A stretch of DNA of 58,536 nucleotides, the filler included, from Basidiobolus ranarum (taxonomy: Eukaryota), in assembly GCA_040143965.1 (NCBI GenBank). It is 2 parts of 2 records of this genome, joined end to end, with 100 filler letters (N's around TTAATTAATTAA, not from the genome) between each part and the next. Parts side by side here need not be neighbours in the genome. Positions count along the whole stretch, not along the records: positions 29,482 to 58,536 come from JASJQH010000107.1; 1 more part is not named here. One strand, 5' to 3'. Positions 1 through 58,536 of this stretch are shown piece after piece. How positions within the stretch are numbered: position 1 is the first letter of the stretch; each line of letters starts with the position of its first letter. The notes beneath the pieces were generated by a model, which saw nothing but the letters and a program-made list of their open reading frames with translations, did not search any database and had not been told where the DNA came from. The position numbers and the translations under genes are program-made.

Positions 1-1221
1 CTGGGACCTTCCTTAACATATTCTACACGTTAGTTTGTTTACATCTTGACAAAACTATAAATGTCAACTTTCTACTCAATAAATCAATAAGTGAAAACCA
101 CCAATTCCTCAAATTCTCCAAACCACTTCCAACAGGCTCCCAAATACTTTAACAGCAACCTGACACATATGCTCAGAGCACTAATGCAGTGCACATGCTG
201 CCAACTAACTTTTCTCTCTTGGAATCAAGGCTGTAATATCAGTACGTGACCTATGCTCACTGTCATTATTGTGCAATATCTATTGATATCACTATGCAAT
301 GTTATATTAATGTGTGTGTTAATGTGAATTTGCGCACTGACAGTCTCTTAGCATTGGTGTATATGAAGCCATAAAACCGTATTCTGGACTTATTGACATT
401 AGAGTGTAGCTGAGAGCCTCAAAAAGTCAAATTTGAAACTAATGTAGGATATCACATTGTTGAATATTTCCAGATATATAGTGGCAAATTAAATCATTAA
501 CGTATCTCATATTTTCTTAGTATATAATTAGCTACTTAGTGCAGCATCAGTTTATAATAAGCACGCCGAATCCTTGTTAATTCAAAGCAACTCTTATACT
601 ACAAAACTACAAATATAGTACGCTTCTTTTTAATACCTTCTGGAAGAGTATCCACTGATCCCATTTCACTGGTTCAATTACGCCGGTTCATAGGATAAAC
701 CAACAGAGTTTCAATACAATTAAGCTTTTTATGTTATGCAACACTGAGTGCTACACCGGGGATAAGAGTATTTCATGGAGTAAAAACGTCATCCGTGTCA
801 CAATAAAAAAAAGGTTTGCGGAACTGATTCGCAAATCCAAAACTGATATCAATTGGACAATACTTCCCAAGGGTTAGTATCGCAAATTACCTTGTTAGCA
901 TGCTATTTGCAAGGCTATTTCGGGCATTTCGAGCATCTAAGGCAATACCTCTAAGTCCATATAACTATTGTTCATGATTTTGGCCAAATGTCTGAAAATA
1001 TCTCTTTGGCGAGCGATGGTAGTATGTTATGTACTAACTGTTGCTTAAACAGGACTGTTATGAATCTTTAACTCAATAACTACATTATTTTTCTGTTATT
1101 ACATGCTCAGTCAATACAATATCGTTATAGGTATTCTAAAATAAACAAGAGCTCATCGAAGTAAGATATGAAAAATCCCCTTTATTAAAGAGTTTAATGT
1201 ACGTATCGAGAATGAGCGTAA

Positions 1222-1671
1222 CTATTCCTCAATAAGAGTAGACCCTCCAGGAAACCCAGTCCATTTGGGTAGTTTATCATTCACATCAATTGCTCGGTTT
1301 TCGTAGAATATATGACACTCAGCAGGTAAGTTAGCTTTAGTAGCTCCCTTTTCATCACGCTCAAGTAAACTGTAAGGAACATCCTTAGCAAAGTTAGGGA
1401 TATCACTGTAAACAGGAGACCCGCACTCCCCACAATGATAACGTGAATTATCCTTGGTTGCCTGAACTTGCTTTAAGTCACCATTTTCAACACTTCCACC
1501 AGAAGTGAAACGAAAGTTCTCGGGTTTACTTCCAATATGATGAGCGTAAGGTGCACCATGAAGTCTTTGGCAAATAGTACAATGGCAATTTACATTGAAA
1601 GCCCATGGACCTTTTATTTCAAAGGCATTTTTCTTGCAGAAGCACGAGCCGCTTAGCCAACCCTCAGACAT
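1222..1671 (-). CDS. GFA/CENP-V (Mss4-like) zinc-binding protein
   Basis: 149-aa intronless ORF with the family Cys pattern GSCFC...CHCTICQR...RYHCGECGSP and C-terminal HIFYENR...DKLPK. Confidence 0.9.
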   Translation of the reverse strand: MSEGWLSGSCFCKKNAFEIKGPWAFNVNCHCTICQRLHGAPYAHHIGSKPENFRFTSGGSVENGDLKQVQATKDNSRYHCGECGSPVYSDIPNFAKDVPYSLLERDEKGATKANLPAECHIFYENRAIDVNDKLPKWTGFPGGSTLIEE

Positions 1672-2998
1672 AATTATTAGATAATCGCCACCATTAGAAG
1701 ATTGGAGGCTATTTATTGCTTAATGGCAAGCTACTTTGATCCCTATTTCCCAGGCACAGCATATGTGGAGAGCATGAATTGGTCGAATGTTTTCTTGTTA
1801 ATCACATGAAGTTATAATTAGAACGTAGACCACTTACTCTATGAAGTTGTGATAATTCATAATAAGCTGCGGCAACCTGGTTTGTCTTCACTAATGCTCA
1901 TCTGCCATTAGTGTATGTTACGCCTAACTGCAAGCTGTGTAACCCTCTCTCTTCAAATACCGATAGGATCTAAATCGATTGCTGGATCGATTGCTGGAAT
2001 TTGAGTGTACAGTTATAGAAAAAGGAGGCAGGCTAAGACAGGAATTTTCGTCAGTTCTATTTAGGTGAACTTGTGTTTAGCGTGGCGCCAGTTCTAAATT
2101 GCCAATGGTGAATGTAGCTGAACCAGCTGCGGACTAAAGGTGAAAATGGTTTTGCTTAGAATGTAATATAAATGATATTTTAGTAGTCAACTCTGGCAAT
2201 ATTCACCTTGAATGAATCTGCGAAGCGCTCAATTTAATTATTTCAGATATTTTGTAGCTTCGAGAGGCTCCTTTGGCAGAAAATATGTGGCAATTTTTTA
2301 TGAGCAATCAGTTGGTATTGTTCAAAAGATGTGGTACATAGTAAATACAGCATAGGTATGATTAAGTGTCTAATTGAAGTTGCTATTGAATCTGTTATGC
2401 ATATCTGAACTCAAAATACATCTCAGAGATGCTTAACGATTGGCTTTTTAAATACGATCTCTCTATTCACATATTACAATCTGTCATATGTATCATGGTA
2501 ACATATCTCTAGCAATGGACTGGAATACACAACAATTCAGATAGTATTATGGATATCAATATGCTGAAGAGATTGAAGATTGCCCCTACTGAGAGTGCCC
2601 CTACTGAATTACCAAATGAGTGGTAAATTCAACTTACAATATACTCTGAAGTGAAACAGGGTACATGTTGGAATATAGTGTCTGAATACGCCTAAATATG
2701 CCAAAATACCCAGATTTGTGTAGAGGCACATTTGAGATGATTGCTTATGAATTTCAACATTATTGCGGATAGTATAGGATGGAGACAAATGCAAAATATA
2801 GAAATATTATTTGATTGCTACACCACAGATCTTTATATATGAGACAAGAGATTTTGGGCTGTAATTGATATTCCAAATTGGTATAGCAATTGCTGGTAAA
2901 ATAATGATAGTATGAGGATTTTAATAGTCAGGCGCTTATATCACAAGGGTTAGGGTTTTTCATTACAAGGACCCCTTTAGCTCTCATGATAAAGTTAT

Positions 2999-3082
2999 TG
3001 TGTTGTGTGTTGTATGTCATGTGTTGTGTGTTGTATGTCGTGTGTTGTATGTCATGTGTTGTGTGTTGTATGTCGTGTGTTG
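2999..3082. repeat. 7-nt-period minisatellite (TGTGTTG / TATGTCR), about 12 units
   Basis: Read directly: tgtgttg tgtgttg tatgtca tgtgttg tgtgttg tatgtcg ... Confidence 0.9.
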
Positions 3083-3661
3083 GGTGGTGTGCACATAGGC
3101 AGAGTAAAAGGGGGATGTTTCATGCGCTATCCCTCTTACATACTCATAACTATATGGAAAGGAGAGCGAGAGTGTTTTTGCATTCATGTCCTCAAGTCAA
3201 CCTTCTGACACCCTTTGGCTGATTCTTAACCCCAACCCTAACCATTGAATGCGGGTTAAGGAATAAATAGCCAGAATATCTCATAAATTATCCAAACTTT
3301 CTTCAATTCAATCGGGATCTACTAACCAAAACACTAGATGATTTAAACTAGCGCATAGTTCGAAACGTGACCAATGCTAATTTATTAGAAGCAGCTGATT
3401 TGTCGGATATGACTAGCTCTATATTCTATACCCCAATCCTTCAATTGCAACTTGGTCAATATATTATTGGTGCAAGTTTACCGTGTCTAGGCCTGATTCT
3501 GAAATTCTTGAAACTTACTATTTCGCTGACAACATGCTGGCTAGAATGATCCATATGGTAAGAGTTCCTTACCCTAACCCTTCCATCACTCGTATGGTTT
3601 GTGTGCTTAGTTGAAATATATAAAATCGTTCCATGACTTTGAAAGAAAATCAACCGTCACA

Positions 3662-3856
3662 ATGAATTTCGCTCTTCACCATTTACAATACATCAAACCT
3701 GCTCCTATCGTCACTGGCAACCTTGCTATGACCGGTCTTGGCTCTATGTCCATTGCTTGGTTTATCTCTACCGCATTCAACAGAAAAAGACATGACCAAC
3801 CTTCGAAGACGATACCAACACTGTCGCAAGACTTGCAATCTTATGTCTGGTGGTAG
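3662..3856 (+). CDS. Putative 64-aa single-pass membrane microprotein
   Basis: MNFALHHLQYIKPAPIVTGNLAMTGLGSMSIAWFISTAFNRKRHDQ...YVWW; TATATAAAA at 3617-3625, ACA-ATG context, AATAAA at 3937-3942; hydrophobic segment followed by RKR. Confidence 0.55.
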   Translation: MNFALHHLQYIKPAPIVTGNLAMTGLGSMSIAWFISTAFNRKRHDQPSKTIPTLSQDLQSYVWW

Positions 3857-4382
3857 CCTGCTCGCCAACTCTGCTAATCCTCTTTGTTGGAATCGATCTG
3901 TGCAATATATCTGTACTATAACTGTATTATTGGATTAATAAATCTTATTTAATTCGGAATTTTTGAGGGTTTAGAGTAGGGTTAGGGTTGATAGATATAC
4001 GCAAAAGTTCATACAATCTACACATTCAGAAATGGGCTTCAAGGACCCTTTGTCGAACTATTTTAATGTCTTATATTGGCTTCAGGCACACTCATTTCCT
4101 CTATGATACCGGTCACTGATTTGATATTCCTGATTGTTTACTATTTATAGTTAAGTCACAATGCTCAGCCCAGTAAGTAGTACATGTAACCATCTGTTGC
4201 AAATGTTTCCAACCTTTATAAACACCTGAATCACTCCAAACGAAATTTCTGAGAAAGAAGCCGTGACATTGTATACAAAATCTCAAACTTGTCATGTGGA
4301 GGCTAAGGCGGATATGCTAATAGGATTAAATAAAGATAGAGTGGTCCGTTTCTTCTTTCATTTGCACATCATTCCGGTAAGA

Positions 4383-4595
4383 ATGTCACTTCGTGGATTT
4401 CTTTTCACATTCGGAGTTATTGCTATATTAGCCATGATTGTGTCAGCTTCACCGGAACTGATGGAGTCGGAGGAAATCTCTTCGGAAAATGATGGAATCC
4501 TCAAGTGGCTCGAGTGGGGTCTTCCTACAAAAGAGATTTTGGAAATCTACGATCTTTTCAAAGGAGCAAACTATCTTTCGGAAAATATATTGTAA
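4383..4595 (+). CDS. Putative 70-aa small secreted protein
   Basis: MSLRGFLFTFGVIAILAMIVSA (signal-peptide-like) followed by an acidic segment; TAAATAAA at about 4328, AATAAA at about 4614. Confidence 0.55.
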   Translation: MSLRGFLFTFGVIAILAMIVSASPELMESEEISSENDGILKWLEWGLPTKEILEIYDLFKGANYLSENIL

Positions 4596-5146
4596 CCAGT
4601 AACTTTTGTATTCAATAAATGGAAGGTTGAGACTTTCATTTAAAATATGTTACATGAGATGGATGTTTTACGTGAAACACACACTAATAATCCAGCATGT
4701 GTTTCAAGTAGTTGAAACATACACCTTTTAGTTTCGTCAAGTACGATCCTTTCCAACGAGAATGAATCTCAAATGTACGTCCCAGGCCCTTCCTTTTAGT
4801 ATGCTTTATATGACAGCTATTCTCAGTGATTGTCGGATCATCATACAATGACTTCCCTCGAAATTCCTGATGGTGCTGAGGAATTTGAAGTAAATTCATA
4901 AACAATGTATAGATCAAATGGATATTTCTCACAAGTGAAATCCATCCTAAAGTCGAGGAATAAAAATTTTTTTTTTCGAAAAAAAAATCCCCCATCATAA
5001 TTTGAATGAATAGCCAATTAATCTAGTGGTGGTGACGAATTTTCCCTGTAGAAAGTTATCTTTCAGGTATTATTACTCCTCCTTCTTTTGAGTAAACCGG
5101 GCCTTTTTCTTTTTTCTAAGAACTAGACGTTTTATTTCTGTCGAAA

Positions 5147-6302
5147 ATGGCAACCACTCAATTTCAATGTCGTATGTACGAGGCTCGTTACCCAGAGGTT
5201 GATGACCTTGTTATGGTAAATGTTCGTCAGATTGCTGACATGGGTGCTTATGTTAAGTTGATGGAATACGACAACATCGAGGGTATGATTCTCTTGTCTG
5301 AATTATCCAGAAGACGTATCCGTTCCATTCAGAAGCTCATCCGTGTGGGTAGAAATGAGGTGGTCGTTGTTATGAGAGTTGATCGTGAGAAGGGTTAGTG
5401 ATGGAAGAATTTTCCAACCTCCCTTCCTTTTTAGCCCTACGTTCCCTTCTAACATATGGTGTAAAAATATTCCAAACATAATAGGTTATATTGATTTATC
5501 CAAGAGAAGAGTTTCTCCTGAAGAAGTAGCCAAATGTGAAGAGAAATTCAACAAATCTAAGGCTGTAAGTTTTTTTTTATAAATTGTCTTCATCTTAGGA
5601 AATATCTTACTAAATATTCTCTATCATATATAGGTTCACAGTATCATGCGTCACGTCGCTGAGAAGCAACATCTTGTCTTGGAAGATATTTATCAACAAT
5701 TTGGCTGGCCTCTTTACAAGAAATATGGTCATGCTTATGATGCTTTCAAACTCGCCATCACGTGAGGGACTTTTTGCTTATCAATTACTCGATAGAAGGA
5801 ACTTACTAAGTATATTTTTGTATTTGTGTTTAGTGAGCCTGAGACTGTATTCGAAGGGATTGAAATTGCCCCTGAAGTTAGAGAAGAATTATTGAACAAC
5901 ATCAAACGTAGACTTACTCCTCAACCTATCAAGGTCAGAGCTGATATCGAAGTTACATGCTTCGGTTATGAGGGCATTGACGCCATCAAGGCTGGTTTGA
6001 AGGCTGGTGAGGCACTTTCTACTGAAGAAGTTGGTATCAAGATCAAGCTTGTCGCCCCTCCCCTCTATGTCATGATCACCAACACCTTAGACAAGAATGC
6101 TGGTATTGAAATGTTAGACAAAGCCATTGCTCTCATCGAAGATATTGTCGGTAAGAACGGAGGTAATGTCAACATCAAGATGAAGCCCAAGGCTGTCAGT
6201 GAATCCGATGAAGCTGAACTTGCTGCCCTTATGGCTCGTGTTGAAAAGGAGAATGCTGAAGTATCTGGAGATGACGCCGTTTCCGAGTCTGAAGATGAAT
6301 AA
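5147..6302 (+). CDS. SUI2: Translation initiation factor eIF2 alpha
   Basis: S1 domain with [13 protein letters not shown] (Ser51 site) and [15 protein letters not shown] introns 5394-5484, 5565-5633 and 5762-5833 give a continuous frame. Confidence 0.98.
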
Positions 6303-7281
6303 ATTTGGATTGATTTATCATTCGCACATATTCGCACCAAATTATAATAATAAAAATGAATTCTCCCCAAGTGTAGTATACACTGTTTACAATAGACTGT
6401 ATTTTCATTTATTCATTCAATAAACTGTGACTCTACACATAGTTATCTTTGTTTAGTAATGTTACTGTCATATCATACACATTCATTATGAGTACTTGTT
6501 GTGAAATTATCGGAATCCTATTCAAAAGAGGATTAAAAATTAGAGGAATCTTGAATTTCGACACTTGTGGATAATAATCAATCTTTTGGTATAAACCGAG
6601 TTGGCAAATGCAATGGCTGGATCAAAGTAGGAACCAATGGTCAGCCCATTAGAAGTTGGCACTTTGCTGGAGATGCTGGGGGGAATCATCTCTTCGTTGG
6701 TGGCTCAGACCTTTCTCATGGTCCACCCAACCAAGTCACTTCATACATGACTTCAACCGCTTATGTCCTAAGTAAGGTTGTCAAAAGCATCAGCTGCTTA
6801 CGATACACAACCTCCCTATTCCGTAGACACCATGTGAGATACATAATTGGCCAAGTTTCCCGGCAATCTTCAAAGTTTATTTAAGAGCAATATCAATGGT
6901 AAATAGAATAACGAATCTTCCAATGACCTTTTCCAATCAACAGTCCATCATGTCTTGTTATCATCATTTATACGATCATCGAAGGGATATGATTGGTTAC
7001 AACGCTAGAATCAAGAAGGCCTATTCGCTCCCATAGACTTGACATTCGATATTCCTCGTCACAAATGAGTGATTGATTGGACTAATGTTATCATAGAAAC
7101 CCCAAACAAGAAGGAATCTTTTTTTTTCCACTAATGTAAGAAAAAAAGAAAAAAATCCTTTCAAATTCATAAAAGAAATTCAATTGATCCTAGATTCAAT
7201 CGTGCTCGTCAACTGTTAGTTCTGCTTTTTCAAGTTTATTCTACATACTAGACGAATCGTTTTATATATTTTTAATTCAAC

Positions 7282-9453
7282 ATGCCTAGTATCAAGGATC
7301 CTAAAGCTGAAGCCATGACCGTTGAAGAGACCACAGTTGACCTTAAGGCCAAAAAGGAAAAGAAGGATAAAAAATCCGAGTCCAAAACTCCTGAAAAGAA
7401 AAAGAGATCAAGAGACGAGAAAACTCCCAAGTCTGATAAGAAGTCCAAGAAATCAAAGGACAGCAGTGAGGAGGAAAAAGAAGAAAAATCCTCCAAGAAA
7501 CGCAAGGCCAATGACTCTACTGCAGTAGAAGTCACTGCCAAGCCTGAGGCCGCTAAAGAAGAGTTCGTGATTGAACTTGAGGTTTCTAAAGAAGAGGACA
7601 TAGAAGATACCAATCCTGTCCCTGAAGAACTTCGTTTCTCTACTTACCGTATCTCCCAGAGTACAATTGATGCTCTTACTGCTACTGGTATTAGCTCCCT
7701 ATTCCCTATCCAATCCTCCACATTCGACAAGATTTATGATGGTGCCGATATTTTGGGTAGAGCTAGAACTGGTTCAGGAAAGACTCTCGCCTTTGCTCTT
7801 CCTATGGTCGAACGTTTGAAGGCCGCTGGAATTGACACAAGAAGAGGTAGAGAGCCAAAGATTTTGGTTATGGCACCTACCAGAGAATTAGCTAAACAAG
7901 TAGCTACCGAGTTCGAAAGAATCGGCAAAGAACTCTCTGTTCTTTGTATCTACGGTGGTGTACCATATGATCCTCAGTACTATGCCATGAAGAATGGTGT
8001 TGATGTAGTTGTTGGTACTCCAGGCCGTATTGCCGACCATATCGATCGTGGAAATCTCAAACTTGACCAAATCAACTTCGTTTGTCTCGATGAAGCCGAT
8101 CAAATGCTTGATATTGGTTTTGCTGATGCTATGGAGAAGATTTTGGAATGTGTAAAAGCTCAAAAGGCCGAAAAGACCAACCCTCCCTCTCATCAAACAC
8201 TTCTTTTCTCTGCCACTGTTCCTGAATGGGTTAACAGAGTGGTGAGAAAATATCTTCGCCCCGACCATGCCACTGTTGATCTTGTCGGAGATACCAAGCT
8301 CAAGACTTCCGAGTTCATTTCTCACGTTGCTATTCCCTCTTCATGGCAAGCACGTAAAGACTTCATCGGTGATGTCGTCTCTGTTTATGGTGCTGGTGGT
8401 AGAACCATTATCTTCGTGAACACCAAGGCTGAGGCTAATGAGCTTGTTCTCCATGAGCAATTAAAGCAAGATGCTCAAGCACTTCACGGTGATATTGCTC
8501 AAAGTCAAAGAGAAATCACTCTTAAGGGTTTCCGTGAGGGTAAACTCAAGTGTATCATTTGTACCGATGTTGCCGCCCGTGGTTTAGATATCCCCGAGGT
8601 TGATCTTGTTATCAACTACGAGCCCACACAAGATATTGAATCTTATATTCATAGATCTGGTAGAACCGGACGTGCAGGAAGAAAAGGTATTTGTGTGACT
8701 TTCTTCAAGCCACAAGAAGAACAATGGTTGAAAACTTTGCAAAGACGTACTGGTATGACTTTACAAGTGATTGGTGCTCCTCAACCTGAAGATATTATCA
8801 AAGCTACTGCTCTTGATGCTGCTAAAAACATCAAAGAGGTCTCTGCCAATGCTTTACCTTACTTCAATGCTGCCGCAGAGGAGCTCATCTCTGAGCTTGG
8901 TGCTGAAAAAGCACTCAGTTCTGCTCTTGCATTTATTGCCGGATATTCTAAAGGTGTCAACAGCCGTAGTTTACTCTCCGGTACCACTGGATACACCACA
9001 CTTATCTGTCGTCTTACCTACACAATTCGTTCCCCTGGTTATATTCGTGCTATGTTGAGTCGTCATTTCCCCAAGTTAGGTAATGATGATGTGCGCTTGA
9101 TGAGAATGACCAGAGATATGCAAGGAGTTATCTTTGACGTAAACACCGAACTCTTTGAATTCAAGGAAGATTGTATCTACCTTGGCGGAGACAAGTGGGA
9201 GGATACCACCTCTATTTCCCTTGAAGTTGCCAAAGAAATTCCCGAGTTACAAGAGTCTGAGAATGATTCCCGTGGCGGCGGTCGTGGCGGTCGCGGGGGA
9301 TTTGGAGGTGGTCGTGGTGGAGGCGGCGGCTTCGGTGGAAATCGCTCATTTGGTGGACGTGAGTCTGGCAGCGGTGGTCGTGGGGGTGGACGCGGTGGCT
9401 TTGGTGGCCGTGGGGGTGGTCGTGGTGGAAGAGGCGGTTTCAATCGTCGTTAA
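7282..9453 (+). CDS. DDX21: DDX21/DDX50-like nucleolar DEAD-box RNA helicase (GUCT-type region, RGG tail)
   Basis: 723 aa; ARTGSGKT, PTRELA, TPGR, DEAD, SAT, HRSGRTGRAGR; Lys/Glu-rich N-terminus; RSLLSG...GYTT post-core region; GGRGG tail. Confidence 0.9.
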   Translation: MPSIKDPKAEAMTVEETTVDLKAKKEKKDKKSESKTPEKKKRSRDEKTPKSDKKSKKSKDSSEEEKEEKSSKKRKANDSTAVEVTAKPEAAKEEFVIELEVSKEEDIEDTNPVPEELRFSTYRISQSTIDALTATGISSLFPIQSSTFDKIYDGADILGRARTGSGKTLAFALPMVERLKAAGIDTRRGREPKILVMAPTRELAKQVATEFERIGKELSVLCIYGGVPYDPQYYAMKNGVDVVVGTPGRIADHIDRGNLKLDQINFVCLDEADQMLDIGFADAMEKILECVKAQKAEKTNPPSHQTLLFSATVPEWVNRVVRKYLRPDHATVDLVGDTKLKTSEFISHVAIPSSWQARKDFIGDVVSVYGAGGRTIIFVNTKAEANELVLHEQLKQDAQALHGDIAQSQREITLKGFREGKLKCIICTDVAARGLDIPEVDLVINYEPTQDIESYIHRSGRTGRAGRKGICVTFFKPQEEQWLKTLQRRTGMTLQVIGAPQPEDIIKATALDAAKNIKEVSANALPYFNAAAEELISELGAEKALSSALAFIAGYSKGVNSRSLLSGTTGYTTLICRLTYTIRSPGYIRAMLSRHFPKLGNDDVRLMRMTRDMQGVIFDVNTELFEFKEDCIYLGGDKWEDTTSISLEVAKEIPELQESENDSRGGGRGGRGGFGGGRGGGGGFGGNRSFGGRESGSGGRGGGRGGFGGRGGGRGGRGGFNRR

Positions 9454-9752
9454 ACACCCAACACACCCACTCATTTCCTAGGTTTCAATAATCCGCTAAA
9501 ACCTCTGTAATTTTTGACCTCCGTTATCATAATGATATTTATTTTTTCGTCGTTAATTAAGCGTTGTGTACATTAACATTCCCTCTCTATGACACTTTAT
9601 TCAGCATTTGATAGACTTGATCATACCCCATCTTGGTCATAAACATTCGATTTTGTTCTAATAAATTCATAATTGAATATTGATTTTATTTTTGTAAAGT
9701 TCTTATATCAGTCAAACAGTATGCAACGAATTCAATCTGGTCAGAGTAAAAT

Positions 9753-10631
9753 TTACATGATAGTAGGGGTTAACTTTACATTCTTAAAATAGGTGTAAGT
9801 ATCAACTGGAGTTCTGTATGATGGAGAAGCACCACCAAAAAATGTATGAAATAGTAAACCAGAGATTCTGGAATTTTGCTTAGTTCTGAACACCATTTGA
9901 GTGTAGTTGATTACTAGTTGACCGTCCATCCATACCTTCATCACACCATCCTGTTTTCCAACAGTGTTGAGACGTAGAGATTGACGAACCGTGCTCCATT
10001 TACCCGGGGTAAATTTGAATGAACCACGGGCCAATGAATCACCATATTGTGAGTTGCAAACGCTATCTGGGGGAATATTACAGTATTCAGATGCCTGTTT
10101 ATCCGGGGCGTAGGAATAAATCTCACCTTCACCCCCATTACGCCACATAAATCTGGTGGAAAAGCAACGATTACCATCACGACTGTCCCTAGTACAATCA
10201 CCGGATCCTCCATAGAATCCTGGGAGTTTACCTCCTTGAACAAAATTGAAACCCTTGGGGAAATATACTTGGTACTCCAATGTTGCCTTATCTTGTAGTT
10301 GAACTGGATCCGCATAAAATCCAACTCCACCTTGCTTGCCGGGTGATGTAGGGGTACGACTACCTCGGGGATAGAACACTTGCAAGGCCATATCTGTCCC
10401 GCCTGCAGGATCACGAACAAACTTGTAGTTCTGCTTACCAAAAGAAATCTTTACCAAACCCCAATTATTTAAAGAGGATGAACCTCTGCTGCTCCAATCA
10501 CCAGATGCTCTACGCACTAGGCGAGATGAGTCCACCGTATCATTAGCACCAGCAACATGATATAGGTTGGTGAGGAACAAAAGAATGGCGAAAAGTGTAG
10601 ACCAGCTACGGATTGAATATGAGTTTGACAT
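9753..10631 (-). CDS. Secreted polysaccharide lyase family 14 (alginate/glucuronan lyase-like), copy A
   Basis: Signal peptide and LVRR site; YPRGS, FNFVQGGKLPGFYGG, FSTRFMWR..GEGEIYSY, FHTFFGG motifs typical of PL14; intronless; likely start MSNSYS at 10631. Confidence 0.88.
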   Translation of the reverse strand: MSNSYSIRSWSTLFAILLFLTNLYHVAGANDTVDSSRLVRRASGDWSSRGSSSLNNWGLVKISFGKQNYKFVRDPAGGTDMALQVFYPRGSRTPTSPGKQGGVGFYADPVQLQDKATLEYQVYFPKGFNFVQGGKLPGFYGGSGDCTRDSRDGNRCFSTRFMWRNGGEGEIYSYAPDKQASEYCNIPPDSVCNSQYGDSLARGSFKFTPGKWSTVRQSLRLNTVGKQDGVMKVWMDGQLVINYTQMVFRTKQNSRISGLLFHTFFGGASPSYRTPVDTYTYFKNVKLTPTIM

Positions 10632-11793
10632 TTTTACAGTACTCGGGAGCAATATCCAACGAAAATGATTGTCACAATGAAGAATCCCCACTTAAAGAGT
10701 AGTTTAACGAGTGACTTTACCAGAAAGTCAAGGATGAGTGAATAACTCCAATGGGCGTTACGAACTTTAAATAAGTTTTTTAAGGAGATTTCATAAAGTA
10801 TTGGTATATATTGGATTCAAATAAGGAAGTCAGGGAGATTGCATCGTAGTCATGGGCAACCGGGAAACAAGTTTAGGTTCTACTAATTAAACGGTCTTTA
10901 TCTCTACTTGCTTTGTCCAACCTTTTCATGTATACTGTGATTTGTACGATTCTTGGTATTCGTTGAATAGCTATAGATTACTTTACTTGTGTTACATTTG
11001 GTATCTCCTTTTTGTTGCTGTACATGAACTCGATTGATAAACGCGTGATCTATGAGGTGCAATCAGAGACAATGATTTGAATGTAGCATTCACTTTAAAA
11101 CTCCTTTGTTATATTACATATCTGTCTGAAAATGTCTTTGCACCCTTCATAGGATACAGGCACTGAGAACAAAATAGAGTGTGCTACACCTAGCCCAAGA
11201 TACCATGGAATTCCAGGTGATCTAGCCGTCTCATAAATTAATCATAGATCGATCGATCATTGTCGAAGATGATCAAGCCGAATTGATCACTTGGTTTTCA
11301 TTATTGACGTAGGTAACTTATTAAGACTCCGCCACTGAACAAATATATGTTGAAATGTAAATAAAAGAAATTCTTAAACAGCCCTCTGGTTCACTTTAAT
11401 ATAAAAATGAGTAAACAACTTGGCGTAGAATTACGCGTCAAAGTCGATCTATACCCATGCCACTTCTGTCGGTTACTATAGATCTCGTATAGAATGGCGG
11501 AAATCCAGTCGTTGGTAGTACTAGCAAACAATCGGTATCCACTTTTGGTTAATATTCCCCAAATTAGAATCAATTAAATGGATTTTGAAGTAATAACGGC
11601 ATACCAAAATATATCTTTGCATACGAAAAGTGTTACTCGAAGGGTATTACAAGGATATGGAAATGAAAAAGTGGTGGATTTTGTAAACAACAAACTGGAA
11701 GATATCAGTTCGACCTTGAGTATATAAGCATGTGGGATATCTAGGACAAAAGTAAATAGAAACTTCCAACTATTTTATTATTGTTGATCAATT

Positions 11794-12699
11794 ATGATTT
11801 CCCCCACAAAGCTATGGTTTCTTCTTTGGATTGCAATTCTTTCCACCTCTATTTTAGGTGAAACAACTGGAGATCATTTCACCCAAGTACTCGTCAAGAG
11901 AGAAGGTAGAAGTTGGAGTGGTAAGAGTGCTACTTCTTTACAGCCATTCAAAATACAGAAGATGTCCTTTGGTCGAACTAATTATCAATTCGCATCCGAT
12001 CCGTTAAAAGGTAACGAAAAAGTACTAAAGATTTTTTATCCCAAGGGAAGTCGTACCCCGTCTTCACCAGGTAAACAAGGTGGTTTAGGATTTTACGCGA
12101 AGCCGCTCTCGCTCCAAGATGAAGTCACCCTTGAATATAAAGTATTCTTCCCTCGTGGATTTGATTTCGTTAAAGGTGGTAAGCTCCCAGGGATCTATGG
12201 AGGTAGCCCGGACTGTCCTAATGGCAATGATAAACGAAAGTGCTTCACTACTAGGTAAATTGATTCACTCAGTTGGTTTACTAAATACCGTACTAAAAGT
12301 GATTCTAGATTTATGTTCCGTACTGGAGGAGATGGTGAAATCTACGCCTACTTGCCCATGAACCAAGTAGCTGGATACTGCAAGACCAACATTTGTAATC
12401 CCACTTACGGAGATTCCCTTGCCAGAGGATCCTTCAAACTTACTACCGGAAAATGGCATACACTTCGTCAGTCCATTCGTCTGAATGATGTTGGCAAACA
12501 AAACGGAGTCCTTAGAGTATGGGCTAATGGGAAATTGGTGATTAATTACCGTAATGTAGTGTATAGAAATCAACGCAATGTGAAGAACATCGGTTTGATC
12601 TTTCACACCTTTTTCGGTGGATCAACCCCTTCATACAGATCTACCAAAGATCAGTATTCATATTTCAAGCATTTCCAAATGTTCGATTATGCCAAGTAA
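11794..12699 (+). CDS. Secreted polysaccharide lyase family 14, copy B
   Basis: Paralog of copy A (FDFVKGGKLPGIYGG, FHTFFGG); one 54-nt intron 12255-12308 joins CFTTR-FMFR. Confidence 0.88.
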
Positions 12700-12713
12700 T
12701 TCATATATATTTT

Positions 12714-12787
12714 GTAATGATGTATAGTTTAGACCAATGTAATCGTAGTTTAGTAATGATGTATAGTTTAGACCAATGTAATCATAG
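12714..12787. repeat. 39-bp tandem duplication in the short convergent intergenic region
   Basis: gtaatgatgtatagtttagaccaatgtaatc starts at both 12714 and 12753. Confidence 0.85.
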
Positions 12788-12800
12788 ACTTTTAATGCTT

Positions 12801-14270
12801 CTATACTCGTTTAACAAAATGAGCAAAGTTAAGATTGTATCCTTCAAATTCATAAAGAATACGATCAGTTTTACGATAACCTTTGATATCATTAATATAA
12901 ATACTTTTAGGTGGGGAATTCTCCAAATCATGATTGAACCGTTGTGGACGCCCTTGATTTCCACGTCGATCATGATGATATGGTGTATAGACATGGGAAT
13001 GTGTATTAACCGAGTCGGGATGATGACGTTGAATATTCTCAAAATGTGTCTCGGCTTGTGAATTGAAAACGGTGACGGTGAATTTCCCTGGCTGGAAGAC
13101 ATTCGTTACTTGCTTGATTAACTGGGAGAGAGCCCTGGACTCGGAGATATCTTCCCCCTTGGATAATGGAACATTCGTCTCGAAGCTTGCATAAGAGCAG
13201 GATTCCTCGGGAGTAACATGAATTGTATAGTAATTGTTATTAATCAATCCATTTAATGAGAAGCCACATGGAGTAAAAAGGAAAGAGTCAGTGAGAGAGT
13301 TGTCATAGATCGAACCTAAGCCAGTGATTCTCTAAAAGAAGGGTTATTAAATGAATAGCATAGAATGGATACAAAGAAATCTAAAACAAACCTCAACATC
13401 CTTGCCTCCTAACTCGGCATCAGGTTGATTAGCGTCAGGATGATGGTAGAATTGATCCATCGCCTTTGGACACAAATCAGTCATTAGAATCTCTACTGTA
13501 ACATCATCAACATCTTCCGGATCCTCCACCAAGGTTTGGTATGAAGACTCCACTGGTTCTTCTCCTTCGATCTTTAAGCAGTTGTCCTGAGGCGGAGTCA
13601 GATATAGAAACCAGTGATCCCCGTTAGTTTTGCCAACGGTGTATGCAGCACCATTATTGAACCAGCCATCCAGATACGCAACTTCATCAGACCAGTTACG
13701 ATGAGGGGCCTTTTGGAGATCTGGAAACATGAAACTCTTACGGGAGTAAAATACTCTCCAAATGCTCTCTAGACCTAGGGAGGAAGCAATCTCTATGATG
13801 CGTGGAACAGCTGCCAATAGAGTAGTGGTACCGCATGTTTTAAGGATCAACTTGTGAGGATAAACAAACATAGAGGATTCACTAAGAAGATAAGAATCGA
13901 CATGTTCATTTTTTATAAGATTTAGCACTTGACAGTGGACCAATTCTAGCATGGATTCCCATACTTTACGTGAAACAGTTCGCAATCCATATCGCTCGTA
14001 ATCATCACCGAATTCTTGTTCAAGATCGATTACTGATGTACCATTTGGAGAGTAACAAATACGACGTTCTTCGGGTAAATTCCCATCTGGAGAGCTGGAT
14101 AATGAGGAAATGGAGGAATCGGAACGGAATTGTTGACGAACAGTTTTTGCATCTGGACTAAACCAAAGTTCGAGTAGTTTTTCTGGTCCTTCAAATTGCC
14201 CAGTATAATATTCTTCCGAGTTAGAAGCAGGCTGAAACTCGCCGTTAAGTGAATTTTCTTCAAGTTTCAT
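12801..14270 (-). CDS. SPE2: S-adenosylmethionine decarboxylase proenzyme
   Basis: FEGPEKLLE, YLLSE/SSMFV autocleavage site, LKTCGTT, FTPCGFS, TIHVTPE, SYASFETN; intron 13332-13391. Confidence 0.97.
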
Positions 14271-14488
14271 GTTGATGGTGTAGTGGAGTATTGAGTTCTG
14301 GGAGGGATTTTTTCGTAACGCGGGAGGTTTTTGGTTGGATTTTTGGTTGGTATATGTATATATATATATATGTTGATCTGTCGTAAACTACTGGCAAGTG
14401 AGCTTAGCGTAGGAAATGGATTTTTTTTGTAGATTTAGTTAGTTAGTACTGGTTCTTTCAGTGGCGATTTGACTTAAGTTTAAGAGCG

Positions 14489-14799
14489 CTATCGCAAGAA
14501 GTTTGAAAAGTGAAGTCGGAATGGTAAGTCCAAAAGAAAGCGTGTTGAGGAGTATCTCTGGTTAGGGCCAGTATGCATATCAGGGAGGAAAGAGAGATTT
14601 TTAGTTAACAAAAACCTTAGAATTCGAAATTCACTGTTACAAAATCGCTTGTTAAAAGTGATAAGGTAACTACAGGTCAACTGGTGGATGTGAACTTTAA
14701 TAGATCAAATATCTTCAAAGGCAAAATGGCATTGCTTATGACCCAAGGCCAGGAAGAGAAAACAGATGTTACCAATTGTTGATATCTCCCCGTTTTATA
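14489..14799 (-). promoter_or_regulatory. SPE2 TATA box and 5' leader uORFs
   Basis: Minus-strand TATAAAA at 14793-14799; uORF1 14715-14732 (MPFCL*); uORF2 14489-14578 (29 aa). Confidence 0.5.
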
Positions 14800-16118
14800 G
14801 TATTTGAAGTTAAAAAAAAATTCTCCCATATTTGTTAGGCCTTATCAAAATAGTCTATCGTCAAGGAATAGAATTAACGCTTTAATTCCATCTCTCTTGT
14901 TTTACAATACCCGTCGTCTGGTGCACATCCCACCAATAGAGAACGTTGCTCTTTTGAATAAATAGATGTTGTTCGAGACTTTTCTGTACTCTTCTCAGAG
15001 GAAGAAGGCAGGACAACCTCATTTACCAGGATATCTCGAGGGAAGTGATGTTTTCAGTATAGTTGGATTCCATTCTTCCAGGTAGCTCACTTCTAATCTA
15101 GTTAAACCTCTTATCGGTAGACGAGTACCAATCCAATGTAATTATGTCATAGTCTGTTCCCTATTACCTGTTCCCTATTACCTGGAATGTTTAGATTCGA
15201 AGATGCAAGCGATTCCAGTGTCTCCTTCCTAGTTTAGTAGTAGATCTTATGAAATAGTTTCTAAAAGTAATTTCTGGAACATTCCAGACCACCCAATCAG
15301 AGTGCCTTAAGATAGAGGGGTATACACTTTCCCGAAGGTTCAGATAGTAAAGCCCGAATATCTGATTGATATGTAGCATAACATGCACTATGCCAACGGC
15401 TCCTCTGCTAATTTATACCTCGTGGAGAAACTACGTTTATGTAGGGGTGAAAGAAAATGACCAACACTCGGATAAAGAATTTCCAAGTCTAATCAGATTG
15501 GTAGTGTTCTTTAGATACTCCGCCCAAGAAAGGAATATCTGAGCAACTCAGCATCTAGATTGGGTCGATTGATATCAGCGATGATAATTGGAGCTTTCAG
15601 GAACCAGGAAGATTTCGTAGATTTTTATTGGATCGATGCTCAGGGTTGGTTTTTAGTTCAACCCAGTTGTTTTGCTACTAATTTTGGCATGTAGAATGTG
15701 GTATAAACTATGGAATAGGCTGATGAAGATAGGTTACAATGCTTGATAATCATATTCCGAGGGAGTGTAATTTGTTACAAAGGTGATATACCAAACACAT
15801 TCCATTATTAATTAACTAGTGTCAAATCAATGAATCTCTAGCTTAAACGTGACAATCAGATCAACATTAATGATACTTACTTGCTCAGAATTCAACGAAT
15901 ATTCCTTAAATGCATTGAGAATTACTAATTCATTGACTGTTTAGTATTGACAGCATTCCTAATACAATTATAATCAGTAAGTGATTACTAATGAATATTA
16001 ATTGTTATTTGTTGCTCTTTTCTGTCAAGCTCTAGATAATCTAACCTGACTCTTTATAAGTACTTCTCTGTCTCTATCCATTACAGTATTCTTCCGCCTT
16101 TGTATCTTTCTTAGTAAT

Positions 16119-17147
16119 ATGCACGCATCAGTTGTAAGTATTGGATTTGAATCTGCTTTGAAAACTCCCCTCTCATTATTGTGTTCTTTTTATTAGATTA
16201 TCATCGGTTCCGGTCCCGCTGGCCACACAGCTGCCATTTATACTGCTAGAGCAAACTTAGAGCCTGTAATGTTCGAGGGTATGCTTGCTGGTGGTGTCGC
16301 TCCTGGTGGTCAATTAACCACTACCACTGAGATTGAAAATTTCCCTGGATTTCCCGAAGGTATCAGCGGAACAGAAATGATGGATAACATTCGTAAGCAA
16401 TCGGAGAAGTTCGGTACTGAAATTATTACCGAGACCATTACACGAGTCGATTTCTCCGCTCGTCCATTCAAAATTTGGAGAGAAGGTAGTGACTCAGAAA
16501 ATGATGAACCAGATACCGCTGATTCTATTATCATCTCCACTGGTGCTACCGCTAAACGTCTTTTCCTTCCTGGTGAAGATGTTTACTGGCAAAATGGAAT
16601 CTCAGCTTGTGCTGTTTGTGATGGTGCCGTACCTATTTTCCGTAACAAACCTTTGGCTGTAGTTGGTGGTGGTGATTCTGCTGCTGAAGAGGCTATGTTC
16701 TTAACCAAATATGCATCCAAAGTTTACGTTTTAGTAAGACGTGATAAACTTCGTGCTTCTACAATTATGGCCAATCGTCTTATGAAACACCCTAAAGTTG
16801 AAATTCTTTGGAATTCTGCTCCTGTTGAAGCCAAGGGTGATGGTAGTTTGTTGAGAAGTTTGGTGATTCAAGATACCAAGACCCAGGAGACTCGTGATTT
16901 GGAAGTGAATGGACTTTTCTATGCTATCGGTCATAAGCCCAATACTGATGCTTTCAAGGGTATCATCGACCTTGATAGTGATGGTTACATCAAGGTTAAG
17001 CCTGGATCTACCCACACCAACATTGAAGGTGTCTTCGCTGCTGGTGATGTTCAAGATCGTCGCTACAGACAGGCCATTACTGCAGCTGGCTCTGGTTGCC
17101 AAGCAGCCTTAGATACCATTGAGTTCTTGGAATCTCAAGAGGATTAG
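16119..17147 (+). CDS. TRR1: Thioredoxin reductase (low-MW, fungal type)
   Basis: [20 protein letters not shown] via intron 16134-16196; CAVC redox motif, GGGDSA, AAGDVQD. Confidence 0.97.
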
Positions 17148-17756
17148 ATTCTACGATAGCGTCAATTAATTATATTGATTTCCAATGTTTACATAAGATT
17201 TCATTAATGTAGTTTTGTAATTTAGATTCAACAAACATAATTCAAACCTTAACTCATTGTCCACCCCTTCCTTAGTCTTCGAGAATAAATATATATGGTG
17301 ATGGATGGAGTATATCTACTTTGAAATCTTTTATTCGTCCATAAGCGACAACGAGTAAGCCTTATTGAACAGTGTGCTATCAAATTGCATGATATTTCCG
17401 AGAAATTATGGATTAATTAAGTTATGAAGTGAACTAAGTAGTAGAAACCAATGAAAGAAAAGAATGCGAAAAGGGCGTAGACAAAACTTGGAATTTCTTC
17501 TATGGGAGGGGAGGGGGTTGAGAAAAGGTGGAAAGGTATTTCCAGAAAAGTATACACATTTGCAAAGGGAAACAGTTCGATAAAGCTAGAAAGCGTCTGC
17601 CATGCTTCAAATGACGATGCGTCTTATTTGCAATTGTTGGAAGATGGAGAAGGAATGAAGTTTGAAACGTTGTACATGAAGTTGTGAGAGCCTATGGGAT
17701 TCCGAGGATATTACATTGGACAAATCAGAATAGACAAAGTATGACATGTCTAAAAT

Positions 17757-19978
17757 TTACTGCACTGCAGATAACGCCGAGTCTTCATTCAGATATTGCT
17801 TACGGGCACTTCTAGTGTATCTTCCATTATATGTCATCGATTGCTCCATCATCTTTAAATATTGTAGGCCTTGTTTGGAGTTTAACGAGATGGCTGATAA
17901 CGTAGTATCAAGAACATCCTGAATCTTCTGTGATGGATTGAGTTGAGATGCTAGCTCTCGGATATGTCGTGAAGGGTCCTCGGTGTTAAATTGCCCGAGC
18001 TCTAATTCCAATATATCTGAAGGTGTTGAAGGTGCTGTCGAATCATTGGAAACTATTAATTGAAAAGAGGTTAGAGTTTAGATCTGCCAAATATATATAC
18101 TGGTATCGCTAAACAATACCTGTAGATTGACTAGCAAGGCCTTCAAGGTGGTGATCATCGGTTAGAGCAGTGGAAATAACATCAACAAAGGTGTTAACCT
18201 CATATTTGGAGTAGTTTACTCGGGAGGGACTTTCCCCTGTATGCCTCGTTTTGGGTGTTTTCGGAGATTTACTCTTAACCTTATGGGTGCTCTTTTGTTT
18301 CTTTGCAGCCTCTTTTTTATAAGGAGCAGTCGGTAATGTACTTTTGCGCTTCGCTGTTAAAAAAATAGGCTATGAATAAGGTACTTATTGATTCCAGATA
18401 ATGGTGGATGGCTTACTTGAACATTTGACTGAAATTTCCGTTTTTCTAATAATTATTTTAGGTATAGAATTAGACATGGCTGCCTGTCGAGGAGATGTTC
18501 TCCTAGGGACAATAACGTATTGTTCACGTGTTTCTTCTTTCTTTGGTGTTGACTTTTTGATGGTGGTCACACTTGGACTATTCGTGTTAACAACCTTCAA
18601 AGGTTGTCGCGTCCCTTCAGGTGCCTTTTTCTTCGAGCATTTTGAAACCGCTTTTACTGGAGTTACTAATGGCTTTTGAGTTTTCTTTTCAACAGGAACC
18701 GGTAATATAATTGGTGTGCCAGCAATAGGGCTAACTTGATCCGAAAGCAATGACTTGCTTAAGGCTAGTTTGAGGTCTGATTCCAATAAATCTATAGCAG
18801 AATCAACATCTCCCATGAGATGATAATCAATGATATTACCCCATTCACTAGCAGTTGGAGGTACTCGGTTGATGTAGATGACCTTGCCAATTTTCGACTC
18901 ATGTACTCTTCCAGCCATTTCCTTGACAAGTTTTTTGATACCGGACACTTTCAAAGAAGTTCCCATTATAACAAGTAAATCAGGATTTCTTCTAATGTCA
19001 AAAGCGCTTAATTGACCAATATGATCCTGGAATGAAGTGCATGCGCGGTAAATAAATAATTCGTGAAATATAGATAGTAAAGGATAGCTTCAAGTACTAA
19101 GCAGTAGTCTTAATAGCTATTAATCTGAACTTACCCCTTGTGGATGGTGCTCATTATAGAGAACAATATTTGGACGAAGAAATCCAGTGGCTTTAGATCT
19201 TTTTCCAACAATATCTCGAATGATTCCCAACTCTCTACAGTTTGGACAAGGAGGAGCGGTTCCCTCTTTAAACTGTTGTTGGTATTGTTCCGTGAAACGA
19301 TATTGTGCATGGCATATAGTACATACGACATACTCCATGCTACCATGAAGCTGAACAGCACGAGTAAAATACTTATTACTTAAATCAAAATCCGTTTCAA
19401 GGCCAGCCTGTTTTTCAAGGCAATCTATGTTCTGAGTATAACAACGAAGCAATTTCCCTTTTTTATCTAGTTCTTTCAAGAACCGATGTGTTCGAGAGTA
19501 CTTCGCTTTGCCCACGACATCCTTGAATTCCCCCATAAAGTGAAAAAATAATTGTGTGGATACAGGATCCTATCGGGAATATTATTAGATAAAAGTCATA
19601 AGGATAGAGAATATCTTGGTGGTTTTTACCTTAAATAATGTGGCATCGAACAAGTCTCTCCCACTCATAATAGCCTTTGGATATTTGTGCTTTAATATTT
19701 CAAATAACCCATCTGCAGAGCGAAAGTCCTGGAATCAGGAATTTAGAAAGAGGATATGAATGGGAAGTGCGAAGACTATAAACTTACGGGAATACCAGAG
19801 GCAACGGATATACCGGCGCCTAAAACAGAAAAGACTTAAAATCCAACTGATGTAGAAGGTGAAAAAACAACTAGTTACCTGTTATTACCACGCAACGTTT
19901 ACATTTTTGTAGCAAATCACGAGTTAAAGTCAAAGTGTCTAAGGACTCTGTGAGGTTGTTCAGAGCAACACTTTTCAT
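17757..19978 (-). CDS. NAD-dependent deacetylase, Hst3/Hst4-type sirtuin with long basic C-terminal tail
   Basis: Spliced: VVITG/AGISVASGIP/DFRSADGLF...GRDLFDA, YTQNIDCLE, QLHGS, CxxC...CxxC, LRPNIVLYNE, MGTSLKV; donors at 18416 and about 18119 extend the frame to the stop at 17757. Confidence 0.9.
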
Positions 19979-21937
19979 AGCAATATACGAATATAGGATC
20001 AGTAAGGTGGTGAGTTGCTCTATGGGTCGAGTGAACACGAAAAATGTAGTATTAATAAGTGAAAGAAAATGCTATGGGGGTGGAAGAAGAGCGCGAAAGA
20101 AGGTTGACAAAGTCGATACAAAATATCATATATATGTATAAATGTTAAACTATAGGGATAATTTGAACAAGGAAGGCAGATATCCAAGTACAACTACTCG
20201 TTAAACCACAAGATATACAAATCAAGCCTAAGAAAGGATAGCTAGTTAAAAAAGGTGTGATCTCAAATTTGGATCTTAATGTGAAAAAAAAGGTAAATTA
20301 TATCAAAAAATGATATGGGATCAAGCAGTCTATTTCTCACCAGCGGATGACTGGCTTTTTAAGCCTACTTTCCATATTCACCCATTTCCATTGGTTAAAT
20401 TGTAGAATACTAGAAACATTTCGATTTTACCAATTGACCCCTCCCTTCCGGCGATTGCGCTTTCCCATTGGACAGAATTATCATCATCTGGTTTTCAATC
20501 TCTAGACTCGATCAATTATAGTCAATGTGGCATATAGTAGATCCCTGAATGATGTCAAAATGTCATAGATCATGGCAATTCATAAAATTCGATGAAACAA
20601 TGCTATATATATTGAACCACCAATTTAAATAAATACATTAAGTGTGTTTGGTATTTTGCCTAATCCAAGCAAATGTTGATTGTTGTTTAGTTAACTTCAT
20701 GTCTTCAAACTCAAGGCAAAGGATTTAGAACAATACAAGTGAGATGCTAAGTGAGATGCTATGACGGTGAAGATTTCTGTTGATTCAACTGATGTTTTAC
20801 TGATATTACTTTGTAAAATGAAAATATCGGACCAATTGATGAGCATATCTTACTTTTGTTTGAGGGTGCTATTGAATAATGCAGTAATAGCCAGGTGATA
20901 TGAAGTTTACTGTATTTAACCCGAAGTCGGTCTCGAGCTTAAAATCTAAAGTAAAAGTTACATAAATAGGCCATATTCTAAACATTTTTCCGATTACGAT
21001 TTCTATTATCGGTACAACATGTGAGCAAATGATACTTTTTCTTCAGTCAAGCCTGGTTGGAGAACATGTATTTATCAACCTCATATTTACTTTGATTCTT
21101 TCGTTATAAATAAGCCTCTGTTATTCAAAATCTACTAAAGAACATGGTTTAATTTGTAGCAAGAAAGGTGTTGGGATAAGTGGTTCTTGTGTACCAAATG
21201 AAATCAGAAAAGTGACTTACGTACAATTTATTGAAGGTAGTTCGATAATTGGCCCAAATGAGCCTGTGAGAATGTTCTCTTTTGCATGATATGAGTTTCT
21301 TCCATAGAGTTTGTTGGATGGTTGTAGCAATTGCACAATATTTACCTAATAAGACCGTGGTGGTTGCACCTTAAATAATAGTATCAACATTTTTATTTTT
21401 ATATCCCGTTCCTGATAGTCTGTTCTCTATGATAAGTAAGTTCCAGAAATTATATACAGTGCGTTCTAAGAGTTGTGGATATATACAAGGAACCTTTGAC
21501 GTCTGTGGATATCGTATTATTTAACATGTAAGTGTAAAGTGGAAGTGCCACAAAAGCGTTGTCAATCAAGTCTTGTTTTTCCCAACAAACCGGGTATGCA
21601 GGTGGTAGCATAAGAGTACCCCAAAATAAAATGATATATATGCCAAGTATACTGGGCCTTTGCTTTATCATATGGTCTAGCAGGTAATAAATGTATATAT
21701 CATGCATTTATATTAATCAAACGTTGCATAGAATTGCAAGCACGGTACCAAAATAAAAGTGATTAATAAATATACTATAAAGTATATTTGGGCAAAGAGA
21801 TATGCGAAACTAGAAAATGTGAGCCGTTTTTAATTTAAATAAAATAGAAGGATAAACGTGAATGATAGATGCAAATGGGTCTATATGAAAGAAGCGCGTT
21901 GTGAGAGAGGTTGACCTATCCACTAGATTCCTGTCCT

Positions 21938-22302
21938 CTATTTCTTCTTCATACCAGCACGCTTTCCTTCACCTAAAGGTAGAGTATATATGGATTAAAA
22001 AAGTGTCAGTGACAAAAAAATAATGACTAATCCTTACCCTTCTTTGGAGCACCCTTTCCTCTTCTCTTCTTTCTGGAGATCTCTTCCTTTCTTTCCAAAG
22101 CATCATAGTCGATTAAATTCAGCTCAGGGAAGGCCTTGGTGATGGTGGCGAGTTTAGGACCTGTCTGAGGATAATAGCTACTAATGGTAGGACCCTTCAA
22201 TTTCTGTCTAAGAACCTTGCTACCAATTCTGGCACTGGTTGGGTTGTAAATGTTGCCGAAAATTTCGGACGAAAGTTTCAATACCTCCTGAATTCTACTC
22301 AT
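21938..22302 (-). CDS. RSM27: Mitochondrial ribosomal protein mS33
   Basis: IFGNIYNPTSARIGSKVLRQKLKGPTISSYYP...RGKGAPKKG, then an intron and GEGKRAGMKKK*. Confidence 0.92.
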
Positions 22303-22624
22303 GTCAATCAAACTTGGGTGAAGAGATAAAGTAATAAGAACTCTCAAGGTTAGCAAAAGTCAATGAATCATTCACCACCATCTCCAGCTCCACCAAGCAA
22401 AATTTTTAGCCTGGAAGCACGTGCGAATTCGATCATATCAATCAATATCGATTAATTCTATTTTGATTTGGTGACTACATCGCAAAGGACTAGCATAAAT
22501 ATACGAATGGACTCATTTTCTGACCAATTCTTGCTAAGGTCTATTAGTAATCACGACAAGAATGTCCCCTTTATAATCGATCCCGCTTCATAGATACTTT
22601 TCTTTATTCTACCATTATCACAGT

Positions 22625-23350
22625 ATGTCAGAAAACGATGCTTGGAAACTTTACTATTGGCCAGGTATGCCAGGCCGAGGTGAATTTATCCGCTTGTTAT
22701 TTATTGAAACTTCAACACCTTTCGAAGATGTATTTGCGGGAAAAGACTGGGAAGCGGTTGGAAAAGTCAACTACGAGTTATCCAAGGAATTCTTTGCTTT
22801 ACCTACTATCAAGCATAACGAATTTCTTTTGTCACAGACCCCGGTCATCTGTAGGTATTTGGCAGTAAAACTTCAAAATGGTATCCTTTACCCACAAGAG
22901 GAAACTCTTGGGTACCAGGCTGAGATGATAATGGCAGGAATTGTAGATCTAACCGCCGAAGGTCATGACGCATGGCACCCCATAGACAAAAATGCTTCTT
23001 ATGAATCACAAAAGGACCAAGCTAAACCTTTTATCGAGTATTACGAAAATAAAAGACTACCCAAGTGGTTCGCTTTCTTTGAAAGGATATTGGTAGAAAA
23101 CGAGAAGAAATTCCCTACTTTCAACCAAGAAGAAGGCCCATATTTGGTCGGGGAGAGCCTTAGCTACGTTGATCTATGTATATTTCATATCTTGGATGGT
23201 ATAGCATTTCAGTGTCCTGCAGCCTATGCAGCCATTCATGCACCCAAATTGAAAGCTTTGAAGAAAAGAATAGAGAATCGTCCCAAGATCAAGGAATACT
23301 TGTCATCTTCTCAAAGAACCAAATTTACCGGAACCGGACCAATATTTTAG
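22625..23350 (+). CDS. Glutathione S-transferase
   Basis: 241 aa, intronless; LYYWPGMPGRGEFIRL, LSQTPVICRYLA, SYVDL N-cap, RPKIKEYL. Confidence 0.92.
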   Translation: MSENDAWKLYYWPGMPGRGEFIRLLFIETSTPFEDVFAGKDWEAVGKVNYELSKEFFALPTIKHNEFLLSQTPVICRYLAVKLQNGILYPQEETLGYQAEMIMAGIVDLTAEGHDAWHPIDKNASYESQKDQAKPFIEYYENKRLPKWFAFFERILVENEKKFPTFNQEEGPYLVGESLSYVDLCIFHILDGIAFQCPAAYAAIHAPKLKALKKRIENRPKIKEYLSSSQRTKFTGTGPIF

Positions 23351-23938
23351 GTATTTATTGCCTTTGTAAACAGCACAAATATCAATAGAGACGAATACCT
23401 ACTCATGCACTTCTACCTGTCTATATTTGGGGAAGTAGACGGGGGTGTGCTTTTCAGTAAACATTCTACCGAAATAAAATGGTGAAATAGTATAGCAAAA
23501 TAGCTTCTGATTTGTTTTCCTGCTTATTGGCGATCCTATGGGAGGCTTATCAGTAGTAGTAATAATGTAGAGTACGACATGCTCTGCTTATTTTTTACCC
23601 TACCTGCATTACATATGTTTGCTCATTTTAATCATTTAATATTCGCTTTCTGTAGAAATCGATAATTTCTGGATTGTCGTTTAACTTCATTTATTACATC
23701 AACATGACATAATCAGGTGGTGAGGTGTAGGAAATACAGGAGAATAAAATATTACTTAATTTCCATATCAGCATTTGTATCATTAACTGCAATCATAATT
23801 ATACCATCATTTATCCTACGAGCAGGTGGTATATATAAAGGATTATTGCTCACTTCCCTACTTTTCACACTTCACTGCAAACTTAGCAACCATAAACTGA
23901 TATCTACACTTGGGACTTACTTCACATACAATATAGCT

Positions 23939-24548
23939 ATGAAGCAACTCCCTCAGAAACCATATAAGGAATACTGCTCGCCAATATATGAAACCACTTG
24001 CTCTACCGCCAGAAGGAAAGGGAGTAGAGTTAAGCGGCTATCGAAGTCTGGACTTTGTGGCCTTGTATGTATACATATATATACCTTTATACTTGTTGCC
24101 TAGAAAGCTCGCACTAAAGCAAGTCAAATATTTTAGAAATCAGAGAAAGCGAATACCTCTATTTCTTTAAGCGAACAAGCGGTGGAATTATTACGGAAGG
24201 AGGCTTTTCGCGAACTACAACGACAGATCCAGTGTTATAATGAACAGTTAGTTACTCGTATGAAATTTGTAGAGTCTCTTCCTTTCGACGAGCAACAAAC
24301 CTGGCTTGAGGCCTTCGTTCAACATGACCGCCACCGAGACCCAGACGAGGATATTGAGTTCCTTATTGATGCCATGAATGATTCAGCTACTACTAAGGAT
24401 TATTCACCTATTATAGAATGGCAACAAAATACGGTATACATGCATTTATCGGTACACTGTCTCTAGCAATACACTAACGTTCTTTGAGTAGTTATCCGAT
24501 AATACACCTGATTGTACATATTTACATACTCTGGGCGACATGTGGTGA
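23939..24548 (+). CDS. Hypothetical protein (about 160 aa, 3 exons)
   Basis: TATATAAAG at about 23830; exons 23939-24064, 24137-24433 and 24492-24548 with GT-AG ends and CTAA branch sites join in frame; helical core LRKEAFRELQRQIQCYNEQLVTRMK. Confidence 0.65.
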
Positions 24549-26481
24549 TCGTTTAAAGTAATGTTATTATTTTACTGGAGTGACGGTCTTTTCTCTTCCA
24601 TAGCTCATATGAACCACTATTTATACAATTATTTTACGAAATCCTTACCTCTCTACACTGTTAAATAGTTTGACTATTTCTAAATTGTACTTTATCTTTC
24701 ACTACATTCTTGTTACAAAACCCACATATTTCAATATGCTCACAAGAAGCAGATTGTTGTATACAGTTAAAATCCATCAATACAAAGTCACAACCATGAT
24801 ATAAGATTAGATTTTTATCGAATACATCATATTCATTCCTGGTGTTGATAGACATGCCTTCATTCTAGTTATGATATTCCCTCAGATTATATATAAGCAC
24901 TCATAACTGATTCGCTTTTCTGTCTGTATATATACCAATTGTTGTACCTAGTAAATTTTCTTTATGCCACAATTTGTATGCAAATATCAGTATGTTTGCA
25001 CTTTTACCACTTTAGTATTAATAAATATTATATATAATTTCAATGAACCAGTATTAAAATGGGTGATTTTTTGAGTGCAATATCCGGGATAACTGTTCCA
25101 CTTTCACTCATTCCCGTATCATAAGCGCCTGTGATAGAGCAGGTGACTGGCACTACATCAAACTATTTACAACTTCTTAAGTGCCGGTTCTATTTCCTCC
25201 ATGGCCTGCAGCAGCGGTCCATCAGCGTTACTATTTCACAATTATATACACTGTCTTTGTTTTCATCCGTTTCAATATCCCTTTTTCCTTTGTCTTCCCA
25301 TCTATGCTAGTATCCATATTCCCTTACTTTTCTAGAGTTGCATTCACTTCCACTAGATATATCACTGCCCCTATTACCAGCGCCACTGCTATCATCTTCA
25401 CTGCTATTCCTAATCAACATAACACATAGATAACACCAAATTGGAACAGAATTAACTCCAAACCAAAGCTACATCAGAACATGAATTTGAGTGCCCTTGT
25501 ACCCTACTGTGTGAAATAAATTCAAGTGAAGATAAAAAGATATAAAGCTTTTGAAGTACATATTTGGTATATTCTATTCCTAATGCCATTTGGCATCTCT
25601 AGATTAGCTGTCACTAACCGATGGAGAGCAGAATTCTCGAGAATGACCTCGAAAGTAGCCTTGCTGAGGAAAAACTGGCTGAGAATTTCCGCTGCAGTAA
25701 GGGAAAGTCTTCATCCATTCATGATTGCCAATTTTGGTGATAAAGGCACCACTATGGTATTCAGTACACCGTTACTCGCCTAAAAATGGCCGAAGTGAAC
25801 CCAAATGAAGACCTAAAACCATTTGGACTAATGAAAGAGCGGTTTGTAGTACTATGTATCCAGTCATGAAGCATTTGTTTACCTTATTAGTTGCCACTTG
25901 CCTAAATATGCCATAATGTAGATCTCACCAATATGGACACATACGTAAAGGCTCCTTTGAAGATATCATGCACTGAAATTCTGGGAAACAAGGCCGATGA
26001 AACAGTGTGTATTGCCGCTTGAAGTCATGGTAAATATGATGTATCATGTGAATATTATGCATAACAAACCTTTAGGTTACACTGGCCAAGCCTCTTTTCA
26101 AGACGTGCCGGCCCTCTGTTGTGTCTCCAAGACACGAAGAGCCCTCCTGCTCAGCCAGCAACATTTGACAAGTCACTTGCCATGACACCCAAGCCACCTA
26201 AGCTCTCAGTTCACCACCACTTTACCTGTCACTACCCGAATAATCACCTGTTAGGCTTCTAAAGCTTGAGATAATAGCATTCAAGTTGACCTTTAGGTAT
26301 GCAATCTATTGGATGGTAGCTACAAAAGTTCAACTACCTTCTATCTTAACTGTTGATAATCCAACTCTGCAATGAAATCTGGTTTATATCATTCAACTCG
26401 GCCAAATCAGTTTATTCATAACATAGTTATTATAAATAAATTGCTTTATGAAGATCTGCTTTGAATATTCAAATCACAGCC

Positions 26482-27093
26482 TTAGTTGGGTCTTGAGAAG
26501 TAGAATCGTCCACCACTAGGTCCGGATGTAACGCCTACAATCCCAAGTTTTCCAGAATTCTGATTTACAACGAATTTCTTCTCCTTTCGGATTGGGAAAG
26601 GTGGATTGCCATTTGCTTCAACCGCATAAGTCCACCAAGCAAATTCTCTGTTATTATTGCTGCTATCGTAGTACTTGAAGTAGCTTCTATTGCAACCAAC
26701 AACATTTTTCGAGGTTAGTTTACCAGTCTCACATACTACCTTGTTATTGGGAGCCTGCACTCTGTAATATTGTGTACTTTCATCTACAATGTTGAAATTC
26801 AGACAATATCCAGAGGTCTCGGGTCTCATGCATAGGTAGTTATTATTGTCAGGGCAATAGGCTAGACAGTGACCAGAACCATACGTCTTCTCTTTAATGG
26901 TATATGAATTCGCATTTCCTTCAATGACTCTGTCACCTTGTCCTGTAAAGATGACCTTTTGCGGATTTTTGGTTCCTTGGAATGTCACAGGGCTACCCGG
27001 AGCGAATACATTCTGATCATCACTGGGAGTAGCTGTTCCGGATTCCAAAGCCGAGCATGCCATGATGAGAGACACAAAGTTAATGAGAAGCAT
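26482..27093 (-). CDS. Secreted Cys-containing protein, possibly beta-trefoil/ricin-B-like
   Basis: 203 aa, signal peptide, several Cys, beta-strand-like segments (YTIK..GHCL, YRVQ..NKVVC, FPIRK..FVV). Confidence 0.7.
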   Translation of the reverse strand: MLLINFVSLIMACSALESGTATPSDDQNVFAPGSPVTFQGTKNPQKVIFTGQGDRVIEGNANSYTIKEKTYGSGHCLAYCPDNNNYLCMRPETSGYCLNFNIVDESTQYYRVQAPNNKVVCETGKLTSKNVVGCNRSYFKYYDSSNNNREFAWWTYAVEANGNPPFPIRKEKKFVVNQNSGKLGIVGVTSGPSGGRFYFSRPN

Positions 27094-28300
27094 AGTAGAT
27101 TGAGCTGTAGAGAGTCAAACTTACTTTTTCAAACTCACTTCTAGATTCCAGATATTTTATAGTGAGTTTTCAACCGACGACATGTTGGCGTAGAGAAGGT
27201 TGTAAACCATCTGGATCCATATAGAGCAAAAACGCCTCAAAGGTGAGCTAAGTATGGGGTTACTGTTGATCTATCACCATAACCACCACCATAACCACCT
27301 GCTTAATGTTGTTTCTATTTACAGGTTAGCAAACAATCTGTATATTCTTCGTTGCACGTATCCAAAAGGCTATCATAGCCTTTTGTTTGTTCCGAAAAGC
27401 CAGTTAGTGCCACTCTTTGTAATTGCTTATCATGGCCATATTTAGCATGGTACATCTTTCCCATATTTAGTCCAAAATATATGAAAAAATAAGAATGTAA
27501 ATGAACGCTTGATTATCAGGTGGCTATCAACAGTTAATAAATGCAATTGGGGAATATTTGATACACAAGCATTATGTAGAAGGGTTTTGTATACGATGAC
27601 ATCTACTACGGATAAAATACTAGTCAGAATCTACTTGAGTTAGGCCTAACACCAACCTTGTTTTGAATACACATTCCACATTGTTCAGCTTAGCACAATG
27701 CAACAATTCACTGGAAAATAAGTGCTTATTTATGTTTATAAAAGTAAAAGGTATATTCAAAACATAAACGTGAGAGGCTCTATTGCTGCAGTAATTATGT
27801 ATATTGTGGTCTATCTGTGCATGCTAGGAATAAATTGACTCAATACAACTTCTTTGATATAGTGAGTTTACCATCCACATGTTATACCCTTATAATTTGC
27901 TTTGCAGAGAGTACTGGCTCAAACCACTAAGTGAAATCTCATGTTCAGTGTCAACCATACCTAACTTTTGATGATTGTTGATCCATTTTGGATACTTCTA
28001 TCAATATCACTGGAATAACCTGAGTGCCTATCCATTACCCAAGTTAAATAATGGAAATTATAAATGATATGCTTTAACTTTACATTTCATATTTCTTAGG
28101 TTTAGCTATTTTGTGTTTGTAGATTGTTACACACTAATCATAACTTTGAGACTTCATGAGGTTTCAAAAGATGATAAGTAACTCAAACATTGATTGGTGC
28201 TTGACCATACTGATTTTAATTGGAAAGAGTATGGCCTTGTTGTGGTAAAGGCAATTCAAGAATATATAGTAACTGCAAGTAACTGGTATTCTCAACTATT

Positions 28301-28536
28301 TGTCAGAATAAGGAACTAAACAAGGACTGGAAACAGCAACAAGAGGCTAGAAAGCAGGAGTGTACTTGGTTATAAACCACAAGGCAAGACAAGACTAGAC
28401 AGGGAAGGTATTTTGGCAAGAATCTTTATTGATAACTGGCATAGATCAGAATGAGGCCTGATCAAGGAAAACAGGGAGCTTATATAGATATTGCAGGGTG
28501 AAGCATAATATACTGAATAGGGTATATACTATGGCA
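28301..28536 (-). mobile_element. Probable LTR (236 bp)
   Basis: TGTCA...TGGCA termini; minus-strand TATATAA followed by AATAAA; abuts the gag relic; no target-site duplication seen. Confidence 0.5.
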
Positions 28537-28539
28537 AAT

Positions 28540-28950
28540 AAGTTTGATGGCAGTCACCAAAACTTTCATGGTTTATCAATCAAGTAAACCTCATCATCCA
28601 GCTACATCCCCACTGCTTCCCCTCTGACCAAACAAAGAAGGCCTAGTGGGAACACTATTATCAGGAACAGCTCTATCTTGATTTGCTCCTTTGATGGAAA
28701 GTCAATCTCCACTTCTTTCCAACTTCCTTGCCTTCCTTGCTGAAATGGAAGCTACATTTGGAAATACAGACAAGGAAAGCACTTCAGCTACCAAGCTCCA
28801 TGCACTCAAGCAAGGGTCAAAGCCTGCATCAACTTATGTTGCAGAATTGTGCCTTCTTGCCTGTGACCTCAATTGGGGAGAATCTGCCCTGAGCAGCCAG
28901 CTCCAATATGGAATTTAAGAACGTATCAAGGATCTATTAAGCACTATGCC
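28540..28950 (+). mobile_element. Degenerate Ty3/gypsy gag (Retrotrans_gag-type) fragment
   Basis: Conceptual translation KFDGS..FHG/INQVNLIIQLHPHCFPSDQTK/LVGTLLSGTALS*FAPLMESQSPLL...LKQGSKPASTYVAE...DLNWGESAL..Q.GI*ERIKD, with two frameshifts and stops. Confidence 0.9.
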
Positions 28951-29381
28951 CTAACAGAAATAAATCAATTTGATCTGGATCAGATCCACCCTGCTGGATT
29001 GCAAAACCATCAGAGAACCATCAGAATATTGGTGGCTTGCATTCTGCCAGGTATTTTGATGGTGTAATGGTGGCTTCATGATGGTATTTTGATGGTATTC
29101 ATACATGTTAAAATATTGATCCTCATATTTGGCATGAGTTATATAATTTCAGGCAATTTTTGCAAAAAAATAATTTTTGAATGACAAATTACTGGATTTA
29201 CTGCTATAGGAATTCTAATTAATATGCTTGCCTTTATTTAGATATTTTTGGCTTTGTGTTCAAGCCATAATGAGAATAAAAAAAACAGGAATCTTGTTGT
29301 GTTTAGTCACTACATATGCACATACTTGACTGATCAGACATAACTCAACAACATCAATATGCTTTACTAGCAAACTAATGG

Positions 29382-29481
29382 NNNNNNNNNNNNNNNNNNN
29401 NNNNNNNNNNNNNNNNNNNNNNNNNTTAATTAATTAANNNNNNNNNNNNNNNNNNNNNNNNNNNNNNNNNNNNNNNNNNNN
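29382..29481. other. Artificial contig-joining spacer
   Basis: 44 N + TTAATTAATTAA (stops in all six frames) + 44 N = 100 nt. Confidence 0.95.
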
Positions 29482-30413
29482 CTCTGTATCGTTCCAATTT
29501 TTTCAAGTGTCAGAGGTTCCGAAGAACTTGACACAATAAAGAAAGCAAAAGGGATTATATAACTCAAAAGTATGCTGCTAACTGTAACTTATGGGACACC
29601 ATTAATTATCCAAATTAGGATCTGGTAGTGTGATTGATTTACTAAGATTGGACCATTTCAAAATTTCCAAAACAACATTATTACATAAATATAATTGGCA
29701 ACTTGGTCGTTCTCGTTCTTGATCTTTAAGGTATTAGATTTAATAGTAGAACTATTGTACAATCCTTCCTGTAGCTACATACGAGCCTCATTTGAATTTC
29801 AGCTTGTCTAATTATTTTTTGCAATCATCTAATTTTAGGTTTATTTTAGGTTTATAATCAATAACCCTATATTAAACCAGCTACATGCAGGATTTTGGGA
29901 AGGTCTAGGAATATTAACAGTGCAGACCAGGATTAGCATTATCTTATTAGAACTATTCCTATGATGAGTTGATATATGGATTGATAATTAAGTAATATGC
30001 TAAATACAATTACAAAATAGAAATCAACATATCGCTCAGCAACAGAAGAAATGGCGCGCCAAGTGATCGTACATATAACAGAAGAAATAATATGGATATC
30101 TCACATGTTGCTCTAATAACCATCATTCCTTGATTGTTCAATGATTTAACTATTTTCAAAGCTAACTTCAGATGTGCACTTTTATCCTATTTGTCAGCTA
30201 TTTAATTTCAATTGTATAATATTTATTAACTATTATTATTGGAAGGTGTATGACTCAAAACCCAGTGTTCTTTTCAAATTTCTGCATTTGGAAAGCACAA
30301 TGATGACTAATATCGTGAGAAATTGTGAAACGTAAATATGTGAACAAACATGTTCTCCAGTATAGACGACACTCACATCCACACTCACATCACTACTGAC
30401 TTGGTTGTTCGTC

Positions 30414-31576
30414 ATGACTAAAGCTACCAAGCTCCATGCAGTTACACCTTATATTCTCTCACAGCCACTTACCCAAGAGCTTGGTAAAGAGGTGTACTTG
30501 AAGTTGGAATCATTTCAACCTAGGTAAGCTTGGTTGTATTATGTTTTCGATTAACTTCTTCCTCACCATTGAGAATTTTTATTTTCAATACCTTTTTCTT
30601 AATTCAATTTCATACTTTCCTTTCTGAACTTTCACCACACATATAGTGGTTCTTTTAAGAATCGTGGCATAGGCCATCTTGCCCGCCATCTTCTTCACAC
30701 TGCTGAAACGTCAATTCAAGGTTTCGTAACTTCTTCCGGCGGGAATGCAGGCCTCGCCTTAACCTACGCTGGCCATACTCTAGGGTATCCGGTGAAAGTG
30801 ATAGTTCCTGAGACTTGTGTCGCGGAAATGGTGGAACGCCTCAAGGCACAACCAGGAACTGAAGTACAAATTTATGGAGTAGATTGGCAAGCTGCGGATG
30901 CAGTTGCCAGAGAACTGGCCTCAACTGGACACTGGTGCTACATTCCTCCTTTTGATCATCCAATGATTTGGGAAGGGCATGCAACTATCATAGAAGTGAG
31001 TTTGCGAAGTAGAGAGAGAATATTATTTTAAATTGTTTGTTGACTTTTTTTTCTTTTCTTATGAAATAGGAAATCGCAACCCAACCTAATGTTACTAAAC
31101 CAGGTGCTATCATTACCGCTGTAGGTGGTGGTGGACTGCTTGGTGGAATTTTGCAAGGTCTTAAAAATCAGGGTTGGTCTGATGTTCCAGTTTTGGCTGT
31201 TGAGACCCATGGTGCTGCCTCATTCCATGCTGCTACACTTGCCAATAAGGTCGTGACCATTGATAAAATCAGTACCATCGCCAACTCATTAGGATCACGA
31301 TATGTTGCCGAGGGAGTATGGGAACTCTCGGTAAACCATCCTGGAAAAGTAACCTCGCATCTCGTAACGGATATTGAGGCTTTAAATGGTTGTAAGAAAT
31401 TTCTCTATGATCAAAATGTGCTCGTAGAACCTGCCTGCGGAGCCGCACTAGCCTTGGTGTATCGACACGAACCAAGATTGTTGGAAGTAGATGGGCCTAT
31501 AACCGTGATTGTTTGTGGTGGCAAAGTAGTATCATTCAACTTGCTGGAGAAATGGTCACAATTGCTCGAGGTTTAA
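30414..31576 (+). CDS. PLP-dependent L-serine/L-threonine dehydratase (CHA1/SDS-like)
   Basis: LKLESFQPSGSFKNRG, SSGGNAG, PPFDHP, VGGGGL, VEPACGAA; introns 30524-30646 and 30996-31069. Confidence 0.93.
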
Positions 31577-31882
31577 ATTAGAGCTGAACCTATTGAGGAT
31601 AAATGCACCAATGCATTAAAGCATTATATAAACACATCTTCCAACAAGACTGCTTAATTTTAGAATATATTATCGCTCTCTTGTAGTTATTTGTAGCGCA
31701 TGACGATCTGGCTCAGTGGAGAATAAAATATTAAGCCTTCACTGGCTTCTACCACTTTCTCAAAGACTAGTGATGAATGGATGGTAACTCGGTAGTGTGT
31801 ATGCAAATGTTTATTTTATCAATGGTATTGGCATAACCGATACGATGCCACAACTAATATTCAAAATGAGTGTAAATGTATG

Positions 31883-33348
31883 TTAAGCCTCTTCTGTAAT
31901 TTTACATTCCTCAAGAATATCCCGAGGAACATAGTCGTCAATGTGCTTCAAGAACGTCTCCATTGGGCAGAAATTGAAGTCACAAACTGGGCTTTTAAGT
32001 GCTACCCCATTGAAAAGGGCACGGATGAATGCTTTACCTTCTTTATCTTGCCAGAGTTCAATGATAAAGCTTGAAGCATAAGGAGGCCATCTGAAGTCAT
32101 CTGATTTGAGGATGCCAAGTAGTGGTTGAACAGTGGTGTCATGTCCCGAAAAGATCTCGATCTTGGCTGGAGATTTCTTGCTCTTGTCGATTGAATTACG
32201 AAGACTTTGACGCAGTTCGGCTAAAAAGAGACCAATTCCTAGACGATTGGCCTCATGAGAGAGAGGTGAATCACGCATGGTCCAAGCAGCTTCAAAGTCG
32301 TTTCCTACGTATGATTGAATGGCCATTTCATTGGTAATACATTCGCTTTGATTGTTGAGGCTGCATGGTAGTGGGAAATTATTGCAGGCTAATGGACGGA
32401 ACGCATCCATATAACGTACAAGACTCTTAGTTTGATATGCCGGAGTTTTCTCAGTTTGAAGAATGCTATCCATCTTCTTCTTAGTCTCCTGTTGAGCCTC
32501 CCAGTAGTCATTATAAGCCTTCTCATTCAACATACTACTCTGAAGCTTGGAAAGACGAGGGCAAAGATTGGGTTGAAAGACCATAGTTTCAATTTGTTCA
32601 GGAAGAAGATGGAAAGGAACGGCAAGTTTCCCCTTCAATTTATCTTTAGGATAGAGTCCTGACACAAGAGAGATGGCTGTTTGTTTGGTACGCCTGATCA
32701 CAGAAATATATGTTAGTTTCAACAGTAAGTAAGCAAATCTCATTAAATAGCTTACTCTTTCTCAGTATGGCGAACAAAGATAGTATCCTCAAGGTTCCTT
32801 CTGTTCAAAGTCTTAGGGAGGTATCCCAACTTGTTTACGTAAATCTCGCGTAACTTGCTGCCAACGTTTCGTTTTTGGCGCATGCCTTTAGGAGTCAGTT
32901 GACCCGTCATACAAGTTCCCTGAATATACTCTTTGGAATAAGGATTGGCATTAGCATCTTCAATCATTAAATCATAGATGGGAACGCTCTCGAATTCTTG
33001 CAGTTTAAGGTAATTGTATTCTGGAGCTTCATCGGTACAGTTCCAAACTACGTTGTATTTCCATTGCTGTGGGAAGATGGAGATGGGAGTGCGATCACCG
33101 TGTCGTACGATTACTTGGACATGTTTTAGTTCCGCATTTTTCTATATAAGCAAAAGAAAACAAACTTAATATCGAGAGTAGTGGCGATAGTTGAGAGCGC
33201 AAAATGAAACAAGACTTACGGGTACAGTGTAGGTTTTAATGTTGGGGGTCTTAGCGGAGCAGTAGTATTCGTTTACACCAACCTCATAACTGGCGAAGGA
33301 GGCAGAAAAACTGTTCAGAAGGAACAGAGCTGTAAAAGCATACTTCAT
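31883..33348 (-). CDS. Secreted histidine acid phosphatase
   Basis: Signal peptide MKYAFTALFLL; RHGDRTP, GQLT..G, SGHDTT, WPPYAS; two introns (about 33143-33219 and about 32695-32755). Confidence 0.92.
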
Positions 33349-33927
33349 GATAACGGAGATAATTGCTAAAAACCAGGGCATTCATACGTAATTTATAGGA
33401 AATTTTACCACCCACTTATAGCCACCTGACCCTAGCACTAACCTTAAAATTAGACTTGGATTAACCGGTGGATGCAGCAAAGTGATGACTGTAAACTGTG
33501 GATTCTTTTCTTTGGAATTTTCTTGAGGCGTGTTTGTTACTAAAAGTAACCAAAGGTACTAGAACTGCACTCGGTATGCCATCAACCATCCTTCAAGACT
33601 ACCATTTACCCACATTTATACAAGTGGCCGTAATTTCCCTTTTTTAGTTTAATATTTAAGTGAATTCACTCCAAATATCAAAGTCGTATCACATGATTTT
33701 ATATGTAATTAGTGGCTTATTGGTTCAGAGAAGTAAAAAACGTCAGATTAGGAGTATCACAAGACATGTCTCATCAAGCAATTATGAATTGCAATAATGA
33801 ATTATATGCAGGTAACAATCCTATCACTTCCAACCTCTTAGTGAAATATTGGTTTCTGAAATGGTTCACAATATTGGTAGCTCAGTTCAGTTAACCGATA
33901 TCATTTTATTCACGCTGCATGAAGGGC

Positions 33928-34946
33928 TTAAGAGAATAGTTTCTTCAAGAAGGATTTTCGTTTGCTGGGTTGAGAACTACTAGAACCTGCTACAGAAGAT
34001 GGGGCCTCAGAAACAGGTGCTGAGGGTATACTAAGGTTACCTACTTGGATAGGTGGCACTTGCTGAGGAGCAGAATCCGATGCGGATGAAGGAGTACTTA
34101 TTGGTTGGGAAACAGATGGTTGAGCAGTAGTGGAGCTTTGCTGTGGCTTCGGTTCCTCATGGTATTTGGCGAGAATCTGTGCGAAGTTCTGTCCTTGGGA
34201 TCTAGCAACATCCAGCTCCTTCTCTGTGGGCTGACGCGATCCATCAGGGCCAGCCAACGTACCTGCACCCCACGCACTACCGCCAACAATCTCCTGATTA
34301 TCGGATAGATGTGGTGATGCAAATCCATTAGGAATAAATATCACTCCATGATGTACTAGGGTGCTCATAAATGTTAGAGCGGTAGTTTCTTGACCTCCAT
34401 GCTGACTAGCGGTAGAAAAGAAAACACTAGCGAATTTGTTACGAAGCTCTCCCCTGCAGAATCAATTAGTAAAAGATATATCAAATCTATCAATTCGTGT
34501 AGCTTACTTCATCCATATGGACCCAGTAGCATCCCAAAAACTCTGTACTTGTGATGGCATAGAGCCGTATCGCGTTCTATACAATGTAGTGTTAATATTT
34601 AACTGCTTCTTAATTGAGAATGACCAACTACTTACGGTATTCCGAAAAAGAACCCATCAGCTTGTGTCATTTCAGTTGGGGTAATGACAGGAATATCAGG
34701 CTTGGGTGGTGCATTCATTCTCTCCAGTACTAGTTCAATGGTTTAGTATCTACCCACTATATCTATTGCTGAAAGATATAAACAGTACGACATACCTTCT
34801 TCTGGCAGAATCTCGGCTACTTGATACAAGGATACATCCACGGAGCCGGTGCTCTCTAAGCCCTCTTTAATTGCTTCTGCTAGTTGGTAGATATGACCAT
34901 GTAAAGTGTAAATAATGATAAAGATTTTGGGCTTAAGGGTGGTCAT
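33928..34946 (-). CDS. WrbA/flavodoxin-like NAD(P)H:quinone oxidoreductase (Pst2/Ycp4 family)
   Basis: IYTLHGHI, YQVAE, FGIP-TRYG, STASQHGGQETT, GGSAWGAGTLAGPDGSRQP; three introns; Ser/Pro-rich tail. Confidence 0.93.
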
Positions 34947-36433
34947 TATTGTTATAAATTCTTTTAATGCGTAGTGGTACTCCTTTCATCCCTTTTTATA
35001 TTCGCTATTCATTTCCCCTAATCTCCTTTGATTTGTAGTAGGGTTCATTGACTGGGATAATAAAAAGCGTTGATAATACCACTAGTGGCATGGGTTTGAA
35101 TTATTGTTGGTTTTATATCACAATTGATTTGGCTATATTGTGTTGATTAACCTTAGATCGTCTCAAGTATACTTAGATGCTCTATCTTGTTAGGCAATTA
35201 GTTGATAATCATTGCTGAATCCTTGTCGCTGTAAAGAACACGCTGACGACTTGGTGTCTTCATACAATGATTTTTCAAAATACGCTACATTTCAAGCTTG
35301 TAGGCATACTTGTATTCACATATCATTAAAGACGAAGAGTGAAATTTTAACCAATCTCTCAAGTTATTTAAGTTTTATATAAGAGAAACTGTGTGTATGC
35401 TCAATGTAAAAAAAATTGTTCAACTAGTTGCCATAGATTGAAAAGAAATGTTGACTCGGCTAAGCTTCAATCCTGTCAGTGACCAGAGGACTGTCTAAAC
35501 CTCTTCCAAAAACTAAGAGTAAAGCAAAGGTCCACAAATCCTCAGAATTATTTCGACCATTTCTTAATTCTACGCTCAGCTAATTCATAAAGACTTTTTC
35601 CAGGTTCACGTGGGTTATCTCTTTCATATAACCAATATGAAAAAAACCCAGCACTTATTGCAAGTATGGCATCACCACGACTACGTAAAGTATATATTTA
35701 GTAAGAATAGTTTATTTGAAATAATGGACCACACTACATAAGTCAGCATACCTCGAAATTAGATGAGTATAACGACGAGCTGGAACACTTGGAAGCATTT
35801 GTTACCTTTCTGTGTCAAGTTAACAGACAGCAGTTTTTCAAAGCAAGCGAAGTTTTCAATACTCATGATAAAACCTAATCGATCAAATAATTCATCGATT
35901 TCGGTAATGTTCGGCTTTTCGGTTTCGGCTCACTCCCTGAGTGTACCGGAACTTAAACGCAAACAAATAGGCACAAGTCCAGATTTTCATTTCACTGGTT
36001 GTCAATAACTTTAAGCAATCAATAGATGATTACATTAGAAATGAAAGATAATCTAATGAGAATATTAGGAAATATTTACGAATTGCTCGATGCAATAGAG
36101 TTTAAACGCACCAAGGTTCCACGAACCAAATCATTATTCTTAGTAATATTCATTCAAAGGGATAGGCAGAGGTTTTTGGATGCGAGTTCCCAGATATCGA
36201 TCATTGCCAGGTCCAATTTTTCGTGATATATTCTAATTATGTTAACCAGTATCAATACTATTTGTAGTACGAGCGCGGTACCAATACGGCTTTGCATTCC
36301 AGCAGATGATCTTCAGAATCCAACAACACTTTGCTTCAAAGTAAAAGCATAAAAGAACCCATCAGCATCCATATTCAAACATCAATCCACTTATCTCTAC
36401 CTTCTCTTCTCTCTTCAGCAAGTCTGATTAAAT

Positions 36434-37725
36434 ATGGTCCAAATCCAATCCATTGCCTACGGTGTTGTCGTTGCTCTTTTTTTGGCTGTGCCAATAACTG
36501 AGGCAGAGCAACAATTTATTCCAAACCAATATATTGTGAAGTTCCGTAATAGCGCTGACATCAAAAAAGGTAATACTCATGCTATTCAACATTTCCTTTC
36601 TCCGTAACATTATCTAACCTGTATTTTCGTATGACAGTCGACAGCTTGGTTCAGGAGAAGGTTCAGACTTTTAACAGTGAGATGACTTCTAGCTTCGGAG
36701 TTGCAGGTGCCACTGGTGGTCACAAAAATTTTACGATCAGTAAAATCCTTCAAAAATATACCATGGGTCACTTTAATGCTTTGTCTGGCACATTCAGCAA
36801 AAATCTAGTGAAATCCCTCCGTAGTAACCCCGACGTCGAATATGTAGAGCAGGAGCAGGTATTCAGTGTGGTTGGAGTCCAAAAGAATTCGCCTAACTGG
36901 GGCCTTGCTAGAATCTCACAACGCCAACGCAATCCAAATGCTCCTTATAACTTCCCCAATTCTGCTGGACAAGGTGTTGATGTGTACATTATTGATACTG
37001 GAATTAATACCAGACATAAAGACTTTGGTGGTAGAGCCACTTTACCCGTTAGTTTCATCAATGGTGAGCCTGTTGAAGATCTTCATGGCCACGGTACTCA
37101 TGTGGCTGGTATTGTCGGTAGTAAAACTTACGGTGTTGCCAAGAAGGTCAAATTAATTGGTGTCAAAGTACTTGGAAGAGATGGACGCGGAAGTACTTCT
37201 GGAATCATTGCTGGTGTCAACTGGGTAACTCGTAAGGTCAAATCGACTGGACGTAAAAGTGTAATAAACATGTCACTTGGCGGTGGTAATAGTAACGCAC
37301 TGAATGCTGCTGTAGATGCTGCTGTACAGGCCGGTATTCCTGTCATTGTGGCAGCCGGCAATGAAAGTCAAGATGCCTGTAATGTATCCCCAGCTAATGG
37401 CCGTTCTGCATTTACCGTAGGTGCTACTGACAGCTACGATAACGCAGCTGATTATAGCAATTGGGGCCAATGTGTGAATATCCAGGCACCAGGCTCAAAC
37501 ATTGTATCTACCTACAAGGGAAGTCCCAATGCTCGAGGCAGTTTGTCAGGAACAAGTATGGCGAGTCCACATGTAGCTGGCATTGCTGCTCTTTATGTTA
37601 GCCAAGGTTCGGCCAAATCGCCACAAGCAGTTTACAAGTCATTGCTTAGTCGTGCCACTCGTAATGTAGTTAGCAGATTGAGAGGCAATAGTCCCAATCT
37701 TATGGTTTATTCTTTAACTAAATAA
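36434..37725 (+). CDS. Secreted subtilisin-like (proteinase K family, S8A) protease with I9 propeptide
   Basis: Signal peptide, NQYIVKF; intron 36570-36637; catalytic IDTG, HGTHVAG, GTSMASPHVAG; AAGN. Confidence 0.96.
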
Positions 37726-38408
37726 GTATCCATGTGTCTTGACCAAAAAGGTCTACTCCAATAAATCACTTGGTTCTCTATCCCTACTTTACCATGCGCA
37801 TATGGGTGTTTCATTCCCATTCGTAGCACTTCTTGCACATGATGGCATTAGATTACAAAAGTACATTTCCCTAGTATAGTAAATATCAATTGTTAGAGAG
37901 ATTTTATAATTTATGGAAGGAGCACTTCCCAGCCACTAACGTGCGTGGCAGACAATCTAAAAGCAGTAACAATAGTGAACCTGATGAGCAAAATGTGGCT
38001 CACGCGTTGACCATATCAAGAACATACCGGAATGAATTCTATTATTGGACCTTGTTAGATATGGCCCATTTTGGTTAGTGATCAGAAAAGGCGAGATGAG
38101 ATGAACTCAGGCTGCAAGGACAAGTGGATTCTAGTTAAAATAAACAGCCATTAAGTATATCCACAATTGCTGTTAAATTTCCGCCATTGGCGATGTAAGG
38201 TGCACATTTGTGTAATAGGGATAGTGTGATTGGAAAATCAAATGAAACTCTTATTCCGGATTCTTCCTAGAGTTTCTACTTGACTAATAAAAGCCAGCTC
38301 ATTACTTTTCTTATTTCATTTCATGATCTTGAATGCATTCTTTACTGTGACTATTTCAAATATAACTAAGCACTAATTTACCTCTCTCTTTCTCCATTTT
38401 CTTACTCA

Positions 38409-38867
38409 ATGACTGCTTCAGGTGGAGAGTTCTACGCCGCTTTTCGAGCCACTGAACTAGAAGTGAAAACCGATGAGGTGCCTCAATACACTGTTTCTTC
38501 AGTGGCTCAAGAACTTGCGTGTGGTGGTTGTTTTACCACGGAAGCTCAGAAAGGGATCCCAGTTGATCCTAATGTAGTTATTCCCATGACCACCTTTTCT
38601 TATCATGAGTATCCAACACTCAACGAACACCCTCATGTATTCTTCCCACTTTCAAGTCAGCAAACTGTGAAGGCCTCCAAAGTAACGATAGCTAGGCCAC
38701 ATAGAATAAGGTCCAAGATCTCACCCGAACTTGCTTTAGAAGGAAGTGTACTTGTAGATATAATCAACAATCGGAAACCAAACTCGAAGAGGGTTTTATC
38801 AGACAGAGAGCAGTTAAGGGTATTCGCGTTAGAGAATCGCCTGGCTAAACGGGTTGCCTCAATATAA
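38409..38867 (+). CDS. Hypothetical protein (152 aa)
   Basis: ATG-initiated ORF preceded by a pyrimidine-rich leader; no recognisable motif. Confidence 0.5.
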   Translation: MTASGGEFYAAFRATELEVKTDEVPQYTVSSVAQELACGGCFTTEAQKGIPVDPNVVIPMTTFSYHEYPTLNEHPHVFFPLSSQQTVKASKVTIARPHRIRSKISPELALEGSVLVDIINNRKPNSKRVLSDREQLRVFALENRLAKRVASI

Positions 38868-39260
38868 AATTTTTCCTTTCATGGTTGCTTCCTGGCATTA
38901 TGTACCTACACTGTTAGTTGAACTCCACCATTTCAAACCATACAACACGAGCTACTCTAAGGACTTGAAAAAAGTCGAGTATGTGCGTTTACCTCTTTGT
39001 AAATATAGATAACCCCGATAAACTTTCATTATTCCTTATGAATTAAACACCACCAACACTAACTTTAACAAGGAATATTAAATCGACTAACAATACTGTG
39101 AATAAAATTTACATTCATCACTTATTACTGGTCACAAAGTATGCGTAAAGAGACTGTTAGAATCCGAAAATCCATAACTATTTTCTCATTAAGAAATGAG
39201 CAACAATCAAGCGAATTCCCACAAATATGTTAGTGCCCGGTCGCATGGAATAAAAGGGCG

Positions 39261-39451
39261 ATCGATGAACAATGAATCCTTAGGAAGTTTGTTTAGTCAT
39301 ATTTGATTGAATCGACTCCAACTATCCGTATGTGCAAATATGGGGACAGCTAGTCAATAGTCACTCTCCTTCCATGGTACATTATAGTAATGTTGGGACA
39401 TCTGAAATTCGTGATTGAATATTTCGCACGAGTTATTATTGTTCACGACAA
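39261..39451 (+). ncRNA. Unidentified 191-nt structured RNA candidate, copy 1
   Basis: One of three near-identical copies; four predicted hairpins ending in ACA; upstream TCCCACAA (-44) and AATAAAA (-12). Confidence 0.55.
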
Positions 39452-39887
39452 TCCAAACAAATTATACACAACATGTAAATTGTCTATTTGGCTTTAAAGA
39501 CCGGAGTTCGATGGTGTGCTGAAGTTAAACCGTAAACTTCAACTCTAACACATACAATGAACTTGAAAGCAATCTATATCACTTTGTTAGAGTCAAACTA
39601 AAAAGAGCTTGATTTATTGGATCATCATACTAAAGGTATTGAACCTTTTGCTACACCCAAAATGGAATCAGAACTGACATGACTGAAAACTAAGGTACAA
39701 CAAATAGTAACCATTGATCACACTATTTATCACCATAGAGAACAAACAGTGATCGACATTTTTTTCCGTTCCAGAATATTATCTCAATTGATAAACTAAA
39801 TATTATTGATCCACCTAGGTTATTCTGAGGAAAATCACTAGAATTCCCATAATATTATTACGAGGAATTTTGATGAATAAAAAGCAA

Positions 39888-40078
39888 ATCGATGAATAGT
39901 GAATCCTTAGGAAGTTTGTTTAGTCATATTTGATTGAATCGACTCCAACTATCCGTATGTGCAAATTTGGGGACAACTAGTCAATAGTCACTCTCCTTCC
40001 ATGGTACATTATAGTAACGTTGGGACATCTGAAATTCGTGATTGAATATTTCGCTCGAGTTATTATTGTTCACGACAA
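39888..40078 (+). ncRNA. Unidentified 191-nt structured RNA candidate, copy 2
   Basis: Colinear with copy 1; upstream TCCCATAA (-43) and AATAAAA (-12). Confidence 0.55.
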
Positions 40079-40414
40079 CTCATTCATACTACATACATAT
40101 TACCAAATCATATGAAATAACCTGAAATCACAACATAAATGAAAATCTGACATTTGCTGAAAAAACATGGTATTGTTAAAGTACGTTAGTATTAGGGTTA
40201 GTGTAGAAAGTAAGATCTCATCTTCTGAATTAAACTGGAAACCCAGCAAAAATCATTGCTTCATGTTGGTTATGTTTTATAAATAATTCCATCATCATAG
40301 TGCAGTCATAACTACACATATTCATCGGAATATCTATATTTTAATTCAAATTATGAGGTAATTAAACCCATCCCACAAACCCATTGGCGACAGGTGCTAC
40401 GTAATAAAAACTCG

Positions 40415-40605
40415 ATCGATGAGTAGTGAATCCCTAGGAAGTTTGTTTAGTCATATTTGATTGAATCGACTCCAACTATCCATATGTGCAAATATGGGGA
40501 CAGCTAGTCAATAGTGAATCTCCTTCCATGGTACATTATAGAAACGTTGGGACATCTGAAATTCGTGACTGAATATTTTGCGCGAGTTATTATTGTCCAC
40601 GACAA
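40415..40605 (+). ncRNA. Unidentified 191-nt structured RNA candidate, copy 3
   Basis: Colinear with copy 1; upstream TCCCACAA (-44) and AATAAAA (-12). Confidence 0.55.
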
Positions 40606-41258
40606 CTCATAATTCATACTGTAAAACTAAACAATTGTAAGCCTAAAATTGTTGACTCTTGTCTAGTATATTGGCATATTTTTCGTTTATGGAGCCAATT
40701 TTAATGAATCAGAAAATAAGAATCTTACACGTCGCAACTGTGAACCGGCATTGATGTTTACATTAGGGACGGAAGAACATCATAAGCGACATTTAGGGTG
40801 AAGTAATCAGCGCTATCAATGGGGGTTAGGGTTAGGTAGCTCTAAATGTTATCTGAATAGAGTTTTATTATGTTTTCATTGTTGAAAAACCCCTATAGCA
40901 TTTAAACAAAATAATTAAGTCCTCAGTCTAACCATTTTGACATTGAGATTGAAACGTACGATGTTTGCATATGATAAGCATAACCTGGTAAAGCCGCAAC
41001 CCTAATAACATAAAAGAAATGGGTGGCTACTGATAAGGTCCAATAAGAATCTCTAACTGGGTGTAAATATTCAAGATTGTTATCATTCGTGTATATATAT
41101 ATAGTAATTGTATTGGAGTGCTGAGATATCCAATACGTGCAAGATCATATTGGTGACGCCAATTGTAGTGCATCAAGATTGGTAAAAATCCCATGATGAC
41201 CATTTAGCCCAGCTATCTTAAGAAAGTCAACTGTAACCCGACAAACGTCCGATTGATT

Positions 41259-44200
41259 ATGTACGTGCGGAATCGGAAGCAGTTTCAAGATCCCTTACTC
41301 GATTCTTCGAACGATTATTGGGAAGATGACAATGATAAGGCTGACAAAAAGCCTATCTCCCGTAAAAGACTTCACATATCCAATAGACAATGGTATATTA
41401 TTGCCGGTTTAACGGTATTTGCAGCGTTTGTACGTTTCTATAGACTCAATCATCCGGATTCTGTTGTGTAAGTGTCAACCATATGTTTCCAATCACCTTG
41501 ATGATACGTAGATAATAACTAAATACCTCTGTTTATTTGATTTTTGAACATAGATTTGATGAAGTACATTTTGGAGGCTTTGCCAGCAAGTACATACACG
41601 GTAGATTTTTCATGGATGTACATCCTCCCTTAGCCAAAATGTTGTTAGCTGCTGCTGGATGGTTTGGTGGCTTCGATGGAAATTTCGACTTCAGTGATAT
41701 CGGAAAGTAAGTCTTCGACTGTTTATTATTAAAGCTATCTTTCAAATTACATTATGTTTAATTACGTTCATTTATTAGAGATTACGTTGAGCCAAAAGTT
41801 CCGTATGTTGCCATGCGTTTACTACCAGCAATTATGGGCTGGCTTTTAGTGCCCATTTCTTATTTGACAGTTAAGCTATCGGGTCACTCTACACCAGCCG
41901 CCACTCTGAGTGCAATTTTGGTGACTTTCGGTTAGTGTGGGCCTCAATTTATCCTGGAGCGAGGTGCATGTATCTAATGATTTCCTTGTTTTGAACAGAT
42001 AACGCCTTGGTGACTCAATCTCGATTAATTCTGTTGGATTCTCCATTGTTGTTCTTTACTGCCCTAACCGCACTTGCATGGGTACAATTTCATAATCAAA
42101 GTGAAAAGTAACTATTCCATGTTTTCTCTGATTGAAATAGCAACCATTGATCCAGTGTAAATCTCTTTATTTGCTCTAGCCCATTCAGCTCTTCATGGTG
42201 GTTCTGGCTAACTGCCACTGGACTGTTCCTAGGGTTATCTGCCAGGTATGGGTTTCACCCAAGTATGGTCAGTAATGTCCAAACTCGCTAATCAACTTCA
42301 TTCTAGCGTAAAATGGGTCGGATTGTTTGTGATCGCTTTAATCGGACTTTCTACTGTAAAGCAACTATGGGAGTATGCTGTAGATCCCTCTGTTCCTCCG
42401 GTATGTTGTGTTTTTTTGAATTCCGATTTGTTTGTACTGCTCCTAATGGCAACCTTTTAGAGAGTATTCGTAAGACACTTTGTTGCTCGTTCGATCTCTT
42501 TGATCGCTGTTCCAGTGGCGGTTTACTTGGTGATGTTTCAAATCCACTTCTTCTGCTTAAGAAACAGCGGTGATGGGAATGGATTCATGTCCCCAGAATT
42601 CCAAAGCACCTTGAGTGGAGGGCAAATCGGGGATACTCCAGCTGGTAATGATTTTTGACACATGCTAATCTATGTGGGGCTGATACTGACCTGATACTGA
42701 CCTGATACTGTCATAGATATTGCTTATGGCTCCAAGATTTACATTCGCCATTTGAACACCAATGGAGGGTATCTTCACTCCCATGATCTCTTTTATCCCA
42801 GTGGCAGTCACCGTAAGTTTGAGGTTCGAAGTTAGTATTTCGTGTGCAGCAACTTATCCATGATTATAATCAGAGCAACAGATCACCTTATATCCACATC
42901 GCGACGAGAATAACTGGTGGGTCATCACCAAGATAGTGGATACCGAGGTTCCATACAATCAGACCGAGCTAGAATGGGTAAAGAATGGTGATACCGTTCG
43001 ACTACTTCATCCCTCCACTGGAAAGCGTCTTCACAGTCACGATGTCCGTGCTCCCATTACGGAAGCAGAGCACCACAACGAAGTCAGGTAAGAAGGAATC
43101 TACGCAAGCACTTTCAGATATGTTAAATTAATTTGCTCTATATTCCAGTGGATACGAGTGGGGCGACGTGAATGATAACTGGAGAGTAGAAATCATCGAG
43201 CACGACGATCGTGTACCAGAGTCTGCTGACAGACTTATGGCAATCTATAGTAGATTCAGACTCGTTCATATTGGACAAAACTGTCACTTATTTTCCCACG
43301 ATGTGAAATTACCCAAATGGGCTTCCAGTCAGCAGGAGGTTACCTGCATGAAGAGCGCTAAAGTTGAGAAAACCTTGTGGTTGATTGACACTAACCAGGA
43401 CGAAAGACGTAAGTATTCTACAAAGGACGGGTATAGGCTGATTTGCTCGATATTCATGCTTTTTCATGTTTGCTTCTAGTTCCGGAAGATGCCCCTAGGG
43501 TTAACTATCGTAAACCTGGATTTTTCAAAAAGTTCTGGGAACTTCAGAAGCGCATGTGGTCTATCAACAATGGTTTGACAGACTCCCATCCTTTTGACTC
43601 GAGACCTTCTGCTTGGCCACTTATCAATAGAGGAATTAGCTTCTGGTCCAAGGATTCTTCGCAAATATATCTCCTAGGAAACCCTATCATCTGGTGGTCA
43701 GCTGGAGGCGCCATTGCTTTCTATATCGTCGTTAACATGTTGCTGATACTTCGTCAAAAGAGGGGCTATGATGATAGTGCATATGGTAATGTTAATAACG
43801 ATTTCTTCACCAGAATGATCCAAGCTAATATATTTTCTTTAACTGTATAGATTATTTCAATCTTTATTTCGCATCAGGTGGATTTTTCTTCCTTGGCTGG
43901 CTTTTACATTATATCCCATTCTTCTTGATGGGAAGACAACTATTCTTACATCATTACCTACCAGCAATCTACTTTGGTATACTTTTGCTTGGAGTTACAT
44001 TTGATTTGTTTACCTCTCGTATGAACACCAAACTCCGCTGGATTGTACTTCTAGTTAGTTCGATTGTAGTGATTTACGTGTTCTTGTCATTCAGTCCTTT
44101 GGTGTATGGTACACCATGGACTAAACAGCAATGTCTGCAACACAGATGGAGAGCTAGATGGGACTTTGATTGCGATCGTATGGCTAACGACTCTCCATCC

Positions 44201-44551
44201 TCTCCACTGATCACTTTAGGTGAATCAATCGACCCTAAGCCAAGTATTACTAGTGAACTTGACGCACCCGTCAGTATATTACCGGTAAACGAAACCGAAC
44301 CCAAAGTATTTAATAGTGAAGAACTTGACGGACTAGTAAACGAAACTGAACCCAAAGTATTTAATAGTGAAGAACTGGACGGACTAGCAAACGAAGCTCA
44401 AGTCAAACTATCTAAGACTGAGGAACTCGACGCACTTGTCAGTATACTACCAGTAAATGAAGCAGAAACCCAAGAATCTAATACTGAAGTGGATGACCCA
44501 AACGCGATATTGAGCATTCTACCAGTAGACAATATTCAGCCTCACAACTGA
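41259..44551 (+). CDS. Dolichyl-phosphate-mannose protein O-mannosyltransferase (PMT1/PMT2 type)
   Basis: Multi-exon; [41 protein letters not shown] domains (GYLHSH, RLHSHD, LFSHD), [20 protein letters not shown]. Confidence 0.95.
44285..44386 (+). repeat. 51-bp coding tandem repeat ([17 protein letters not shown] x2) in the PMT C-terminal tail
   Basis: Units at 44285-44335 and 44336-44386; diverged copies on both sides. Confidence 0.9.
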
Positions 44552-44767
44552 ACAAGAGAGCTTCACAGCGATTTAGATTCGAATACTTAGTTTGATCTCG
44601 AATATATCTAAATCTTAAGAATTAACTAAAATTCCATGAAATAAAGTACACTTTTCTCAATGACGAATCAGTGGTTATTGAATGGTGGTGAAGATGCTAC
44701 TATAGGGATTTGACAATCAAGGATTCTATTTATTCATTAGAAAGTGAATAGATTGGAGATTACTAAA

Positions 44768-46627
44768 TTATTCTTTGATTGCTGAGAAAAAGGCGCAGTT
44801 ATAGGTATATCTCAACATGCAGTTAACATTGGCCGTGTATGCAGATTCCATCATAGATTCACGCTATTGTAAGCATAGAAGGTTAGAAGGAATAGACTCA
44901 TGATAGTAATACGGTAAGGGAGAGAGTCCCAATACTTACTTGGATGTTGAATCCAATCTTGGTAGCCAACTCCTTGACCTCCTCCAAAGTCAACTCAATC
45001 GACATCTCACCTGGGGTATTCTCAAAATGATACAAAAGTGGACCTACAGAAGAGCGAATAAGCATGGGAATGTCAAGGCAAGTGAATCTATCCAATTTAC
45101 CCAAATTAATCCAGACACCACCCTTCTTTAAAACACCATGAATAGTTTTCAAGTATTGGATCATATTTTTGGCGGTATCAATGAAAAAGCACGTTACAAT
45201 ACAATCCCAATTACCTGTTTATATGGAAGCAAGTAATTAGATTACAAGTATTAAGGATAAATTTAAAGTATTGGTTCCATACCAATATTATCACTTTCTG
45301 ATCCGTATACTTCCAGGAAGTCTCCTGCAACCATGGAAAAGTCGCAAGTGGATGGAAGTCCGGAAGGTAATACATCGGGAATGAGTACTTTCTGTAGGAT
45401 ATGTTCTTCTTTGATGGCATTCGACTGTGAATGAACAAATGGATAGATTTCGAACTGTTCAGTTTCTGTGGTTCTAAATTCAATGATAATATGAGAATCT
45501 GGGTCGAGTTGAAAGAGAGATAAGGATGAATGTCACCTATTTAAAATGAAGTTGGCTGCGAGAAGCTAAGAGATGAATCTTCATTAGTCTATCATTGTTA
45601 GAGTGTCTAAACTACTAGTTTCAACTCACCATATAGAATGAAAATTCATTTCCTGAAAAATTTGAAGATGATTAGATTATTATGTCGTTGTGTGTATGCA
45701 GACGCATATATGGATCAAATCTACCTTGACAGCTAAATCCTGAAATTGTAAAGTAGAAAGTTAACGTCAATGGTTTACCAACGATCATACATAGAATAGT
45801 ATTACCTTTTTTGCAGATATCATAAGCCAATCGACCTAAACCAGCACCAGGTACTAAGACGCGAAGTTTTCCTCTATCAAAACTGGTTAACGAGGGAAAG
45901 CTTACATGATATAAATTCAACATCAAAGGTACCTTTCTTCCACTGGAACGTCTCCATAGAACCTTTCAAGTTCCTCTAAAATAGGAGAGTATGCTGCTTC
46001 ACGTTCGTGTTTTCCCTAGTAGAAAATCTAGCTTAACCAAGGATAAAAGTAGAAATCCCTAGATGAAATAATGTGAATGTACCTTCTCACTCCAATCACG
46101 AACGAATTGTTTCAAAGTACTACGTACTTTATCCATGTCGAACTCTGAAACAGCGGGACGCTCTTTATTAGCTTTAATTTTAAGATGAGAAACCTCCTAA
46201 GTAAGAAAGAAAATAGAAGAAAGTCTGAGTAACATTCAAGGAAGAAATTTCTTTTAGCAGTATTCATATACGAAACCTGTTCTTCTTGCTCTACAAAAAT
46301 CTGGTGATCAGCAACGATGGCTTTTATGAAAGTGTAGTTGTCACTGATGGCTTGGTCAATTCGAGCCAAACGGTCCATATAATAGGGTATATATGCTTTG
46401 TGCTCCTCGGGAAGTGCCGCATAACTTTCTTTCTTTCTCTTATTAATTCCGTGGCTGTGAACTCGATAAGAGGCGAAAGTAGCAACTACTTTTCGGAAAT
46501 GATCTTGTTCCTCTTTTAAATGAACTTCCTCAGGCTCATCGTGGGCATGACCTTGCTCATGTCCATGAGCATGACCATGGCCATGATCGTGTCCGTGGTG
46601 TTCATTGTGCGCAGTGTGGTGATCCAT
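44768..46627 (-). CDS. Carnosine N-methyltransferase (N2227-like/CARNMT1)
   Basis: [61 protein letters not shown]; about 11 exons; His-rich N-terminus. Confidence 0.93.
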
Positions 46628-46980
46628 ATTTCAACGGACAGAGAAAATAAGTAATAAAACGTATTAACGTGAATCAAGTATGAGAGACACTAGCGTTATA
46701 ACTACAGGCAACGTTCAACTCAATCCAATCCTGTTCTGATCTAAGGAATTCCATATTTACCATTTACTGAAATAGGAAATAACAACACATCTGGTATATT
46801 CCATAACAATATATTTGTCTATTATGGTAGACTAGATACCCTCACAACCAACTCAACCTTCCTCTTACATTCCATAAACGTTTAGCATTGATTGGAGAAG
46901 AGCACATATATATCTATAGGATTTTATTTCAGATTGACAGACCAAACGAATACAATAAGGCCTACAAGTGTAGGCAAAAT

Positions 46981-47492
46981 TTACAAACGACGACCACGAC
47001 GACCACCCTTTCTACGGGTACTATCAGTGGGGATGGGTGTAACATCCTCAATACGACCGATTCTCATACCAGCTCTGGCAAGAGCACGGAGAGCTGATTG
47101 AGCACCAGGACCAGGGGTCTTGGGTCCGTTGCCACCAGTAGCACGGATCTTGATATGAAGAGCGGTGATACCAAGTTCCTTACAACGAACAGCAACATCT
47201 TGAGCAGCCAACATAGCAGCATAAGGTGAAGATTCATCACGATCGGCCTTAACCTTCATACCACCAGTGACACGGACCATGGTTTCACGACCAGTCAAAT
47301 CAGTAACATGGACGAAAGTATCGTTGAAGGAGGCGAAGATGTGAGCGACACCGAAGACAAGTTCACCCTCACGAACTTGAGGACCAAGGGAGATTGGTTC
47401 TTGGGTTTTTACTTTGGTGACTTTCTTGGACTAGAGAGGAATAGTTTAGATTGAGTTGTTGGTGGTTAGGGAATATGAACTTTACATACCAT
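46981..47492 (-). CDS. RPS14: 40S ribosomal protein S14 (uS11)
   Basis: First coding exon is ATG only (47490-47492), intron 47431-47489; [19 protein letters not shown]...[14 protein letters not shown]. Confidence 0.98.
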
Positions 47493-47895
47493 GTTGGTCG
47501 ATGGATGTCAATCCTGGCTATGGATGTAACGTAAGGTAAAGAGAAGGCGCTGAATCGATTTGCCATCCACTATTATTCGCTCCCACAAAACTTGCTTCGT
47601 ATTGGACTCGGAACCCATGGATTTGGTAGTGTGCATGTTAAATTTGCAGTAAAATCATCATAGTTAATTGGCTCATTAGTGGGGTTATATCGGAAATCAT
47701 CCATTGGAACTACAGATCTTGTGTAGAATTCCATCATGAATGCAAAATTATCGTGATTTGATTATCATGACTATGATTGGTCTATATCAGAGGATTGAAT
47801 CTATATACCAATTCTAGCAAATCTTGTCTAAAATTAGAAAGTGTGAACCATATCAAATATACCACCTTGGTGTAATTCTCTCGACTCTTTTTACC

Positions 47896-48786
47896 ATGCA
47901 CCCAGTCAACATTGCAGTTATCGGCGGCTCCGGCCTTTACAACCTAGACAACCTAGAGATTGTCGAAGAAGTATACCCTAATACTCCTTGGGGTTATCCT
48001 TCGTCCAAGATTTTAATTGGAAAGATTCCCAGCGGATTAAGAATCGCTTTCTTAGCTCGTCATGGTGCTCGCCATCAGTTCAGCCCCTCCGAAGTCCCAG
48101 CTAGAGCGAATATTGCCGCATTAAAAAGTTTAGGAGTCAAACTTATTATTGCCTTTTCTGCTGTTGGGTCACTTCAAGAGGAGCTTGAACCAACTCATTT
48201 TGTACTTCCCGACCAAATTATTGATCGTACCAAAGGGATTAGACCTTCCACATACTTTGAAGGGGAAGGGATTATTGGACATGCTTCTCTAGCTGAACCA
48301 TTTTGTCCACCTGCTGCTGAAATTATTGCAAAATATAGTGAACTAGTAGAAAATTTGACCGTTCACCAGAAGAAACTTTTGATATGTATGGAAGGACCTG
48401 CTTTCTCTACCCGTGCTGAATCGAATTTATATCGCTCTTGGGGTGGTGGTGTTATCAATATGTCAGCTTTACCAGAGGCGAAATTGGCACGTGAAGCGGA
48501 GATTGCCTATCAAATGGTTTGTATGTCAACTGACTATGATTGTTGGAGAGAATCTGAAGAAGCAGTTACTGCTGATGCTGTAATGAAGACTATGGTAACT
48601 AATGCAGGCAATGCCAAAAAATTATTACTCGCTATATTAGAACCCCTTGAAAAAGCTATTGAAGAAGGAATTATCACCAAAGGTATCGCAGGTGGTATGA
48701 AATTTGGTATTATGACACCACCTGAGCTTTGTAAATCCGACAAACTTCATTATATTCTACCCGAATATTTCACCAAAAATCAATAA
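47896..48786 (+). CDS. MEU1: S-methyl-5'-thioadenosine phosphorylase (MTAP)
   Basis: IAVIGGSG, TPWGYPS, LARHG, AVGSL, MEGPAFSTRAES, PEAKLAREAE, STDYDCW. Confidence 0.96.
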   Translation: MHPVNIAVIGGSGLYNLDNLEIVEEVYPNTPWGYPSSKILIGKIPSGLRIAFLARHGARHQFSPSEVPARANIAALKSLGVKLIIAFSAVGSLQEELEPTHFVLPDQIIDRTKGIRPSTYFEGEGIIGHASLAEPFCPPAAEIIAKYSELVENLTVHQKKLLICMEGPAFSTRAESNLYRSWGGGVINMSALPEAKLAREAEIAYQMVCMSTDYDCWRESEEAVTADAVMKTMVTNAGNAKKLLLAILEPLEKAIEEGIITKGIAGGMKFGIMTPPELCKSDKLHYILPEYFTKNQ

Positions 48787-49022
48787 ACTTATTAGTGACG
48801 ATGTTTTCAATCGAGTTTAACCAAGAAGCTAGAGACCCGTAAAGAGATTTGATCTAAGAAATGAAATAAATCTGATTGAAACATTTAATTATATGGTAAT
48901 TTGAATGATCATCAGGTACATAGGTTTGACAAATCGGTCCATTGAATGAACAAAATAAGTAAACATGAATGACCAAGGAAACCAAATGACTATGATAACT
49001 TTGGATGAGAATGATTTCCCTA

Positions 49023-50766
49023 TTAAACGGGATGTTGATCGTTCTCTTCGTTTTCAATGTCTTCGGCTTCTTTAGGCATCACCAAATTCAAGATGATAGC
49101 AACGAGGGCGGCAATAGTGAATCCTGAGTTCACAATCATCTCTGCTGAGATAATGAGTCCATTCACCGTAGTATTGGATCCTTTGTAAGCGGAGAGTGCA
49201 TAGGAGAACCAGTCATCTTTGATGGTAGTGCCCATTCCAAGAGTCATAGCAGCAGAAGCGATGAATCGATCACGACGAGTCCACTTGAGATAAGAGAGAA
49301 TACGAATACCGGAGACCAACACATTTGCAAACAAGAAAGTGGTCATACCATCTAATACTGATTCAGGAATGGCCAAGAATACCGATGCTAATTTGGAGAA
49401 TACTCCCATAAATACAAGGAAGAAACAACAGGCATAACCGGTGGTGAGATTAGCACAACGTGTTAAGGCTACAATACCATTATTTTGTGCAAATATTGAC
49501 ATGGGTGGATTGGTGAAAACTCCCGCGAGAAGACTGTTAATTCCATCCGCTAATACTCCTCCTTGAATACGTGTCTCAAACACTGGTCCAGACACTTCTA
49601 CCCCAGATACATCACAGCATGCAGTAATGGTTCCAATCGACTCGACTGCAATCTACATATAGATCACAAGCATGGGAATGATAGCTGGTGTGTAGATTCC
49701 GAGTGGGAATGTCTTCACCCAGACAAAAGTCACTACAGGTGCATCATTAATCACTTGGGTGTTCACATATCCAGTAGTCCATGAGACGATCAAGCCAACT
49801 ATAAGTCCAAGTACTACTTCAGCGGAACGCATGAAATGAGAGCCAAAAATATCGAAAAGAATGATGGAGATGAAAACTAAGAAACCAAGCCCCATGTACT
49901 TGATGTCACCCCAAGGAAGAGCATTTGGAGCGCTTATATTAGGACAGAGAGCAAAGTTACCAGTCTTTGGGTGATTGATGCAAGGACCACTACCACCACC
50001 CCAATTCTTCAAACCAGAACCGACCAAGTGAGCTCCAATGAGAGTGACGGTGATTCCAGTGACGAGAGGTGGGAAGAGTTTATGAAGTACTTTTGCTGGC
50101 ACGAAAGAGATCAAGATCATCAAGACTGAGCAAGCCATGGTGGTTCCGAGGAGTGCTCCATACGCTTCTGGACATGCAAGGTATTGAGTAATCACTCCAG
50201 AACTGTTCTTCACGGTTGGACAGAAGCCAGATTCATACATGTACGCAAACGAGGACTCAGCCACAGGCATAATGGTGAACGAGGTGCCAACAACGGTGAT
50301 GAGTCCAGTTCCCATGTAGTAGCGAGTTCCTGGGATTCTCCATCGAGTCATCTGGATCATCGAGAGTAAACCGCAGGTGATGAGAGGCAGAGATGAGATA
50401 AGAGCGATATTCGGTATTGAGGTTCATATGTTGAGGTCCAGGTCCAGAAAGAATGAGTGGTGGTGTGACTACTCCAGCCAACATAGCAAGACAATGTTGG
50501 AAGCCCATAATAATGGCTACAGCCAATGGTAACCGATCCTTAATTCCAATGAACTTTGCTGGAGCTTGCTTGAGTAGCCCGGGCAAGTTAGGGAGACAAA
50601 GAAAGCCAAAGTCATATTCGCCTATCCAGCCCTGTCTAGTGCAGAGATTTCGCATATACCACTTCAGGTTACTTTCTTCATCGCCGGGGTAAACAGTTGG
50701 TTCAGTAGAGATATAGTCATTGCTGTCGATGCCAGAAACTACTCCTTCTTTTTTCTCAATTGGCAT
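49023..50766 (-). pseudogene. Uric acid-xanthine permease (NCS2/NAT, UapA-like), disrupted
   Basis: GFQHCLAM and the NAT signature FAQNNGIVALTR; frameshift near 50382 (ISAS/ITCGLLS) and in-frame TAG at 49653-49655; no splice sites that would remove the lesions. Confidence 0.85.
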
Positions 50767-51410
50767 TCTCCAGTTGTTTGTTGAATGATGTTAATGCACC
50801 GTTGCGAGGCATTCTTATATATGTGCTTTAGTGCCAGTATAGCCTGCTAATAAGTTTATTTACCAGGCATTGACCTTGCTGACGATAGTTTCTCCACAAA
50901 GCTTTAAATATTAAATTCTGTCACATTGGAGTATGATGTGGCGAAATACAGAATTATTGGACTGGTTTACTACACCACCATACCCCCTTCATTCAGAACC
51001 AGTTTACACTAAACTTGAGATAAGTGAAGCTTTGAACAACGATGAAATCAATACACTATGTAAAGATAATCGAATCACAGTTTCGCTAGGTTAACATATA
51101 CAACAAATCAAATAATGTGTATGGGATAGAATCAAGAGTACTAATATGTTTATGATATACACATCTATCTCAAGGTGAACAATACATATCAAATCAAACA
51201 TCTTAGAAACACGTACAAACAGTGCAAAGACAAAATGGATTCGAAAGCACGGAAAATCCAACCGAGATATAAAGGTTCAAAAATGAAAAAAGGAATTAAA
51301 ACTTGGGCGATGCATGCCAATAATAATAATAACAAAAGGTACAGGAAGTGAAATAATGGAAAATGGCGACGGTGAATGGAGGAGCAGGGGCGTTGATGAA
51401 TCTACTGCAT

Positions 51411-53677
51411 CTACATGCTTTCTTCTAAAGATTTCCGGAATTCAGGATAAAGTTTAGGGTGTTCATTTTCAATAAATACTACCATCTCCTCGATACCCAA
51501 TGGGTACCTGTCCTTAAGTTCTGTATACAAGGTTCTCCACGTCTTCAAAGTAGGCTGGATGTTGAGTGCTTTCATATCGTGTGTAAAAGCTCGGGTGGCT
51601 TCGGAATAATTTCCGCAACGACATAATGCTTCCAAGTAGGAATTGAAGTTGTTTTCAGTGATAGGATGATTAGTGACTTCTAGTTGACTCCAAAGATCTC
51701 TGAGACGATTGTAGTCCTGGTGGTATCCGCAGGAATCTAAGAGAGCTGAAAGTGGAGCGGCGAGTTTCTCTTTATCGGAGAATTGTCTCTTTGCTTGGTC
51801 CCAAATGTTGAATACTTTCTCAAGATCTCCGGTGAGGTTATAACAATTCATCAAGATTCCGTATGTAGTTGGGTTGCCGCGAATTCCGCGAAATTGAGTT
51901 TCCTCATAAATTTCTAAAGCGCGAGGGATATCTCCATTCTTGGAGTAACCATTGATCAAGGTATTGTAAGTATTGATATTGGGGAAAATCCGTGCGAACT
52001 TCATTTCTTGGAGGACTTCGTGGCATTTTTCAAGAGAATGGCATTCGAAATAGGCGTTCAGCATCGTGTTAAATGTGATCACATCGGGGGACACCTTACG
52101 TTGACACATATTATGGTATATTTCCCTCATTCCCTCCAAGTTGAGGTTCTTGGCATAAGCATTGATGAGGGTGTTGTAGGATACGATATCACAAAGATGC
52201 CTAGCTTGCATCTCATTGAAGAGTTTAACTGCGTGATCAAGCTTGGAGTTCTTTACATGGCCATTGATGAGGGTGTTGTAGGTAATAGTATCAGGGCGGA
52301 TGTTGAATCGCGCAAAGTTTTCCAAGAACTTGGTAGCCTCCTCAAGTCGAGAGTTTCTCACATACGCATTGACAATAGTATTTAGTGTGATTACATCCGG
52401 CTGAGTGCTTCCGGAGGCCATTTCATTGAACAGACCCATTGCTTCGTCGAAATTTCCTTGCTTCAAATGAAGATTAATCAAAGTGTTGTATGTGACAATG
52501 TTACGAGGGAGTTGACGCGTCTGCATCTCATGATGAAGAGCCATGGCTTGCTCGATATTGTAGTTTTTGGCGTGTCCGTTGATGAGGGTGTTGTATATCA
52601 AAGTATCTGGAATGATATTTCGACGTAACATCTCTTCGTAAATCTTCATGGCGCTGTCAATGTCTTGATTCTTAGCATAGGCATCAATCAAAATACTAAA
52701 TGTGACTACGTTGGGTTGAACATTTCGGTTTAGCATGGTCTCGAACATCTTATCTACTCCTTCCATGGAGCTCTTTTTAGCAAAAGCGTTCAAAAGTGTA
52801 TTGTATGTGACTGTATCTGGAGTGACATTATTGGCAATCATTTCGTCGTAGGTGAGGATGGCTTGATCTAATCGGTTGTATTTGGAGTAGATATCAATGA
52901 GGATGTTATATGCCGAACTATCAGGACGTACATTGGAGTTCCGTAATGCCTTGTGTACTCTCGTGGCATAATCAAGCTTGCGTTGGCGTTTACAAATGTT
53001 AAGAAGGATGTTGAAAGTGACATTGGTAGGTCCGATATTCTGCTGTAACATAGTGTCATAGACGGAGAAGGCTTGTTCCGGATTGATCTTGCCCGTGGCG
53101 TTGATCAAGTCATTATATATAACTGCATCGGGTTGAACTCCTCTATCGATCATCTCTAAAATTAGCGACTTGGCTTCACCAACTTGGCCGCGTTTGGCAT
53201 AATGCGAAACCAAAGGGGAGTAATCTCGAGCGTTTTTAAACATTTTTTTGGCGTCCAATTGATCTATACAAAAAACAACATGGGCACAACGGCGCTGGAT
53301 TTCACCCGATTTCCCTTTGAAACCGTTCAATAACTGGAGTAGACGAGACAATTGGTTGGCAGTTAGTTTACTTTCAAGTTGGTTATCCATCATAAATTTG
53401 AAAGCGTTCCAAGCAGCATCAGCGTTTCTCTGTACAAGGGCATTTTGAAAACTAGCAACCACTGAACCCAGATTAGAACTTTCAACCGTATTATGAGGAG
53501 GTTCATTTCGAGTTAAAATAAGTGGTGATTGAGTAGCGATATTCTTTTGATCGGAACGTTTCTTTAAAAGAAGTGAGGGAATAGACCTCTCTGGAAATAG
53601 TGTGAAACGTTTGAACATTCTCAACTGTAAAATAAGGGATTTCCGAACTGTTGTATTCCAAAGGAGCAAGTCACCAT
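51411..53677 (-). CDS. Pentatricopeptide repeat (P-type PPR) protein, probably mitochondrial
   Basis: About 16 tandem 34-36-aa repeats (xxTYNTLINxxxK...M....PD); start at ATG 53618, or at ATG 53677 plus intron 53625-53674, giving the basic presequence MLRMFKRF. Confidence 0.93.
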
Positions 53678-54425
53678 GTAGCTACTATGAACCAAGGAAA
53701 TAATTCACTTCATTGGATCTCATGATTAATTTCACCCCCATCAAATCTCGTTTGCCCCGAGCGAAAGTTTATCCTACTTTGTAATCTCTATATTCATATT
53801 GCCCCATTTAATTTAAAAAATTGCCACATATACATAGAAATCATTAAAATTAGACTCTCTTGGATTACCGCAATTCCAAGTTACAAAGCACCACGTACTT
53901 TGGTGATACAAGCTTTGCTTCCTCACTAGGTTTCGTTTCGCGACTTGGCTATTTCCCATCCTGATATGTAAGATCGGCTTTACAAAACCTGATAGTGTGA
54001 CATAGCAATTGATCAATGGATAACCAAGATTCTATGGGATAGTGACAACAAGAATCGACAAAACATAAAATAGCGCTATGAAATTTACCCAAAAACCGTG
54101 TGAAAGCCCTACATTGCAAGTGGATGGAAATCCTATTCATCTTTAGCGTTATTCATGGTTAGGAGATACGCAGGTGTGGAGCTGTATCCGAGTAGGTATC
54201 CGATTTTTCTTGTGGTAACTTTATTTCATCGAATGCATTGATTATATTATAAGGTGCAGAGATTGAGGAACTACAAAAGGTTTATATGAATATAATTGAT
54301 ATACGATAATAAACAATGACTTGGGACGTATACTGTTGGAAGATAGGATGGTGTGAAGATTTGTAGAGATATAAACGAAACCCTCGTAAAGCTGATCGGG
54401 ATTAATCCAGCAAAAATCCCCTTTT

Positions 54426-57400
54426 CTAAAGGTGTGTGGTGACCGTCATGGATTTGGCATGGATCAGGAAAGTGGGTGGAAGATCCTTGACCAAAAGCTT
54501 TAGATCACCCATATAATATTCACACTTCTCTTGGTCTTCGCAGGTGCCGGCGTCTGGTGCTGGTAACGAGGTGAAGAGAATCGAGGTGTCCTTGGAACGT
54601 AGGCGCATCAATTCATTCAGAATAATATTTTGAGCATGCGGGGGAAGATCGTTGAATTCGGTGGAGGAGTAATTGCTAGTGGCAACTGATCCAGTGGTTG
54701 AGGGTGGGACACTGTGAGTCTGCTCCTCCTCAATATCTTCTATGTCGGATAAATCCGAATCCTCACTCAAGTGATCGTCACCACGTTCTGGGATGGGTAC
54801 ATTAATCTTCATCCCTACAACGCCTGATTGCGAATAACTTAATGAAGATTGGCTAAAGTTCTTCCCGGATGAGCGCAAGTATTGAGAAGAACTACTTTCA
54901 ATTGGCATACCACCCGATTCTTCGTCTATAGTGCCGTTTTGTTGTGACGACTGCTCCAAATGGTCGTTCTTATTGGAGATATGCTTCCCTTTAACAATGG
55001 CTGAGTATGATGTGAGTTCTTCGCAATCTAACCAGAATACATGAAGTTCTGCTTCTACTCTCAAATTCTCTAGTAATGTCTCAACTCTTCTTCTCTCTTC
55101 TTCAACATCACGCTGGTGTTCTACAAAGCACATCACACGAAGGATGAAGCTTTGTTTCCAGTACGGGACCATATGCAAGATACATCCCATTTGAAGTACC
55201 ATAGTATATGTATCAAAGTTGGTCAAGTATCCATTTTCGTTATACGCACTTGGAATGGACAATTGAATTGGCCACATATCTATGTATTTCTTGCGAGATT
55301 TGTGGTCTGTATGTGTGGAGAAGAGGTTACTATTATCATCTAGAGGAGGCAAGTCTCTAAGATTGGAGAATCCGTGTGCAATTGCCACCGCTTTGTTCAA
55401 AGCTAAGGTATCCTCAATGATAGAGACATAGTCAGTAATAGATATCGGGGTTTCTTTTCTGTTTCTATCGGTAGGGAGAGAGCCAACGATTGGAATTGAA
55501 ACATGCTTCTTTTTAGTATTTTGACTAATTTCTTGACTTGAGGAGTTAAAGAACCCGAGAACCACAATGTTAGGGCGCATTCCACCAAGACCAGAGCCCT
55601 AAGAAAAGATTCAACGGTTATTGATTCGAAGAAGGGGAATGGTTTACGGATATGGATACTTACTACAATAAGATTCCGGGCTCCAAATCTTTCTGAATCA
55701 GAGATGGTAAGTTGAACAAAAGCCTTGATCTGTGTTATATCCACGAATTTCAGCCAAACATTTTGTTGTTTTCTGAATTCGTTCAAGTTGGTGCGAAAGT
55801 CCCCTTTCAGAATATGACCCAAAATGTACAAAGACCCTTTCTTGAGAGAGTTGCAGAATTGAATCAAATGGTAGTTGCTTCTTGGGTTATTGACCAAAAG
55901 AAGAATCTAAAGTAGTAGACTAGTTTAGCCTTTCTCAAGGTGTAAATGTATTGTATTTCATGTGCTACCTGAGGACGCCAGAATTTCACATGCTCCTTGC
56001 GAGTGTCGAGTCTCAATAGGTACTTACGAACTTGGTGATAGATCAGACTCTGTGTGACATCTCCCCAAGACTTTGGCAGGGTAGTGTAATGAATTACTCC
56101 AAACATAATACTCATGAATGCAGTTGAAAGAGTGGCCAGCAACGGATCAATAATGAAAATAGTAGTAAAGCACAAGGAAACTCCAATAAGCCCAGTGTAC
56201 CACTTGAAATGGTGGAAAGAGGGCCTGAAGTTGGGTGCAGAGCCAATCTTGAGCAAAAAGCAAGCCAGGTTGGTGATTCCAAAGGTAAGAATGGTTAGGA
56301 TAGTGAAGTACGGAGCCACGATTCCGATACTCCCAGTAAACAATAGTAGTTGGATCAAAATGTAGGAAAAGATGATGGCGTAGGTAGGATCATCAGATCT
56401 GTCAGTGCCTTGATCGAATAAACTCAATATCGGGATGAGATGATCTCTAGATAAAACAATTATTTAAGTCCTAATTGAGCAGCAATAAGGTTGCAGAGGA
56501 CTTACCTTGCAATGGCTTGAAGAATCTTCGCAGATGATATCAAAGCACTGAGCGTAGCAAAAGTAGCCGTTGCAAATGCGCCAGCAACAACCATAATGGG
56601 AAGGACGGAGATATCCTGAAGAATACTCAATCGCTTGACGAGAGTCTCTTTGGTAGTAGAAGCAGCCAACATGATGTTGATTATCATGTAGAGCATAAAC
56701 GTAACAACTACTGCAGCTAGAGTTCCTTTGGGTATTGACTTACTAGGCTTGCGAAGATTGCCAGACATCGATGTTCCTAGAATTCCTTCTGATTAATATG
56801 GTTCTGAGGTGATGATTAATGAGAGTCGAATTACCGGCCATAATTCCAACAAAGCATGGAAACACCAAAGCAAATATGCTTTGGTAATTTTCAACCTTGT
56901 CTGGATTTTCTGCCGAAGGTAAGTAACCAGGCCACAGATTCTCTTTTAAAGTTTCCATGCTTAGACCAGTATATTCAATGTCGTTGTCAATGTCAGTAAA
57001 AGGGGATCGAATGAAGAAAGAGAGAAAAATGATCAACGTCGACACGAGAATTATGAATGAAAGGAATATCGAAGTTCTGGCGAATAACTAGAGTGTGGTA
57101 TTAACATGTTGTAGGTAAGATTAGTACGTATATGTTGATGAGGGGTTGCTAGGTGCTTACCTTGGATCCAATGAGGCAAACACCAGTACAGCACAAAAGT
57201 AAGACCGAACTATAGAAAAAGTTACACCACTAAAAAGAAAATACGCAGAAATTAATGAATCCATCGAATAAGGCTTATTATGCAAATGCAATAGCTTACT
57301 TTTCCCTCTGGCAAAACGTTTAACATGGCGCCTTGTTGCTCTCCGAAAGTTGATATCAAGGGTTGAACAAAAGCTAGCAAGTTGATAACTCCACCAAGGA

Positions 57401-57981
57401 TAGTTCCGACCCAAAACACCAGTCCAATACTACCACCAAACTCCGGTCCCAGAGATCGTGATATTAAATAATAAGGACCTCCTCCTAAAGGATATTAATT
57501 CTATTTAATAAACAAATCAAGAATCTGAGGATGAAGACAAAAATATCGTACCACGAACTGTTCCGTTTGCTGAGATGGCTGAAATAGAAAGAGTGGTGAA
57601 GTATGCAATAAGGTAGCCAACAATAAACATAACAAATGTTTCGACTAGACCAGCCTGTCCGATGATGTAACCTTGGCGAACAAATAGCATTATACCCCAG
57701 ATGGACAGACATACAGGAACAAATACACCTTCAAAAGTTCCTAATTTTTCGCGGTCTGGATTTATTCCAAACAAAGAGAGTAGTGTGTTTTGTCTTCTCT
57801 TTCTACGATATTTCAAGTCTTTTCTCCGACCTGGAGGTAAATCATCGGCTACCGAAGTAGAGAATTCTTCAGGAGGTGAATCGGGTAAAGGACTAAACTG
57901 TACAGTTGGTTTGTTTCCCGACTCTAACCGACGTTGTAATACGTCTATCTGATTTCCAACTCTGCTAAGAAACTTTGACAT
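54426..57981 (-). CDS. Cation-chloride cotransporter (SLC12; Vhc1-like)
   Basis: [100 protein letters not shown]; multi-exon. Confidence 0.95.
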
Positions 57982-58536
57982 GATAAATATATATATCAAA
58001 GTTATCGATGAGCAAGTTCTTTATAGATAAACTATTTCTTTGTGATAAGTAGCTTTCGAATTCAAGTGTGTAAGAGATTACAAAAAATGATAGTAACTGA
58101 GGAGAAGGGAGAAACCGCAGGAGTGACTACCAAGTGCAAACAGTTTCCAATTTTCCCCATTAAAACACTGGTCAATAAATAAATTAGTCTAACCATGAAT
58201 GTGTCATGTTGCAATGCATTAATTTTGAATTCAATAGCCAAATATAAATGGCACATGGTTTCCATATATGGACTTCAATTTTTTCCATTCTATACACCTT
58301 CATTGCTTTAGAGTGTTGTCGAGAACCACCGATGTACCAGACAAGTAAGTTTCTTATGTTTGTCACGCAATATATCTACTTAGTAAACGATATGATGTTT
58401 ATTGGGATGGAATAAATAATCCTTGCAAAGAAACATTGCTGGATATAATCCGAAGAAATACAAGGCAAACGGATGCTAACAAAATACATTTAGAAGGCTT
58501 AAAAGCTGATAAAAACCGGCTTCAATCCTTTATAAG

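Follow-up and report, generated by a model that had tools for sequence, protein, structure and literature searches.

In box H/ACA snoRNAs the ACA box lies 3 nt from the mature 3' end, and the top of each pocket lies ~14–16 nt from the H or ACA box. A pocket-to-box distance of 14–15 nt is given as a rule for H/ACA RNAs in PMC2664660, where the snR30/U17 motif rm1 is reported as GGAAU (human 18S U861–A868). Human SNORA24 guides 18S Psi609 and Psi863 (PMC6776443); the SCARLET oligonucleotides in the methods of that paper give GGAA-U863-AAUGGAAUAGGACC as the human context of the second site, which is listed as 95% modified in a table of PMC6182160. Hardly any H/ACA snoRNAs have been annotated in early-branching fungi. 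According to the text of a fungal snoRNAome survey, which does not mention Basidiobolus, only 7 of 50 H/ACA families were detected both in Dikarya and in early-branching fungi, and fungal snoRNA families generally have one sequence per organism, though paralogues occur (PMC5824354).

Three repeats in Basidiobolus ranarum DNA are best read, from sequence and with a probability of about 65%, as a tandem family of three plus-strand genes for one previously unannotated box H/ACA snoRNA of a Basidiobolus-like fungus. The window (the whole stretch of DNA analysed, 58,536 nt) holds copies of a 191-nt element on the plus strand at 39261–39451 (copy 1), 39888–40078 (copy 2) and 40415–40605 (copy 3), colinear and without indels, as an earlier sequence-only reading of the window had described them. 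Element positions are numbered on copy 1, where position n is window position 39260 + n. Copy-to-copy identity is 93–97% over 191 nt (pairwise differences 6/191, 13/191 and 12/191; 15 variable sites), copy 3 being the most divergent with nine private changes, and a stretch of 47 nt (positions 21–67) is fully invariant. An nhmmer profile built from the three copies recovered each of them at E ~1e-69 and no fourth copy in the 58,536-nt window, where five other listed matches had E values of 1.2–7.9. The spacers (436 and 336 nt) had been called unrelated, and neither they nor the outer flanks of the copies showed kinship by Smith-Waterman alignment (z between −0.2 and 1.2 against shuffles in 6/6 comparisons). 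Conserved cores beside unalignable spacers would be best explained by purifying selection, by gene conversion acting on the transcribed part, or by both.

Conservation across all three copies stops at element position 191, one base past the ACA, and copies 2 and 3 alone have a common CTCAT..TCATACT immediately 3' of the block. The sharp ends claimed for the block need qualification at the 5' side, which is not fully sharp, motif conservation extending upstream of it. Each of the three copies opens with a palindromic ATCGAT. A PMT-family (O-mannosyltransferase) gene starts near 41260, and the repeat cluster lies 650–2,000 nt upstream of it in the same orientation. Metagenome contigs scanned with an invariant 24-mer of the element gave no matches.

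Folding of the element depends on the strand. Plus-strand folding was more stable than that of shuffled sequences (z −3.28, −1.53 and −2.71 for copies 1, 2 and 3); on the minus strand, copy 1 gave z −1.12, with 27/200 shuffles equally or more stable, and the RNAalifold consensus energy was −47.9 kcal/mol for the plus strand versus −26.6 kcal/mol for the minus strand. When element positions 64–194 were folded alone, the same minimum free energy (MFE) fold was obtained in 3/3 copies, consisting of a hairpin, an ANANNA hinge, a second hairpin and an ACA. With all 191 nt folded, copies 1 and 2 did not take the H/ACA fold as their MFE structure but a closed one with a terminal stem (2–15/176–188), 9–15 kcal/mol more stable than the H/ACA model.

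In the H/ACA model, an invariant hairpin I (positions 26–57; 39286–39317, 39913–39944 and 40440–40471 in copies 1, 2 and 3) has 13 bp, including 4 G-U, and a UAUU loop. Hairpin II (positions 70–122; 39330–39382, 39957–40009 and 40484–40536), the predicted guide, has a predicted lower stem (70–75/117–122), an upper stem (82–86/105–109 plus 89–92/98–101) and, between them, a pocket formed by AAAUAU (76–81) and UUCCAUG (110–116). The H box (positions 124–129; 39384–39389, 40011–40016 and 40538–40543) is AUAGUA in copies 1 and 2 and AUAGAA in copy 3, matching ANANNA, with the sole change at an N position. Hairpin III (positions 134–187; 39394–39447, 40021–40074 and 40548–40601) has a predicted lower stem (134–140/180–187, A185 bulged), an upper stem (146–153/166–174) and a small pocket of 5+5 nt, UCUGA (141–145) and AUUAU (175–179), and is followed directly on its 3' side by the ACA box (positions 188–190; 39448–39450, 40075–40077 and 40602–40604). 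In all copies the H box is 15 nt from the base of the hairpin II upper stem (109 to 124) and the ACA box is 14 nt from that of hairpin III (174 to 188), so both hairpins agree with the H/ACA distance rule.

The sequence-only reading was right about the ANANNA box (ATAGTA/ATAGAA) and about the terminal ACA. The complementary segments that it paired (TGAACAA/TTGTTTA, CCGTAT/ATATGG, TTCCA/TGGGA and CGTGA/TCACG) do exist, and its G-U arithmetic is correct, but they are absent from the fold shared by the three copies and are not the best-supported stems; its argument that every change keeps pairing relies on a 5' stem that is probably not part of the functional fold.

An H/ACA grammar scan of the whole window accepted 3 of the plus strand's 920 ACA trinucleotides, which are those of the three copies, and none of the 1,037 on the minus strand, using a home-made grammar whose thresholds were set after the element had been seen and loosened once so that copy 1 passed, and which was run without a known H/ACA RNA as positive control. 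In the H/ACA model, 140/141 pair cells are standard, versus 39–44% when partners were slid by 1–3 columns. Four of the five stem changes preserve the pair, each of them one-sided (89, G-U to A-U; 137/183, G-U to G-C; 157/165, G-C to G-U; 152/168, U-A to U-G), and copy 2 has a U-U mismatch at 152/168 in the upper stem of hairpin III. The variable sites beyond the stems fall at the N position of the H box (128), in the linker (131), in a bulge (102 and 104), in a loop (155), or outside the core. Two-sided covariation was found at 0/47 pairs among these three sequences, a number at which the shuffle control is uninformative.

Targets were sought in rDNA of contaminant and metagenome contigs, used as a stand-in for that of Basidiobolus. 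The hairpin II pocket matched fungal 18S CAUGGAA-U-A-AUR with 7+3 contiguous pairs flanking the U, at most one of them G-U; this pairing site was found in the fungal-type 18S of three loci (L015, L037 and L154) and was the top recurrent match across eukaryotic rDNA loci (at least 13 of 36 loci) among the matches listed. Over a complete operon, a match of that quality was reached in 76/4,000 trials by random 6+7-nt guides and in 56/4,000 trials when the pocket letters were shuffled. In copy 2, the A80U change in this pocket leaves 1 bp of the 3 bp of the 3' guide helix. The predicted target U is the homologue of human 18S U863, the site of Psi863, and sits inside the snR30/U17 docking motif rm1. 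An equivalent of 18S Psi863 is not known from the S. cerevisiae pseudouridine list. A fungal family for the Psi863-equivalent 18S site may already be recorded in the supplementary target tables of PMC5824354.

For the hairpin III pocket, no rRNA target better than chance was found in the stand-in eukaryotic rDNA loci. The candidates rejected as within chance were LSU GAUUUUGAU-U-UUCAGUACG (4+4 bp), 18S GGUGAAAU-U-CUUGGA (3+5/6 bp, 2 G-U), 18S AAU-U-GUCAGAGG (3/4+5 bp) and 18S AAUGAU-U-AAUAGGG (mismatch adjoining the target); some of the hairpin III candidates may correspond to human Psi966, Psi918 or 28S 4269/4270. Extended antisense elements in the 5' domain were likewise rejected, the longest Watson-Crick match to rDNA being 8–9 nt versus 8–10 nt for shuffled sequence. 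Viral contigs scanned with a sarcin-ricin-loop motif for LSU 3' sequence yielded 28 loci, none of which was rDNA by blastn.

Upstream of the copies, 17 of 60 ungapped columns in the 60 nt 5' of the block are invariant, a count reached by 0/20,000 random triples of window sequence, which gave 4.3 ± 2.0. The signal consists of TCCCAY(A)AA at about −44 and an invariant AATAAAA at −12 to −6. The first motif is TCCCACAA in copy 1 (39217–39224, plus strand) and copy 3 (40371–40378, plus strand) and TCCCATAA in copy 2 (39845–39852, plus strand), at equal distance in all three, and its pattern has five matches in the window, three preceding the copies and two (47581 and 49404) outside the repeat cluster. 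The second (39249–39255, 39876–39882 and 40403–40409, plus strand) makes up seven consecutive invariant columns, a run found in 0/20,000 random triples; read on the minus strand, it is a T4–5 run. We infer that TCCCAY(A)AA and AATAAAA are promoter elements, the latter a putative TATA-like box, and their conservation fits independent promoters for each copy. At −12 to −6, AATAAAA is too near to be the TATA box of a transcript starting at element position 1; should it serve as a TATA box, the RNA would begin at about element position 14–21, and the 5' arm of the competing terminal stem would then be excluded from the RNA. Taken with the strand-biased folding, the shared order of hairpin, ANANNA, hairpin and ACA, the grammar scan and the 18S pocket match, these upstream motifs support the earlier proposal of a multicopy, independently transcribed, H/ACA-like plus-strand RNA.

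A structured small RNA of another class, transcribed from the plus strand and adopting the closed full-length structure with the terminal stem 2–15/176–188, would make the H/ACA features coincidental. RNAalifold gives that closed structure as its consensus, and in copies 1 and 2 it is the MFE fold of the whole 191 nt; the changes at 9, 10 and 12 preserve its terminal stem through G-U pairs, and the 47-nt invariant stretch 21–67 has no role in the H/ACA model. Copy 3, however, breaks the terminal stem (A8-C183), and its MFE takes an H/ACA-type 3' hairpin; in the H/ACA model, this T-to-C change at 183 makes a G137-C pair out of G137-U. Such a reading has to put the boxes, the two distances of 14–15 nt and the 18S match down to chance, against a grammar background of 0 in 117 kb over both strands, and the position of the TATA-like box suggests that the 5' arm may lie outside the transcript. 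We consider an RNA of this kind unlikely. Still less favoured, at poor odds, are three insertions of a short, non-autonomous mobile element (MITE, SINE, solo LTR or snoRNA-derived retroposon) without any need of a cellular function, a reading for which the sharp core limits, the unrelated flanks, the 93–97% identity and ends that are inversely complementary over ~13 bp (TCGaTGAACAATGA / TTATTGTTCACGA in copy 1) speak. No target-site duplications, named beforehand as a sign against an RNA gene family, were found: repeats common to the two flanks reach 6 nt at most and lie away from the ends. The copies lack a poly-A or simple-repeat tail and sit together in a single orientation inside 1.35 kb, the rest of the 58.5 kb holding no other, and the 24-mer is without matches in the metagenome contigs. 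Upstream motifs that keep their distance, with variable bases in between, are a pattern of selection and not of uniform decay, the folding is strand-asymmetric and dependent on G-U pairs, and the complementarity of the ends decays in copies 2 and 3 only through plus-strand G-U changes, except at 183.

Repeated cis-regulatory DNA belonging to the downstream O-mannosyltransferase gene (promoter modules, enhancer modules or alternative first exons), conserved at the level of DNA and not of RNA, is very unlikely, in spite of the position and orientation of the cluster relative to that gene and the palindrome at the start of each copy: near-uniform conservation over 191 nt far exceeds a set of binding sites, the block end has no GT donor, and this reading would account neither for the strand asymmetry of the RNA folding nor for the H/ACA grammar. 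Hardly credible is a minus-strand RNA polymerase III transcript starting near TTGTCGTG and stopping at the T4–5 run 5 nt past the block. TTTT(T)ATT does follow the block on the minus strand at equal distance in all three copies, but the minus-strand folding of copy 1 is no better than that of its shuffles, the consensus fold has about half the plus-strand energy, and C-A mismatches replace the G-U pairs in hairpin I and at the variable sites. There was no tRNA-like gene and, on either strand, no Rfam match, no A and B boxes were seen by eye, and TCCCAY(A)AA would sit unexplained past the terminator. A protein-coding reading was rejected, the ORFs over the copies being only 30–47 codons from stop to stop and the changes without synonymous bias. 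A 13-codon ATG-started ORF at element positions 5–46 is kept in all copies and covers only a quarter of the conserved block.

On the H/ACA snoRNA reading, each gene would be transcribed from a separate promoter into an RNA of ~175–195 nt in which the invariant 5' stem-loop (26–57), hairpin II, the H box AUAGUA, hairpin III and the ACA follow one another. By analogy with its class, this RNA would assemble with Cbf5/dyskerin, Nop10, Nhp2 and Gar1, and the pocket of hairpin II would pair with 18S pre-rRNA 5'-CAUGGAA-U-A-AUR-3', presenting the unpaired U for isomerisation. In a more elaborate and improbable version, the three homogenised copies would encode a composite, lineage-specific H/ACA RNA, in which the invariant 60-nt 5' domain carries a second activity and the pocket docking on rm1, in expansion segment ES6, takes part in the folding or processing of 18S, as a competitor or a helper of snR30, instead of or besides pseudouridylation. 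If confirmed, the family would bring in a snoRNA for 18S Psi863, a pseudouridine known from humans, and place a modification of the Psi863 type within the snR30/U17 docking motif, and TCCCAYAA plus AATAAAA would become candidate promoter motifs for finding further small-RNA genes of the lineage.

Searches against described RNAs gave no family. Over the whole window there was no Rfam match at gathering score, the search that the sequence-only reading had proposed, and at E values up to 10 (39000–40900, and copy 1 alone) the best matches (E 0.086–10) were unrelated C/D families; a tRNA/tmRNA scan found no genes. Like MITEs, SINEs and snoRNA retroposons, the element is short and sharply bounded at its core, with flanks that are unrelated and ends that are inversely complementary, but it differs from them in having neither target-site duplications nor a tail, in its clustering in one orientation and in the promoter-like motifs upstream. 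It resembles snR30/U17 in that its predicted H/ACA pocket would dock on the same 18S stretch, rm1, whereas its pairing has the ordinary pseudouridylation geometry and lies in the 5' core hairpin, not in the 3' hairpin. Identity with snR30/U17 was rejected because m1 and m2 are absent, as had been noted earlier: there were no matches to m1 (≤2 mismatches) or m2 (≤1 mismatch) in 3/3 copies.

With SNORA24 the element has in common that its hairpin II is predicted to target the U863 homologue. It differs in that its pockets miss the U609 equivalent (0+3 and 0+0 pairs), which leaves SNORA24 orthology unsupported, and in having no detectable sequence similarity, since SNORA24 is missing among the Rfam matches even at E values up to 10; the element would be at most a functional analogue of SNORA24 at one site. 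Compared with the box H/ACA class as a whole, it has an extra invariant 5' stem-loop of ~60 nt without a pocket or rRNA complementarity, occurs in three tandem gene copies, and lacks sequence similarity to any Rfam H/ACA family. It shares with the guides of that class the arrangement of hairpin, hinge, hairpin and tail, the ANANNA and ACA boxes, pockets 14–15 nt away from these, and bipartite rRNA complementarity on both sides of an unpaired U-N. The family, as read here, is a new example of a well-known RNA class, a gain in annotation with no new mechanism, and it leaves the understanding of H/ACA RNAs as it was.

Three copies of a 191-nt element were located on the plus strand at 39261–39451, 39888–40078 and 40415–40605 (copies 1, 2 and 3), exactly where a sequence-only reading of the DNA had placed three indel-free copies. 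The copies are colinear with zero indels, with pairwise differences of 6, 13 and 12 of 191 and 15 variable sites, and a search of the 58.5-kb window with a three-copy profile returned these three matches at E ~1e-69 and five others at E 1.2–7.9, showing no fourth copy in the window. The spacers (436 and 336 nt), described before as unrelated, and the outer flanks were indeed unalignable (z −0.2 to 1.2 in 6 of 6 comparisons). The ends had been called sharp; three-copy conservation stops at 191, after an ACA, but the 5′ limit proved less sharp, with conserved motifs further upstream. Just 3′ of the block, CTCAT..TCATACT is common to copies 2 and 3.

The window is eukaryotic (~38% G+C), with intron-split genes, and the repeat cluster sits within a 2.3-kb stretch without long ORFs, between an upstream subtilase-family gene (36631–37725, with a further ORF up to 38867) and a downstream protein O-mannosyltransferase-family gene on the same strand as the copies (start near 41260). 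Elsewhere, Pfam marked a DDX21-like DEAD-box helicase with a GUCT domain (7282–9453; 81% identity to a Basidiobolus meristosporus CBS 931.73 protein, other fungal matches ≤59%), an S-adenosylmethionine decarboxylase (13347–14270), a pentatricopeptide-repeat protein of 735 aa whose ~12 PPR units are a high number for a fungus (51411–53618), and the C-terminus of an SLC12-type transporter (54426–55580). On the strength of the helicase match, the source was taken to be a Basidiobolus-like fungus. Four telomere-type hexamers (three TTAGGG, one CCCTAA) are grouped within ~240 nt at 40763–41005, after copy 3 and before the O-mannosyltransferase gene, with one more at 40192 in spacer 2; the whole-window count of 23 is by estimate about chance, the local cluster alone being unusual, and this cluster may be a Tbf1/telobox-type promoter element. 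Two N runs of 44 bases each, 12 bases apart (29382–29425 and 29438–29481), lie in the filler joining the two records and resemble an assembly gap or masked stretch.

The plus strand was more stable than dinucleotide shuffles, with z = −3.28, −1.53 and −2.71 for copies 1, 2 and 3, whereas the minus strand of copy 1 was not more stable than shuffles (z = −1.12), and the consensus fold of the three copies reached −47.9 kcal/mol on the plus strand versus −26.6 kcal/mol on the minus strand. G-U pairs account for this asymmetry; the invariant hairpin I (element positions 26–57, counted from the first base of a copy), for instance, has four among its 13 pairs. Over their full 191 nt, copies 1 and 2 preferred a closed form with a terminal stem (2–15/176–188), which copy 3 lacks because a T-to-C change at 183 gives an A-C mismatch; positions 64–194 folded alone gave one identical structure in all three copies. 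In that structure, hairpin II has a lower stem (70–75/117–122), an internal loop (AAAUAU, 76–81; UUCCAUG, 110–116) and an upper stem (82–86/105–109 and 89–92/98–101), and hairpin III has a lower stem (134–140/180–187, A185 bulged), an internal loop (UCUGA/AUUAU) and an upper stem (146–153/166–174). All copies carry the ANANNA box and terminal ACA that had been claimed, the former in the hinge at 124–129 (AUAGUA; AUAGAA in copy 3) and the latter at 188–190, one base ahead of the end of conservation. The base of the upper stem lies 15 nt from the H box in hairpin II and 14 nt from the ACA in hairpin III, the distance rule for pseudouridylation guides being 14–15 nt (PMC2664660).

An H/ACA grammar was then written as ACA plus a hairpin (≥4 lower-stem pairs, pocket of 3–10 nt per side, ≥4 upper-stem pairs, distance 14–16 nt), with ANANNA within 9 nt upstream, preceded by a second such hairpin. 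Of the 920 ACA trinucleotides that the plus strand of the window contains, it accepted three, those of the three copies, and of the 1,037 in the minus strand it accepted none; the thresholds had been set after the element was seen, two of them loosened to admit copy 1 (lower stem ending 3 nt before ACA), and there was no known H/ACA RNA as positive control. In a model of hairpins I–III (47 pairs), 140 of 141 cells were standard pairs, versus 39–44% with partners slid by 1–3 columns. Four one-sided changes keep pairing (G89-U101 to A-U, G137-U183 to G-C, G157-C165 to G-U, U152-A168 to U-G) and one, a U-U in copy 2, breaks it; since none of the 47 pairs is altered on both sides, there is no strict covariation, in three sequences, a number at which the shuffle control is uninformative. 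The remaining variable sites fall in the core at the H-box N position (128), linker (131), bulge (102, 104) and loop (155), in the pocket of hairpin II (80, in copy 2 alone), and in the 5′ part (9, 10, 12, 20, 68). Selection acting on an H/ACA fold would produce such a pattern, although the numbers are small. Copy 2 combines the pocket change (39967), the U-U mismatch (40055, element 168) and the worst folding of the three, and may be a paralogue that is decaying or has acquired another target.

Upstream of the copies, 17 of 60 ungapped columns were invariant, compared with 4.3 ± 2.0 in random triples and matched by 0 of 20,000 of them, and the signal came mainly from two motifs, TCCCAY(A)AA (about −44) and AATAAAA (−12 to −6, invariant), the second of which five variable bases separate from the conserved core. 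The TATA-box-to-start spacing is ~25–32 nt in most eukaryotes; with AATAAAA as TATA box, transcription would start at element 14–21, which would omit the 5′ arm of the terminal stem and remove its clash with hairpin III. The higher variability of positions 1–12 (3 of the 15 variable sites) fits such a start. Read as the T-run terminator of a minus-strand transcript, AATAAAA was given low weight. The palindrome ATCGAT opens each copy (39261–39266, 39888–39893, 40415–40420) directly after the variable bases, and may serve as a promoter-proximal binding site for a protein. Positions 21–67, which contain hairpin I, are invariant in all copies; the hairpin I region has no pocket and no following ANANNA, and complementarity of the 5′ part to rRNA was ≤8–9 nt (shuffles, 8–10). 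An ATG-started 13-codon ORF at element 5–46 (39265–39306 in copy 1, MNNESLGSLFSHI) stays open in every copy, with four nucleotide changes that are synonymous or Asn/Ser; as it spans just a quarter of the conserved block, it is probably incidental.

Guide targets were sought in stand-in eukaryotic rDNA, taken from contamination in bacterial assemblies (primer scan) and from metagenome contigs, using the standard geometry, in which the 3′ pocket strand pairs on the 5′ side of the target U and the 5′ strand pairs after U-N. A eukaryotic ITS4 primer site occurs in at least 58 contigs of bacterial genome assemblies or MAGs (L001–L058), several of which, such as L015, L027, L034 and L037, contain whole fungal- or plant-type rDNA units; these contigs represent eukaryotic contamination in prokaryote records. 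The hairpin II pocket paired with 18S 5′-CAUGGAA-U-A-AUR-3′ through 7 + 3 contiguous pairs with at most one G-U, in the fungal-type 18S of loci L015, L037 and L154, and this site was the top recurrent eukaryotic match (at least 13 of 36 operon-bearing loci). Equal quality anywhere in one complete fungal-type operon (5,855 nt, 1,358 U) was reached by 76 of 4,000 random 6+7 guides and by 56 of 4,000 guides made by shuffling the actual pocket sequence; permitting any number of G-U raised the random-guide figure to 921 of 4,000, so the strength of the match lies in its Watson-Crick content. The L154 site reads CAUGGAA-U-AAUGGAAUAGGACG, and the human context, according to the SCARLET oligonucleotides that PMC6776443 gives in its methods, is GGAA-U863-AAUGGAAUAGGACC. 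With about even odds, the predicted target is the U equivalent to human Ψ863, which is modified to 95% (table, PMC6182160). In copy 2, A80U reduces this pairing to 7+1, and the pocket instead fits slightly better the next AAUGGAA-U-AGG repeat (6+3, 2 G-U) in operons with a duplicated motif. The best rDNA matches of the hairpin III pocket (5+5 bases), 8–9 bp, were within chance.

Given the core fold, boxes, 14–15-nt spacing and 18S match, the three copies are predicted to be a plus-strand H/ACA snoRNA gene family, as had been proposed, with a probability of about 0.65; on the criteria that can be judged from sequence, the predicted RNA both resembles and qualifies as a box H/ACA guide. The Rfam scan that had been called for found no family at gathering score in the entire window, and at permissive thresholds just chance-level matches to unrelated C/D families over the copies; the predicted RNA is outside any curated family. 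The window holds no tRNA-like gene, and ORFs spanning the copies run 30–47 codons, stop to stop. A mobile element inserted three times would also yield three copies with unrelated spacers, but the upstream conservation is motif-wise, all copies share one orientation, they are tightly clustered, and target-site duplications are absent from their flanks (longest flank-to-flank repeats 6 nt, off the ends); an A-rich or simple-repeat tail is likewise absent. On the first four grounds an old tandem array is preferred, in which only the functional segments would have survived and gene conversion would have kept the transcribed block uniform, an established pattern among multicopy small-RNA genes.

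The finding is a useful annotation of modest surprise. SNORA24 guides human Ψ863 (PMC6776443), whose equivalent is the predicted hairpin II target, but its other site, U609, fits neither pocket here; snR30/U17 docks on the same bases, rm1 (GGAAU; human U861–A868; PMC2664660), but its motifs m1 and m2, reported missing by the sequence-only reading, are both absent. The predicted RNA is thus assigned to neither family. Basidiobolus is unmentioned in the text of the fungal snoRNAome survey PMC5824354, whose supplements may include a family for this 18S site; in that survey, only 7 of 50 H/ACA families are common to early-branching fungi and Dikarya, and fungal snoRNA families usually have one gene per species, whereas here there are three copies.
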